Source of the DNA: Halodesulfurarchaeum sp.
GTDB taxonomy: Archaea; Halobacteriota; Halobacteria; Halobacteriales; Halobacteriaceae
Reading direction: 5' to 3'
DNA: 24,661 nt
Assembly (NCBI GenBank): GCA_042216015.1
Contig: JBDGUI010000037.1
Span: 1-24,661 of the forward strand
In this document: in pieces, positions 1 to 24,661 of the stretch
Position numbering within the stretch: position 1 is the stretch's first letter
Layout of the letters: each line of letters begins with the position of its first letter
Made by a program: the position numbers and the translations under genes
The notes under the pieces: model-generated
The model's input: the letters and a program-made list of their open reading frames with translations, nothing else
What the model was told of the DNA's origin: nothing
Databases searched by the model: none

Positions 1-63
1 GACAGCGAGTCTGGCGGGGCGCGGTTCGAGATTACTGGTGTTGCGACTGCTGCTGCTGAATAG
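1..63 (+). CDS. 3' end of a sensor histidine kinase (HATPase_c C-terminus), partial
   Basis: Frame 1 reads DSESGGARFEITGVATAAAE*, the typical haloarchaeal kinase tail. It is nearly identical to the tail of the kinase at 14490-16259 (EGESGGARFEITGV). Confidence 0.8.
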   Translation, partial: DSESGGARFEITGVATAAAE

Positions 64-173
64 ACCGCTCTATATTCAGCAACAAAGAATATCCAATATC
101 AGTTTTCACACCAATTCCAGACGGAATCAAATAGTCTGTCTCAGCAGGCCCCAATATCAATCGACTACTCGCC

Positions 174-533
174 TCAAAAGAAATCAGTCACCGGCCGGCT
201 TTTCCCGCTCCCCCCGCGGCCGCCCTGGGTCCGGTCGATCCCCATGTAGTTCTCGGGCTGGTCGACCGCCCAGTCGTCGTTTCCGAGGTACTCCACCCTT
301 ACGGTGGTGATCGCCTCGAACTGCCGGGTGAGTTCCGTCTCGAGCGTCTGTTCGGTGGTCTGGCTGATCCCACACCCCGAACAGGCCCCGCCGAGTTCCA
401 CGACCACCTCGCCCCGGTCGCGGTCGACCTCTCGGACCGCGCTCGTGCCACCGTGGGACTGGATCCTGGGCATCTGGACCGAGAGCCACGACTCGATCCG
501 CGACTCGAGTTCTTCACTCGTCTCGTCGGTCAT
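174..533 (-). CDS. NifU/Nfu-like domain protein (Fe-S cluster carrier family)
   Basis: ATG at 533 gives MTDETSEELESRIESWLSVQMPRIQSHGG...VVVELGGACSGCG, with the NifU_C HGG and GACxGC motifs. The upstream extension of the 242-aa ORF is not protein-like. Confidence 0.85.
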   Translation of the reverse strand: MTDETSEELESRIESWLSVQMPRIQSHGGTSAVREVDRDRGEVVVELGGACSGCGISQTTEQTLETELTRQFEAITTVRVEYLGNDDWAVDQPENYMGIDRTQGGRGGSGKSRPVTDFF

Positions 534-742
534 TGTCCCTCGTTGGCAACCCAGGTATGGAAAGGTTGTGTTCGCGGCGTGGGGGGCCGGGCTTCCGTCC
601 CGAACCGCCACCTGAGGGTCGGCATCCCGGAGGGGGTTGGGAGAAGAGGAGGGGAAGGCATGGAGGGGATGGGGTGGAAAACCCCGATCGGCGCACGCGG
701 CAATGAAAACTCGTTTTACCGCCCAGGGGAGAGCCCCACGTG

Positions 743-1639
743 ATGCAACGGGCGACCCGTGGGGTGAGTCTTGCGCTGATCTCGGCGCTGGGCTTTGGCA
801 CGCTCGCCATCTTCGGCCGCCTCTCCGAGCTGGTCGGGCTGTCGCTCCCGTCGCTGCTCGCCTTTCGCTTCGCGCTCGCGACTCCCCTCGTCTGGCTTCC
901 AATTCTCTACCGTGGGCGACTCGAGCGGCTGACGGGCCGGGATCTCGGGATCGCCGTACTCCTCGGGGCCGGCGGGTACGCCGCGATGAGCTTCCTCTTT
1001 CTCACCGGCGTCAACCTCGTCGGTGCTGGGCTGGGAGCGATCGTGCTCTACATCTACCCCGCGCTGGTCGTGGTCCTCGCCGCGGTCTTCCTCGCGGAGC
1101 GGGTGACGAAACTCATCGTCGCGGCGGTGGCGGTCGCCGTCCTCGGGGTCGGCCTGGTCGTCAACGGCCAGCCCGCGACCGTGAACCTCCGCGGGATCGG
1201 GACTGTGCTCCTCGCGGCGATGGTCTATGCCGGGTACATCACCCTCAGCGGCACCATCCTCGATCGGGTGCCGGCGACGGTCCTGACGGCCCACGTCATC
1301 CCGGCGGCCAGCGTTACTTTCATCCTCCATGGGATCCTCACCGGTTCAATTCAGGCCCCGGCCACGCCAGAACAGTGGGGCGTGGTCCTCGGCATCGCCG
1401 TCTTCGCCACGGCGATCCCGATTCTCACCTTCTTGGCCGCGGTCACGCACATCGGGGCCAGCCGGACGAGCATCGTGAGCACGCTCGAACCGGTGTTCAC
1501 GGTCCTCCTGGGGACACTGCTGCTGGGAGAATCACTCTCCCCGATCTCGATCGTCGGCGGGTTAGCCGTTCTCTCGGGGGTATTTCTCGTCCAGTACGAA
1601 CGCGCCCGCGTCGGCGATCCCGAGGATTCGACACGGTAG
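743..1639 (+). CDS. EamA/DMT family transporter
   Basis: About 10 hydrophobic helices in two repeats, with motifs LLAFRF, YIYPALVVVLAAVFLAER and STLEPVFTVLLGTLLLGE. Start is ATG 743 (or GTG 740), with TTTTAC at ~715-720 upstream. Confidence 0.9.
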   Translation: MQRATRGVSLALISALGFGTLAIFGRLSELVGLSLPSLLAFRFALATPLVWLPILYRGRLERLTGRDLGIAVLLGAGGYAAMSFLFLTGVNLVGAGLGAIVLYIYPALVVVLAAVFLAERVTKLIVAAVAVAVLGVGLVVNGQPATVNLRGIGTVLLAAMVYAGYITLSGTILDRVPATVLTAHVIPAASVTFILHGILTGSIQAPATPEQWGVVLGIAVFATAIPILTFLAAVTHIGASRTSIVSTLEPVFTVLLGTLLLGESLSPISIVGGLAVLSGVFLVQYERARVGDPEDSTR

Positions 1640-1812
1640 CTTGGGACGAGGGGGAATGAACCCTCCTGCCGATTTCACTGTCGGACATTCCCGGAAATGG
1701 GGATTTGGGCGGTTCCCCAGACCAACTGGACGGCCGAAGATCGGGACGGGTTCAGGTCGGCCCAGCACCGCGACCGACAGACCTACCCCCGACCATCCGC
1801 TATCCGCCTCCG

Positions 1813-4761
1813 ATGAGCGAGGAGACTATCGAGGTCCGCGGGGCGGCCGAACACAACCTCAAGGACCTCGACGTGTCCATTCCGCGGGAGACCCTCACCG
1901 TCGTGACGGGGCTCTCCGGGTCGGGGAAGTCCTCGCTGGCCTTCGATACCATCTACGCCGAGGGCCAGCGACGGTACATCGAATCCCTCTCCGCCTACGC
2001 CCGGAACTTCCTCGGGCAGATGGACAAGCCGCAGGTCGAATCGGTCGAGGGGCTCTCGCCGGCGATCTCGATCGACCAGAAAAACGCCGCGAACAACCCC
2101 CGGTCGACGGTCGGGACCGTCACCGAACTCCACGACTACCTCCGTCTGCTCTATGCCCGGGTCGGCACCCCGCACTGTCCGGAGTGTGGCCGCGAGGTCG
2201 GCGAGCAGAGCCCCCAGCAGATGGTCCGCCGGATCTTCGAGTTCCCCGAGGGCACCCGCGCGAAGATCGCCGCGCCGATCGTCCGGGACCAGAAGGGCGC
2301 CTTCGAGGACCTGTTCGAGGAACTGCTTGGCGAGGGATACGCCCGTTGCGAGGTCGACGGAGACCCGTACGACTTGGCAACTGAGACGCCGGATCTGGAC
2401 GAGAACTACGATCACACGATCGACGTGATCGTGGACCGGGTGACCGTCCGCGAGGACGCCCGGTCGCGAATCACGGACTCCGTCGAGACCGCCCTCGAGG
2501 AAGCCGACGGGATTCTCAAGGTCATCCTTCCGGACCCGCCCGAAGCGGTGGACGTTGGATCGACGGCCCGGTCGACCGGCGATCTGGCAGCCGACGACGC
2601 GGACCCATCGGCCGCCGTCGAGTTCTCCGAGGACCTGGCCTGCACGCACTGCGGCATCGACCTCCCGGAGATCGAGACCCGGTCGTTCTCCTTCAATAGC
2701 CCGCATGGTGCCTGTCCGGAGTGTGAAGGGATCGGGGAGACCAAGGAGGTGAGCGAGGACCTGGTCGTGGTCGATCCCGAAAAGCCCCTCCGGTCGGTCT
2801 TCGAGCCCTGGAGTTACAACCGCTCGTACTATCGCAACCTGCTCGACAACGTGGCCGAGCACTTCGGCGTGAGCGTCGATACCCCCTTCGAGGACCTGAG
2901 CGAGGAGGTCCAGGAGGCGTTCCTCTGGGGGACGAGCGAGGAGGTCCACTTCGAGCAGCAGACGAAAAACGGGGTCCGACACAAACAGGAGCAATTCGAG
3001 GGGGTCATCCCGAACCTCGAGCGTCGCTACGTCGAAACGGACTCCGATCGGGTGCGAAACCACATCGAGGACTACATGTCGGTCACCACCTGCCCGGCGT
3101 GTGAGGGCACGCGGCTGAAGGCCGAGAGCCGCGCAGTGCTCGTCGATGACACCTCCATCACCGAGGTGAACCGGATGAGCGTCAAGGACGCCCGGGAACA
3201 CTTCGAGGGGATGGAGGCGTCCCTCTCGGAGCGGGATCGAACGATCGCCGAGGAGATCCTCAAGGAGATCCGCGCCAGGCTCGGGTTCATGGAGGAGGTC
3301 GGCCTCGATTACCTCACCCTCGACCGGGAGGCCTCGACGCTCTCGGGCGGGGAGAGCCAGCGCATTCGGCTGGCGACCCAGATCGGCTCCGGGCTGGTCG
3401 GCGTGCTCTACGTGCTCGATGAACCCTCCATCGGCCTGCATCAGCGGGACAACGACCGCCTGCTCGACACGCTCGAGGAACTGCGGGATCTCGGCAACAC
3501 GCTCATCGTCGTCGAACACGACGAGGAGACGATGTGGCGAGCGGATTCGATCGTCGACCTGGGCCCCGGGCCGGGCCGGCATGGTGGGGAGGTCGTCGCC
3601 CACGGCGACCCGGAGGAGTTGATGGCCGAACCCGATTCGATCACGGGGGAGTACCTCGCGGGGCGAAAGCAGATCCCGGTTCCCGAAACGCGTCGCGAGC
3701 GGGATGGGGTCCTGATGGTCAGGGGTGCCCGCCAGCACAATCTCGAGGACCTCGACGTCGAGATTCCGCTCGGCGTCTTCACCGCCATCACCGGCGTGTC
3801 GGGATCTGGCAAGTCCACCCTCATGCACGACGTGCTCTACAAGGGGCTCGCACGACGGATGAACGACAACACCTCGGTCGACCCCGGCGAGCACGACGCC
3901 ATCGAGGGCACCGAGGCGATCGAGTCGGTGCGGCTGATCGACCAGTCGCCCATCGGTCGAACCCCGCGATCCAATCCCGCGACGTACACCGGCGTTTTCG
4001 ACTACGTGCGCGAGCGGTTTGCGGAAACCAAACTCGCCAAACAGCGGGGCTACGAGAGGGGTCGGTTCTCGTTCAACGTGAAGGGTGGTCGATGCGAGGC
4101 CTGCGGTGGCCAGGGAACGGTCACGATCGAAATGAACTTCCTCTCGGACGTGCAGGTGCCCTGCGAGGAGTGTGGCGGGGATCGCTACAACGACGAGACC
4201 CTCGATGTGACCCTCCGCGGAAAGACCATCGCGGACGTCCTCGACATGACCGTCGAGGAGGCGCTTTCCTTTTTCGAATCCGACTCCCGGATCAGCCGGC
4301 GGCTCAAACTCCTCTCCGATGTCGGCCTCGATTACATGCGTCTGGGCCAGCCCTCGACGACCCTCTCGGGCGGGGAGGCCCAGCGGGTCAAACTCGCGGA
4401 GGAACTCGGCAAGCGGGACTCGGGAGAGACACTCTATCTCCTCGATGAGCCCACGACTGGGCTGCACAAGGCCGACGAGCGAAAGCTGATCGACGTGCTC
4501 CACCGCCTCGCCGATCGGGGTAACTCGGTCGTGGTCATCGAGCACGAACTCGACCTGGTGAAAAACGCCGACCACGTGATCGACCTCGGGCCCGAGGGCG
4601 GCGAGAACGGCGGCGATCTCGTGGCGACTGGCACCCCCGAGGCGATCGCAACGGTCGAGGTCTCCGCGACGGGACAGTATCTCCGGGACAAGCTTCCGGC
4701 CGTCGACCTCGACGGCCCGCGGGCCGGTGAACGGCCGACGAGCCGGGCACGTGGGGATTGA
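1813..4761 (+). CDS. uvrA: Excinuclease ABC subunit A
   Basis: Two ABC ATPase modules ([47 protein letters not shown]), zinc-finger CxxC pairs and an N-terminal [12 protein letters not shown]. Start placed at ATG 1813. Confidence 0.97.
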
Positions 4762-4855
4762 ATCGGTCGGATCGTTCCCGGACCGCTCCGTCTCTTCGAA
4801 TGGACCGTCCCGGATCGATATCCCTCTTCGAATCGATGCCTCCGGATCGGGGCGA

Positions 4856-5533
4856 CTAGTCCTCGTTTCGTTGGCCCTTGGCTCGCTCGGCCGCAGCAAG
4901 GTACTCCTCGAGCAATGCCGGAAACTCCCGGCCACGGAGGTACCGGAGGCCGAATTCCTCGGCCCAGTTGATGATCCCGGCGTCCTCGGTGACGACGCCG
5001 GCCTCGAGTTCGCGGGCCAAAACGAGCAGGTCGAAGTCCTCGCGGGAGTCGAGGATCCCCTGTCTGAGCGTCCGTCGGTACTTGTCCCGAAGTTCGGAGA
5101 TCACCTCGTCGGTGGCGGTCTTGTACTCGTGGTCGCCGAGTTCCTCGGCCTCTGTCTCCTGAGCCTCGCGCACCGCACGCTCGGAGACCCGGAGTCCGCG
5201 ATCCACCCGGTCGGACATCTCTTGGACGAACTCGTAGACCACCTCGGCCGGAATCATGACCTCGTAGTGGGCGGGGTTCTTCCGGATGATCCAGGTGTTG
5301 AGCCGTGAGATGAGTTCGGGGCTCAACGAGCGGTCCTCGAGCATCCTCAGGAGTTCCTCCTGGATCGACGGGGGCATGTAACAGGAGATGCCCAATTCCA
5401 GCTTCGCGTTCGCGATGAGGGTGATGAATCGCTCGAGCGCCGCCTCGAGATCCTCGTCGTCCTGACGGATCTCCCCGGTGAGGAAGGCCGAGGTATCGAC
5501 GACGAATCGCTGTTTGAGAGGTTCCTCCGGCAT
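4856..5533 (-). CDS. Protein-only RNase P, HARP (Aq880 homolog; PIN-like 'RNA ligase partner' MJ0950/UPF0278 family)
   Basis: N-terminal RFVVDTS, then CYMPPSI, a [11 protein letters not shown] spike-helix region, [17 protein letters not shown] and VVTED. The expected catalytic aspartates are all present. ATG at 5533. Confidence 0.88.
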
Positions 5534-5652
5534 GGGTGACACTTCGACAGCCGGGGGTAAAGTTCAACCGGCAATTTCGGCGCCTGCCTGGCCACTGGTG
5601 GGGCCCCTCGGGCCGGCGGACCGCTTTTTGCCTCGCCTCCCGTACCCGGGGT
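5534..5652. promoter_or_regulatory. Divergent promoter region shared by HARP and the RNA ligase
   Basis: 119-bp spacer. Minus-strand GAACTTTACC lies ~25-30 nt before the HARP ATG and plus-strand CTTTTTG ~25-30 nt before the ligase ATG, consistent with leaderless transcripts. Confidence 0.5.
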
Positions 5653-6756
5653 ATGGACGAGGCCGCCCTGTTCGACGTCGATACGGGGGATCTCGAGGCG
5701 ATCCGAGAGGCGATGAACACCGAATCGTATCGGGGACGGACCTACCGGTCGCTGAGCCGTCCGGTCCGGGGAGTCGAGCGGGGAACCGTCCGCATTGCAG
5801 ATACCCTCATCAGGGGCTACCCCAGTACCCCACGGGTCCTGGTGCTCGATCCCGGGGTCCCGACGTTCTTCGACGGGTCGATCGCGATCGAGGAGAAACT
5901 CAACGGCTACAACGTTCGGATCGCCCACGTCGGGGAACCGCTCGCGTTCACGCGCGGGGGCCACGTCTGTCCCTACACGACCCGGGTCGCCCGAGCACAA
6001 CTGAACCTCGAGGGGTTTTTCGCCAGTCATCCAGAACACATGATCAATGCGGAATTCATCGGCCCGGAAAACCCGTACACGGCGGCCGACTACGATGTCG
6101 ACTCGATCGAGCCGCGGGTCTTCGACGTTCGACACCGGGAGACGGGTCGTCCGCTCCCCGTCGAGGAGCGGCGGTCGATGGCCGACCGATTCGGATTCCC
6201 CCAGCCCGAACTGTTCGACGTCGTGGACGTCGAATCGGCCGTCGAGGTGATTCGGGACGTGATCGAGGACCTCGATGCCCGTGGCCGGGAGGGCGTGGTC
6301 ATGCAATCACTCGACGGGCGAGACCTCCTCAAGTACACGACGTCTTCCCAGCACCAGTCCGACCTCGAAATGGCCTTTTCGCTGCCTTTCGACTATGGGC
6401 AGGACTTTCTCTTCCCACGACTGGTCCGAGAGGGATTCCAGGCGGTGGAGTTCGAGGAGGACGAAGCGACGGTGCGCGAGCGCGCCCATCGACTCGGTGA
6501 GGCGATCCTCGAACCGATGGTCGAAACGATCCGAACCGTACAGGCGGGCGAGCCCGTCGGGGAGCGACACACCGTCCGGGGCAGTGAGAGCGCGATCGCC
6601 GAACTCCTGGCCCACTTCGACGAACAGGGACTCCGCGTCGAGATCGAGCGGGACCGTCGACTGGGGGACGAACGGGTGGTGGAACTCGTGAAAATCTCGG
6701 ATGCGACCCGGGACAAGATCGAACACTTTCTCGACGGCGGGACGATCGATCGGTGA
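5653..6756 (+). CDS. ATP-dependent RNA ligase, Pab1020/Rnl3 family
   Basis: IRGYP..PR, motif I EEKLNGYNVR, FTRGGHVCPYTT, motif III NAEFIGPENPY, IIIa VFDV, IV GREGVVMQ, V LKYTT, and a C-terminal region with FDYGQDFLFPRLVREGFQ. Confidence 0.92.
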   Translation: MDEAALFDVDTGDLEAIREAMNTESYRGRTYRSLSRPVRGVERGTVRIADTLIRGYPSTPRVLVLDPGVPTFFDGSIAIEEKLNGYNVRIAHVGEPLAFTRGGHVCPYTTRVARAQLNLEGFFASHPEHMINAEFIGPENPYTAADYDVDSIEPRVFDVRHRETGRPLPVEERRSMADRFGFPQPELFDVVDVESAVEVIRDVIEDLDARGREGVVMQSLDGRDLLKYTTSSQHQSDLEMAFSLPFDYGQDFLFPRLVREGFQAVEFEEDEATVRERAHRLGEAILEPMVETIRTVQAGEPVGERHTVRGSESAIAELLAHFDEQGLRVEIERDRRLGDERVVELVKISDATRDKIEHFLDGGTIDR

Positions 6757-6871
6757 GGTTATTCGTATCAGTCATTCTACTGTTTCGATCGGAAAACGGT
6801 GTTAGTCGCTTCAATTCGGTGTTTATTGATTCGTTGCCATCACCTGTAAATCAGATAGGTCAATTGCCCTT

Positions 6872-6902
6872 AGAAAGTGTTAATATGACATACGTCATAC
6901 GT
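6872..6902 (+). promoter_or_regulatory. Archaeal BRE/TATA promoter with an overlapping palindrome, upstream of the candidate ncRNA
   Basis: AGAAA (6872-6876) then TTAATA (6880-6885), 20-25 nt before the 5' strand of the terminal stem. Perfect inverted repeat TATGAC-ATAC-GTCATA at 6884-6899. Confidence 0.65.
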
Positions 6903-6904
6903 TC

Positions 6905-7349
6905 ACATCCCCCTTGGAACGCCACGGGGGCACACTGGACGCCAACGTCCCGGATCGAAAGATCGAGACGGGGCGAGGTAGAGGCCACAACCAAAACGCC
7001 CGTAACAGGGCGGCAAGGTCACAGGTCTCGAAGGAGAACCGCACCGACCCGCCGTCGGGCCGCCATGGCGGTCGGAACCGAAGGCCAAGTACCGGAGCAC
7101 GCGTAAGCGGGCTTCGCGAATATCGACGGCAACGCCGGTGAAAATCCGGCTCACGCCAGCTCACCGGGCACGGCCGGATCCCGGATGAATCCGCTCGCTT
7201 CGCGAACGGAAATCCCGGTGCCAAACCGGGCAACGCCCGAGCTGGCAAGACCCGGTGAGAATCCGGGTAACGCCGTCGCGGGCCGTAAGGGTCGGGGACA
7301 ACGTCTCCCGTCCGGGCCTCAACCGTGCCGTTCCGTTCTGGGGTGTTTT
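6905..7349 (+). ncRNA. Large structured noncoding RNA of unknown family (~445 nt)
   Basis: Ends pair: ACAUCCC 6905-6911 with GGGGUGU 7340-7346, and GGAACG-C-CACGG 6916-6927 with CCGUG-C-CGUUCC 7323-7334. Nested long-range helices 6981-6986/7315-7320, 7044-7050/7289-7295, 7124-7130/7272-7278, 7155-7162/7239-7246 and 7163-7168/7214-7219. GAAA and GUAA tetraloops, two T-loop hairpins, a promoter upstream and a U-tract downstream. No credible ORF. Confidence 0.78.
7346..7349 (+). terminator. Short U-tract immediately after the closing stem (putative archaeal terminator)
   Basis: TTTT directly at the end of the 3' strand of the terminal helix. Confidence 0.4.
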
Positions 7350-7539
7350 CCAGTTCCCGGAGTGTCGGCTCCACCGAGGGGCGTTTCGCCCAATCCACGG
7401 ATCCGTGTTGTCAATTCTCCCGTGTTCGTCCCGCCCTCTTGACACTTCTCCGGTCACTCATTCCATCTCCAATGTTCGGGTGCCAGCCATGCGTGCCATG
7501 ACTCCAATGCTCAATGGGAACCGGCGGGACATCACGGGC

Positions 7540-7677
7540 ATGGTCGAGCCAGGACGGACCGTCGAGGTCCACTACACCGCCCGGATGGTCGATGGGCCGG
7601 ATGCCGGCGAAATCGTGGACACCACGGACGTGGACACCACGGACAGCACGGACGATCGACAACGAGGGAGGGGTTAG
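7540..7677 (+). pseudogene. Truncated FKBP-type (SlyD-like) peptidyl-prolyl isomerase N-terminal fragment
   Basis: MVEPGRTVEVHYTARMVDGPDAGEIVDTTDVD resembles the FKBP N-terminus (VxVHYTG/A...GEVFDTT). Similarity stops at a tandem duplication and the ORF ends after 45 aa. Confidence 0.7.
7614..7643 (+). repeat. 15-bp tandem duplication CGTGGACACCACGGA x2, followed by a degenerate partial copy
   Basis: Read directly at 7614-7628 and 7629-7643, then CAGCACGGA. Confidence 0.85.
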
Positions 7678-7839
7678 CCTGGCCAAGCGAAGTGACGATA
7701 GTGGCTGAACGGCAGGGGCACCGCCTCGCGAATGGGGTTTCCACCGGTGTCAGTTTACGGGCGGTTACATCGAAGAGGGAGAAGACGGAGCGTGCCTCGT
7801 CTCAACCTTTTTCGGCGTCTGGCCCCTCCGGGGTAATGC

Positions 7840-8850
7840 ATGACTCCTGCAGCCGACATCGATCTCGGATTCGTGGACCTCGGCTCGACCGGCATCCAGA
7901 CGAGCGAACTCCAGTTCGGCACCTGGCGGTTCGGGAAGGAAACCGAGGAGGGCAACGTCGAAATCGGTGAGGGGCGGGGGAAGAAGCTCCTCGACGCCTA
8001 TGAGGAGGCCGGCGGCCGATACATCGATACCGCCGACGTCTACGGCGGGGGAACGGCCGAGCGCTGGATCGGCGACTGGCTCGCCGACCGTGAACGCGAG
8101 CGCTATACCATCGCCTCGAAGATCTACTGGCAGATCCGGGAGGGGGATCCGAACAGCCGGGGCACCAACCGGAAGAACCTGCGTCATCGCATCGACGCGT
8201 TGCTCGAGCGTCTCGGGACCAACTACATCGACGTCCTCTACATCCATCGCTGGGACGACGCGACCTCGCCCCGCGAGATGATGAAGACGCTGAATGGCCT
8301 GGTGGAGTCGGGCAAGGTGAACTACCTCGGGGCCTCCACGCTTCGCCCCAACGCCTGGAAGGTCGCCCGGGCAAACGATATCGCTCGCGAACGGGGCTGG
8401 GAGCCCTTCACCGTCCTTCAGCCGCGATACAATCTCGTCGACCGGGAGATCGAGGGCGGTTACCTCGAGATGGCTCGCCACGACGACCTCGCCGTCTGCC
8501 CGTGGAGTCCGCTCGGACAGGGCTTTCTCACCGGGAAGTACAGCCGCGAGGAGGGACTCACTGGCGAGTCTCGGGCCGCCGAATCGAGCCGCTTTGCTGA
8601 GTCCTATCTCACCGAGACGAACTTCGACGTCCACGACGAGCTGAGCGCGATCGCCGAGGAGGTCGGGGCGACGCCGGCCCAGACAGCCCTCGCGTGGCTC
8701 ATGCACCGCGACGGAGTGACTGCCCCGATCGTCGGCGCCCGGACGGTCGAACAGCTCGAAGAGAACCTGGGGGCCGCCGCGATCGAGCTCACCCAGGGCC
8801 AGGTCGACCGACTGACCGAGGCCAAGGAGGGGCCTTACGGGAACCTCTGA
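7840..8850 (+). CDS. Aldo/keto reductase
   Basis: LQFGTWRFG, IDTADVYG (catalytic Asp/Tyr), IASK, YIDVLYIHRWD, QPRYNLVDR, PWSPLGQGFLTGKY, PIVGARTVEQLEEN. Confidence 0.95.
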   Translation: MTPAADIDLGFVDLGSTGIQTSELQFGTWRFGKETEEGNVEIGEGRGKKLLDAYEEAGGRYIDTADVYGGGTAERWIGDWLADRERERYTIASKIYWQIREGDPNSRGTNRKNLRHRIDALLERLGTNYIDVLYIHRWDDATSPREMMKTLNGLVESGKVNYLGASTLRPNAWKVARANDIARERGWEPFTVLQPRYNLVDREIEGGYLEMARHDDLAVCPWSPLGQGFLTGKYSREEGLTGESRAAESSRFAESYLTETNFDVHDELSAIAEEVGATPAQTALAWLMHRDGVTAPIVGARTVEQLEENLGAAAIELTQGQVDRLTEAKEGPYGNL

Positions 8851-10686
8851 TCACGAGGAGAGCGTCCGTTCGGTGACGGGGACCCCTTTGCTCGAGAGGT
8901 GATGCATCTGCTGGAGGGCAAAATCGGCCTCCCTGGAGTTCGCCGTGGCGAGGACCACGACCTCGGCGTTCCCCGAGGGACGCATCAGCCGACCCGCCCG
9001 CTGGGTCCCCTGCCGGCGGGACCCGCCCAATCCGGAGGCGATCACCGCGAGTTCGGCGTCCGGGAGGTCGATCCCCTCGTCCCCGACCCGGGAGACGATC
9101 AGGGTCCGGTGCTCGCCCCGTCTGAACCCCTGGAACAGCCTCGCCCGTTCGGCGTGGGGGGTTTCGCCACTCACGAAGGGCACGTCGAGTTCCCTGGCCA
9201 ATTCTTCGCCCTGGTCGAGGTACTCGACGAAGAGGAGGGTCTTTGCGTCTGGCCGTTCGGCGAGCACGTCTTTTACCGCCTCGATCTTGGCCGGGTTCGT
9301 CGCCGCCAGTTGTCGTTTCTGGTGGTGGCTGGATTCGGCGTATTGCTCGGTTAGCCCCTCGTCTTCCCACGGGACGTACCTGATCTCGACGGCGGGTTGC
9401 TCGACGAACCCGGCGTCGAAGAGCGCGTCCCAGTCGGTCCCGATCGGGGGTCCGATCAGGGTGTAGATGTCACGCTCGCGGTCGTCCTCGCGGAGCGGCG
9501 ACGCGGTCAATCCCAGCCGGTGTTTGCCTTGCAGGTTCGCGGTCGTGCGGGTGACAGGTGAGGGCACTCGATGGGCCTCGTCGTAGACGATGAGTCCCCA
9601 GCGACGGCTGTCGAAGAGCCCCCGGTGTCGCTCCATACTGGCGATCCGGTAGGTGGCGATGGTGACCGGCCGGATCTCCTTCTCGCCGCCGTGGAACTCG
9701 CCGATATGCTCGGACGTGAGGTCGGTGTGCCGGAGGAGTTCCTCACGCCACTGGCCGGCCAGCTCGCGGGTCGGAACCAGCACGAGTGTTTCGGATTCGA
9801 GTGCGGCCACGATCCCGATCGCGGCGACGGTCTTCCCGCTCCCCGCCGGGCCGACCAGGACCCCCGATCCCGCCTCGAGGAAGCGCTCGAGCCAGTCGGC
9901 CTGGTAGTCCCGCAACTCGACGTAGAGCGAGATGTCGAGGTGATCGCCCTCTGCCAGCTCTCGCTCGTCCAGGACGGGATACCCGGCGTCATAGAGGATG
10001 CGCTTGATTTCGGCCTCGCGCCCCTCGACCACCCAGCTCGTGTCGTCGTCGATCGGACCGTGGAGATGCTCGTCGTCGAGTTCCTCGCGGGCGATGTTGC
10101 CCATCAACGAGTCGCTCGCCGCCTCGAGGACCGTGTACCCCTCTTCGTGGGTCCGAAGCGCGAACTGCCGGGCGCGTCGCCACTGGGATTCGATCCACTC
10201 CTCCAGCTTCGGGTTCTCCTCACCGAGCACGTCCCGAACCGTGCCACGAAGGGACTCGAAGGTATCGTGGGGCGCCGCCCAGACGTCCTCGCGGCGGATC
10301 TCGTATCGATAGCCAGCCCGTCCGTTCGTTTCGGCGAGTCGAGCGAACTGGGAGACCTGGGCCCGCGTGAACTGCTTGGGCCGGTCGACGATCACCTCGT
10401 GACTGTCGGGGAACGGGACGACTCGCTCCCGATGGGTCGACTTCTTCCACTGCTCGGCGAAGAACACGACCGGGTCGGTCTCGACGCCGAGCCGAGCCAC
10501 CTGGTCGGCCTCGACCAGCGACTCGAGCATGTCGTCGGCCGCGGACTGCGTACAGTCGAGGGCGTCGGCGATGTCGCTCGCGGTGACGACCGGCCGCTCG
10601 ACGGCCTCGATCGCGTCGCGGAACGCCTCGATGGGCGACTCGTACTCGGGAGGCGGCTGATCGGGGGCGGAATCGGACCGGGTCAC
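8851..10686 (-). CDS. XPB/Rad25-like SF2 (DEAH) helicase with N-terminal HTH-like extension
   Basis: Q motif LRDYQ, Walker A GPAGSGKT, DEAH box, motif III LTAS, VGDEGIDLPD and motif VI QRAGR. GTG start. Confidence 0.88.
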   Translation of the reverse strand: MTRSDSAPDQPPPEYESPIEAFRDAIEAVERPVVTASDIADALDCTQSAADDMLESLVEADQVARLGVETDPVVFFAEQWKKSTHRERVVPFPDSHEVIVDRPKQFTRAQVSQFARLAETNGRAGYRYEIRREDVWAAPHDTFESLRGTVRDVLGEENPKLEEWIESQWRRARQFALRTHEEGYTVLEAASDSLMGNIAREELDDEHLHGPIDDDTSWVVEGREAEIKRILYDAGYPVLDERELAEGDHLDISLYVELRDYQADWLERFLEAGSGVLVGPAGSGKTVAAIGIVAALESETLVLVPTRELAGQWREELLRHTDLTSEHIGEFHGGEKEIRPVTIATYRIASMERHRGLFDSRRWGLIVYDEAHRVPSPVTRTTANLQGKHRLGLTASPLREDDRERDIYTLIGPPIGTDWDALFDAGFVEQPAVEIRYVPWEDEGLTEQYAESSHHQKRQLAATNPAKIEAVKDVLAERPDAKTLLFVEYLDQGEELARELDVPFVSGETPHAERARLFQGFRRGEHRTLIVSRVGDEGIDLPDAELAVIASGLGGSRRQGTQRAGRLMRPSGNAEVVVLATANSREADFALQQMHHLSSKGVPVTERTLSS

Positions 10687-10789
10687 ACACGTTGTAGCGA
10701 CCGAGGGAAGTTAAGCCCCTCACTGCCGGCGGGAGAACCAACGCGGTCGGGCACAAGGGATAACTCGGGCGACCCAGTACGGTGTTTCA

Positions 10790-11866
10790 ATGATCGACGT
10801 CGCCGTGGTCGGGGTCGGGCCACCCGGGGCTCATTTCGCCCGTCGGGCTGCAGCACAGGGCCACGAGGTCGTGGCCCTCGAACGGGGCGCGGTCGGTGAA
10901 CCCCTTGCCTGTTCGGGTCACGTGAGCCGCGATCTCTGGGATTTCCTGCCCGAGGACGCCCCGGAACGGATTCGCCAGAACGAGATTCGCGGGGCCCGAT
11001 TTCATCTCGAGGAGGACCGCGAGCGAACCTACCCGTTCTACCGCGAGGAACCCATCTCGAACGCCGTCGACAGGGTCGGCCTGGACCGCTTACTCGCCGA
11101 CCTCGCGGCCGACGCCGGGGCGGAGGTCCGTCCACACCACACGGTGACGGCGGTCGAGGAGCGGGCGGATAGGGTTTCGCTGACGGTACAGGGACCCGAC
11201 GGCGAGGAGACCATCGAGGCTGCCCTGGTCGTGGGAGCCGACGGACCGACCTCGACGGTCCGCCGGGAACTCGGTCTGCCGGAACCCGATGAGCTCCTCG
11301 TCGGCCTCCTGGCGCATCTTCCGGGGCCGGACCACGGGGACTTCGTCGACGTCTCGCTCACGGTTCCCCGGTTTTTTGGATGGCGGATCCCCCGTGGGGA
11401 GGCTGGCGTCGAGTACGGCCTCGCCGCGCCGCCGGAGTACGACGTGGCGACCCATCTCGACCGGATGCTGGAACGGGACGGGCTTTCGGGTGGCCAGCGC
11501 TTCGGTGGTCACATCCCGATTGGCCCGCCGGATCGCGTGCAATCCGACCGGGCGATCCTCCTCGGAGACGCCGCCGCACAGACCAAGCCCTTTACGGGTG
11601 GGGGAATCCTCTACGGCCTCCGCGCCGCGGAAATCGCGGCCGATACCCTCGACCCCACTGCGCCCGATACGGAGGCCTACGAGCGGGCGTGGCGCGCGGA
11701 ACTCGGCACCGAGATACGGCTCGGAAGGTGGCTTCGCAGGGGCTATTCGGTTCCGGACCCGCTTGCCCGCCTGGGGCTCAGGGCGTTCTCGGGAGAGATC
11801 GGCGTTCACATGGACGAACCGACGTCGCTCTTCTCTCGGGAAGCCATTGGGGCGCTCTTCCGGTGA
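10790..11866 (+). CDS. Geranylgeranyl reductase-family FAD-dependent oxidoreductase
   Basis: Rossmann VAVVGVGPPG, PLACSG, VGADGPTS, LLGDAAAQTKPFTGGGI. Confidence 0.88.
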   Translation: MIDVAVVGVGPPGAHFARRAAAQGHEVVALERGAVGEPLACSGHVSRDLWDFLPEDAPERIRQNEIRGARFHLEEDRERTYPFYREEPISNAVDRVGLDRLLADLAADAGAEVRPHHTVTAVEERADRVSLTVQGPDGEETIEAALVVGADGPTSTVRRELGLPEPDELLVGLLAHLPGPDHGDFVDVSLTVPRFFGWRIPRGEAGVEYGLAAPPEYDVATHLDRMLERDGLSGGQRFGGHIPIGPPDRVQSDRAILLGDAAAQTKPFTGGGILYGLRAAEIAADTLDPTAPDTEAYERAWRAELGTEIRLGRWLRRGYSVPDPLARLGLRAFSGEIGVHMDEPTSLFSREAIGALFR

Positions 11867-11915
11867 ACGGGCGGCGTTTCGGGGGTGAACCGGCGACACA
11901 TCGCCGTTCGATCGC

Positions 11916-12215
11916 TCAGAATCCCAGCACCGCTTTCAGCCACGCGAAAAAGCCGGGTGCCGCCTCCTCGGAGCCCGATTCGGGTTCGATTGCCTTGGAG
12001 GCGACGACGAACACCGTTCGCTCCCCGTCGGTTTCGACGGCGACCAGCCCGGCCTCCTGGAGTCCCGTCAGTGCGACTTCCAGCTGATCGATGTCTGTAT
12101 CCACGACCGAGCGCAATTCGAACAATGTCATTCCCTCCTCGTGGCGATCGGCGAGTGCCTCGAGCACCGCCCGCTGGGTCTCGTCCCTGTCGCGGTGCTC
12201 GGCCCGGAGTTTCAT
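11916..12215 (-). CDS. Small conserved haloarchaeal winged-helix-like protein (DUF6432-like)
   Basis: ATG 12215 gives MKLRAEHRDRDETQRAVLEALADRHEEGMTLFELRSVVDTDIDQLEVAL..., acidic with an amphipathic C-terminus. TATAAG lies ~26-30 nt upstream on the minus strand. Family name is from recall. Confidence 0.75.
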   Translation of the reverse strand: MKLRAEHRDRDETQRAVLEALADRHEEGMTLFELRSVVDTDIDQLEVALTGLQEAGLVAVETDGERTVFVVASKAIEPESGSEEAAPGFFAWLKAVLGF

Positions 12216-12313
12216 GGTCGTCCGTATGCCGCCCCCCTTCTTATACAATTGGCTCGAACCCGTGATCGGCCCGAGCGGTACCCTTTTGCGGATGGGCCGG
12301 AAATCACGCGCCA

Positions 12314-13606
12314 ATGGGGCTCAGGTGTTCACTGCTCGGCCACGCCTACGGGGAGCCGGTGACCGAGCGCGAGCGGGAGCGACGGGGGGACGAGGAGGTC
12401 GTGACGGTGACGAAGCTCCGCACCTGCACGCGATGTGGAGCCGAGACGGTACTCTCGGAGAACACGGAGGTCCGCCACCTCGACTCGGTGCGGGAGACGC
12501 TGGAGCAGCAACCGACGGCCCCGGAGGAGGGTGGGGGAGATGGCCCCTCCTCAGGGCCCGAACCGGCGGCCGACACGGCGGAATCGCCCACCGGGGACTC
12601 GACCGAGACGACTGTCTCGGATCTCATCGAGACCGCTGAAGGCTCGAACAGCGCCACGTCCGATTCTCGTCCCGACGAATCGAGCCCAACCGGGGCCCAG
12701 GCAGGCGAATCGACGGCGGAACCGATCGAGACGAACACCGGAGACAGATCGACCGAGACTGGGGCCGGGGACGGACCGACCGGGACGAACGCCGGGGAGA
12801 CCCACTCGAGCGCGGAAAAAATCGGAACTGCAGCGGCGGACGGCGAACGGGGGACACCGGCGACCGAGCCAAGTGGCACTGGCAGCAGTTCGGCCGAATC
12901 GGAACCCGAGTCAGGGGATGCCGCTGACGACGGCATCATCATCGAGGATAGTGACGGATCGGTCGACGAACAGGCTGAAGAAGAATCGGTCGACCCAAAC
13001 GCTGTCGATTCGTCGGCCGAAGCGGGGACCGGGCAGGACGACTTTGGGAAGGTTGGCGAGAACCCCTCCACGGGCATGGATTCGGTCGACGACGTCGATG
13101 AGGCTCCGACGGATTCGAGGGAATCCCCCACCCGCCGACCGGAGTCACAGGCCCCGGAGGAACCACGGGACACAACGGACTCCACCGTCGAACCGGAGTC
13201 GATGTTCGGGACCGGAGAGGCCGAGGAAACGGGGGAGACGGCTTCCTCGGGGTCCGAACCGGCCGCGGAGCGAGATCACTGGAAAGAACGATCGCCGGCT
13301 GATGCCAGCAACGCCCAGGCGAGGGGCGAACCTGCCGATCGGTCGAGCGAGGGGAGAGCCGACCCGGCGTTTCAGTTCGAGTCCCCTGGTGACACCGAGG
13401 GGGAAACCGCAGAATCTTCGTCGACCAGGCGTGGACCGTCCGGAATCGCCAGCGAGGGCCCGCTCGAGGTCGACGAGGAGGGAGAGCGATCCTATGAATC
13501 CCTGGTGTGTCCGGAGTGTGGGTTCAGCGAGTCCGCGGTCTCTTCGCTCCGGGCCGGGGACATCTGCCCGGACTGCCATCGAGGCTACCTCGCCGGGCGG
13601 CGGTGA
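12314..13606 (+). CDS. Haloarchaeal protein with terminal Zn-binding motifs and a long acidic disordered linker (DUF7093-like)
   Basis: N-terminal CSLLGH...CTRCG, C-terminal CPECG...CPDC, and an E/D/S/T/G/P-rich middle. Confidence 0.8.
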   Translation: MGLRCSLLGHAYGEPVTERERERRGDEEVVTVTKLRTCTRCGAETVLSENTEVRHLDSVRETLEQQPTAPEEGGGDGPSSGPEPAADTAESPTGDSTETTVSDLIETAEGSNSATSDSRPDESSPTGAQAGESTAEPIETNTGDRSTETGAGDGPTGTNAGETHSSAEKIGTAAADGERGTPATEPSGTGSSSAESEPESGDAADDGIIIEDSDGSVDEQAEEESVDPNAVDSSAEAGTGQDDFGKVGENPSTGMDSVDDVDEAPTDSRESPTRRPESQAPEEPRDTTDSTVEPESMFGTGEAEETGETASSGSEPAAERDHWKERSPADASNAQARGEPADRSSEGRADPAFQFESPGDTEGETAESSSTRRGPSGIASEGPLEVDEEGERSYESLVCPECGFSESAVSSLRAGDICPDCHRGYLAGRR

Positions 13607-13643
13607 CGAAGGCGTTTTACCCGTCAAAGCGCTTCGCCGTGGT

Positions 13644-14036
13644 ATGAAGGAGTACAAAATGCGTCGTGGGGAGTACCTCGAAGACCGCGTGCCTGACCTC
13701 CAAGCCACGATCGAGGAGTACTTCGGCCGGGTCGACGGGACCGAGGAGATGGGTGGCGTGGAACTCTACGTCGTCTCCGATCCCGACAACGCCGTTTTCG
13801 ACCGGGTGCTCGCCGGCGTGGCGGATTACGGCTCGAAGAAGGACCAGCTCGCCGTCCACTTCGAGGAGCGGCCCGCAGAAGAGGTCATCGCGGCCGGGGA
13901 GGCCGACGCGGCGGCGGAGGCGGTCGACCTGAAAAACGAGTTCCTGCTCGAGGTCACCGGTCGGGACGCGAAGTCCCGACGCGAGTCCATGAAACGGACC
14001 GTCGAGGATTCGGACGACGTCCCCGAAGAGGTCTGA
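13644..14036 (+). CDS. Conserved archaeal hypothetical protein (DUF5611-like)
   Basis: ATG 13644 gives MKEYKMRRGEYLEDR...NEFLLEVTGRDAKSRRESMKR. The upstream part of the 533-aa ORF is an Arg-rich shadow frame. Confidence 0.8.
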   Translation: MKEYKMRRGEYLEDRVPDLQATIEEYFGRVDGTEEMGGVELYVVSDPDNAVFDRVLAGVADYGSKKDQLAVHFEERPAEEVIAAGEADAAAEAVDLKNEFLLEVTGRDAKSRRESMKRTVEDSDDVPEEV

Positions 14037-14048
14037 GACGAACCCGAT

Positions 14049-14399
14049 CTATCGGTTGAGCTTTTCTCGACTGATGCCGACCCCGGTCGGGGTGATGATG
14101 ATCTGATCGTCCCCCTTCTTCACGATGTCGCCGCCGACCTCCTTTGCGGTCTCCCGCAACTCGTCGATCGCGTGATCGACGGTCGAATCATCGGTGCGCA
14201 GGCGCGTGATGTCCGCGACGACCAGGTCGCCGTCGTAGACTGCATCCTTGATCGCGATCACGTCTTCCTGACCATCGATCTCGGCGATGTGCAGTTCCAT
14301 CTCTGTTTCGGCCTCGGCGGCGACGTCTTCGAGGTCCAGTTCGACATAGTCCCCGGTGCTTCCATCGCTGCCCCCGAGGATGCGATCCATGAATCCCAT
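14049..14399 (-). CDS. sepF: Cell division protein SepF
   Basis: Amphipathic N-terminus MGFMDRILGG, IKDAVYDGDLVVADI and GGDIVKKGDDQIIITPTGV..SREKL. Confidence 0.88.
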   Translation of the reverse strand: MGFMDRILGGSDGSTGDYVELDLEDVAAEAETEMELHIAEIDGQEDVIAIKDAVYDGDLVVADITRLRTDDSTVDHAIDELRETAKEVGGDIVKKGDDQIIITPTGVGISREKLNR

Positions 14400-14489
14400 G
14401 TCCCGAGGATGCTTCGCGCTGGGCAATAGTGTTTCCCCTCCGGGTCGCAGTGACCGATATCCGATCACCGCCGACAGAACGAGGCACGA

Positions 14490-16259
14490 TCAGTTCTCGA
14501 TGGAGTCGACGCCCGTGATCTCGAACCGGGCGCCGCCCGATTCCCCCTCGACGATCGTGATGTCCCATCCGTGGGCCTCGACGATCCCCTCGACGATACT
14601 CAGGCCCAAGCCCGTTCCGTCTTCGTCCGTCGAGTACCCGGCCTCGAACACCGCCCTCCGCCGATCCTCGGGAATGCCGGTGCCGTCGTCCTCGACGAAG
14701 AACCCGTTCTCGAGGTCGCCGGCGGTGATTTCAACGTCCTCTCCGTCGTGCTCGATGGCATTTCGAATGAGGTTCTCGAAGACCTGTCGGAGTCGGCTCT
14801 CGTCCGCCTCGATGGTGTGTTCGGTCTCGATGTGAATCTCGGCGCTTTCGGTCTCGACGCCCTGCCAGGATTCCTCGATTAGCGAGGCGAGTTCGACCCG
14901 TTCGGTATCGGTAACTGGCTCGCCCATTCGGGCGAGTTCCAGCAGGTCTTCGATCAGGGACTGCATGCGGTCGTGGGCCTGTTCGATGGCCGCGAGATGG
15001 TCCGAGTCACACTCCTCCTGGACCATCTCGAGTCGACCCTGGGCCACGTTGAGTGGGTTTCTGAGGTCGTGACTGACCACGGAGGCGAACTGCTCGAGTC
15101 GCTCCTCCCGCTCCTTTCGCTCGGTGATGTCCCGGGCGATGCTCAAGATCGCCTCGGTCCCCCCATAGGTGATCAGACTCGAACTGATCTCGACGGGAAT
15201 CGTCGATCCGTCCTTGCGACGGTGGACGGTCTCGAAGACCTGGCGTTCGTCCTCGGGCATGTCATCGATGAGTGAATCGATCTCCGCCGGCTCCAATCCC
15301 TCGTCGATGTCGTGGGGGTTCATCGATTCGAATTCCTCCCTCGAGTACCCGAGTTCATGTACGGCCGCGTCGTTGACGGCCAGGAACTCCCCGTCGGTAT
15401 CGATCACCCACGCCGTATCGTTCATCCCATCGAACAGTTCCTGGTACTCCTCGAATGCCTGTTCGAGTTCCCGCTCCCGCTCCACCCGCTCGGTCACATC
15501 CCGTGTCACGCTGACCACGCCCTCGATTGAGCCGTCGACCCGCAGCGGACTCATGTTGTACTCCAAAATGGCGTATCCATGATCCGGGAACGCCGCTTCG
15601 ACCGTTCCAGTGAGCTTTTCGAGGTCCCCGTCAAGCAATTGCTGGTACGGGTCTCCGTCGTACTGCTCCCGGATGAGGGGGATCAGGTTGCTCTTCTCGC
15701 CCTCCAGTTCCTCCCGACTCGTCCCATACCACTCCGCGAGGTACTCGTTGACCAGGACGAAGCGGTGGTCCTCGTCGTAAATGCAGGCCGGCGCGAGCAT
15801 CGAGTGGACCAGCCGCTCATATGTTTGCAGCTCCCGTCGCCGGCTTTCGAGCTCCTTTTCGGCCCGGTAGGTCATGGCGGCGTCGACGATACGGTTCGCG
15901 AGCACCGGGTACTGCTCCGGGAATTGGCGCTTTCGGAAGTAATCTGTCACCCCCGCTCCAATGGCCTCGCTTGCGATCCCCTCAGAGCCCTTCCCCGTGA
16001 GCAACACGAAGGGGAGGGACGGATCGACCTCACGGACCGACCGGAGAAATTCGATCCCGTTTCGCTCCGGGAAGTCATAATCGGCGACGACACATTCAAA
16101 AGAGCCCGTTTCGACGGCCTCGATTCCCGCCTCGACGGAGGACGCCGTCTCGACCGAAAGAAGAGCATCCGCATCCTCCAGCCGTCGAGCCATCAGCTCG
16201 GGATAATCCGGCTCATCGTCCACGACGAGCACGTCGATGTCTTCGGTCCCTGCCGTCAT
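14490..16259 (-). CDS. Hybrid sensor histidine kinase REC-PAS-PAS-HisKA-HATPase
   Basis: Receiver VLVVDDE...CVVADYDFP...LLTGKGSE, two PAS/PAC repeats ending RDVTER and RDITER, H-box SHDLRNPL, N-box ENLIRNAIEH, G-boxes DDGTGIP and GTGLGL. Confidence 0.93.
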   Translation of the reverse strand: MTAGTEDIDVLVVDDEPDYPELMARRLEDADALLSVETASSVEAGIEAVETGSFECVVADYDFPERNGIEFLRSVREVDPSLPFVLLTGKGSEGIASEAIGAGVTDYFRKRQFPEQYPVLANRIVDAAMTYRAEKELESRRRELQTYERLVHSMLAPACIYDEDHRFVLVNEYLAEWYGTSREELEGEKSNLIPLIREQYDGDPYQQLLDGDLEKLTGTVEAAFPDHGYAILEYNMSPLRVDGSIEGVVSVTRDVTERVERERELEQAFEEYQELFDGMNDTAWVIDTDGEFLAVNDAAVHELGYSREEFESMNPHDIDEGLEPAEIDSLIDDMPEDERQVFETVHRRKDGSTIPVEISSSLITYGGTEAILSIARDITERKEREERLEQFASVVSHDLRNPLNVAQGRLEMVQEECDSDHLAAIEQAHDRMQSLIEDLLELARMGEPVTDTERVELASLIEESWQGVETESAEIHIETEHTIEADESRLRQVFENLIRNAIEHDGEDVEITAGDLENGFFVEDDGTGIPEDRRRAVFEAGYSTDEDGTGLGLSIVEGIVEAHGWDITIVEGESGGARFEITGVDSIEN

Positions 16260-16317
16260 GGGCACTCGATCACATCCACAAATTAGTGTCACCGAAGTTA
16301 TATCGGTTTCGACGGAC

Positions 16318-16797
16318 TCACACGTCGAATTCGAACAGTTCGTCACCGACGTGGTGCAGCGACCGGACGACCTTCCCCTCGGGGCCGGTCATCTCATCGC
16401 CGTCTGTGAGGGCCTCGCCGATGGCCAGGGCCTTTCCATGGGTCTCCTCGACGATGACGACGAGGTCTCCCGCCTCGATGGCCGGGTCGGCCTCGGTGAT
16501 GCCCGGACGCATGACGTCCGCCCCGTCGCTCACGAAGGAGATCGCGCCGGCGTCGACGGTCACGAGGTGGTTCGTCGGTTCGTAGGCGTTTGCACCCCTG
16601 ACGGTGAGAAACGGTTCTCCCTCGGGATACCAGACATGGGGCTTGCCGTCGATGAGGCCGACCTCGAAGTCCTCGTCCGCGAACTCGACGAGCTCGATGC
16701 TCGCGGCGTCGATCCCGATCCCGAGCCGATCGGCGAGGGTCTCCTCGATGGCCCGGACTTCGTCGCTGCGGAGGTGATGGCGGGAGGACACGTCCAT
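16318..16797 (-). CDS. PUA-domain RNA-binding protein (DUF1947 + PUA)
   Basis: ATG 16797 gives MDVSSRHHLRSDE...VTVDAGAISFVSDGADVMRPGI...HGKALAIG...GKVVRSLHHVGD. Confidence 0.9.
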   Translation of the reverse strand: MDVSSRHHLRSDEVRAIEETLADRLGIGIDAASIELVEFADEDFEVGLIDGKPHVWYPEGEPFLTVRGANAYEPTNHLVTVDAGAISFVSDGADVMRPGITEADPAIEAGDLVVIVEETHGKALAIGEALTDGDEMTGPEGKVVRSLHHVGDELFEFDV

Positions 16798-16911
16798 GGG
16801 CATGCTCGGACGGGTTTGCAGATAAATCGCCCGCTCCGTCGGGTTCGACACTCCCCGTGACCCATCCCGGCCAGGCAAAGGACTAACTGCGGGTCCGGCC
16901 AAGGGAGGGTC

Positions 16912-18195
16912 ATGACGACGGACGAGCAGGCAGCGGCGGGGACCGCCGAGGGCCAGGGGCCGGTCGAGATCACGCCGGATCTTTCGGAGAGACTGGCGGC
17001 AAAACGCGAGGAGCTCTTCGAGAAGTTCGAGATCCCGGAGGGGTTTCCCGAGGCCGTGAGGGAGGAGGCCGCGGAGATCACGACCGACGTCCAGCCCGAG
17101 GTCGAGTCCGAACTGGAGTCCCGGCGTGACCTCCGGGAGATGACGACCTGGACGACGGATCCGATCGACGCCCAGGACTTCGACGACGCCATCTCCATCG
17201 AGGAGCGCGAGGACGAATTCGTCCTCTGGGTGCACATCGCGGACGTGACCCACTACGTCAGGCCGGGGACCGCCATGTGGGACGAGGCGCTCAGACGGGG
17301 GAATACGGTGTATCTCCCCGGCCACACGGTCCACATGCTCCCACCGATTCTCGCGGAGACGGTCTGCTCGCTGGTCGAGGCGGCGGACCGGCTCGCCCAC
17401 ACCGTCGAGATGCACCTCGATCGGGAGACCCTTTCCTTCGAGGACATCGAGATCTACAAGTCCGTCATTCGGAGTGACGCCCGGCTCACCTACAGCGAGG
17501 CCGTCGACCGCCTCGAGGACCCGGGAGCGCACCTGCACGACGAGATCGAACTGGTCTGGGAGGTTGCCGACCGCCTCCACGAACAGCGAAAGGAGGACGG
17601 TTCGCTCGTCTTGAATCCGCGACGCGACAGGGCCCACACGATCATCGAGGAGTCGATGCTCAAGGCGAACAAGGCGGTCACCCACGAGTTGATGTGGGAT
17701 CGGGGGCTCGAGGCCGTCTACCGCGTCCATCCCCAGCCATCGCCGGACGAGTGGGACGAGGCGCTCCGGGAGATTCAGGACCTCGAGGGCGTCTCGATTC
17801 CCGGTGACTCCTGGGACGACCCGCGGAAGGCGGTGAACGCGACCCTCGAGGAGGCCCCTGGCCGCCAGCTCGGGAAGATCCAGTGGGCGGTGATGAAGGT
17901 GATGCCCCGCGCGAAGTACATGAACGACCCATTCGGCGGCCACCACGCCCTCAACTTCGAGATCTACGGCCACTTCACCAGCCCGATCCGCCGGATGAGC
18001 GACCTCGTGAACCACTGGATCGTGTATCAGAACGACGTTCCCGAGAACCTCGTCGAACTCTGTGACCGCGCTTCGGAGCGACAGAAGGCCGCAGAGCAGT
18101 GCGAGCGGGAGTACGAGAACTTCCTCGAGGAGGTGGGTCTCAATCCTGACGCGGTGACGAACCGCGGCATCGAGGTCCTCGAGGAGGAGACCTGA
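16912..18195 (+). CDS. rnr: RNase R/RNase II family exoribonuclease (RNB domain only, haloarchaeal type)
   Basis: TTDPIDAQDFDDAIS catalytic motif, VHIADVTHYV, IIEESMLKAN, YGHFTSPIRRMSDLVNH. Confidence 0.92.
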   Translation: MTTDEQAAAGTAEGQGPVEITPDLSERLAAKREELFEKFEIPEGFPEAVREEAAEITTDVQPEVESELESRRDLREMTTWTTDPIDAQDFDDAISIEEREDEFVLWVHIADVTHYVRPGTAMWDEALRRGNTVYLPGHTVHMLPPILAETVCSLVEAADRLAHTVEMHLDRETLSFEDIEIYKSVIRSDARLTYSEAVDRLEDPGAHLHDEIELVWEVADRLHEQRKEDGSLVLNPRRDRAHTIIEESMLKANKAVTHELMWDRGLEAVYRVHPQPSPDEWDEALREIQDLEGVSIPGDSWDDPRKAVNATLEEAPGRQLGKIQWAVMKVMPRAKYMNDPFGGHHALNFEIYGHFTSPIRRMSDLVNHWIVYQNDVPENLVELCDRASERQKAAEQCEREYENFLEEVGLNPDAVTNRGIEVLEEET

Positions 18196-18288
18196 TCCCC
18201 GCGAGGGCCCCGGAGGCGTTCGCCGGTGGAATGGGTCGGGGGTTCGGGAAACGACATGATTAATTATGTGGGAGTCACCGGGTGCAGT

Positions 18289-18405
18289 ATGCCACAGGGC
18301 AGGTTCGAGTGCTATCGATGTGGGTGTGAGGTCACCGATCCGAACAGTCGCGTCTGTCCAGAATGTGACGGCGCGCTCAGCGACCGGGGCTGGCCCGTCG
18401 AGTGA
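18289..18405 (+). CDS. Small CPxCG-related zinc-finger / rubredoxin-like microprotein (38 aa)
   Basis: MPQGRFECYRCGCEVTDPNSRVCPECDGALSDRGWPVE*, with two CxxC motifs. It ends 3 nt before the gdh ATG and has TTAATTAT ~25 nt upstream. Not in the supplied ORF track. Confidence 0.75.
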   Translation: MPQGRFECYRCGCEVTDPNSRVCPECDGALSDRGWPVE

Positions 18406-18408
18406 TCG

Positions 18409-19701
18409 ATGTCCTCCGATACCGTCGACACCGTCGACACCGAGGACGAATCTGTACACGAGACACCTTCCCCCCAGGAAACCGCCCTGAAGCAACTGCG
18501 GCGGGCGGCCGCGGAGATCGACGTCTCCGAGTACATCATCGAGCGGCTGTCACATCCCCATGCCGTTCACGAGGTCACCGTTCCGATGGAACACGACGAC
18601 GGGAGCCACTCGATGTATACGGGCTACCGGGTGCACCACAACGCGGTTCGAGGCCCCTACAAGGGTGGCCTTCGGTATCACCCGGAGGTGAGCCGCGAGG
18701 AGTCCATCGGCCTCGCGATGTGGATGACCTGGAAGTGTGCGGTCATGGACCTGCCCTTCGGCGGTGGGAAAGGGGGCGTGGCCGTGGATCCGAAGTCCCT
18801 CTCCGAGGCGGAGACCGAGCGGCTGACCCGCCGCTTCACCGAGGAGATCCGGGACGTCATCGGCCCGACGAAGGATATCCCGGCCCCGGACATGGGGACC
18901 AACGCCCAGACGATGGCCTGGGTGATGGACGCCTACAGCATGCAACAGGGCGAAACGGTCCCGGGCGTCGTCACGGGGAAACCGCCGGTGATCGGCGGGA
19001 GCGAGGGGCGAGCGGGTGCCCCGGGACGCAGCGTCGCCATCATCACCCGCGAAGCCCTCGAGCACTACGACACGCCGATCGAGCGGGCGACCGTCGCGGT
19101 CCAGGGTTACGGAAGCGTGGGCGCGAATGCCGCCAGACTTCTCTCGGACTGGGGAGCGACGGTCGTCGCGGTCAGCGACGTGAACGGCGCAGCATACGAT
19201 GACTCCGGGCTCGATCCCCACGAAATCCCGTCCCACGACGAGGTGCCCGAGGCCGTGACCGAGGAGGCAACCACCGTCATCGAGAACGAGGCGCTCCTGG
19301 GACTCGACGTCGACGTGTTGATTCCGGCGGCGGTCAGTAACGCGCTCACCGCAGACACCGTCGATTCCGTCCGGGCCGAGATGGTGGTCGAGGGGGCAAA
19401 CGGGCCCACCTCGGCCGCCGCGGACCGGGCACTCGAACGGCGCGAAATCCCAGTCATCCCCGACATCCTGGCCAACGCGGGCGGCGTGACGGTGAGCTAT
19501 TACGAGTGGCTCCAGGACATCAACCGGCGATCCTGGTCCCTCGAGCGGGTCAACCGGGAACTCGAATCCGACATGCAGGCGGCCTGGCGGGCGGTACGGA
19601 GCGCCCACGAAACTCACGACGTGCCGTGGCGACTCGCGGCCTACATCGTCGCCCTCGAACGGCTCGAGGAGGCCCACGAGGCCCGCGGTCTCTGGCCTTG
19701 A
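18409..19701 (+). CDS. gdh: Glutamate dehydrogenase (Glu/Leu/Phe/Val dehydrogenase family)
   Basis: [66 protein letters not shown]. Confidence 0.95.
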
Positions 19702-19723
19702 CCGCCCCTGTTACCGGTCGGAA

Positions 19724-20296
19724 TCACAGGAGCCCCTCGTGTTCGGCCAGCAAGAGTCCCTCGAGCGTCGCGTCGTTTGCCGGCTCCGCCCGTGCCAGTT
19801 CGATCGCTTCGTCCCGGGGGACCTGTCGAATCGAGAGAAACTCGTTGTCGTCGAGCCGACGGGTCCCCCCGCCGAGATCGGTCGCGAGCACGATTCCCCG
19901 CTCGTGGCGCAGGACCCCGGTCGCGACATCGATCCGCTGGAGCACTCGGGTAGTTTCGGGGACCCGCCCGGTCTCCTCTTCGAGTTCCCGTCGGGCGGCC
20001 TCGTCGTAGTCCTCACCGTTCTCGACGATTCCGGCCGGGAGTTCGAGACAGTGCTCGCGGATCGTCGGCCGGTACTGTTCGACGAACAGGATCGAGTCCC
20101 CTTCGATGGCGACGATGATCACCGCAGGCGGCAACGCCGCCCAGTAGTACCGTTTTTCTGAGCCATCGGGCTGCTCGACGCGGTCGTAACCGCCGTCGTA
20201 CCACCCCGTCTCGTACTCGGTCACGCTCTCCCGAACCGGCCACTCTTCGGATTCTCCCCGTTGATTCCCCGGTGGACGCTCGACTGGGTCGGTCAT
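19724..20296 (-). CDS. NUDIX hydrolase (ADP-ribose pyrophosphatase-like)
   Basis: VEQYRP, then ELPAGIVENGEDYDEAARRELEEETG (Nudix box). The start overlaps the upstream stop (ATGA at 20293-20296). Confidence 0.92.
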   Translation of the reverse strand: MTDPVERPPGNQRGESEEWPVRESVTEYETGWYDGGYDRVEQPDGSEKRYYWAALPPAVIIVAIEGDSILFVEQYRPTIREHCLELPAGIVENGEDYDEAARRELEEETGRVPETTRVLQRIDVATGVLRHERGIVLATDLGGGTRRLDDNEFLSIRQVPRDEAIELARAEPANDATLEGLLLAEHEGLL

Positions 20297-20718
20297 TTCC
20301 CCTCCAGCATCGACCGGTAGTGCCGGCCGAATGCCTGTCTCTTCACCGCCGAAACGGCTGCATCGGTTCGATCCTCGAAGGAGACAGCCACCACCACTTC
20401 CCGTGGCCAGACGGGATGCCACGCACGCCCCGAGACTGGTTCGGTCCCGGCGAGTTCGACGTCGAAGTCCTCCTGCTCGGCGAGCCAGGACTCCCAGGCC
20501 TCTGTCGTGCCGACCTGGACTTCGAGCAACGAGGCAAAGAGCGCCTGCTGGGCGGTTTCGATGGTCTCGCTGTCGATCAGGTCGCGGTACTCGGTCCGTG
20601 TGTCGGCGTTCGCCTCGGCAATCTCCTTCGTGACGGTCTCGGCGACCGGAGCGAGCGACCCGTATTGCTCTCTCACCGCCGCCTCGGTTTCCGGCGTGAA
20701 GTGCCCCCGTATCTCCAT
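20293..20718 (-). CDS. Conserved haloarchaeal hypothetical protein (DUF5809-like)
   Basis: Acidic 141-aa ORF with ALFASLLEVQVGT and AV.AVKRQAFGRHYR, translationally coupled to the NUDIX gene. Confidence 0.75.
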   Translation of the reverse strand: MEIRGHFTPETEAAVREQYGSLAPVAETVTKEIAEANADTRTEYRDLIDSETIETAQQALFASLLEVQVGTTEAWESWLAEQEDFDVELAGTEPVSGRAWHPVWPREVVVAVSFEDRTDAAVSAVKRQAFGRHYRSMLEGK

Positions 20719-20802
20719 GATGGTGTGATTGGGGGTGAACAGACTACACGCTTGTGGCTTGGAGTGGCCCGGTTGCCCCTCACCAGATCCGATCGATCGG
20801 GG

Positions 20803-21315
20803 TCACTGGGACAGGTCGGACGTCGCTTCGACCGGCAGCGCCCTGGCCATCAGGAGTGCATCTTCGCCGTCGGGATAGTACCCCTGGTGGCGGGCGAGCA
20901 CCTCGAAGCCCGCCGCGCTGTACAGGGACCGAGCCCGCTCGTTGCTCGGCCTGACCTCGAGTCGCACACGGGAAGCCTTTTGGCCGGCCAGTACCCGCAT
21001 CGCGCCGTCGAGAAGCCGTCGGCCTCGACCTGCCCCCTGCAACTCGGGCCTGACGGCGAGATCCTTGATGTGTCCGAATCGGTTCCCCCGAAGTTCGACC
21101 GATTCGGCCACGACGTAGCCGGCGATTTCCTCGCCCAGTTCGGTCCCGCCGGGATCCTCGAGGACGAGAAAGCCGGGCGAATCGAGAAACGACTCGAACG
21201 TCGCGTGATCCCACGGTCGGTCGAAGGTTCGCCGCTCGATCCGGAGGACCCCGAGCAGATCTGCCGGCTCGACGTGGCGGAGTCGCCCGCGGGATCGTGG
21301 CGCGTCGACCGTCAC
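20803..21315 (-). CDS. rimI: RimI-like GNAT N-acetyltransferase
   Basis: IERRTFDRPW, GHIKDLAVRPELQGAGRG, LEVRPSNERARSLY, YYPDGEDALLM. Start uncertain (GTG 21315 chosen). Confidence 0.85.
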   Translation of the reverse strand: MTVDAPRSRGRLRHVEPADLLGVLRIERRTFDRPWDHATFESFLDSPGFLVLEDPGGTELGEEIAGYVVAESVELRGNRFGHIKDLAVRPELQGAGRGRRLLDGAMRVLAGQKASRVRLEVRPSNERARSLYSAAGFEVLARHQGYYPDGEDALLMARALPVEATSDLSQ

Positions 21316-21407
21316 GGTTCGTGATCGGAACTCGCTCACGAAGAGTCTCACGGTGCCCCCGGGAACGAACGAAAAGGGTCATGGCCGGCCCCCCCGCGTC
21401 TACGAGC

Positions 21408-21908
21408 ATGTTCAGAAGTGGAGCCTTCGTGGCCGATCAGTTGGGCGACGTCGAAGCCGAACAGGTCCAGCCCAACGGGGTCGACCTTCGACTCGACGCC
21501 ATTCTCGAACCGGTCGAGCCCGGCTCGATTTTTCGTGACGGCACGACGATCGGCGAGCGAGACCCCCTCGAGACGGTGGCACTCGAGGACGGGGACGGGA
21601 GCGAGAGTCGGGAGGGCTACCGTCTCGACCCGGGCGGATACGTCCTCCAGTACGCCGAGACCGTCTCGATCCCCGAGGAACACGTTGGATTTCTGCTCCC
21701 CCGATCCTCGCTCATGCGAAACGGTGTCATGTTGAACACGGCGGTCTGGGATGCGGGATACACCGGCAGAGGCGAGGGGCTGTTGCAGGTCCACCACGAG
21801 ATCGAGCTCGAACGTGGGGCCCGGGTCGCCCAACTGGTTCTCGCTGCCGCCGATCACGAGGGGACCTACGCGGGCAGCTACCAGGGCGAGCGGCTGGACC
21901 GAGCCTGA
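21408..21908 (+). CDS. dut: Archaeal dUTPase (trimeric dUTPase/dCTP deaminase superfamily)
   Basis: QVQPNGVDL, PRSSLMR, AVWDAGYTG, RVAQLV and C-terminal Y.GSYQGE. Confidence 0.85.
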   Translation: MFRSGAFVADQLGDVEAEQVQPNGVDLRLDAILEPVEPGSIFRDGTTIGERDPLETVALEDGDGSESREGYRLDPGGYVLQYAETVSIPEEHVGFLLPRSSLMRNGVMLNTAVWDAGYTGRGEGLLQVHHEIELERGARVAQLVLAAADHEGTYAGSYQGERLDRA

Positions 21909-21953
21909 ACGGGGGCTGCTGTGGGGCGCTTTAACAGGCCGGCTCGCATGCTG

Positions 21954-21963
21954 AAACTTATAT
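21954..21963 (+). promoter_or_regulatory. BRE/TATA box of the surface-protein gene
   Basis: GAAACTTATAT ~25-30 nt before ATG 21988. Confidence 0.55.
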
Positions 21964-21987
21964 GCGTTGGCGGAACGAAGGTCGGGC

Positions 21988-24420
21988 ATGTCGGTTTCCG
22001 CGGCCCGGGCCCTCGTCATTTTCGCCCTGCTCGGGGCGATCGGGTTCGGCGCCGCAGTCTCTCCCGCCGGGGCTCAGAGCGCCGTGACGTTCGTCGACTC
22101 GGACGTAACCGCCGATACGACCTGGACCGCGGAGGAGGGTCCCTACCGGCTGGTCGGAAACGTGACCGTCGCCTCGAACGCGACGCTCACTGTCGGGCCG
22201 GGGACGACCGTCGAGTTCGCCGAAGGCGTCACGCTGTCGGTCGCGGGGGAGTTCGTCACGAGTGGAACGGAATCCTCCCCAGTCAGGTTGATCGCCTCCA
22301 GACCCATTTCGACGCCCGGGTCGTGGGGGTCGATCCGGACGGTCGGCTCGGAGTCCCCGATCGTCTCGCTCACCCACACCGAGGTCGCCCACGCGACCAA
22401 CGGAATCTCGATTCAGACCGCCGATTCGACCCTGCGAATCTCAGAGACGGTTTTCACCTCGATTTCGGGAAGCGGAATTCGTGTGAAACGTGCCGACGCT
22501 CGAACCGAACTCGCGGTTCGTGAGAGTCGGTTCCAGCACGTCGGCAACGGGATCGTGGCCGGCCGCACCGACCTCATTCCGGTCGAGACCGCCTCGAACT
22601 GGTCGATTACCCATTCGACCTTCTCGAGTGTCGACGGGACTGGCGTTCGGATCGAGGCGGACCGGATCACGCGGTTCACCCTCCGGGCCAATGTATTCGA
22701 TGGGATGGCGGTGAATGCCGTTCGTCTCGAATCAGAGCGAATCAGGGCGGCCGAAATTCGCTCGAACCGGGTGACCGACTCCACCCGGGCCGTGAGCGTC
22801 GAAACCGCCGACGTGAGTGTCTTCGCGATCGCCGGGAACGAGTTTTCCGTCTCCGGGACGGCCGTCGACCTTCGCCTCGAACGGAACGTCTTCGGCCTTC
22901 GGATCGCCGACAATCGGATCGTGGGAGGCGGGACTGGCGTGGCCATCGTGCACGACCCGCGACGAGATGGCTTTTACTCCTTCGACCTCTCGGTGACTGA
23001 AAACGAGATCCGCGGCCAGGAGAAGAGCGGAATTCGACTGGCGACCTCGGCCTTCTCGGACTCGAGCATGTCGATCCGGAACAACACCGTGGCGGAGAAC
23101 GGCCGGTACGGGATCCGACTGACCGTCGATGCCTTCCAGGATGCCGTGGTCGCGGACAACCGGATCAGAAAGAACGGATACAGCGGGCTTTCGATGACCG
23201 CGTGGGAGGTTAGAAACACGATCGTCCGCGGAAACCTCGTGCAGAGTAACGGGGCGTCGGGGATCGAAATCGTGGCGCGCTCGACGATGGAGGGAGTCAC
23301 CGTGACGGGGAACGAACTCCTCGACAACGCCCGGGAGGGCCTTTTGATTCGAAGCGGGCACCAGACCGACGGTCGGTACACCGTGCGGGAGAACGTCGTC
23401 GCCGCGAACGCTTACGGGATCGTCCTCACCGGCCCACAGACCGGGGTCCTCTCGAAGAACTCGATCGTCTTCAACACCGTTGGCTACTGGGAGCGGGAAC
23501 CGCGCCCCGACGCCGATCCCGGGATCGGGGTCCTGGTCACCGACAACGCGACGCATATCGAACTCGTCCGAAACGACATCTATGGCAACCGGGTCGGCCT
23601 GCAGACGTCGATCGAGGGGACGGTATCGGCTGCGGGGAACTACTGGGGTGCCGAATCGGGGCCGTACCACCGATCGATCAATCCCGAGGGGGAGGGGAAC
23701 GCCGTCGTGACCCACACCGGCTGGGTCGACCTCGTCGAGGTCCGGACGGAGCCCGTCAGCGAGCGGTATTGGCGACCTAATGTGACCCTCTCGATCGACC
23801 CGAATCCGGCGTGGCCGGGCCAACGGGTACGGATTTCGGCGGCGGGATCCAGCGACCGGGACGGGGCGATCAGCACCTATCGGTTCACGATTGGGGGTCA
23901 CACGACGGGCACGAACCGACCCCTTCGAACGGTCACCTACACGGCGCTCGGTTCCTACCCCGTTTCCCTCTGGGTCGAGGACGGTATGGGGATCGAGAGT
24001 GCCAAACCGGCGACGGCACTGCTCCGGATCGAACCCCAGCCGACGACGACGGAGCCGACGACAGCGGTGACGACGACTCAGCCGCCGACCGTCGTGACGA
24101 CGGCACGGACCACAGTCCCGCCACAGCCTCCCGAGGGCGGAGGACCGGGCCTCCTCGGCTGGACCGGGGCCGGACTCGGGGCGATCCTCTACGGCATCGC
24201 CGTCGTGTTCGGGGCTCGGGGGATGTACGAAACACTCACCGAAAAGCCGCTATCGGTCCGCGGGAGGCGAATTCAGGTCCTGGCTTTTGCCGGTGTCACG
24301 GTCTGGGCGGTGGCCTCCGTGATGGGGCCGTCGGTCCTGCGAATGGTCGCCGCAATCGGACTGCTCTCGTGGGGGGTGCTCACCGGGTTCGCGTTCGCCC
24401 TGGTGAAATTCCGCCGATAG
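21988..24420 (+). CDS. Secreted/membrane-anchored right-handed beta-helix repeat protein with PKD domain and Thr-rich linker
   Basis: Signal peptide (ending ...SPAGAQ), parallel beta-helix repeats (N.I..N...GI), GNYWG..GP motif, PKD-like S.DRDGAI..Y...Y.VSL.VED, TTT/P-rich linker and three C-terminal hydrophobic segments ending KFRR. Confidence 0.85.
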   Translation: MSVSAARALVIFALLGAIGFGAAVSPAGAQSAVTFVDSDVTADTTWTAEEGPYRLVGNVTVASNATLTVGPGTTVEFAEGVTLSVAGEFVTSGTESSPVRLIASRPISTPGSWGSIRTVGSESPIVSLTHTEVAHATNGISIQTADSTLRISETVFTSISGSGIRVKRADARTELAVRESRFQHVGNGIVAGRTDLIPVETASNWSITHSTFSSVDGTGVRIEADRITRFTLRANVFDGMAVNAVRLESERIRAAEIRSNRVTDSTRAVSVETADVSVFAIAGNEFSVSGTAVDLRLERNVFGLRIADNRIVGGGTGVAIVHDPRRDGFYSFDLSVTENEIRGQEKSGIRLATSAFSDSSMSIRNNTVAENGRYGIRLTVDAFQDAVVADNRIRKNGYSGLSMTAWEVRNTIVRGNLVQSNGASGIEIVARSTMEGVTVTGNELLDNAREGLLIRSGHQTDGRYTVRENVVAANAYGIVLTGPQTGVLSKNSIVFNTVGYWEREPRPDADPGIGVLVTDNATHIELVRNDIYGNRVGLQTSIEGTVSAAGNYWGAESGPYHRSINPEGEGNAVVTHTGWVDLVEVRTEPVSERYWRPNVTLSIDPNPAWPGQRVRISAAGSSDRDGAISTYRFTIGGHTTGTNRPLRTVTYTALGSYPVSLWVEDGMGIESAKPATALLRIEPQPTTTEPTTAVTTTQPPTVVTTARTTVPPQPPEGGGPGLLGWTGAGLGAILYGIAVVFGARGMYETLTEKPLSVRGRRIQVLAFAGVTVWAVASVMGPSVLRMVAAIGLLSWGVLTGFAFALVKFRR

Positions 24421-24661
24421 AACGTCGGCAGCGAGACGCCCCGCGGCTGGAAACGTTACCATTGGGGACGGTATTGGAGAAATGATTGCACGTGAGGGTC
24501 TGACACCGCTATTTTTTGCTCCCTCGAACAACTTGAGATCCGATATATGGCCGTTTCATCACTGGAATTGGGGGTTGGCTCGGGCGTTTGCGGTCTTGGG
24601 GCGGTGTAAAAAGCCCCTTGTATATAGGGTGAGCTACTACCCGGGTTCCGATCATTAGTTT

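Follow-up and report, generated by a model that had tools for sequence, protein, structure and literature searches.

Three genes adjoin between positions 4,856 and 7,349 of the window, the 24,661-nucleotide stretch of Halodesulfurarchaeum sp. DNA analysed here. The first, on the minus strand (4856..5533), encodes HARP, a protein-only RNase P homologue also named "RNA ligase partner protein." Its open reading frame covers 4856-5542, with an ATG at 5533 and an alternative GTG at 5542. In profile searches, the product matched PF08745 PIN_5 (E = 8e-77, 257.8 bits; cut-off, 27) and TIGR03875 "RNA ligase partner" (E = 1.4e-75, 253.3 bits; cut-off, 95.3), and seven PDB sequences of solved "RNA-free ribonuclease P" chains aligned with it over the full length (E = 3e-37 to 7e-29). 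The FVVDTS, DSRED, and TEDAG segments line up with FVLDTS, DSKED, and SADVG of 7e8j, and the acidic PIN residues are kept; we take the catalytic residues to be among them. The second gene, on the plus strand (5653..6756), encodes an Rnl3-type ATP-dependent RNA ligase of the Pab1020 family. It matched the nucleotidyltransferase domain PF09414 (5.9e-19), the Pab1020 C-terminal domain PF18330 Lig_C (2.7e-39), and TIGR01209 (1.8e-97), as well as the structures of Rnl3 (5d1o, 1.8e-79) and Pab1020 (2vug, 5e-44). Its EEKLNGYN segment, aligned with EEKMNGYN of 5d1o, carries the motif I lysine (K-x-N-G). The original prediction placed the two genes head-to-head and 119 bp apart, which is exact: 119 nt (5534..5652) separate the ATGs at 5533 (minus strand) and 5653 (plus strand). 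This divergent order is the commonest published arrangement of HARP-ligase pairs (Seshadri and Gopalan, mBio 2025, PMC12153264), and the Halodesulfurarchaeum pair is co-localised and divergent in Table S1 of that paper.

The third gene encodes a structured RNA of about 435 nt on the plus strand (6909..7343), a long-form member of its family delimited by its fold, the family alignment, and a profile match (nhmmer with the family profile, 6894-7355, E = 1e-62). Its terminal helix begins at 6909-6913, 153 nt after the ligase stop and on the same strand, in agreement with the roughly 150 nt first proposed, and ends at 7340-7343. The spacer after the ligase (6757..6908, plus strand) is AT-rich, with the GC content falling to 0.445, and contains the putative promoter elements of the RNA, a BRE-like A-run (6874-6876) and a TATA-like TTAATAT (6880-6886), 29 nt before the RNA start. 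An AAA....TT.T signal with an AT peak of 0.8 to 0.9 is found at a fixed distance upstream in 73 anchored family members, and a T-rich run follows about 5 to 25 nt past the 3' bulge described below in 70 of these 73. In the window, the T-run at 7346..7349 (plus strand) is a likely archaeal transcription terminator, which the primary transcript probably reaches. Judged by these signals, the RNA is a separate transcription unit with its own predicted BRE/TATA promoter and T-run terminator.

The folding energy of the plus strand is -223 kcal/mol (z = -5.8), and the minus strand gives z = -3.0. The 5' and 3' ends pair in both the window fold and the family alignment, so that the juxtaposed, base-paired ends of the original prediction hold. 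The 5' strand of the outer terminal helix (6909..6927) pairs with 7323-7343 through the segments CCCC/GGGG, GGAACG/CGUUCC, and CACGG/CCGUG. The most conserved core (7081..7120) comprises AAG.C..AGUA.CGGA, a 10-bp hairpin with a 4-nt loop, and UUCG.GAA; the window loop, GUAA, is a GNRA tetraloop. A variable expansion domain (7121..7277) with three T-arm-like hairpins comes next, followed by a conserved 3' block (7278..7315; GG.CGUA.GG.CG.GGA.AACGUCUCCCGUCCGG) that forms long-range helices (helices 3, 7, 8, and 10 of the alignment) and the inner terminal helix (7309-7315). The T-loop motif is defined as a UGNRA or UUCRA loop on a 5-bp stem, and in our strict test this stem had to close with a G-C pair and the loop, of 7 nt, had to have U as its first and A as its fifth nucleotide (UGNRA/UUCRA). 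In all three hairpins, a 5-bp stem carries a 7-nt loop that begins with UG, as expected of the T-loop arms that had been proposed. Two of them passed the strict test (7134-7150, UGAAAAU; 7251-7267, UGAGAAU), and the third failed at position 4 (7214-7230, UGCCAAA). The third hairpin of the closest relative has the loop UUCGAAU (locus L010).

A pattern scan returned 94 matches, of which 93 are haloarchaeal homologues and one is a chance match; six additional copies were found on plasmids. The Rfam 15 covariance models gave no match in the window at the gathering threshold, with the weak ones far below it, and no match to 16 other family members. Known Rfam families (RNase P RNA, SRP RNA, tRNA, omega RNA, and others) were therefore rejected as identities, none being reached at that threshold, and ARAGORN detected no tRNA in the window. 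The family is previously unannotated and widespread in Halobacteria. We aligned 25 short-form members and obtained 11 helices with 63 pairs by RNAalifold, 44 of the pairs having compensatory changes. Of the alignment cells assessed, 94.0% were paired, compared to 81.7% after shuffling and 34 to 52% when the 3' partners were slid, and the covariation score was 0.468, compared to 0.226 after shuffling; none of 500 shuffles reached the observed value of either measure. Compensatory changes occur in 9 of the 10 pairs of helix 1, which forms the outer terminal stem, and in helix 11, the hairpin of the conserved core, the CGGA/UUCG base is invariant and the upper pairs covary. Homologues in other genera thus keep the fold through compensatory changes, far beyond chance. 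Four parts make up the family fold, namely a long terminal rod, a 5' hairpin domain that varies, a core of several helices that includes GNRA loops and long-range pairing, and the expandable T-arm-like domain; nhmmer recovered the 3' block in 100 of 101 pattern-bearing sequences. The expansion domain is a single short hairpin in short forms and reaches about 200 nt elsewhere, and T-arm modules, with a consensus of a 5-bp stem and a UGNRANN loop, number 2.3 per long-form RNA on average.

The z-score of the fold and the covariation across the family bear out the existence of the structured RNA. The opposite view, that there is no RNA gene but a chance GC-rich fold, a protein-coding frame (e.g., minus strand, 6895-7398), or the cis-regulatory leader of an adjacent gene, has a nearly negligible probability. 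Long open reading frames do overlap the region on both strands, and GC-rich DNA folds well on its own. However, Pfam and NCBIfam match none of the overlapping frames, and neither reason accounts for the compensatory changes, for insertions of tens to about 200 nt confined to one site, or for a promoter and terminator that recur family-wide next to highly varied flanking genes and orientations.

The canonical archaeal bulge-helix-bulge (BHB) motif has a defined strand arrangement and is cut after the second nucleotide of each bulge. Within the terminal rod of the window RNA, the 5' half of such a motif (6928..6934, plus strand) consists of the central helix strand GGGC (6928-6931) and a 3-nt bulge, ACA (6932-6934), and the 3' half (7316..7322, plus strand) consists of GCCU (7316-7319) and the bulge CAA (7320-7322). 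In the BHB scan, the window reached the full score in all three helices (inner, 7/7; central, 4/4; outer, 5/5). In the 25-sequence alignment, helix 2 has 4 bp that are 97% paired, with 3 of the 4 pairs covarying and exactly 3 unpaired columns per strand, and both flanking helices covary (outer, at least 10 bp; inner, 7 bp). The strict 3-4-3 scan was passed by 75 of 99 RNAs. Eight of nine alternative geometries were passed by 12 to 28, and the ninth, 3-3-3, was passed by 81 because it is contained in 3-4-3. The terminal rod, as scanned and aligned, has archaeal BHB geometry. Since the motif is conserved in the terminal stem, the splicing endonuclease is predicted to excise the RNA and RtcB to circularise it. 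Cuts after the second bulge nucleotides would release 6934..7321 (plus strand), a circle of 388 nt; predicted circles in the family have a minimum of 213, a median of 269, and a maximum of 409 nt. The RNA is probably excised and closed into a circle as predicted.

Published circular-RNA data for H. volcanii contain a possible counterpart. Table S3 of PMC12558985 lists circRNA_0460, an intergenic circle of 281 nt with 171 junction reads that goes undiscussed in the text of that paper. The H. volcanii locus concerned is NC_013967.1:2,694,003-2,694,283. The BHB-predicted circle is 279 to 281 nt in 10 Haloferax species and exactly 281 nt in 7 of the 10. On the basis of its length, its intergenic position, and conservation in 11 other Haloferax species, circRNA_0460 may be the predicted circle, and a correct match would explain an unannotated RNA in a published table. 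Only seven BHB-flanked circular RNAs were described in H. volcanii by Schwarz (2020), and the RNA of the new family is not one of them.

We additionally compared the RNA loci with those of HARP and the ligase. HARP lies within 2.3 kb of the RNA gene in 20 of 87 flanked loci, representing about seven lineages (19 of the 71 loci having at least 2.5 kb on both sides). By our own estimate, about 0.1 locus would be expected by chance (4.6 kb per genome of about 3.5 Mb, times 87 loci). Among the gene families neighbouring the RNA, HARP ranks first, at a median distance of 292 nt, and three gene orders occur: HARP/ligase/RNA (n = 4), HARP/RNA divergent (n = 11), and RNA/HARP convergent (n = 5). On a tree of the RNA with 85 flanked rows, the adjacency label changes at least eight times. 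These observations support the conclusion that the RNA gene clusters nonrandomly with the HARP gene. The HARP strand is opposite to that of the RNA in all 20 adjacent loci. A type III toxin-antitoxin system (ToxIN-like), in which a tandem-repeat RNA immediately precedes the nuclease gene in the same orientation, was rejected on this strand relation and on the alignment, which shows one complex fold rather than a repeat array.

The co-distribution of the RNA and HARP is broad but uneven. RNA-bearing genomes are mostly HARP positive, with or without the ligase, and 30 RNA-bearing named strains are HARP positive in the published table; the RNA is not next to HARP in 24 of the 30. For Halorubrum, Halobacterium, and Haloquadratum, there are neither HARP rows in the table nor RNA matches in the scan. 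Natrinema limicola and N. hispanicum have the RNA and are absent from the HARP-positive table. The HARP-positive genera Haloarcula (classical), Halobellus, and Halobaculum gave no RNA match, but the pattern scan is strict and demonstrably incomplete, and these genera are therefore weak evidence. Halogeometricum borinquense carries the RNA on a different replicon from the one that bears HARP and the ligase. According to the original prediction, the RNA is dedicated to the HARP-Rnl3 pair. This does not agree with the 67 of 87 RNA loci that have neither gene in the fetched flanks (up to 10 kb), with RNA clade I, in which none of the 22 rows (IS-flanked plasmid copies among them) is adjacent to HARP, or with the 4 of 7 plasmid-borne HARP loci without the RNA within 5 kb.

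The ligase shows a different pattern. It is present at only 7 of the 87 RNA loci, and HARP and the RNA occur without it in the genomes of Halorussus halophilus, Haladaptatus salinisoli, Halogeometricum pallidum, and Haloferax; H. volcanii DS2 is HARP positive and has no Rnl3. Thus, the original suggestion that RNA homologs would be found beside, or co-distributed with, HARP-Rnl3 holds in part for HARP and fails for the ligase and for matches outside Halobacteria, where only the chance match was found. The data support a tie of the RNA to HARP and not to the ligase. As the RNA is limited to Halobacteria in the scan and HARP-Rnl3 is far more widespread, the RNA cannot serve the two enzymes generally as a common substrate, one of the roles first considered for it.

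These results bear on the proposal that trimming of a 5' leader by HARP yields a 5'-phosphate, which Rnl3 then seals to the 3'-OH of the terminal helix in a dedicated three-gene system. The three genes do adjoin in the window and in the relatives L021, L054, and L073, and are found in another order in L014, L026, and L031. The RNA ends are paired, and the ends of HARP products are established to suit Rnl3 substrates chemically (PMC12153264). However, the promoter lies about 28 to 29 nt before the first paired base, so that the predicted transcription start coincides with that base and little or no leader is left for HARP to trim. Moreover, the circle length of 281 nt listed for H. volcanii agrees with cutting in the bulges, whereas a whole-transcript, end-to-end circle would be about 40 to 50 nt longer (estimated from helix lengths). 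With the scarcity of the ligase added, this proposal is decidedly unlikely. The BHB motif and a circle of 281 nt in the ligase-free H. volcanii point to EndA and RtcB rather than HARP and Rnl3 for end maturation. Of the circularisation first proposed, the circle itself probably stands, and HARP and Rnl3 as its makers do not.

Another explanation makes the RNA, possibly a circle, functionally independent of HARP, with a housekeeping or accessory role; its adjacency to HARP would reflect decaying ancestral synteny or a shared regulon. Most RNA copies are located elsewhere than HARP, including those of clade I, and some RNA-bearing genomes are missing from the HARP-positive listing. In Haloferacaceae, the RNA is syntenic with tRNA-Leu(CAA) whether HARP is present or not. 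Nevertheless, the decay of a single arrangement is a poor explanation for proximity that is always on opposite strands, in three orders, and in about seven lineages, and across families there is no recurrent neighbour gene family besides HARP. All 30 verifiable RNA-bearing strains are HARP positive, although HARP is patchy in the class (PMC12153264). We therefore regard an independent RNA as possible but somewhat unlikely.

The reading that we favour, with a probability of about 0.5, is that the RNA gene belongs to a new family whose product is excised at the BHB motif by EndA, closed into a circle by RtcB, and acts with HARP, with Rnl3 as an accessory. EndA would cut the transcript in both bulges, and RtcB would close a stable circle by the route used for precursor rRNAs and tRNA introns, so that HARP and Rnl3 would be unneeded for the RNA ends. 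The circular RNA would afterwards work together with HARP. Its likeliest roles would be those of a bound partner or regulator with tRNA-like T-arms, or handles of another kind, exposed to the HARP oligomer, or of a substrate cut internally by HARP. Where Rnl3 is present, it would assist but would not be required as a third component. A more specific version, which we consider rather unlikely, is that the RNA is the physiological partner of haloarchaeal HARP, whose oligomer would read the T-arms and the conserved core and which would open the circle to leave a 5'-phosphate and a 3'-OH, with Rnl3, where present, resealing it. In that case, the two enzymes would work against each other, one cutting and the other rejoining a single RNA dedicated to them as a switch or scaffold, which would explain their co-occurrence and also the dispensability of archaeal HARP for tRNA maturation.

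The function of archaeal HARP has been called unclear (JBC 2024 review, PMC10941002; mBio 2025, PMC12153264). Archaea with HARP retain an RNA-based RNase P, and deletion of HARP in H. volcanii gave no growth phenotype (PMC12153264). A conserved complex RNA clustered with the HARP gene is a concrete candidate partner or substrate for this field. The idea is testable in H. volcanii, for which a HARP deletion strain, an EndA knock-down strain, and circular-RNA sequencing data exist. The RNA also appears to be the first free-standing large structured RNA gene with predicted circular maturation through the rRNA/tRNA-intron pathway, and the new family joins a short list of large archaeal RNAs of unknown function.

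Compared to known systems, the two protein genes of the window are the published divergent HARP-Rnl3 pair, for which C/D box sRNA maturation, adenylated leaders, and a toxin-antitoxin pair have been proposed (PMC12153264). The available part of that paper does not mention an adjacent large RNA; here, a structured RNA tied to HARP and not to the ligase is a recurrent third element. Archaeal pre-rRNAs and tRNA introns are processed at BHB motifs by EndA and circularised by RtcB (PMC7714728), and the window RNA has in common with them a long stem formed by its ends, two 3-nt bulges 4 bp apart, and a predicted circle. In contrast to these, the predicted excised piece is the body of a free-standing complex RNA gene, neither an rRNA intermediate nor an intron. 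Circularly permuted tRNA genes combine BHB circularisation with subsequent cleavage by RNase P and tRNase Z. A BHB circle followed by an RNase P-type enzyme on one RNA would likewise be one route for HARP, but the window RNA has no detected tRNA or junction-spanning, acceptor-stem-like site.

Some non-tRNA RNAs whose ends pair are also RNase P substrates, among them the precursor of bacterial 4.5S RNA. The likeness lies in an RNase P-type enzyme and a long, rod-like RNA with paired ends, whereas the window RNA has almost no leader, and processing at the BHB motif probably removes its outer helix. Bacterial RNA-repair operons join rsr (Ro60), a Y RNA with a tRNA-like domain, and rtcB, and in both cases the gene for a structured noncoding RNA with T-arm-like features neighbours those of an RNA ligase and of a protein that binds or processes RNA. 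The proteins here are the PIN-domain HARP and Rnl3 instead of Ro60 and RtcB, the RNA is unrelated, and the domain of life is another one; because the RNA and HARP are always on opposite strands, they share no operon. OLE, GOLLD, ROOL, and raiA are large structured RNAs of unknown function. The new RNA resembles them in its length of several hundred nucleotides, its many covarying helices, GNRA loops, and expansion domains, and its narrow taxonomic range, but it has no sequence or model similarity to them and is archaeal, BHB flanked, and linked to HARP.

The HARP open reading frame (4856-5542, minus strand) matched PF08745 (PIN_5, E = 8e-77) and TIGR03875 ('RNA ligase partner protein', E = 1.4e-75) as well as seven solved chains described as 'RNA-free ribonuclease P' (best E = 3e-37). 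The Rnl3 ligase open reading frame, ending at 6756 on the plus strand, matched PF09414, PF18330 (the Pab1020 C-terminal domain), and TIGR01209 (E = 1.8e-97), and was recognized among Rnl3 structures by 5d1o (E = 1.8e-79) and 2vug/Pab1020 (E = 5e-44). The two genes are divergent, with their ATG codons at 5533 (minus) and 5653 (plus) exactly 119 nt apart. These matches and start positions bear out the head-to-head HARP-Rnl3 pair of the original prediction. The window HARP is 86 to 91% identical to the HARPs of three homologous loci, L021, L054, and L073. The HARP/ligase/RNA cluster is flanked by uvrA (1705-4761, plus) and an ERCC3/XPB-like helicase gene (8851-10686, minus), which in the window is a nucleic-acid-repair neighborhood; the remaining genes are ordinary housekeeping genes (NifU-like, EamA, UvrA, aldo-keto reductase, XPB-like helicase, PAS histidine kinase, glutamate dehydrogenase, and NUDIX). 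The interval from the RNA to the aldo-keto reductase gene contains a short acidic open reading frame of 62 amino acids (7489-7677, plus), which may be a gene fragment. Its N terminus appears to resemble an FKBP-type isomerase, and the longer open reading frame containing it had no Pfam or NCBIfam match.

Downstream of the ligase, the GC content drops to 0.445, a TATA-like TTAATAT occurs at 6880-6886, and a stretch able to form a helix starts at 6909. The plus strand of 6906-7355 folded at -223 kcal/mol (z = -5.8), and the minus strand reached z = -3.0; the two ends of the RNA pair with each other, and a T-run (7346-7349) follows. The proposal of a structured RNA downstream of the ligase and on its strand therefore stands. 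Rfam 15 at the gathering threshold found no match in the whole window, and searches of 6600-7900 at E values up to 10 returned only chance-level matches, none of them relevant. The Rfam scans likewise gave nothing relevant to RNase P RNA, SRP RNA, or omega RNA, and these identities were rejected. Sixteen other family members had no Rfam match at E values up to 1, and the open reading frames overlapping the RNA region had no protein-family match. ARAGORN found no tRNA in the window, and an odd 'tRNA-???' call in homologous locus L070 proved false on reading and folding. The RNA is undescribed in the full-text literature searched, although catalogues of Haloferax volcanii small RNAs may still number it.

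The first homologues were partial BLAST matches on plasmids of Natrinema, Halorussus, and Halogeometricum. The most conserved block of the plasmid alignment (AAG.C..AGUA.CGGA, a 16-nt hairpin top, and UUCG.GAA) was used as a pattern to scan genomes and identified 94 stretches, all but one of which also carried a second conserved block. The exception, in Thermodesulfobacteriota, is a chance match. The family thus comprises 93 haloarchaeal loci, six plasmid loci, and the window, as counted by an incomplete scan: the six plasmid copies (in Halorussus lipolyticus, H. caseinilyticus, H. halophilus, Halogeometricum borinquense, and two in Natrinema sp. SYSU A 869) fit the pattern exactly, yet their genomes are absent from the 94 hits. 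Since known positives were missed, the lack of a hit does not equal absence of the RNA. A MAFFT alignment of 25 nonredundant short-form members was folded with RNAalifold, and the consensus contained 11 helices with 63 pairs, 44 of which showed compensatory changes. Paired cells amounted to 94.0%, compared to 81.7% in shuffled alignments and 34 to 52% when partners were slid by 1 to 3 columns; the covariation score was 0.468 versus 0.226 after shuffling. None of 500 shuffles attained either observed value. We regard the RNA family as real with very little doubt. The window RNA is 95% identical to the copy in a Halodesulfurarchaeum metagenome-assembled genome (MAG), L010.

When 73 members were anchored on the inner terminal helix, they shared a promoter signal of an A-run plus TT.T (AT peak, 0.8 to 0.9) about 28 nt upstream of the first paired base and a T-rich terminator run shortly 3' of the last paired base. 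The RNA gene is autonomous, with almost no 5' leader. In order, the fold runs from a long terminal rod through a variable domain of 5' hairpins to a GUAACA-loop hairpin, followed by two helices of long range, GGAG/CUCC and GCGGCCC/GGGCCGU, and then a CCAUGG-loop hairpin. Last comes a 10-bp hairpin on an invariant CGGA/UUCG base, its 4-nt loop being GNRA in most members. Between this hairpin and the 3' block lies a variable domain, a single small hairpin in short forms but up to about 200 nt in long forms, including the window. In long forms this domain repeats modules of a 5-bp stem and a 7-nt UGNRANN loop with GCAA. and.AAAGC flanks (mean, 2.3 strict modules per long form). In size the modules equal a tRNA T-arm, and positions U1 and A5 of the loop agree with the definition of a T-loop; in L010, the closest relative of the window RNA, one loop reads UUCGAAU. 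The description of the RNA as bearing T-loop arms is therefore fair for long forms but does not extend to short forms, which lack these modules.

The terminal rod is made up of an outer helix of 10 bp or more, a central helix of 4 bp, and an inner helix of 7 bp, with exactly three unpaired nucleotides at each junction. The bulge separating the outer from the central helix lies on the 3' strand, and the one separating the central from the inner helix lies on the 5' strand. This is the strand arrangement of the canonical bulge-helix-bulge (BHB) motif, as in the helix around tRNA anticodon introns. On the plus strand of the window, the motif reads CACGG / GGGC / ACA / CUGGACG ... CGUCCGG / GCCU / CAA / CCGUG. 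A strict 3-4-3 geometry was found in 75 of 99 RNAs. Eight of nine other geometries passed only 12 to 28 of the 99, and the ninth, 3-3-3, passed 81 because it forms part of 3-4-3. The BHB geometry is conserved in the family. By analogy with pre-rRNA, the splicing endonuclease EndA is predicted to cut both bulges and the ligase RtcB to close the excised body into a circle, which in the window would join 7321 to 6934 and measure 388 nt; across the family the predicted circles span 213 to 409 nt (median, 269 nt). We consider such BHB-dependent circularization somewhat better than an even bet.

A published circle from H. volcanii bears on this prediction. In a reanalysis of H. volcanii RNase R data (PMC12558985, Table S3), circRNA_0460, of 281 nt, maps to NC_013967.1:2,694,003-2,694,283 (+) and has 171 junction reads. 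It is annotated 'intergenic', found only in that study, and unmentioned in its text. The BHB-predicted circle is 279 to 281 nt in ten other Haloferax species and exactly 281 nt in seven of them; the Haloferax loci compared include L009, L042, and L072. Only five intergenic circles are listed on NC_013967.1, of 49, 76, 97, 109, and 281 nt, and the SRP RNA circles lie elsewhere (PMC12558985, Table S3). We infer that circRNA_0460 is the family RNA of H. volcanii; if so, the size match places an unexplained published circle within this RNA family. The original H. volcanii study reports only seven BHB-flanked circles, circRNA_0460 not being among them, and required detection in all three replicates and a covariance-model fit. 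In one example offered by the original prediction, HARP would trim the adjacent RNA and Rnl3 would circularize the product. A circle made by ligating the termini of the full transcript would be about 40 to 50 nt longer by our estimate from helix lengths, its junction in the window joining about 7343-7349 to about 6909, and H. volcanii DS2 possesses HARP and lacks Rnl3.

The genomic neighborhood was examined by tblastn with the window HARP and ligase against 87 flanked RNA loci. HARP was found within 2.3 kb of the RNA at 20 of the 87 (19 of the 71 loci with at least 2.5 kb on both sides), compared to about 0.1 locus expected by chance (our estimate for a single-copy gene in a genome of about 3.5 Mb), and the ligase was found at seven. 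Unbiased clustering of neighboring open reading frames placed HARP at the top (median distance, 292 nt) and revealed no second recurrent protein family beyond lineage-specific synteny and HalOD1 genes; the other recurrent families reflect synteny among close relatives. Three arrangements occur: HARP(-) ligase(+) RNA(+) in the window, L021, L054, and L073, all Halodesulfurarchaeum-like; directly divergent HARP(-) RNA(+) at 11 loci in Halorussus, Haladaptatus, Halogeometricum pallidum, and one MAG; and convergent RNA(+) HARP(-) at five loci in Halopenitus, a Natrialbaceae strain, Natronomonas, Salinirubellus, and a Haloarculaceae MAG, three of them also with the ligase. HARP was on the strand opposite to the RNA in 20 of 20 cases, and the ligase was on the same strand in seven of seven. 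The 20 HARP-adjacent copies fall into about seven sub-clades of the RNA tree, where adjacency changes at least 8 times (85 flanked rows), compared to 17 to 20 with shuffled labels.

Co-occurrence extends beyond adjacency. Thirty RNA-bearing named strains are HARP-positive in PMC12153264 Table S1, and in 24 of these the RNA lies away from HARP. HARP and the RNA occur together without the ligase in several of the 30, namely, in Haloferax, Halorussus halophilus, Haladaptatus salinisoli, Halogeometricum pallidum, and Halorubellus salinus. For Halorubrum, Halobacterium, and Haloquadratum, PMC12153264 Table S1 has no row, and the incomplete scan gave no RNA hit. The genes for the RNA and HARP cluster together and co-occur, and a functional tie between the two is moderately favored. 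The co-distribution that the original prediction proposed to test is supported for HARP rather than for the ligase.

Other genes also recur near the RNA. A tRNA-Leu(CAA) gene lies about 0.15 to 1.7 kb away in 15 of 60 scanned loci, all Haloferacaceae (L009, L015, L020, L022, L027, L028, L042, L046, L057, L068, L072, L075, L080, L085, and L086). Halogeometricum pallidum has the order tRNA-Leu, HARP, RNA, and Haloferax has the same order minus HARP, as though an older cluster had lost this gene. Small genes with a HalOD1 output domain (cluster 6 of the neighbor clustering, eight loci) recur beside the RNA or HARP, e.g., at L001:6784-7089, L004:6401-6706, and L006:6245-6550 on plasmids and at L102:5914-6716 in a comparison locus without the RNA. 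In Salinigranum marinum, two HalOD1 genes follow HARP where the RNA sits in Halorussus. In Haladaptatus and Halomicrococcus, a gene of 126 amino acids lies immediately 3' of the RNA and is followed by a second gene (L029:10194-10574 and 10575-11381; also L088, L097, and L099); we take the first to carry the hypusine-site motif of aIF5A and the second to be agmatinase-like.

Weighing against a dedicated HARP/Rnl3/RNA system are 67 of the 87 RNA copies, from whose fetched flanks (up to 10 kb) HARP and the ligase are both missing. A deep clade of the RNA, clade I, has 22 rows, including Natrialba, Natrinema, Haloterrigena, Haloplanus, and two IS-flanked Natrinema megaplasmid copies, and none of its members is HARP-adjacent. 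Twelve looked-up RNA-bearing names are absent from the HARP-positive table (PMC12153264), but tblastn placed HARP beside the RNA in three of them, indicating that a missing entry is not proof that HARP is absent. A true lack of HARP is probable for Natrinema limicola; the other genomes of its project do appear in the table. On plasmids, the RNA was within 5 kb of HARP at three of seven HARP loci, all in Halorussus, and in Halogeometricum borinquense HARP and the ligase are on NC_014735.1 while the RNA is on pHBOR03. Classical Haloarcula, Halobellus, and Halobaculum are positive for HARP and ligase and gave no RNA hit; as the scan was strict and missed known positives, these missing hits are weak evidence. 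HARP-Rnl3 reaches methanogens, Thermococcales, and bacteria according to PMC12153264, and outside Halobacteria the pattern scan returned nothing but the one chance match. At the comparison loci without the family RNA (L102 to L105), nhmmer --max with the family profile found no match. Alternative RNAs downstream of the ligase in the gaps of L104 and L105 were unconvincing (z = -1.3 and -2.1).

The RNA also varies in copy number and location. L076 carries a tandem pair of RNA genes (7648-7997 and 8144-8513), the RNA at L045:9221-10143 has several internal segments repeated, L052 retains only the 3' half, and one MAG has three copies on three contigs (L019, L032, and L035). Copies on two megaplasmids of Natrinema sp. 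SYSU A 869 (L001 and L002) are 90% identical and have about 120 nt of downstream sequence in common; one of them sits amid IS630 and IS6 transposases. The RNA tree is at odds with taxonomy, e.g., for L030 and L014/L026. The two megaplasmid copies together with this discordance suggest horizontal spread of clade I.

In the mechanism that we propose, transcription would start at, or a few nucleotides from, the first paired base, and EndA and RtcB would then release and close the circle. The outer helix would serve as a processing stem only, which would explain why it is both the most variable and the most strongly covarying helix. The circle would function with HARP, either as a partner or decoy bound through its T-arm-like hairpins or conserved core or as a substrate cut internally by HARP. 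HARP exists far beyond the range of the RNA and so does not need it, whereas the RNA is nearly confined to places where HARP occurs. Given this asymmetry, a client or regulator of HARP fits better than a cofactor that HARP requires. The ligase is optional. We assign a probability of about 0.5 to the overall reading of a BHB-made circle that works with HARP, with the ligase optional.

The HARP-Rnl3 pair is already published (PMC12153264), and rRNA precursors, tRNA introns, and one 5' UTR are known to yield BHB-dependent circles (PMC7714728). A BHB-processed circular RNA is therefore of a kind already known. Rfam and the literature searched contained no such RNA family, no BHB-flanked free-standing gene for a large, complex-folded RNA, and no link of either to HARP, and these three features appear to be new in that scope. 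The closest functional analogies may be the bacterial Ro60/Y RNA/RtcB operons and the maturation of permuted tRNAs, in which BHB circularization is followed by RNase P.

Follow-up and report, generated by a model that had tools for sequence, protein, structure and literature searches.

A Family of Structured RNAs in Halobacteria and Its Modular, Self-Nesting Arm of T-Loop-Signature Hairpins

The sequence at positions 7124 to 7278 of a 24,661-nt stretch of Halodesulfurarchaeum sp. DNA (referred to here as the window, meaning the whole stretch that was analyzed) is a variable peripheral arm of a predicted structured noncoding RNA of ~440 nt and is not a free-standing element. The main result extends beyond these positions, as the host RNA belongs to an apparently undescribed family of structured RNAs in Halobacteria. 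The arm of these RNAs is modular and can be nested, and hairpins bearing the sequence signature of T-loops occur in it in pairs. At one fixed site of the RNA core, the arm follows a modular 0/1/2 architecture. Large noncoding RNAs with covariation support are, to our knowledge, rare in archaea.

The host RNA gene

The RNA occupies a gap of ~730 bp between annotatable protein genes. The ends of its gene, 6906 and 7349, were placed from terminal pairing and a T-run. The features of the gene and its surroundings are as follows.

4856 to 5542, minus strand: gene for HARP, the "RNA ligase partner protein" (PIN_5; Pfam PF08745, E value 7.8e-77), 1.4 kb upstream of the RNA
5536 to 6756, plus strand: Pab1020-type RNA ligase (Rnl3; Pfam PF18330, 2.7e-39, and PF09414, 5.9e-19), ending ~150 nt before the RNA gene
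6880 to 6886, plus strand: TATA-like box TTAATAT, read from the sequence, ~23 to 29 nt ahead of where pairing in the RNA begins
~6906 to 7349, plus strand: predicted noncoding RNA gene hosting the arm (terminal helix, family consensus structure, and profile match)
6916 to 6927 paired with 7323 to 7334, plus strand: terminal helix (window fold and family alignment)
7081 to 7120, plus strand: most conserved core segment AAGGCCAAGUA, including a hairpin with a GUAA loop (7092 to 7117; columns 204 to 229) followed by GAA (invariant columns)
7297 to 7315, plus strand: conserved 3' core strand GACAACGUCUCCCGUCCGG
7346 to 7349, plus strand: T-run directly past the terminal helix, read from the sequence
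7840 to 8850, plus strand: aldo/keto reductase gene, the downstream neighbor

Folding of positions 6890 to 7420 produces a terminal helix, formed by ~6906 to 6931 and ~7314 to 7345, that encloses everything between its strands. In the family alignment, this helix (columns 17 to 30 and 463 to 479) shows AU, GC, CG, and GU alternatives among members. The nhmmer profile of the family matches the window at 6913 to 7353 with 271 bits, and the RNAalifold consensus of 19 members contains 78 pairs, 47 of which carry at least one double compensatory change. The variable arm begins 4 nt past the most conserved core segment, within which AGUA (7088 to 7091), facing GAA (7118 to 7120), looks like a sarcin-ricin/loop-E motif. 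The 3' core strand recurs throughout the 19 members with no more than 4 differences; its UCUCC portion pairs with the invariant GGAGA of ..GAAGGAGAACC.. (columns 145 to 148 and 451 to 455), and its CGUCCGG portion pairs with CUGGACG near the 5' end (columns 34 to 40 and 456 to 462).

Several lines of evidence place the RNA on the plus strand. In the arm, 20 of 277 cells are G-U pairs, and one pair of the core is G-U in every one of 19 members; these would become A-C mismatches on the other strand. An upstream box resembling TTTAT or TTAAT aligns in all of the 19 family members then collected, and the TTAATAT of the window is a probable archaeal promoter element. T-runs also occur in these 19 members at the equivalent downstream position, and the one at 7346 to 7349 is likely an archaeal termination signal. 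Both the promoter-like box and the T-run fit the plus strand. A protein-coding reading was rejected: a Pfam scan of the overlapping open reading frames at 6895 to 7398 (minus strand) and 6753 to 7106 (plus strand) gave no match, and the window differs from its closest homolog, locus L004, by several 1-nt indels in the arm, which would break any reading frame.

Members of the family

The family currently comprises 22 members, all from Halobacteria. Searches with blastn against plasmids gave three partial matches, covering the 5' half of the RNA only. A strict 20-base pattern (27 positions) was then derived from columns that did not vary in the first alignment; a genome scan with it returned 15 loci, all in Halobacteria, and later plasmid searches contributed three further members. 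The nhmmer profile recovers each of the 22 members with 162 to 298 bits, 19 of the 22 having been in its training set. Some genomes contain two copies of the RNA (L001 and L003; L007 and L009).

At the gathering threshold, Rfam 15 gave no match in the window and none at the RNA position in 18 loci, the only matches in these loci being to unrelated rRNA elsewhere. With E values allowed up to 10, the Rfam matches were weak and scattered for all three RNAs scanned, namely those of the window, L017 (short), and L016 (long). A search of a phage collection found no match to the RNA, and a full-text literature search found no description of such a haloarchaeal RNA. Section 3 of PMC12153264, the part that deals with the linkage of HARP and Rnl3, does not mention it.

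Structure of the arm in the window

The minimum free energy fold of 7124 to 7278 is a four-way junction with an energy of -80.6 kcal/mol, compared with a mean of -58.9 kcal/mol for shuffled sequences (z = -5.30; 0 of 200 shuffles as good). The stems, hairpins, and branched arm given for this region in a preliminary description are all correct in the sequence, and the fold reproduces its junction exactly. The reverse strand folds nearly as strongly (z = -4.94), so the strand cannot be chosen from folding energy alone. The parts of the arm, all on the plus strand, are listed below.

7124 to 7130 paired with 7272 to 7278, plus strand: closing stem of 7 bp, CGACGGC/GCCGTCG (sequence and minimum free energy fold)
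7134 to 7150, plus strand: outer 5' T-arm-like hairpin GCCGG-UGAAAAU-CCGGC (minimum free energy fold and homolog loops)
7155 to 7162 paired with 7239 to 7246, plus strand: central arm of 8 bp (minimum free energy fold)
7166 to 7238, plus strand: inner module copy, partly decayed, nested in the central arm of the outer module (hairpin comparison)
7250 to 7268, plus strand: outer 3' T-arm-like hairpin ACCCGG-UGAGAAU-CCGGGU (minimum free energy fold and homolog loops)

The junction strands of the window read AAC after the 5' strand of the closing stem, UCAC before the central arm, AAG after it, and AAC before the 3' strand of the closing stem. In the inner module, the 5' hairpin has shrunk to CCGG-AUC-CCGG and the central hairpin has a loop of the UUC(G) type, while the 3' hairpin CCCGG-UGCCAAA-CCGGG (7214 to 7230) retains U1 and A5. 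Searching the 24.6-kb window for the 15-base hairpin motif CCGGTGARAATCCGG with up to 2 mismatches returned only the two outer hairpin sites, with ~0.35 matches expected by chance and two or more matches in 6 of 100 shuffles.

Stronger evidence for the arm comes from its homologs. In the alignment of nested arms, the closing stem (helix 1) has 8 pairs with 90% of cells paired and 1 compensatory pair. The corresponding values for paired cells and compensatory pairs are 100% and 1 in the outer 5' hairpin (helix 2), 97.4% and 2 in the central arm (helix 3), and 96.7% and 1 in the outer 3' hairpin (helix 8). For the nested arms as a whole (5 homologs), pairing holds in 93.9% of 277 cells and both partners are replaced in 8 of the 56 pairs, compared with at most 51.1% paired in slid controls; for single or inner modules (n = 5), pairing holds in 99.1% of 113 cells and both partners are replaced in 10 of the 25 pairs, compared with at most 46.3%; both sets are small and made up of related sequences, and shuffle counts from them are not probabilities.

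Size classes and module architecture

Of the 22 members, 12 are without the arm, 4 have a medium arm, and 6, including the window, have a large one. For 19 members, arm size was taken as the number of nucleotides between two invariant landmarks, the core hairpin and the 3' strand, and fell into three classes.

Short, 41 to 47 nt: 9 members
Medium, 130 to 153 nt: 4 members
Long, 185 to 198 nt: 6 members, including the window

All of the three later additions to the family are short. In at least three of the short forms (L002, L019, and L020), the arm site is occupied by a hairpin with a GNRA-type tetraloop, GCAA or AGAA. GNRA loops, like T-loops, are a classic tertiary-contact device.

Canonical arms are built from a module with a constant order of parts: stem, AAN, T-hairpin, UANN, central arm, AAN, T-hairpin, UAAN, and stem. 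The T-hairpins have stems of 5 to 6 bp and loops of 7 nt, and all four junction strands (AAN, UANN, AAN, and UAAN) are conserved and A-rich. The arms are distributed as follows, with two nested copies of the module present in 5 of the 6 large arms.

L005 and L018: one module each
L015: a single module whose central arm is long
The window, L004, L011, L013, and L016: two modules, the second lying within the central arm of the first
L007 and L009 (separate contigs from one assembly): an arm of another kind, which has one T-like hairpin

A covariance model trained on five modules scored the module of L015, which was outside the training set, at 51.3 bits. The intact inner modules of L011, L013, and L016 scored 99 to 103 bits, these being three of the five training sequences, whereas matches in the window were partial and shifted, with 44 and 28.7 bits. 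When the model was run on 190 kb of local haloarchaeal DNA, it found no convincing copy outside the RNA, the best outside match having an E value of 0.18.

T-loop signature of the module hairpins

The preliminary description regarded the two outer hairpins as being of the T-loop type, and the corresponding sequence signature is indeed present and conserved. The canonical modules of 8 RNAs together contain 26 hairpin slots, 21 of which have loops of 7 nt with U1 and A5; G follows U1 in 19 of these 21 hairpins, and 19 are closed by G-C. The expectation that the loops would be conserved among homologs therefore held for the loop as such, but not for the exact sequence UGARAAU, the conserved pattern being UGNNANN. 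The outer 5' hairpin has a U-G-N-N-A-N-N loop of 7 nt in 6 of 6 large-arm homologs; the five aligned homologs all read U-G-N-N-A-A-U, and L015 reads UGAAAAA. The outer 3' hairpin has the signature in 4 of 6 large-arm homologs, with UGUGGAA in L011 and an 8-nt loop in L013. In L004, the closest homolog of the window, the outer 3' loop is UUCGAAU, which we take to be the canonical T-loop sequence of tRNA.

The stems of these hairpins vary by compensation (GCCGG/CCGGC, GUCGG/CCGAC, GCUGG/CCAGC, GCUGA/UCAGC, and CCCGA/UCGGG) around loops that stay fixed. The five slots without the signature are the inner 5' hairpin of the window, both inner hairpins of L004, and the outer 3' hairpins of L011 and L013. 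These losses, which include both inner hairpins of L004 and one of the window, indicate that the constraint is relaxed on at least the inner module.

In tRNA, the loop of the T-arm is closed by a G-C pair (G53-C61) on a stem of ~5 bp, and the module hairpins have, by their sequence, the same closing pair and a stem of about the same length. The T-loop itself is described, in the available part of PMC6158498, as a five-nucleotide turn defined by structural criteria, in which positions 1 and 5 are paired, mostly as a U-A Watson-Crick/Hoogsteen pair, position 3 is free to pair, and a gap between positions 4 and 5 is filled by an intercalating base. At the level of sequence, the U1 and A5 of the module hairpins agree with this description, and the loops may adopt the three-dimensional fold as well. 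No covariation was seen between the loops and any other site, with 5 to 8 informative sequences being too few to expect any.

Comparison with known RNAs

Hairpins of the same kind (GG-UGNNANN-CC) occur in twister-sister, where the conserved apical hairpin of the Rfam consensus is GCCgGUGCAAGCCcGGC; one inner hairpin of L016 is identical to this consensus at 16 of 17 positions. The module also shares with the twister-sister type a hairpin that branches from a four-way junction with conserved adenines close by. According to the available part of bioRxiv 10.1101/2020.11.26.399451, an apical loop in twister-sister structures is a T-loop intercalated by an adenosine of a distant junction. In our reading, this T-loop would correspond to the consensus hairpin GCCgGUGCAAGCCcGGC. 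A T-loop is similarly formed by loop L4 of the cobalamin riboswitch, where it directs global folding (PMC6158498, in the part available). The module differs from both RNAs in having two hairpins, arranged pseudo-symmetrically, and in being nestable, and the remaining consensus of both is missing here.

None of the known families tried accounts for the RNA. For the twister-sister ribozyme (RF02681), L016 scored 22.3 bits against a threshold of 34, with an alignment that contradicts the covarying helices of the module, and the window gave no match. The cobalamin riboswitch gave no match at E values up to 10, and the FMN riboswitch matched only a 20-nt hairpin of the window, with 13.1 bits against a threshold of 66.2. 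For archaeal RNase P RNA, there was no match to the window, L017, or L016 either at the gathering threshold or at E values up to 10, and a motif of the GAGGAAAGUCC type, which we take to be conserved region CR-I of archaeal RNase P, was absent from 6903 to 7355 when up to 2 mismatches were allowed.

The helix order of the host RNA nevertheless has what we consider a resemblance to the RNase P core, running from a terminal helix through a second helix and a hairpin to a long-range helix. As in RNase P, presumably, the two strands of the long-range helix, which lies near the 3' end of the RNA, are invariant and rich in purines. In the S-domain of RNase P, stem I of the T-box, and the L1 stalk, interdigitated double T-loops dock the elbows of tRNAs, with at least one of the two T-loops formed in an internal loop or a junction strand near the other. 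The arm is similar to these docks in placing two T-loop-signature elements in one compact domain of a large noncoding RNA, and it is optional in the family, as RNase P RNAs exist without the S-domain. It is unlike them in that both loops are apical and are separated by a whole helical arm.

Variable peripheral arms are familiar from RNase P (P12 to P14 and P18), from the peripheral elements of group I introns, and from rRNA expansion segments. The arm described here behaves in the same manner, as a fixed core site holds nothing, a tetraloop hairpin, or a large branched arm according to lineage. In contrast to RNase P, group I introns, and rRNA, the core of the host RNA has no Rfam match at any threshold tried.

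The arm also has some likeness to the tRNA cloverleaf, with its four-way junction, its 7-bp closing stem, and its 3' hairpin of 5 to 6 bp with a G-C-closed, 7-nt U..A loop. It departs from the cloverleaf in that the central arm is 8 bp long and branched, every junction strand contains 3 to 4 nt, and there are no free ends. The preliminary description had remarked that the linkers do not fit true tRNA geometry, which is borne out by the 3 to 4 unpaired bases on all four junction strands. Its further suggestion that the domain mimics a tRNA elbow finds no support: ARAGORN detected no tRNA gene in the whole window, no tRNA-family match was obtained at E values up to 10 (window, 6500 to 7800; L016, 3730 to 4220), and the arm lacks the direct stacking of acceptor stem on T-arm, the D-arm, and the free 3' end of a tRNA. 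Between the 3' hairpin and the closing stem lies AAC, a second T-arm sits at the position of the D-arm, and since the 7-bp stem lies inside a larger RNA, there is no free acceptor end.

Evolution of the arm

In a maximum-likelihood tree that used the core columns alone and left out the arm, all 8 RNAs with canonical modules form one starred clade (100/99), and the short forms of the Natrinema type form another (100/99). A third, weaker group (85/80) unites the short forms of Halorussus and Halogeometricum with L007 and L009. The RNA clades do not track host families, and members from Natrialbaceae are found in two of them. This distribution is consistent with a single gain of the module but does not prove it. 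Inner and outer modules are near-duplicates of each other, which points to growth of the arm by nested duplication. The module can be described as a reusable, nestable block and the arm as a natural example of RNA growth through module duplication.

Possible roles of the arm

The reading that we tentatively favor, with slightly less than even confidence, is that the arm is a peripheral device for tertiary contacts that employs T-loops and is not a copy of a tRNA. It is suggested by its closest precedents, the junction-borne apical T-loops of twister-sister and of cobalamin riboswitch L4, by the GNRA-type tetraloop hairpin that stands at the same site in at least three members, and by the adenine-rich, conserved junction strands. 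Each loop would form a T-loop with a reverse-Hoogsteen pair between U1 and A5, and a purine from elsewhere would stack between loop positions 4 and 5, with the conserved adenines of the linkers or of the core as candidate donors. A rigid arm of this kind could buttress the core junction beside the AGUA/GAA motif or dock onto it. Docking of the T-loops onto the core, if it occurs, would make the arm a new example of T-loops organizing large RNAs. The absence of the arm in 12 of 22 members shows that it is not essential to core function.

It is also conceivable, although unlikely, that the arm is an array of protein-binding hairpins, in which a protein reads the T-arm shape or the UGNNA loop and the RNA serves as scaffold, sponge, or substrate. 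Each RNA repeats the unit CAAN-stem-UGNNANN-stem-UAAAG two to four times with very similar sequences, the stems (GCCGG and CCCGG) are more conserved in sequence than pairing alone demands, and one loop of L004 is UUCGAAU, all of which would suit such an array. The fixed four-way-junction context and the conserved linkers suggest a folded unit rather than independent sites, however, and 19 of 21 loops carry G at position 2, where tRNA has U. No recurrent neighboring gene that might encode a partner was found by tblastn with six window proteins or by Pfam annotation of 125 flanking open reading frames at 18 loci.

A rather unlikely reading is that paired T-loops offer a flat stacking surface as a docking platform for tRNA elbows, the RNA acting on or sensing tRNAs. 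The module has two T-loop-signature hairpins, always paired and pseudo-symmetric, as such a platform would; the RNA adjoins HARP and Rnl3 in the window and HARP on three Halorussus plasmids, and HARP acts on pre-tRNA (PMC12153264, in the part available). Were the T-loops to dock a partner such as the tRNA elbow, the host RNA would be a candidate in tRNA metabolism, and such a role would bear on the HARP/Rnl3 gene pair, which appears as still unexplained in the available part of PMC12153264. Against this stand the apical position of both loops, which sit on separate hairpins of 5 to 6 bp with linkers of 3 to 4 nt, any contact between them being putative; the HARP-adjacent Halorussus copies are armless, the arm is missing in 12 of 22 members, and there is no tRNA gene nearby.

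The arm could also be a neutral expansion, comparable to rRNA expansion segments, in which a stable hairpin module underwent nested duplication at a tolerant site. The near-identity of the inner and outer modules, the decay of the inner one in the window and L004, the dispensability of the arm in 12 of 22 members, and its restriction to one clade are all compatible with this view, which we regard as quite unlikely: the outer loops, closing pairs, and A-rich linkers have been kept among members whose cores have diverged considerably (tree path lengths of 0.57 to 0.68 from the window), and the stems change by compensation. The conserved outer module and compensatory stems together indicate purifying selection on the fold and on its unpaired bases.

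A further proposal concerns the host RNA as a whole, which may be a new class of large archaeal RNA, either a ribozyme or the RNA of a ribonucleoprotein, that acts on tRNA or tRNA-like substrates through the arm as its docking domain, a counterpart of the specificity domain of RNase P. The RNase-P-like helix order, the optional arm, its likeness to double T-loops, and the adjacency to HARP/Rnl3 in two lineages prompt this proposal, which we nonetheless consider very unlikely.

The notion that the arm is a tRNA mimic, with an acceptor-like 7-bp stem and a T-arm serving as HARP substrate or decoy, is largely refuted as a family assignment and highly improbable, because its cloverleaf-like secondary structure, 3' hairpin of T-arm dimensions, UUCGAAU loop in L004, and HARP gene 1.4 kb upstream in the window are outweighed by the negative tRNA searches of the window and L016 arms, by linkers of 3 to 4 nt on all four strands, which break the coaxial stack of acceptor stem and T-arm, by the second T-arm at the D-arm position, and by an internal stem with neither a free 5' leader nor a free 3' end. 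Only 4 of the 22 RNAs have a HARP gene within ~4 kb, namely those in the window and on three plasmids of Halorussus; these come from 2 lineages, and 3 of the 4 RNAs are armless. Conversely, of 7 HARP loci on plasmids, 3 have the RNA within 3 kb, all of them in Halorussus, and in Halogeometricum borinquense the RNA and HARP are carried on separate plasmids. The preliminary description had proposed that the domain is a substrate or decoy of HARP, which is at odds with the absence of the arm from the three HARP-adjacent Halorussus copies; any link to HARP must therefore bypass the T-loop domain.

As to other genes in the vicinity, the ligase is close to the RNA only in the window, and XPB is close to it in the window, L004, and L018.

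The predicted RNA gene enclosing the T-loop-type arm

The finding at 7124-7278 lies within a predicted structured noncoding RNA that belongs to a family of 22 members, found in Halobacteria, for which neither a match in Rfam nor a published description was found. The features of the window surrounding the arm are as follows:

4856-6756, divergent genes for HARP (PIN_5) and the RNA ligase Rnl3, directly upstream of the RNA gene
6906-7349, + strand, structured RNA gene of ~440 nt enclosing the arm and accompanied by a TATA-like box and a T-run of its own
7489-7677, + strand, short open reading frame downstream of the RNA

Directly 5' of the arm insertion site, at the foot of a GUAA-capped hairpin, an invariant AGUA (7088-7091) is positioned opposite an invariant GAA (7118-7120). 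Judged by sequence, this region looks like a candidate sarcin-ricin/loop-E motif.

The window is syntenic with L004, a contig from a Halodesulfurarchaeum assembly; the RNA cores of the two are 90% identical, and the reductase and XPB-type helicase share 89% protein identity. The clades in the RNA tree do not track host families, and two copies of the RNA are present both in one Natrinema strain, on two megaplasmids (L001 and L003), and on two contigs of a single assembly (L007 and L009). The mismatch between clades and hosts hints at paralogy or transfer of the RNA.

Genes neighboring the RNA

The arrangement of the HARP and Rnl3 genes seen in the window has been discussed previously (PMC12153264). 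Three plasmid loci (L024, L025, and L026) carry the same pair without the RNA.

Downstream of the RNA, the open reading frame at 7489-7677 looks like the beginning of an FKBP-type isomerase but is cut short; the longer frame, 7255-7677, had no match in Pfam. In Natrinema hispanicum, an rRNA operon has its 5S/23S end 0.8 to 2.2 kb from the RNA gene (L012, 219-340; L017, 6345-8027), and a further locus, L014, begins where a contig ends, close to that position. Small genes recurring in other haloarchaeal loci were the following:

L003 2664-2897 and L010 3530-3868, small open reading frame with a DUF7577 match, abutting the RNA gene
L001 3784-4089, L019 4166-4471, L022 2224-2529, and L023 3914-4716, small genes annotated with a HalOD1 domain

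The DUF7577 frame differs in orientation between its two loci, both of which carry the short form of the RNA, lacking the arm. The small HalOD1-domain genes are recurrent neighbors of the RNA or of HARP, a recurrence that may be due to chance because such genes are numerous in haloarchaea.

Follow-up and report, generated by a model that had tools for sequence, protein, structure and literature searches.

A large structured non-coding RNA of Halobacteria and its neighbours, genes for a protein-only RNase P and an RNA ligase

Large structured RNAs of unknown function are rare and, to our knowledge, the known ones are nearly all bacterial; for that reason, an archaeal class backed by strong covariation is a finding in itself. 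The locus described here raises the question of whether such an RNA is encoded behind an RNA ligase gene in a 24,661-nucleotide stretch of haloarchaeal DNA (the window), and what it might do in that company. The first-pass annotation had proposed a large non-coding RNA (ncRNA) of an unrecognised class, read from the plus strand. The locus comprises the following elements.

4856–5542, minus strand: HARP (PF08745), a protein-only RNase P (PIN_5, 'RNA ligase partner protein'), by Pfam, NCBIfam and PDB
5536–6756, plus strand: Rnl3-type ATP-dependent RNA ligase (PF18330) of the Pab1020/MthRnl family, by Pfam RNA_ligase and Lig_C and by TIGR01209
6872–6886, plus strand: promoter read from the sequence, with BRE-like purine-rich AGAAAGTG at 6872–6879 and TATA-like TTAATAT at 6880–6886
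6905–7349, plus strand: full extent of the structured ncRNA gene (about 440 nt), by fold, BLASTN, 43 homologues and covariation

The segment 6905–7349 is a stand-alone gene, on the plus strand, for a highly structured non-coding RNA. Its minimum free energy on that strand is -224.5 kcal/mol (z = -5.39), and none of 100 dinucleotide shuffles folds as well; the minus strand is poorer (z = -2.90). All 15 homologues tested likewise beat their shuffles on the plus strand (z from -2.7 to -7.75) and always fold better than their own minus strands, in agreement with the strand first proposed. The limits of the feature are equally real: a BLASTN comparison with the syntenic relative L035 gives 90.8% identity over exactly query positions 1–445, whereas the flanking genes reach 77–85.5% and the flanking spacers scarcely align. 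No other part of the syntenic region is as well conserved as the ncRNA. No second copy was found in the window, and a search for a phage origin (BLASTN, distant mode, against a phage collection) returned no match.

The family extends to 43 homologues, all from Halobacteria, recovered by one pattern scan and by plasmid searches; as far as sampled, it is confined to that class. The scan pattern was taken from the H9/H10 block (7083–7120), so the conservation of this block among the matches is partly by construction. The window sequence and its homologues together form the covariation alignment of 44 sequences. Over 87 core pairs, 85.4% of positions are paired, against 33–46% when the partners are slid, and the covariation score is 0.396 against 0.06–0.12, contrasts that are somewhat inflated because the structure model was derived from the same sequences. 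None of 500 shuffles reaches the observed pairing. Changes on both sides of a pair occur in 69 of the 87 core pairs, so that the homologues called for by the first-pass annotation exist and show strong compensatory change.

The conserved core measures about 265 nt and includes many invariant unpaired bases. Its 5' and 3' ends pair as a long closing rod (H1–H3), which opens to a multiway junction with two hairpin domains, H4 and H5. Helices H6 and H7 lead from this junction to a three-way junction bearing H8, and H9 leads onward to a junction that carries the GNRA hairpin H10 and a peripheral domain.

6905–6941, plus strand: 5' strands of the closing rod, H1 6905–6911, H1b 6916–6921, H2 6923–6927, H2b 6928–6931, conserved bulge ACA 6932–6934, H3 6935–6941 (covariation)
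6946–6975, plus strand: H4 hairpin domain, CGUCCC/GGGGCG with apical GAUC-GAAA-GAUC (82.5% paired)
6981–7029, plus strand: H5 hairpin domain, GAGGCC/GGUCUC, ACC/GGU and CGCCC-GUAACA-GGGCG (78.6%, 94.7% and 90.9% paired)
7033–7050, plus strand: 5' strands of H6 (GGAGA, 7033–7037) and H7 (CCGACCC, 7044–7050), with near-invariant GAAGGAGAACCG (covariation)
7055–7076, plus strand: hairpin H8 with self-complementary apical CAUG at 7064–7067 (90.6% paired; 9/9 pairs changed on both sides)
7083–7120, plus strand: H9 5' strand GGCC (7083–7086), linker AAGUA, H10 (7093–7116), then GAA
7281–7349, plus strand: 3' strands H9 7281–7284, H7 7289–7295, near-invariant GGACAACG, H6 7304–7308, then the rod partners H3 7309–7315, H2b 7316–7319, bulge CAA, H2 7323–7327, H1b 7329–7334, H1 7340–7346, and a T-run at 7346–7349

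Within the rod, pairing over the 44 sequences is 97% for H3, 86% for H2, 82% for H2b, 78% for H1b and 53% for H1. Two of these helices, H1b (GGAACG/CGUUCC) and H2 (CACGG/CCGUG), had been read in the first-pass annotation, and every one of their pairs is changed on both sides. The outermost helix it described, ACAUCCC/GGGGUGU (H1), is weak in an alignment that is out of register there; homologues do possess covarying closing-stem duplexes. In H4, five of six pairs show double-sided changes, and the apical GAUC-GAAA-GAUC, length-variable and poorly aligned, pairs at about 50% in the broad alignment. The H5 domain contains the conserved linkers ACAACCAAA and CAAGGUCA; its CGCCC-GUAACA-GGGCG hairpin had been identified correctly. 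The H6 partner UCUCC pairs at 97.2%, and H7, anticipated as CCGACCC/GGGUCGG, at 94.5% with double-sided changes in five of seven pairs. H9 pairs at 93.5%. H10, also foreseen (CGGAGC..GUAA..GCUUCG), pairs at 96.5% and is capped by the GNRA loop GUAA at 7103–7106. The loop of H8 is palindromic in 39 of the 44 sequences, in four variants: CAUG (25), CGCG (6), CUAG (5) and CCGG (3).

The gene has its own promoter. In 32 of the 44 homologous loci, helix H2 is preceded at 39–49 nt by a match of at least five in seven to TTTAATA, a TATA-like box at fixed distance where the first-pass annotation had placed one. Haloarchaeal promoters have a TATA-to-start distance of 25–30 nt, and transcription of the ncRNA is predicted from the sequence to begin at about 6905–6910. 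At the other end, the T-run at 7346–7349, which had been noted as a U-run, closes the gene; runs of at least four T occur within the 60 nt that follow the H2 3' strand in 25 of the 44 loci.

Neither Rfam 15 nor the literature searched contains the family. At gathering score, Rfam 15 has no family in the window, and 15 homologous loci yielded tRNAs only. Even at E ≤ 10, the region 6700–7550 gave five matches, all noise (mir-7927, CRISPR-DR28, sR58, Pseudomon-groES and FMN fragments). The literature search, some of it with ill-fitting terms, found no description of such an RNA, and no paper was found under 'RNA ligase partner protein'. With no Rfam 15 match and with covariation across 44 sequences, the first-pass reading of the segment as a large archaeal ncRNA outside the recognised classes stands.

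Individual candidates were considered in turn. Archaeal RNase P RNA (type A) resembles the ncRNA in length (300–450 nt), in its end-pairing terminal stem and in its T-loop motifs, and the ncRNA has a further tie to RNase P in adjoining the gene of an RNase P enzyme, HARP. The RNaseP_arch model, like every other RNase P model, is unmatched at gathering score, at E ≤ 10 over 6700–7550 and in the 15 homologous loci, and P4 and the CR-I to CR-V sequences were not found on reading the RNA. The Archaea_SRP (7S) model is unmatched in the window and the 15 loci. By eye only, the segment GAAGGAGAAC looks like SRP helix 8. A tRNA or tRNA-like gene was rejected, as ARAGORN reports none in the window and no Rfam tRNA model matches the RNA. 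Models for OLE, ROOL, GOLLD, HEARO, raiA and group I and II introns give no gathering matches in the window or the 15 loci. Cobalamin and AdoCbl-variant riboswitch models are unmatched at E ≤ 10, and the likeness is limited to a GGUGAAAAUCC-like T-loop hairpin. C/D box sRNAs share a terminal stem that brings the ends together; the ncRNA, in contrast, lacks a C box (RUGAUGA), is about eight times longer and has a wholly different architecture. None of the eight RTGATGA matches in the window falls inside 6905–7349, and the sole C/D model match (sR58, E = 1.8) lies outside it on the minus strand at 7450–7480. Tandem repeats of a type III toxin–antitoxin (ToxI-like) RNA were not found in 6700–7500, and the arrangement does not fit either: the ncRNA carries a promoter of its own, runs divergently from HARP or has the ligase gene in between, and is often unlinked.

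It is highly improbable that the segment is no independent gene and instead represents a ligase 3' untranslated region, the 5' leader belonging to the gene that follows, a missed known RNA, coding sequence or chance structure. Such readings draw on its start 148 nt past the ligase stop codon, on the same strand, and on the long ORFs that overlap it on both strands, as is usual in high-GC DNA. These ORFs have no Pfam match, however, and no ORF with a Pfam domain overlaps 6905–7349. Gene neighbours also vary by lineage: most homologues have no upstream ligase, and what follows the ncRNA is a series of unrelated genes, many of them convergent. Further points against are conservation of the promoter box, a length that varies by 30–241 nt, strong covariation and the lack of an Rfam match. 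The 'FKBP remnant' described downstream at 7489–7674 has no FKBP match at Pfam E ≤ 1 and only a weak one to DUF7927 (0.033); the longer ORF in the same frame, 7255–7677, belongs to no Pfam family.

Length variation resides in the peripheral domain, an insert of 30–241 nt that ranges across homologues from a plain hairpin upward. The larger forms are built of four-way junctions, each with hairpins resembling the tRNA T-arm, joined by A-rich linkers.

7121–7280, plus strand: variable peripheral domain, two stacked four-way junctions (covariation, nine long-form sequences)
7124–7130/7272–7278, 7155–7162/7239–7246 and 7166–7169/7235–7238, plus strand: helices Hv1, Hv2 and Hv3
7134–7150, plus strand: T-arm 1
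7172–7186, plus strand: degenerate T-arm
7191–7209, plus strand: UUCG hairpin
7214–7230, plus strand: T-arm 3
7251–7267, plus strand: T-arm 4

Among the nine long-form sequences, the 42 peripheral pairs are 95.1% paired, against 23–50% in slid controls; 17 pairs are changed on both sides, and none of 500 shuffles reaches the observed pairing. Two helices of the first-pass annotation belong to this domain, CGACGGC/GCCGUCG (84% paired) and GCCAGCUC/GAGCUGGC (98.6%). Five of its 13 pairings gave way to better supported ones. (i) The long-range helix GAGGCC/GGCCUC is paired in 64.8% of cases against 63.4% in shuffles, 88 of 500 of which do as well; GAGGCC pairs locally with GGUCUC instead. (ii, iii) The local hairpins GGACG/CGUCC (74%) and UCUC/GAGA (70%) use bases that pair long-range at 97%, as CUGGACG/CGUCCGG and GGAGA/UCUCC, in the 44 sequences. 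(iv) ACCGGG/CCCGGU is paired at 82.7% against 79.2% in shuffles. (v) GGGC-AAC-GCCC, judged by conflict with the better model and not by a separate pair count, yields to a T-arm hairpin plus the Hv3 pairing GGGC/GCCC.

The T-arm-like hairpins have a stem of 5–6 bp, a closing G-C pair and a 7-nt loop of the form U-G-N-R-A-N-Y. A search with U1 and A5 of a 7-nt loop as selection criteria found 72 of them in 26 of the 44 sequences, against a shuffle expectation of 1.3 ± 1.1 (maximum 5 in 200 shuffles). G occupies loop position 2 in 66 of the 72 and a purine position 4 in 68; stems are of 5 bp in 48 cases and 6 bp in 23, and they covary. The window RNA has three intact copies and one degenerate copy. 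Long forms carry 2–5 modules, the family range is 1–5 per molecule, and 18 of the 44 members have none. In sequence, the repeated hairpins resemble the T-loop motif, a likeness that had escaped the first-pass annotation; in three dimensions that motif is defined by a U-A reverse-Hoogsteen pair between loop positions 1 and 5 and by a base intercalated between positions 4 and 5. T-loop modules are known from tRNA, the RNase P S-domain, T-box stem I and L4 of the cobalamin riboswitch. The ncRNA hairpins share with them the 7-nt loop with U1 and A5, the preference for G2, the purine at position 4 and the G-C closing pair, and with the tRNA T-arm the 5-bp stem; they differ in being repeated one to five times at four-way junctions with A-rich linkers, and in being dispensable. 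One relative carries GGUUCGAAUCC in a T-loop-like hairpin.

The neighbouring genes offer the main lead to function. HARP, two genes upstream of the ncRNA, matches Pfam PIN_5 at 7.8e-77, NCBIfam TIGR03875 at 1.4e-75, the PDB entry 'RNA-free ribonuclease P' 7e8j_A at 3.1e-37 and six further PDB entries. The ligase matches PDB 5d1o_A at 2.4e-79 and 2vug_A (PAB1020) at 6.6e-44. That the neighbouring PIN_5 gene is HARP had not been recognised in the first-pass annotation. HARP and Rnl3 co-occur, and their physiological substrates are still open in archaea that also have an RNA-based RNase P (PMC12153264).

HARP genes, confirmed by Pfam, lie within 2 kb of the ncRNA at 10 of the 44 loci (the window and nine of the 43 fetched loci). 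Three arrangements occur: (i) HARP(-)/ligase(+)/RNA(+) in the window, L013, L029 and L035; (ii) HARP(-)/RNA(+), with no ligase, in four Halorussus species and Halogeometricum pallidum; and (iii) RNA(+)/HARP(-)/ligase(+) in the Natrialbaceae genome L039. The ten cases fall in about four lineages and so represent few independent events. From the opposite direction, the RNA lies within 4 kb of three of seven plasmid HARP genes of haloarchaea, all three in Halorussus; a search for divergent copies beside the other four (nhmmer --max, E ≤ 10) returned only noise. In L047 and L048, the gaps next to the ligase gene, read by eye, show none of the core motifs.

The best explanation as a whole, held tentatively and at a little below even probability, is that this stand-alone RNA of Halobacteria is a dedicated partner of HARP and Rnl3, most likely a substrate. 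A serious possibility, well short of even, is that it is a genuine new ncRNA functionally unrelated to the two enzymes, their adjacency being inherited or accidental synteny; it would then act alone or with other proteins, for instance as a scaffold of a ribonucleoprotein (RNP), a self-assembling RNA or a ribozyme. Within the sequence examined, some of it ending at contig ends, 34 of the 44 RNA loci have no HARP and show other, diverse neighbours, and four of the seven plasmid HARP genes have no RNA nearby. The palindromic loop and the strongly conserved bases left unpaired at the junctions would suit an autonomous fold of the OLE/ROOL/GOLLD kind; these RNAs are reported to assemble as homo-oligomers (bioRxiv 10.1101/2024.12.08.627333). 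Against mere coincidence stand ten adjacencies in three gene orders and four lineages, where a gene-density estimate (one- or two-copy gene, about 4 Mb genome) predicts about 0.1 by chance, and HARP is the only recurrent RNA-related neighbour.

HARP is active without any RNA component (PMC12153264). It also cuts 3' trailers and recognises the backbone of the T-psi-C loop, and its dodecamers bind several such loops at once (PMC12217051). The T-arms cannot, however, be a general handle for HARP, since the short forms next to HARP (Halorussus, L033, L039) have no T-arm modules. RNase P-type substrates present a coaxial acceptor-stem/T-arm stack of fixed length that terminates in a T-psi-C loop, with a 5' leader where cleavage occurs. 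The ncRNA has a closing stem and T-arm-like hairpins, and shows no evident 12-bp acceptor/T stack that extends to its 5' end.

These same hairpins lend themselves to two other roles. In the first, which we consider unlikely, the RNA would regulate HARP or act as its decoy: by mimicking a tRNA elbow, or as an antitoxin-like inhibitor, it would keep the oligomeric PIN nuclease occupied, on the model of type III toxin–antitoxin RNAs or sponge RNAs. HARP is a VapC-like PIN nuclease for which a toxin role has been discussed (PMC12153264), its dodecamers bind several T-psi-C loops, as noted above, and long forms display 2–5 T-arm look-alikes. The HARP-adjacent short forms argue against this role, as do the lack of ToxI-like tandem repeats, the frequent distance of the ncRNA from any HARP gene and the absence of a growth phenotype when Rnl3 or HARP is deleted in tested model species (PMC12153264), which also counts against the partner reading. 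In the second, still less probable, the RNA would serve as a tRNA-binding scaffold whose T-loops dock tRNA elbows and pass pre-tRNAs or broken tRNAs to HARP and Rnl3. Interdigitated T-loops of the RNase P S-domain and T-box stem I do bind tRNA elbows; the motifs here are abundant and paired across junctions, and both enzymes use tRNA-like substrates. Yet the 18 members without a T-arm module do not fit a docking function, and the RNase P RNA and T-box models are unlike the ncRNA.

As a partner of HARP and Rnl3, the ncRNA would probably be end-processed and perhaps circularised. The following steps can be envisaged. (i) HARP would trim the paired termini, leaving 5'-phosphate and 3'-OH ends. 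(ii) The closing stem would hold the trimmed ends together. (iii) Rnl3 would seal them, yielding a circular, exonuclease-resistant RNA. (iv) Two copies would kiss through their self-complementary H8 loops to form a homodimer. Transcription is predicted to start right where the pairing of the closing stem begins, which may leave little or no 5' leader for HARP. Dimerisation is suggested by the H8 palindrome, retained as one of four variants in 39 of the 44 sequences, and the RNA is probably dimeric through this loop. The palindrome may have another cause. The full scheme, in which a HARP-processed and Rnl3-circularised ncRNA functions as a dimer, either RNA alone or RNP, and may be catalytic in view of its invariant junction core, is possible and rather doubtful as a whole. 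There are precedents for single steps: Thermococcales C/D box sRNAs are circularised by Rnl3, and a proposal exists that C/D box RNAs are trimmed by HARP before Rnl3 circularises them (PMC12153264). Circular isoforms of SRP RNA and RNase P RNA are reported in archaea (PMC12558985).

The ncRNA also invites comparison with other RNAs. Like OLE, ROOL, GOLLD, raiA and HEARO, it spans several hundred nucleotides in a multi-domain fold whose many helices covary and whose junction bases are conserved, and is encoded by a stand-alone gene. Homo-oligomerisation by loop–loop contact, suggested here by the palindromic H8 loop, would be a further point in common with OLE, ROOL and GOLLD. In contrast to all of these, it is archaeal, carries a modular T-arm-like array in its periphery and has other gene neighbours. 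YrlA and YrlB are Y-RNA-like bacterial RNAs of rsr-rtcB RNA-repair operons with tRNA-like (T-arm) features. They too are structured, and their genes sit next to those for an RNA ligase and a protein of RNA processing. The partners are Ro and RtcB there and HARP and Rnl3 here, and there is no similarity of sequence or model. The ncRNA is moreover much larger, has a conserved non-tRNA core and its own promoter, and is often unlinked from the enzymes.

The position of the ncRNA bears on the published question of what the enzyme pair acts upon, and on the puzzle of why archaea whose RNA-based RNase P works also retain a weak protein-only one together with a circularising ligase (PMC12153264). If the partnership holds, it would supply the first physiological role for a protein-only RNase P where the RNA-based enzyme coexists, and the RNA would be the first large 'ornate' class specific to Archaea. 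Its modular T-arm arrays and palindromic loop make it attractive for structural work. The ncRNA is a concrete candidate substrate or partner of HARP and Rnl3 that can be tested in culturable carriers; those sequenced include Halogeometricum borinquense DSM 11551 and strains of Natrinema, Halorussus and Halorubellus.

The RNA encoded at 6905–7349 on the forward strand belongs to a new RNA family, structured and stand-alone, which combines a closed rod-like core with T-arm-like peripheral modules. It lies in high-GC, haloarchaeal DNA, and none of the ORFs that overlap it contains a Pfam family. The surrounding features are as follows.

1705–4761, +, UvrA
4856–5542, −, PIN_5 protein, HARP, a protein-only RNase P (NCBIfam TIGR03875 'RNA ligase partner protein'; PDB matches)
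5536–6756, +, RNA ligase of the Pab1020/Rnl3 type (matches MthRnl, 5d1o, and Pab1020, 2vug)
6905–7349, +, candidate RNA
7840–8850, +, aldo-keto reductase
8851–10686, −, XPB-like helicase

Seven PDB matches of the PIN_5 protein are named 'RNA-free ribonuclease P' (best 7e8j_A, 3.1e-37). HARP and the ligase form a divergent pair whose longest ORFs share 7 bases at their starts; such a bidirectional arrangement is typical (PMC12153264). The stretch from the ligase stop to the promoter of the RNA (6757–6879) is relatively AT-rich, is not conserved in the homologous loci L035, L029 and L013, and has an Rfam mir-7927 match at chance level (E = 0.048). Downstream of the RNA, a 62-codon ORF (7489–7674, +) had been taken for an FKBP remnant; a Pfam search at E ≤ 1 gives no FKBP there, its one match being a weak one to DUF7927 (0.033), and Pfam assigns no family to the longer ORF in the same frame (7255–7677).

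Relatives of the RNA are confined to haloarchaea in the searches performed. Partial plasmid matches (BLASTN, distant mode) lie on haloarchaeal megaplasmids: pHBOR03 of Halogeometricum borinquense, two plasmids of Natrinema sp. SYSU A 869, and plasmids of three Halorussus species. The phage collection gave no BLASTN match. Genomes were then scanned with a degenerate pattern of the GNRA-capped hairpin, the most conserved block in the plasmid-homologue alignment. The 37 loci recovered, a lower bound because an exact pattern was used and biased to members retaining this hairpin, all belong to Halobacteria: Halodesulfurarchaeum, Natrinema, Haloterrigena, Halorussus, Halorubellus, Halogeometricum, Salinigranum, Natronomonas, Halovenus, Haloarchaeobius, Halegenticoccus and Natronolimnohabitans, as well as MAGs. 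Nearest to the window RNA are L008 (91%), L035 (90.5%), L029 (86%) and L013 (84%); L008 and L029 are labelled Halodesulfurarchaeum. At least three genomes hold two copies (L001/L002, L012/L017, L027/L034). The first pair resides on the two Natrinema sp. SYSU A 869 megaplasmids and is 88.7% identical; the others are from MAGs. L002 is flanked by IS630 and IS6 transposase genes. In the Salinigranum MAG locus L024, two extra partial copies of the 5' core (4245–4418 and 4585–4661; nhmmer E = 4e-23 and 9.5e-05) lie just upstream of the full copy at about 4811–5140; they represent either decay products or a tandem duplication.

The boundaries proposed in the first-pass annotation were right, because the RNA aligns with the syntenic locus L035 over exactly 6905–7349 (90.8%), whereas the flanking spacers are unaligned or align across just 41 bases. 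The neighbouring genes are 84.6% (HARP), 77.2% (ligase), 85.5% (reductase) and 82.3% (helicase) identical. A TATA-like box (at least 5/7 matches to TTTAATA) occurs 39–49 nt upstream of helix H2 (CACGG/CCGUG) in 32 of the 44 sequences, which comprise the window RNA and 43 homologues, and 25 of them have at least four consecutive T in the 60 nt after the 3' strand of H2. The window box is TTAATAT (6880–6886), with AGAAAGTG just before it. Given the usual haloarchaeal TATA-to-start spacing, transcription would start at about 6905–6910, at or just ahead of the first paired base. Flanking genes vary by lineage, often with a convergent one downstream; the RNA is therefore not a leader or 3' UTR element.

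Every family member has an insert of 30–241 nt set between two shared blocks, the 5' one about 215 nt long and the 3' one about 90 nt. The core model (87 pairs, 16 helices) was evaluated in a MAFFT alignment of the 44 sequences that was not fitted to any structure. Standard pairs fill 85.4% of cells, compared with 33–46% when 3' partners are slid by 1–3 columns, and the covariation score is 0.396 versus 0.06–0.12, a value reached by none of 500 shuffles. Having been drawn from the same 44 sequences, the model is favoured over slid controls, but double changes are still numerous: 69 of the 87 pairs have changes on both sides. The best-paired helices are CUGGACG/CGUCCGG and GGAGA/UCUCC (97% each), the GNRA hairpin (96.5%), CCGACCC/GGGUCGG (94.5%), GGCC/GGCC (93.5%) and hairpin H8 at 7055–7076 (90.6%, with double changes in 9/9 pairs). 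The outermost helix is 53% paired, being out of register in this alignment. Folding the 26 nt that precede H2 with the 34 nt that follow it nevertheless gives a closing duplex in most homologues (mean z −2.1; 25/44 below −2), for example CCCCACUGCGGA with UUCGCGGUGGG, or GCGAGCCGGGAGC with GCUCCCGGC...CGC, so the ends pair throughout the family, by differing sequences.

Of the 13 pairings originally listed by eye, five are replaced and eight hold, two of the latter (the GAUC hairpin and the outermost stem) weakly. The long-range helix GAGGCC/GGCCUC does no better than shuffles, the local hairpins GGACG/CGUCC and UCUC/GAGA are outdone by long-range partners of the same bases, and ACCGGG/CCCGGU and GGGC-AAC-GCCC (the latter without a separate pair count) conflict with the T-arm model of the insert.

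Folding strength agrees with the assigned strand. The plus strand reaches −224.5 kcal/mol against a dinucleotide-shuffle mean of −189.8 (z = −5.39; 0/100 shuffles as good), and the minus strand has z = −2.90. In 15/15 representative homologues the plus strand beats both shuffles (z −2.7 to −7.75) and its own minus strand. The suspicion that the class was unrecognised also stood: Rfam 15 gives no match at gathering score across the whole window, and at E ≤ 10 only five fragments of unrelated families in 6700–7550. ARAGORN finds no tRNA gene in the window. Searches of non-subscription literature, with Rfam as the motif database, returned no description of such an RNA.

The insert (7121–7280 in the window) carries the peripheral domain. 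RNAalifold predicts 128 pairs in nine long-form sequences, 44 with compensatory changes. The window insert may be read as two stacked four-way junctions, built from helices Hv1, Hv2 and Hv3, T-arms 1, 3 and 4, a degenerate T-arm and a UUCG hairpin; this model is 95.1% paired (23–50% slid), with 17/42 pairs doubly changed. The T-arm-like hairpins have a closing G-C pair, a 7-nt loop U-G-N-R-A-N-Y and a stem of 5 bp (48) or 6 bp (23), which matches the T-loop motif in sequence signature and the tRNA T-arm in dimensions; one relative's reads GGUUCGAAUCC. There are 72 in 26/44 sequences, whereas shuffling these inserts 200 times yields 1.3 ± 1.1 (at most 5). The remaining 18 members carry a plain hairpin in their place, so the modules are lineage-specific elaborations and not core function.

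The apical tetranucleotide of H8 is self-complementary in 39/44 sequences (CAUG 25, CGCG 6, CUAG 5, CCGG 3), and its variants are spread across different clades. With its closing pairs (7062–7069 in the window and the same column in homologues) the loop reads CCATGG, CCTAGG, CCGCGG or CCCGGG. These six-base palindromes are also classic restriction sites, and a DNA-level cause is an alternative; we read them as probable RNA self-complementarity. Such a loop would fit, without proving, a kissing homodimer, like other large RNAs that self-assemble.

The association of the RNA with HARP, with or without Rnl3, is non-random. By tblastn with HARP and ligase queries, confirmed with Pfam, HARP lies within 2 kb in 9/43 loci (10/44 with the window). 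L008 is uninformative here, its sequence stopping 332 bases upstream of the pattern match and some 150 bases short of the RNA; several other loci are short on one side. Three arrangements occur.

HARP(−)/ligase(+)/RNA(+): window, L013, L029, L035
HARP(−)/RNA(+), without ligase: L003, L004, L006, L031 (Halorussus); L033 (Halogeometricum pallidum)
RNA(+)/HARP(−)/ligase(+): L039 (Natrialbaceae)

The reverse test is weaker: three of seven haloarchaeal plasmid HARP genes adjoin the RNA, all in Halorussus, and four do not. In H. borinquense the RNA is on pHBOR03, apart from the HARP–ligase pair of pHBOR01. In a published survey, Rnl3 is present in 89% of 751 HARP-positive genomes, the two genes are co-localized in 163/501 archaeal cases, HARP knockouts of Haloferax and Methanosarcina have no phenotype, and no associated RNA gene is mentioned (PMC12153264). 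There, Seshadri and Gopalan call HARP's role alongside the RNA-based enzyme unknown, and propose that C/D box RNAs are trimmed by HARP and then circularized by Rnl3. PMC12217051 describes HARP dodecamers to which five pre-tRNAs bind; they recognise the backbone of the T-psi-C loop, gauge how far off the cleavage site is, and cleave 3' trailers as well. PMC12558985 reports circular isoforms of archaeal SRP RNA and RNase P RNA.

We infer that this RNA serves HARP and Rnl3 as a dedicated partner. In the simplest mechanism, HARP would trim the paired termini to leave a 5'-phosphate and a 3'-OH, which Rnl3 would seal into a circular RNA. Against this reading stand the partial HARP adjacency, the small number of independent lineages, a predicted start that leaves HARP little leader, and short forms that adjoin HARP without T-arms.

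Among the 71 nearest ORFs, Pfam reveals no further recurrent RNA-related family; amine-oxidase-type, DUF6149 and HalOD1 genes recur within related lineages. A convergent flavin amine-oxidase-type (phytoene-desaturase-like) gene lies downstream of the RNA in L019, L021, L032, L036 and L037 (Halorubellus, Natronomonas, Natrialbaceae), preceded by DUF6149 in the three Halorubellus loci. Small genes for HalOD1 (halobacterial output domain 1) recur just downstream of the RNA or HARP on megaplasmids from Natrinema, from Halorussus and from Salinigranum marinum (L001 4784–5089; L004 4391–4696; L006 4245–4550; L031 6669–6971; L045 4914–5716, the S. marinum case, without the RNA). A tRNA-Leu(CAA) gene lies on the same strand 0.7–1.6 kb upstream of the RNA in three loci of three genera (L015 4034–4118; L024 3366–3449; L033 3251–3334, with HARP in between).

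Follow-up and report, generated by a model that had tools for sequence, protein, structure and literature searches.

The bulge-helix-bulge (BHB) is the signal of the archaeal splicing endonuclease, which cleaves each bulge behind its second base. To our knowledge, the archaeal circles known to derive from BHB motifs arise during tRNA and rRNA processing, as side products or as intermediates. Examples in the accessible text of PMC7714728 are tRNA introns, circles of pre-16S as well as pre-23S rRNA and an intron in the HVO_1309 5′ UTR, and none of the seven BHB circles given there for Haloferax volcanii has the size of the RNA described here. This RNA shares with them the hBHBh′ arrangement, the rule by which the cuts are placed and the covalent circle, whereas it lacks a host tRNA, rRNA or mRNA, its short flanks vary, and what is conserved is the circle. 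A closer counterpart is circRNA_0460 of Haloferax volcanii, an unannotated intergenic 281-nt circle supported by 171 reads in RNase R-treated circRNA-seq (PMC12558985, 2025), for which the accessible part of the entry gives no structure, family, BHB or link to the protein-only RNase P known as HARP. Many Haloferax members of the RNA family are predicted at 281 nt, and circRNA_0460 is probably one of them, as judged from its type and length rather than its sequence. A conserved 281-nt circular RNA in Haloferax has reportedly been noted in a study on circular RNA production, which our literature search did not return.

HARP assembles into rings of up to six dimers and recognizes the elbow of tRNA; deleting it left the growth of Haloferax volcanii unaffected, and what it does in archaea is described as unknown (PMC10941002). 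For the pair that it forms with the RNA ligase Rnl3, the clients proposed are C/D RNAs or adenylated pre-tRNAs, and the accessible text names no dedicated RNA (PMC12153264). The same divergent gene pair adjoins the RNA studied here, which persists where the ligase has been lost. PF09745, the accession printed for HARP in that paper, denotes another family and gives no match, and PF08745 (PIN_5) is the one that does. Our search, confined to the open literature, returned no description of the RNA family, its structure, its conserved BHB or its link to HARP. Thus, the Haloferax circle has probably been seen before, and the family, structure, conserved BHB and HARP link are apparently new in the literature searched.

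The window, by which we mean the whole 24,661-nt stretch of Halodesulfurarchaeum sp. DNA that was analyzed, carries the RNA element as a single-copy intergenic feature between the Rnl3 ligase gene and the remnant of an FKBP gene (Table 1). Its closest named relatives, from Halodesulfurarchaeum sp., are 91% identical. The acidic active-site motifs of the adjacent HARP, a gene that went unmentioned in an earlier, sequence-based note on this DNA, appear intact in an alignment, and the real start of the ligase lies probably near 5653. The FKBP remnant that the earlier note had placed downstream is indeed one; its first 25 codons (7540–7614) are 72% identical to those of a homologous gene that is intact at another locus (L011). 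The same note had placed a BRE/TATA just upstream of the RNA, and when homologs were read by eye, an A-rich/TATA-like element recurred at a similar distance in most of them, whatever the upstream gene; a sigma-70 promoter scan is not applicable to archaea. As for coding capacity, none of the reading frames is conserved: the lengths of 34 homologs are spread across all three (14, 9 and 11), and none stays open across the whole set.

Table 1. Features at the HARP–Rnl3–RNA locus, in window coordinates.
Feature	Position	Strand	Basis
HARP (PIN_5, "RNA ligase partner"), a protein-only RNase P divergent from ligase	4856–5542	−	PF08745 E 5e-77; TIGR03875 253 bits, cut-off 95
Rnl3 (Pab1020-type) ATP-dependent RNA ligase	5536–6756	+	PF18330, PF09414, TIGR01209
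Putative own promoter, BRE-like AGAAA + TATA-like TTAATAT	6872–6886	+	sequence
Predicted precursor transcript	6905–7349	+	z −5.39; ends inferred from promoter, terminal stem, U-tract
hBHBh′ 5′ side: outer helix 6923–6927, central GGGC 6928–6931, bulge ACA 6932–6934, inner helix 6935–6941	6923–6941	+	homolog comparison
Predicted mature 388-nt circular RNA	6934–7321	+	inferred from conserved motif; 280-nt circle shown for homolog L105
Conserved branched arm: 6981–6985/7025–7029, CC/GG, GUAACA-loop hairpin	6981–7029	+	covariation
Core: helices 7033–7037/7304–7308, 7044–7050/7289–7295, 7083–7086/7281–7284	7033–7308	+	covariation
Hairpin with self-complementary loop CAUG (7064–7067), candidate RNA–RNA dimer contact	7055–7076	+	covariation
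Loop-E-like AGUA/GAA motif closing a covarying hairpin	7087–7120	+	pattern in 60/62 circles; helix 94.8% paired
Variable domain with three T-loop-like hairpins (7134–7150, 7214–7230, 7250–7268)	7122–7279	+	homolog comparison
hBHBh′ 3′ side: inner helix 7309–7315, central GCCT 7316–7319, bulge CAA 7320–7322, outer helix 7323–7327	7309–7327	+	homolog comparison
FKBP-type PPIase gene 5′ remnant, neighbor only	7540–7677	+	comparison with L011

The two ends of the element come together in a conserved hBHBh′ motif, with predicted cuts at 6933/6934 and 7321/7322, a position taken from the junction observed in a homolog (see below). The arrangement is that of an endonuclease (EndA) substrate, a 4-bp helix between 3-nt bulges on opposite strands with helices flanking it. 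A script run over 69 distinct homologs (2 more were skipped), 68 of which could be anchored on the inner helix, recovered the BHB with all four central pairs in 63 of the 68, and in the 3-nt register only. Of the five misses, four stem from misplaced anchors and show the motif when read by eye, and the fifth is the copy in genome G343. A comparison of registers gave 3.84 central-helix pairs versus at most 2.46, and 3.54 versus at most 1.66, and three of the four central pairs show compensatory changes. The motif is not specific on its own, since a de novo BHB scan gives 65 matches in the organism's own genome.

Direct evidence for the circle comes from raw reads of four RNA runs from two studies, mapped on a compact, Haloferax-type homolog (L105). 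Reads crossing the junction 1700→1421 were present in all four runs (25, 592, 153 and 3,934) and on one strand, with up to 138 distinct starts. Coverage was strand-specific and limited to approximately 1421–1700; in run X24 it was 3,300–5,900 versus 2–51 in the adjoining bins, and the other three runs peaked at 318, 1,357 and 537, depths that may be inflated by reverse transcriptase running round the circle. The circle so defined is 280 nt long, and each of its ends follows the second of the three bases of a bulge flanking a 4-bp helix, with one base at the junction that fits either side. In this genome, which is HARP-positive and ligase-negative, the L105 molecules appear to be mostly circles, without a dominant one among the internal ends listed. 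The expectation that a transcript exists is therefore borne out in a homolog, and the RNA is large and structured, as had been proposed; where the earlier note envisaged a linear molecule of ∼445 nt, the mature form is a BHB-excised circle, as seen in L105. Taken together, these data make it highly probable that the window encodes a circular noncoding RNA at 6934–7321.

Two further observations concern individual copies. Read-end hot spots occur at 1557 and 1561–1562 of L105 (within 1557–1573) in all four runs, just 5′ of a 7-bp helix, and may reflect either a priming artefact or an internal cut. The copy in G343 (L108:1450–1700) has lost the canonical BHB together with part of the 5′ arm and is possibly decaying.

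The claim that the element forms one closed structure that folds better than shuffled sequence holds. Specifically, the plus strand of 6905–7349 folds at −224.5 kcal/mol (z −5.39), none of 100 dinucleotide shuffles being as good, versus a z of −2.90 for the minus strand. Compensatory changes across distant homologs, as anticipated, run throughout the RNA family. In the 5′ model 91.9% of cells are paired and both sides have changed in 25 of 32 pairs; in the 3′ model the values are 88.1% and 31 of 42. The long-range and terminal helices reach 95.8%, with both sides changed in 18 of 21 pairs. None of 500 shuffles reached the observed paired share in any of the three tests and slid controls were far lower, the structures having been derived from the same sequences on which they were tested. 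The 95.8% figure is additionally flattered because its 34 rows were chosen for cleanly anchored ends, with the BHB-less L108 left out.

Several helices proposed in the earlier note recur in the comparative structure. The terminal helix 6916–6927/7323–7334 is backed by covariation (its inner five pairs were counted), CCGACCC/GGGUCGG (7044–7050/7289–7295) carries the strongest signal of all, and the CGCCC/GGGCG and CGGAGC hairpins are likewise supported. The outermost stem, 6905–6911/7340–7346, was seen in close relatives only. GAGGCC/GGCCUC lacks such backing and is 72.8% paired versus 71.4% in shuffles, 53 of 500 of which score as high. As we read the covariation, 6935–6941/7309–7315, 6981–6985/7025–7029 and 7033–7037/7304–7308 replace GGACG-CCAA-CGUCC and UCUC-GAAG-GAGA, and the T-loop hairpin at 7214–7230 takes the place of ACCGGG/CCCGGU. 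The helices that had been named at 7124–7278 fall in the variable domain.

Within this fold, the CAUG loop stands out for the behavior of its two adjacent inner bases, which covary as AU (12), CG (11) and UA (1) among 27 homologs. Adjacent bases cannot pair within one molecule, and therefore pairing between two molecules is suggested; the hairpin is absent from Haloferax and from family f16. The AGUA/GAA pattern at 7087–7120 is one that we take to be a loop-E motif. The variable domain is reduced to one short hairpin in compact homologs, and across 69 rows the T-loop-like hairpins number from 0 to 4 per homolog and grow in number with length (Spearman 0.77). Positions ∼7039 to 7298 of the core make up a module of ∼120 nt. 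A metagenomic homolog of 862 nt (L225:291–1152) holds six diverged tandem copies of it inside one bulge-helix-bulge, and an assembly repeat is unlikely because the copies differ from each other. In genome G083, the core has a large insertion (L109:1615–1660).

None of the known RNA classes tested accounts for this element. The assertion that it belongs to no catalogued class agrees with the absence of any Rfam match in scans of the window and of 27 loci, in which matches on the element were at chance level only. RNase P RNA shares its size range with the family; nonetheless CR-I and CR-V each occur in 0 of 62 circles, the RNase P RNA pseudoknot was not found in the RNA, and the genome's sole RNase P RNA match (RF00373) is on another contig (C25). 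A short AAGGCCRAG...GGCC helix of the RNA resembles P15 of RNase P, and a stretch of 11 nt that is complementary to the RNase P RNA of this genome falls within helices on both sides. ARAGORN called no tRNA gene in the window and Rfam matched no rRNA or tRNA there; the RNA interrupts no tRNA or rRNA gene, and no tmRNA was found in 6905–7349. At a lowered threshold ARAGORN made 649 meaningless calls. The C box occurs in 1 of 62 circles and CUGA in 21 of 62, the patterns for group I R, group I S and domain V in 0, 0 and 1 of 62, with no Rfam match to these introns, and covariance models for SRP RNA, tmRNA, OLE, ROOL and GOLLD gave no match either. The earlier note had reported signatures of RNase P RNA, SRP RNA, C/D box, tRNA and group II intron as missing. 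A weak match of model R1 in 23S rRNA is ascribed to chance (E 0.04, 1 of 40 genomes; HMM E 0.5; none with R2).

HgcG (RF00064) was also considered as a distant relative and rejected, as 0 of 5 genomes exceeded the cut-off and, at five HgcG loci, neither model nor the HMM matched the HgcG stretch below E 0.8. The HgcG copies themselves (L173–L177) have three hairpins, UGAUGA-type and ACA-type boxes and a promoter inside the Rfam match, and look like an H/ACA guide. The RNA resembles OLE, ROOL and GOLLD, which are of similar size and share a multi-junction fold, loop-E/T-loop motifs and possible oligomerization through self-complementary loops; it differs from these in being archaeal, circular and made by splicing, and in having no Rfam match. 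The evidence supports a class of large, structured, circular archaeal RNAs outside every family tested.

Members of the family measure about 230–450 nt, apart from the 862-nt copy, and occur in Halobacteriales and in one further family. Strong BLAST homologs were found in 12 other genomes among 56 of the organism's own family, and a 21-nt pattern run over GTDB genomes returned 58 loci; the 53 true homologs lie without exception in Halobacteriales records, and the five bacterial matches are not homologs. Two covariance models added divergent members. In f16, a family outside the order, the RNA was present in 3 of 3 genomes by model (E 8e-8 to 2e-10) and in 4 of 4 by pattern, with the whole layout kept. 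Among 65 metagenome pattern matches, 26 carry the RNA and the other 39 are not homologs. Every carrier genome scored by the models has one copy; one MAG contains three loci (L040, L066 and L073), two of them at contig ends, and may be a mixed assembly or have more than one copy. Distant members may be missed, because 48–150 candidates were scored per genome in the covariance search.

The distribution of the RNA follows that of HARP. The nuclease is encoded in 31 of the 32 genomes behind RNA loci, versus 19 of 54 in a Halobacteriales sample, and the one exception is a MAG whose RNA is a near-duplicate of that of a HARP-positive genome. Within the organism's own family, HARP and the ligase occupy the same 17 of 56 genomes, and the RNA is in 15 of these 17 and in 0 of the 39 that lack HARP (completeness is 67% and 72% for the two HARP-positive genomes without it, and one match at E 0.007 was not counted). 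The 54 Halobacteriales genomes are of other families; among them, 8 of the 19 with HARP contain the RNA, as does 1 of the 35 without, one match at E 6e-4 not being counted. Among 40 HARP-negative genomes, the second model was positive for G343 only, the sole complete HARP-negative carrier, which is also without the ligase. No p-value is attached to this co-occurrence because related genomes are not independent. No other gene recurs beside the RNA as often as HARP, which lies at most 2.5 kb away in 6 of the 38 lineages that we labeled and in three arrangements (divergent, convergent, and with the ligase between), the next gene reaching 3; most copies do not adjoin it (32 of 38 lineages; 0 of 28 loci in another set; flanks of 1.5–5 kb).

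It is HARP and not the ligase that tracks the RNA: all 8 Halobacteriales examined that have HARP and no ligase (three genera only) retain the RNA, versus 2 of the 13 sample genomes that encode both enzymes. Accordingly, the idea of the ligase as key partner was dropped. The dependence is one-way. No RNA match was obtained in 11 HARP-positive Halobacteriales (5 of them rescored), and of 40 HARP-positive genomes from other orders 37 likewise gave none (27 of them also searched with the second model). In non-carriers, a de novo BHB scan brought up nothing next to HARP that would convince as a substitute RNA. Shared descent of RNA and HARP is likewise not supported: HARPs of carriers and non-carriers intermingle on the tree, no residue was seen that tells them apart, and over nine lineages the distances of the RNA do not correlate with those of HARP (r 0.07, p 0.36). 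On the tree, HARPs from G058 and G059 fall within family f5 (L141, L142, L137), which suggests that the HARP–ligase pair may have been transferred independently of the RNA. In two non-carriers, the gap between HARP and ligase is ∼1.8 kb (L124:5025–6871) and ∼2.4 kb (L125:5699–8117) and has no RNA homolog; and G201, a sister genome of G083 that is 98% complete in 120 contigs, has HARP and ligase with no RNA copy found. On balance, a functional tie between the RNA and HARP is likely, and the evidence for it, although strong, is correlative.

Building from these observations, we propose a free-standing gene whose circular RNA acts on HARP, a reading that in its entirety stands at about an even chance. 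The element's own promoter would give a precursor of ∼445 nt with ends that pair as a bulge-helix-bulge. The tRNA splicing endonuclease EndA would then cut after the second base of each bulge, and an RtcB-type splicing ligase would close the 388-nt inner piece, the short flanks being discarded. The circle would fold into the conserved multi-junction core, for which covariation supplies the secondary structure, with optional T-loop arms and, in many lineages, the self-complementary loop for dimerization. It may then bind the HARP oligomer as a tRNA-shaped ligand that has no free 5′ leader, and so restrain, store or organize the nuclease, as a counterweight beside or instead of Rnl3. Two findings temper the notion of tRNA mimicry, namely that ARAGORN sees no tRNA fold in the window and that compact homologs lack the T-loop arms. 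That the circle serves HARP as decoy or scaffold rather than as substrate is a serious possibility, to which we give slightly less than an even chance on the strength of the association.

The most direct competitor turns this relationship around and makes the circle the physiological substrate of HARP, opened at a tRNA-like site for activation or turnover and resealed by Rnl3 where that enzyme is present. HARP cleavage leaves a 5′-phosphate and a 3′-OH, and Rnl3 joins such ends; the one-way dependence is what one would expect of a client; and HARP, Rnl3 and the RNA are clustered in the organism's own genus and in G161. The RNA nonetheless persists without the ligase in eight genomes, and L105, which has HARP and no ligase, looks mostly circular with no dominant one among the internal ends listed, its hot spots at 1557–1573 being possible artefacts. 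We consider a substrate role rather unlikely. We favor a restraining or organizing ligand because the circle offers no 5′ leader to remove. A comparably low probability attaches to the proposal that the RNA is an ornate structural RNA or RNP scaffold in the manner of OLE, ROOL and GOLLD, belonging to the same stress response as HARP without contact between them. The trans covariation in the self-complementary loop, the modular expansions, the high abundance, the independent histories of RNA and HARP and the one complete HARP-free carrier would all suit such a scaffold; it leaves unexplained why HARP adjacency arises repeatedly, in differing orientations, despite different gene histories, and why the RNA is found in only 0 of 39 and 1 of 35 HARP-negative genomes, while the HARP-free copy looks decayed.

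The remaining two explanations fare worse. A selfish, intron-like mobile RNA that exploits EndA and HARP for its maturation or spread might be expected from the patchy presence of the family, from neighbors that change even within one genus, from the copies on four megaplasmid records and from an excision that resembles that of an archaeal intron. However, scored genomes hold a single copy each (the three-locus MAG aside), the element has its own promoter, no ORF and no interrupted host gene, the viral and phage collections searched contained no copy of it (further searches gave 0 of 2), and at ∼65% the nucleotide identity between lineages is as high as that of the HARP protein; we regard a selfish origin as very unlikely. 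Least probable of all, to a degree that makes it nearly negligible, is a C/D or H/ACA modification guide released as a circular intron like that of tRNA-Trp. The BHB route is known for such guides (PMC12558985), yet the C box and D-box tetramer are as scarce as noted above, no Rfam snoRNA matched and the RNA is unrelated to HgcG. We favor the ligand model over the substrate, independent-RNA, selfish-element and guide readings.

In the Halobacteriales examined, every HARP was accompanied by the ligase, by the RNA or by the two together, which suggests that ligase and RNA are two alternative counterweights to one nuclease, with the ligase-negative carriers limited to three genera and a counter-example outside the order, G063, in which HARP occurs with neither. 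If the decoy model holds, the RNA would resemble the RNA antitoxins of type III toxin–antitoxin systems, which restrain a neighboring nuclease, and the tandem modules of L225 would add to the likeness; in contrast to those antitoxins, the RNA here is circular, usually single-module and often unlinked. It is not an obligatory antitoxin, because many HARP genomes lack it. The six module copies of L225 parallel the up to six dimers of HARP, a correspondence seen in one contig. More speculatively, then, the RNA might be a dedicated HARP partner, encoded by a gene with no other purpose than to yield a stable spliced circle, whose ∼120-nt module docks on HARP dimers, singly or, as in L225, up to six times.

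In terms of broader significance, the circle described here is itself the conserved product of its own gene, and it represents an abundant RNA class that is missing from Rfam. The splicing endonuclease gains a further kind of substrate, and the role of HARP in archaea becomes directly testable through the RNA. Its compact, naturally circular and possibly dimerizing fold also makes it a ready target for cryo-EM. If the RNA is a dedicated partner of HARP, the "RNA-free" RNase P would be a regulated ribonucleoprotein, and this would explain why HARP is retained where an RNA-based RNase P handles tRNA.
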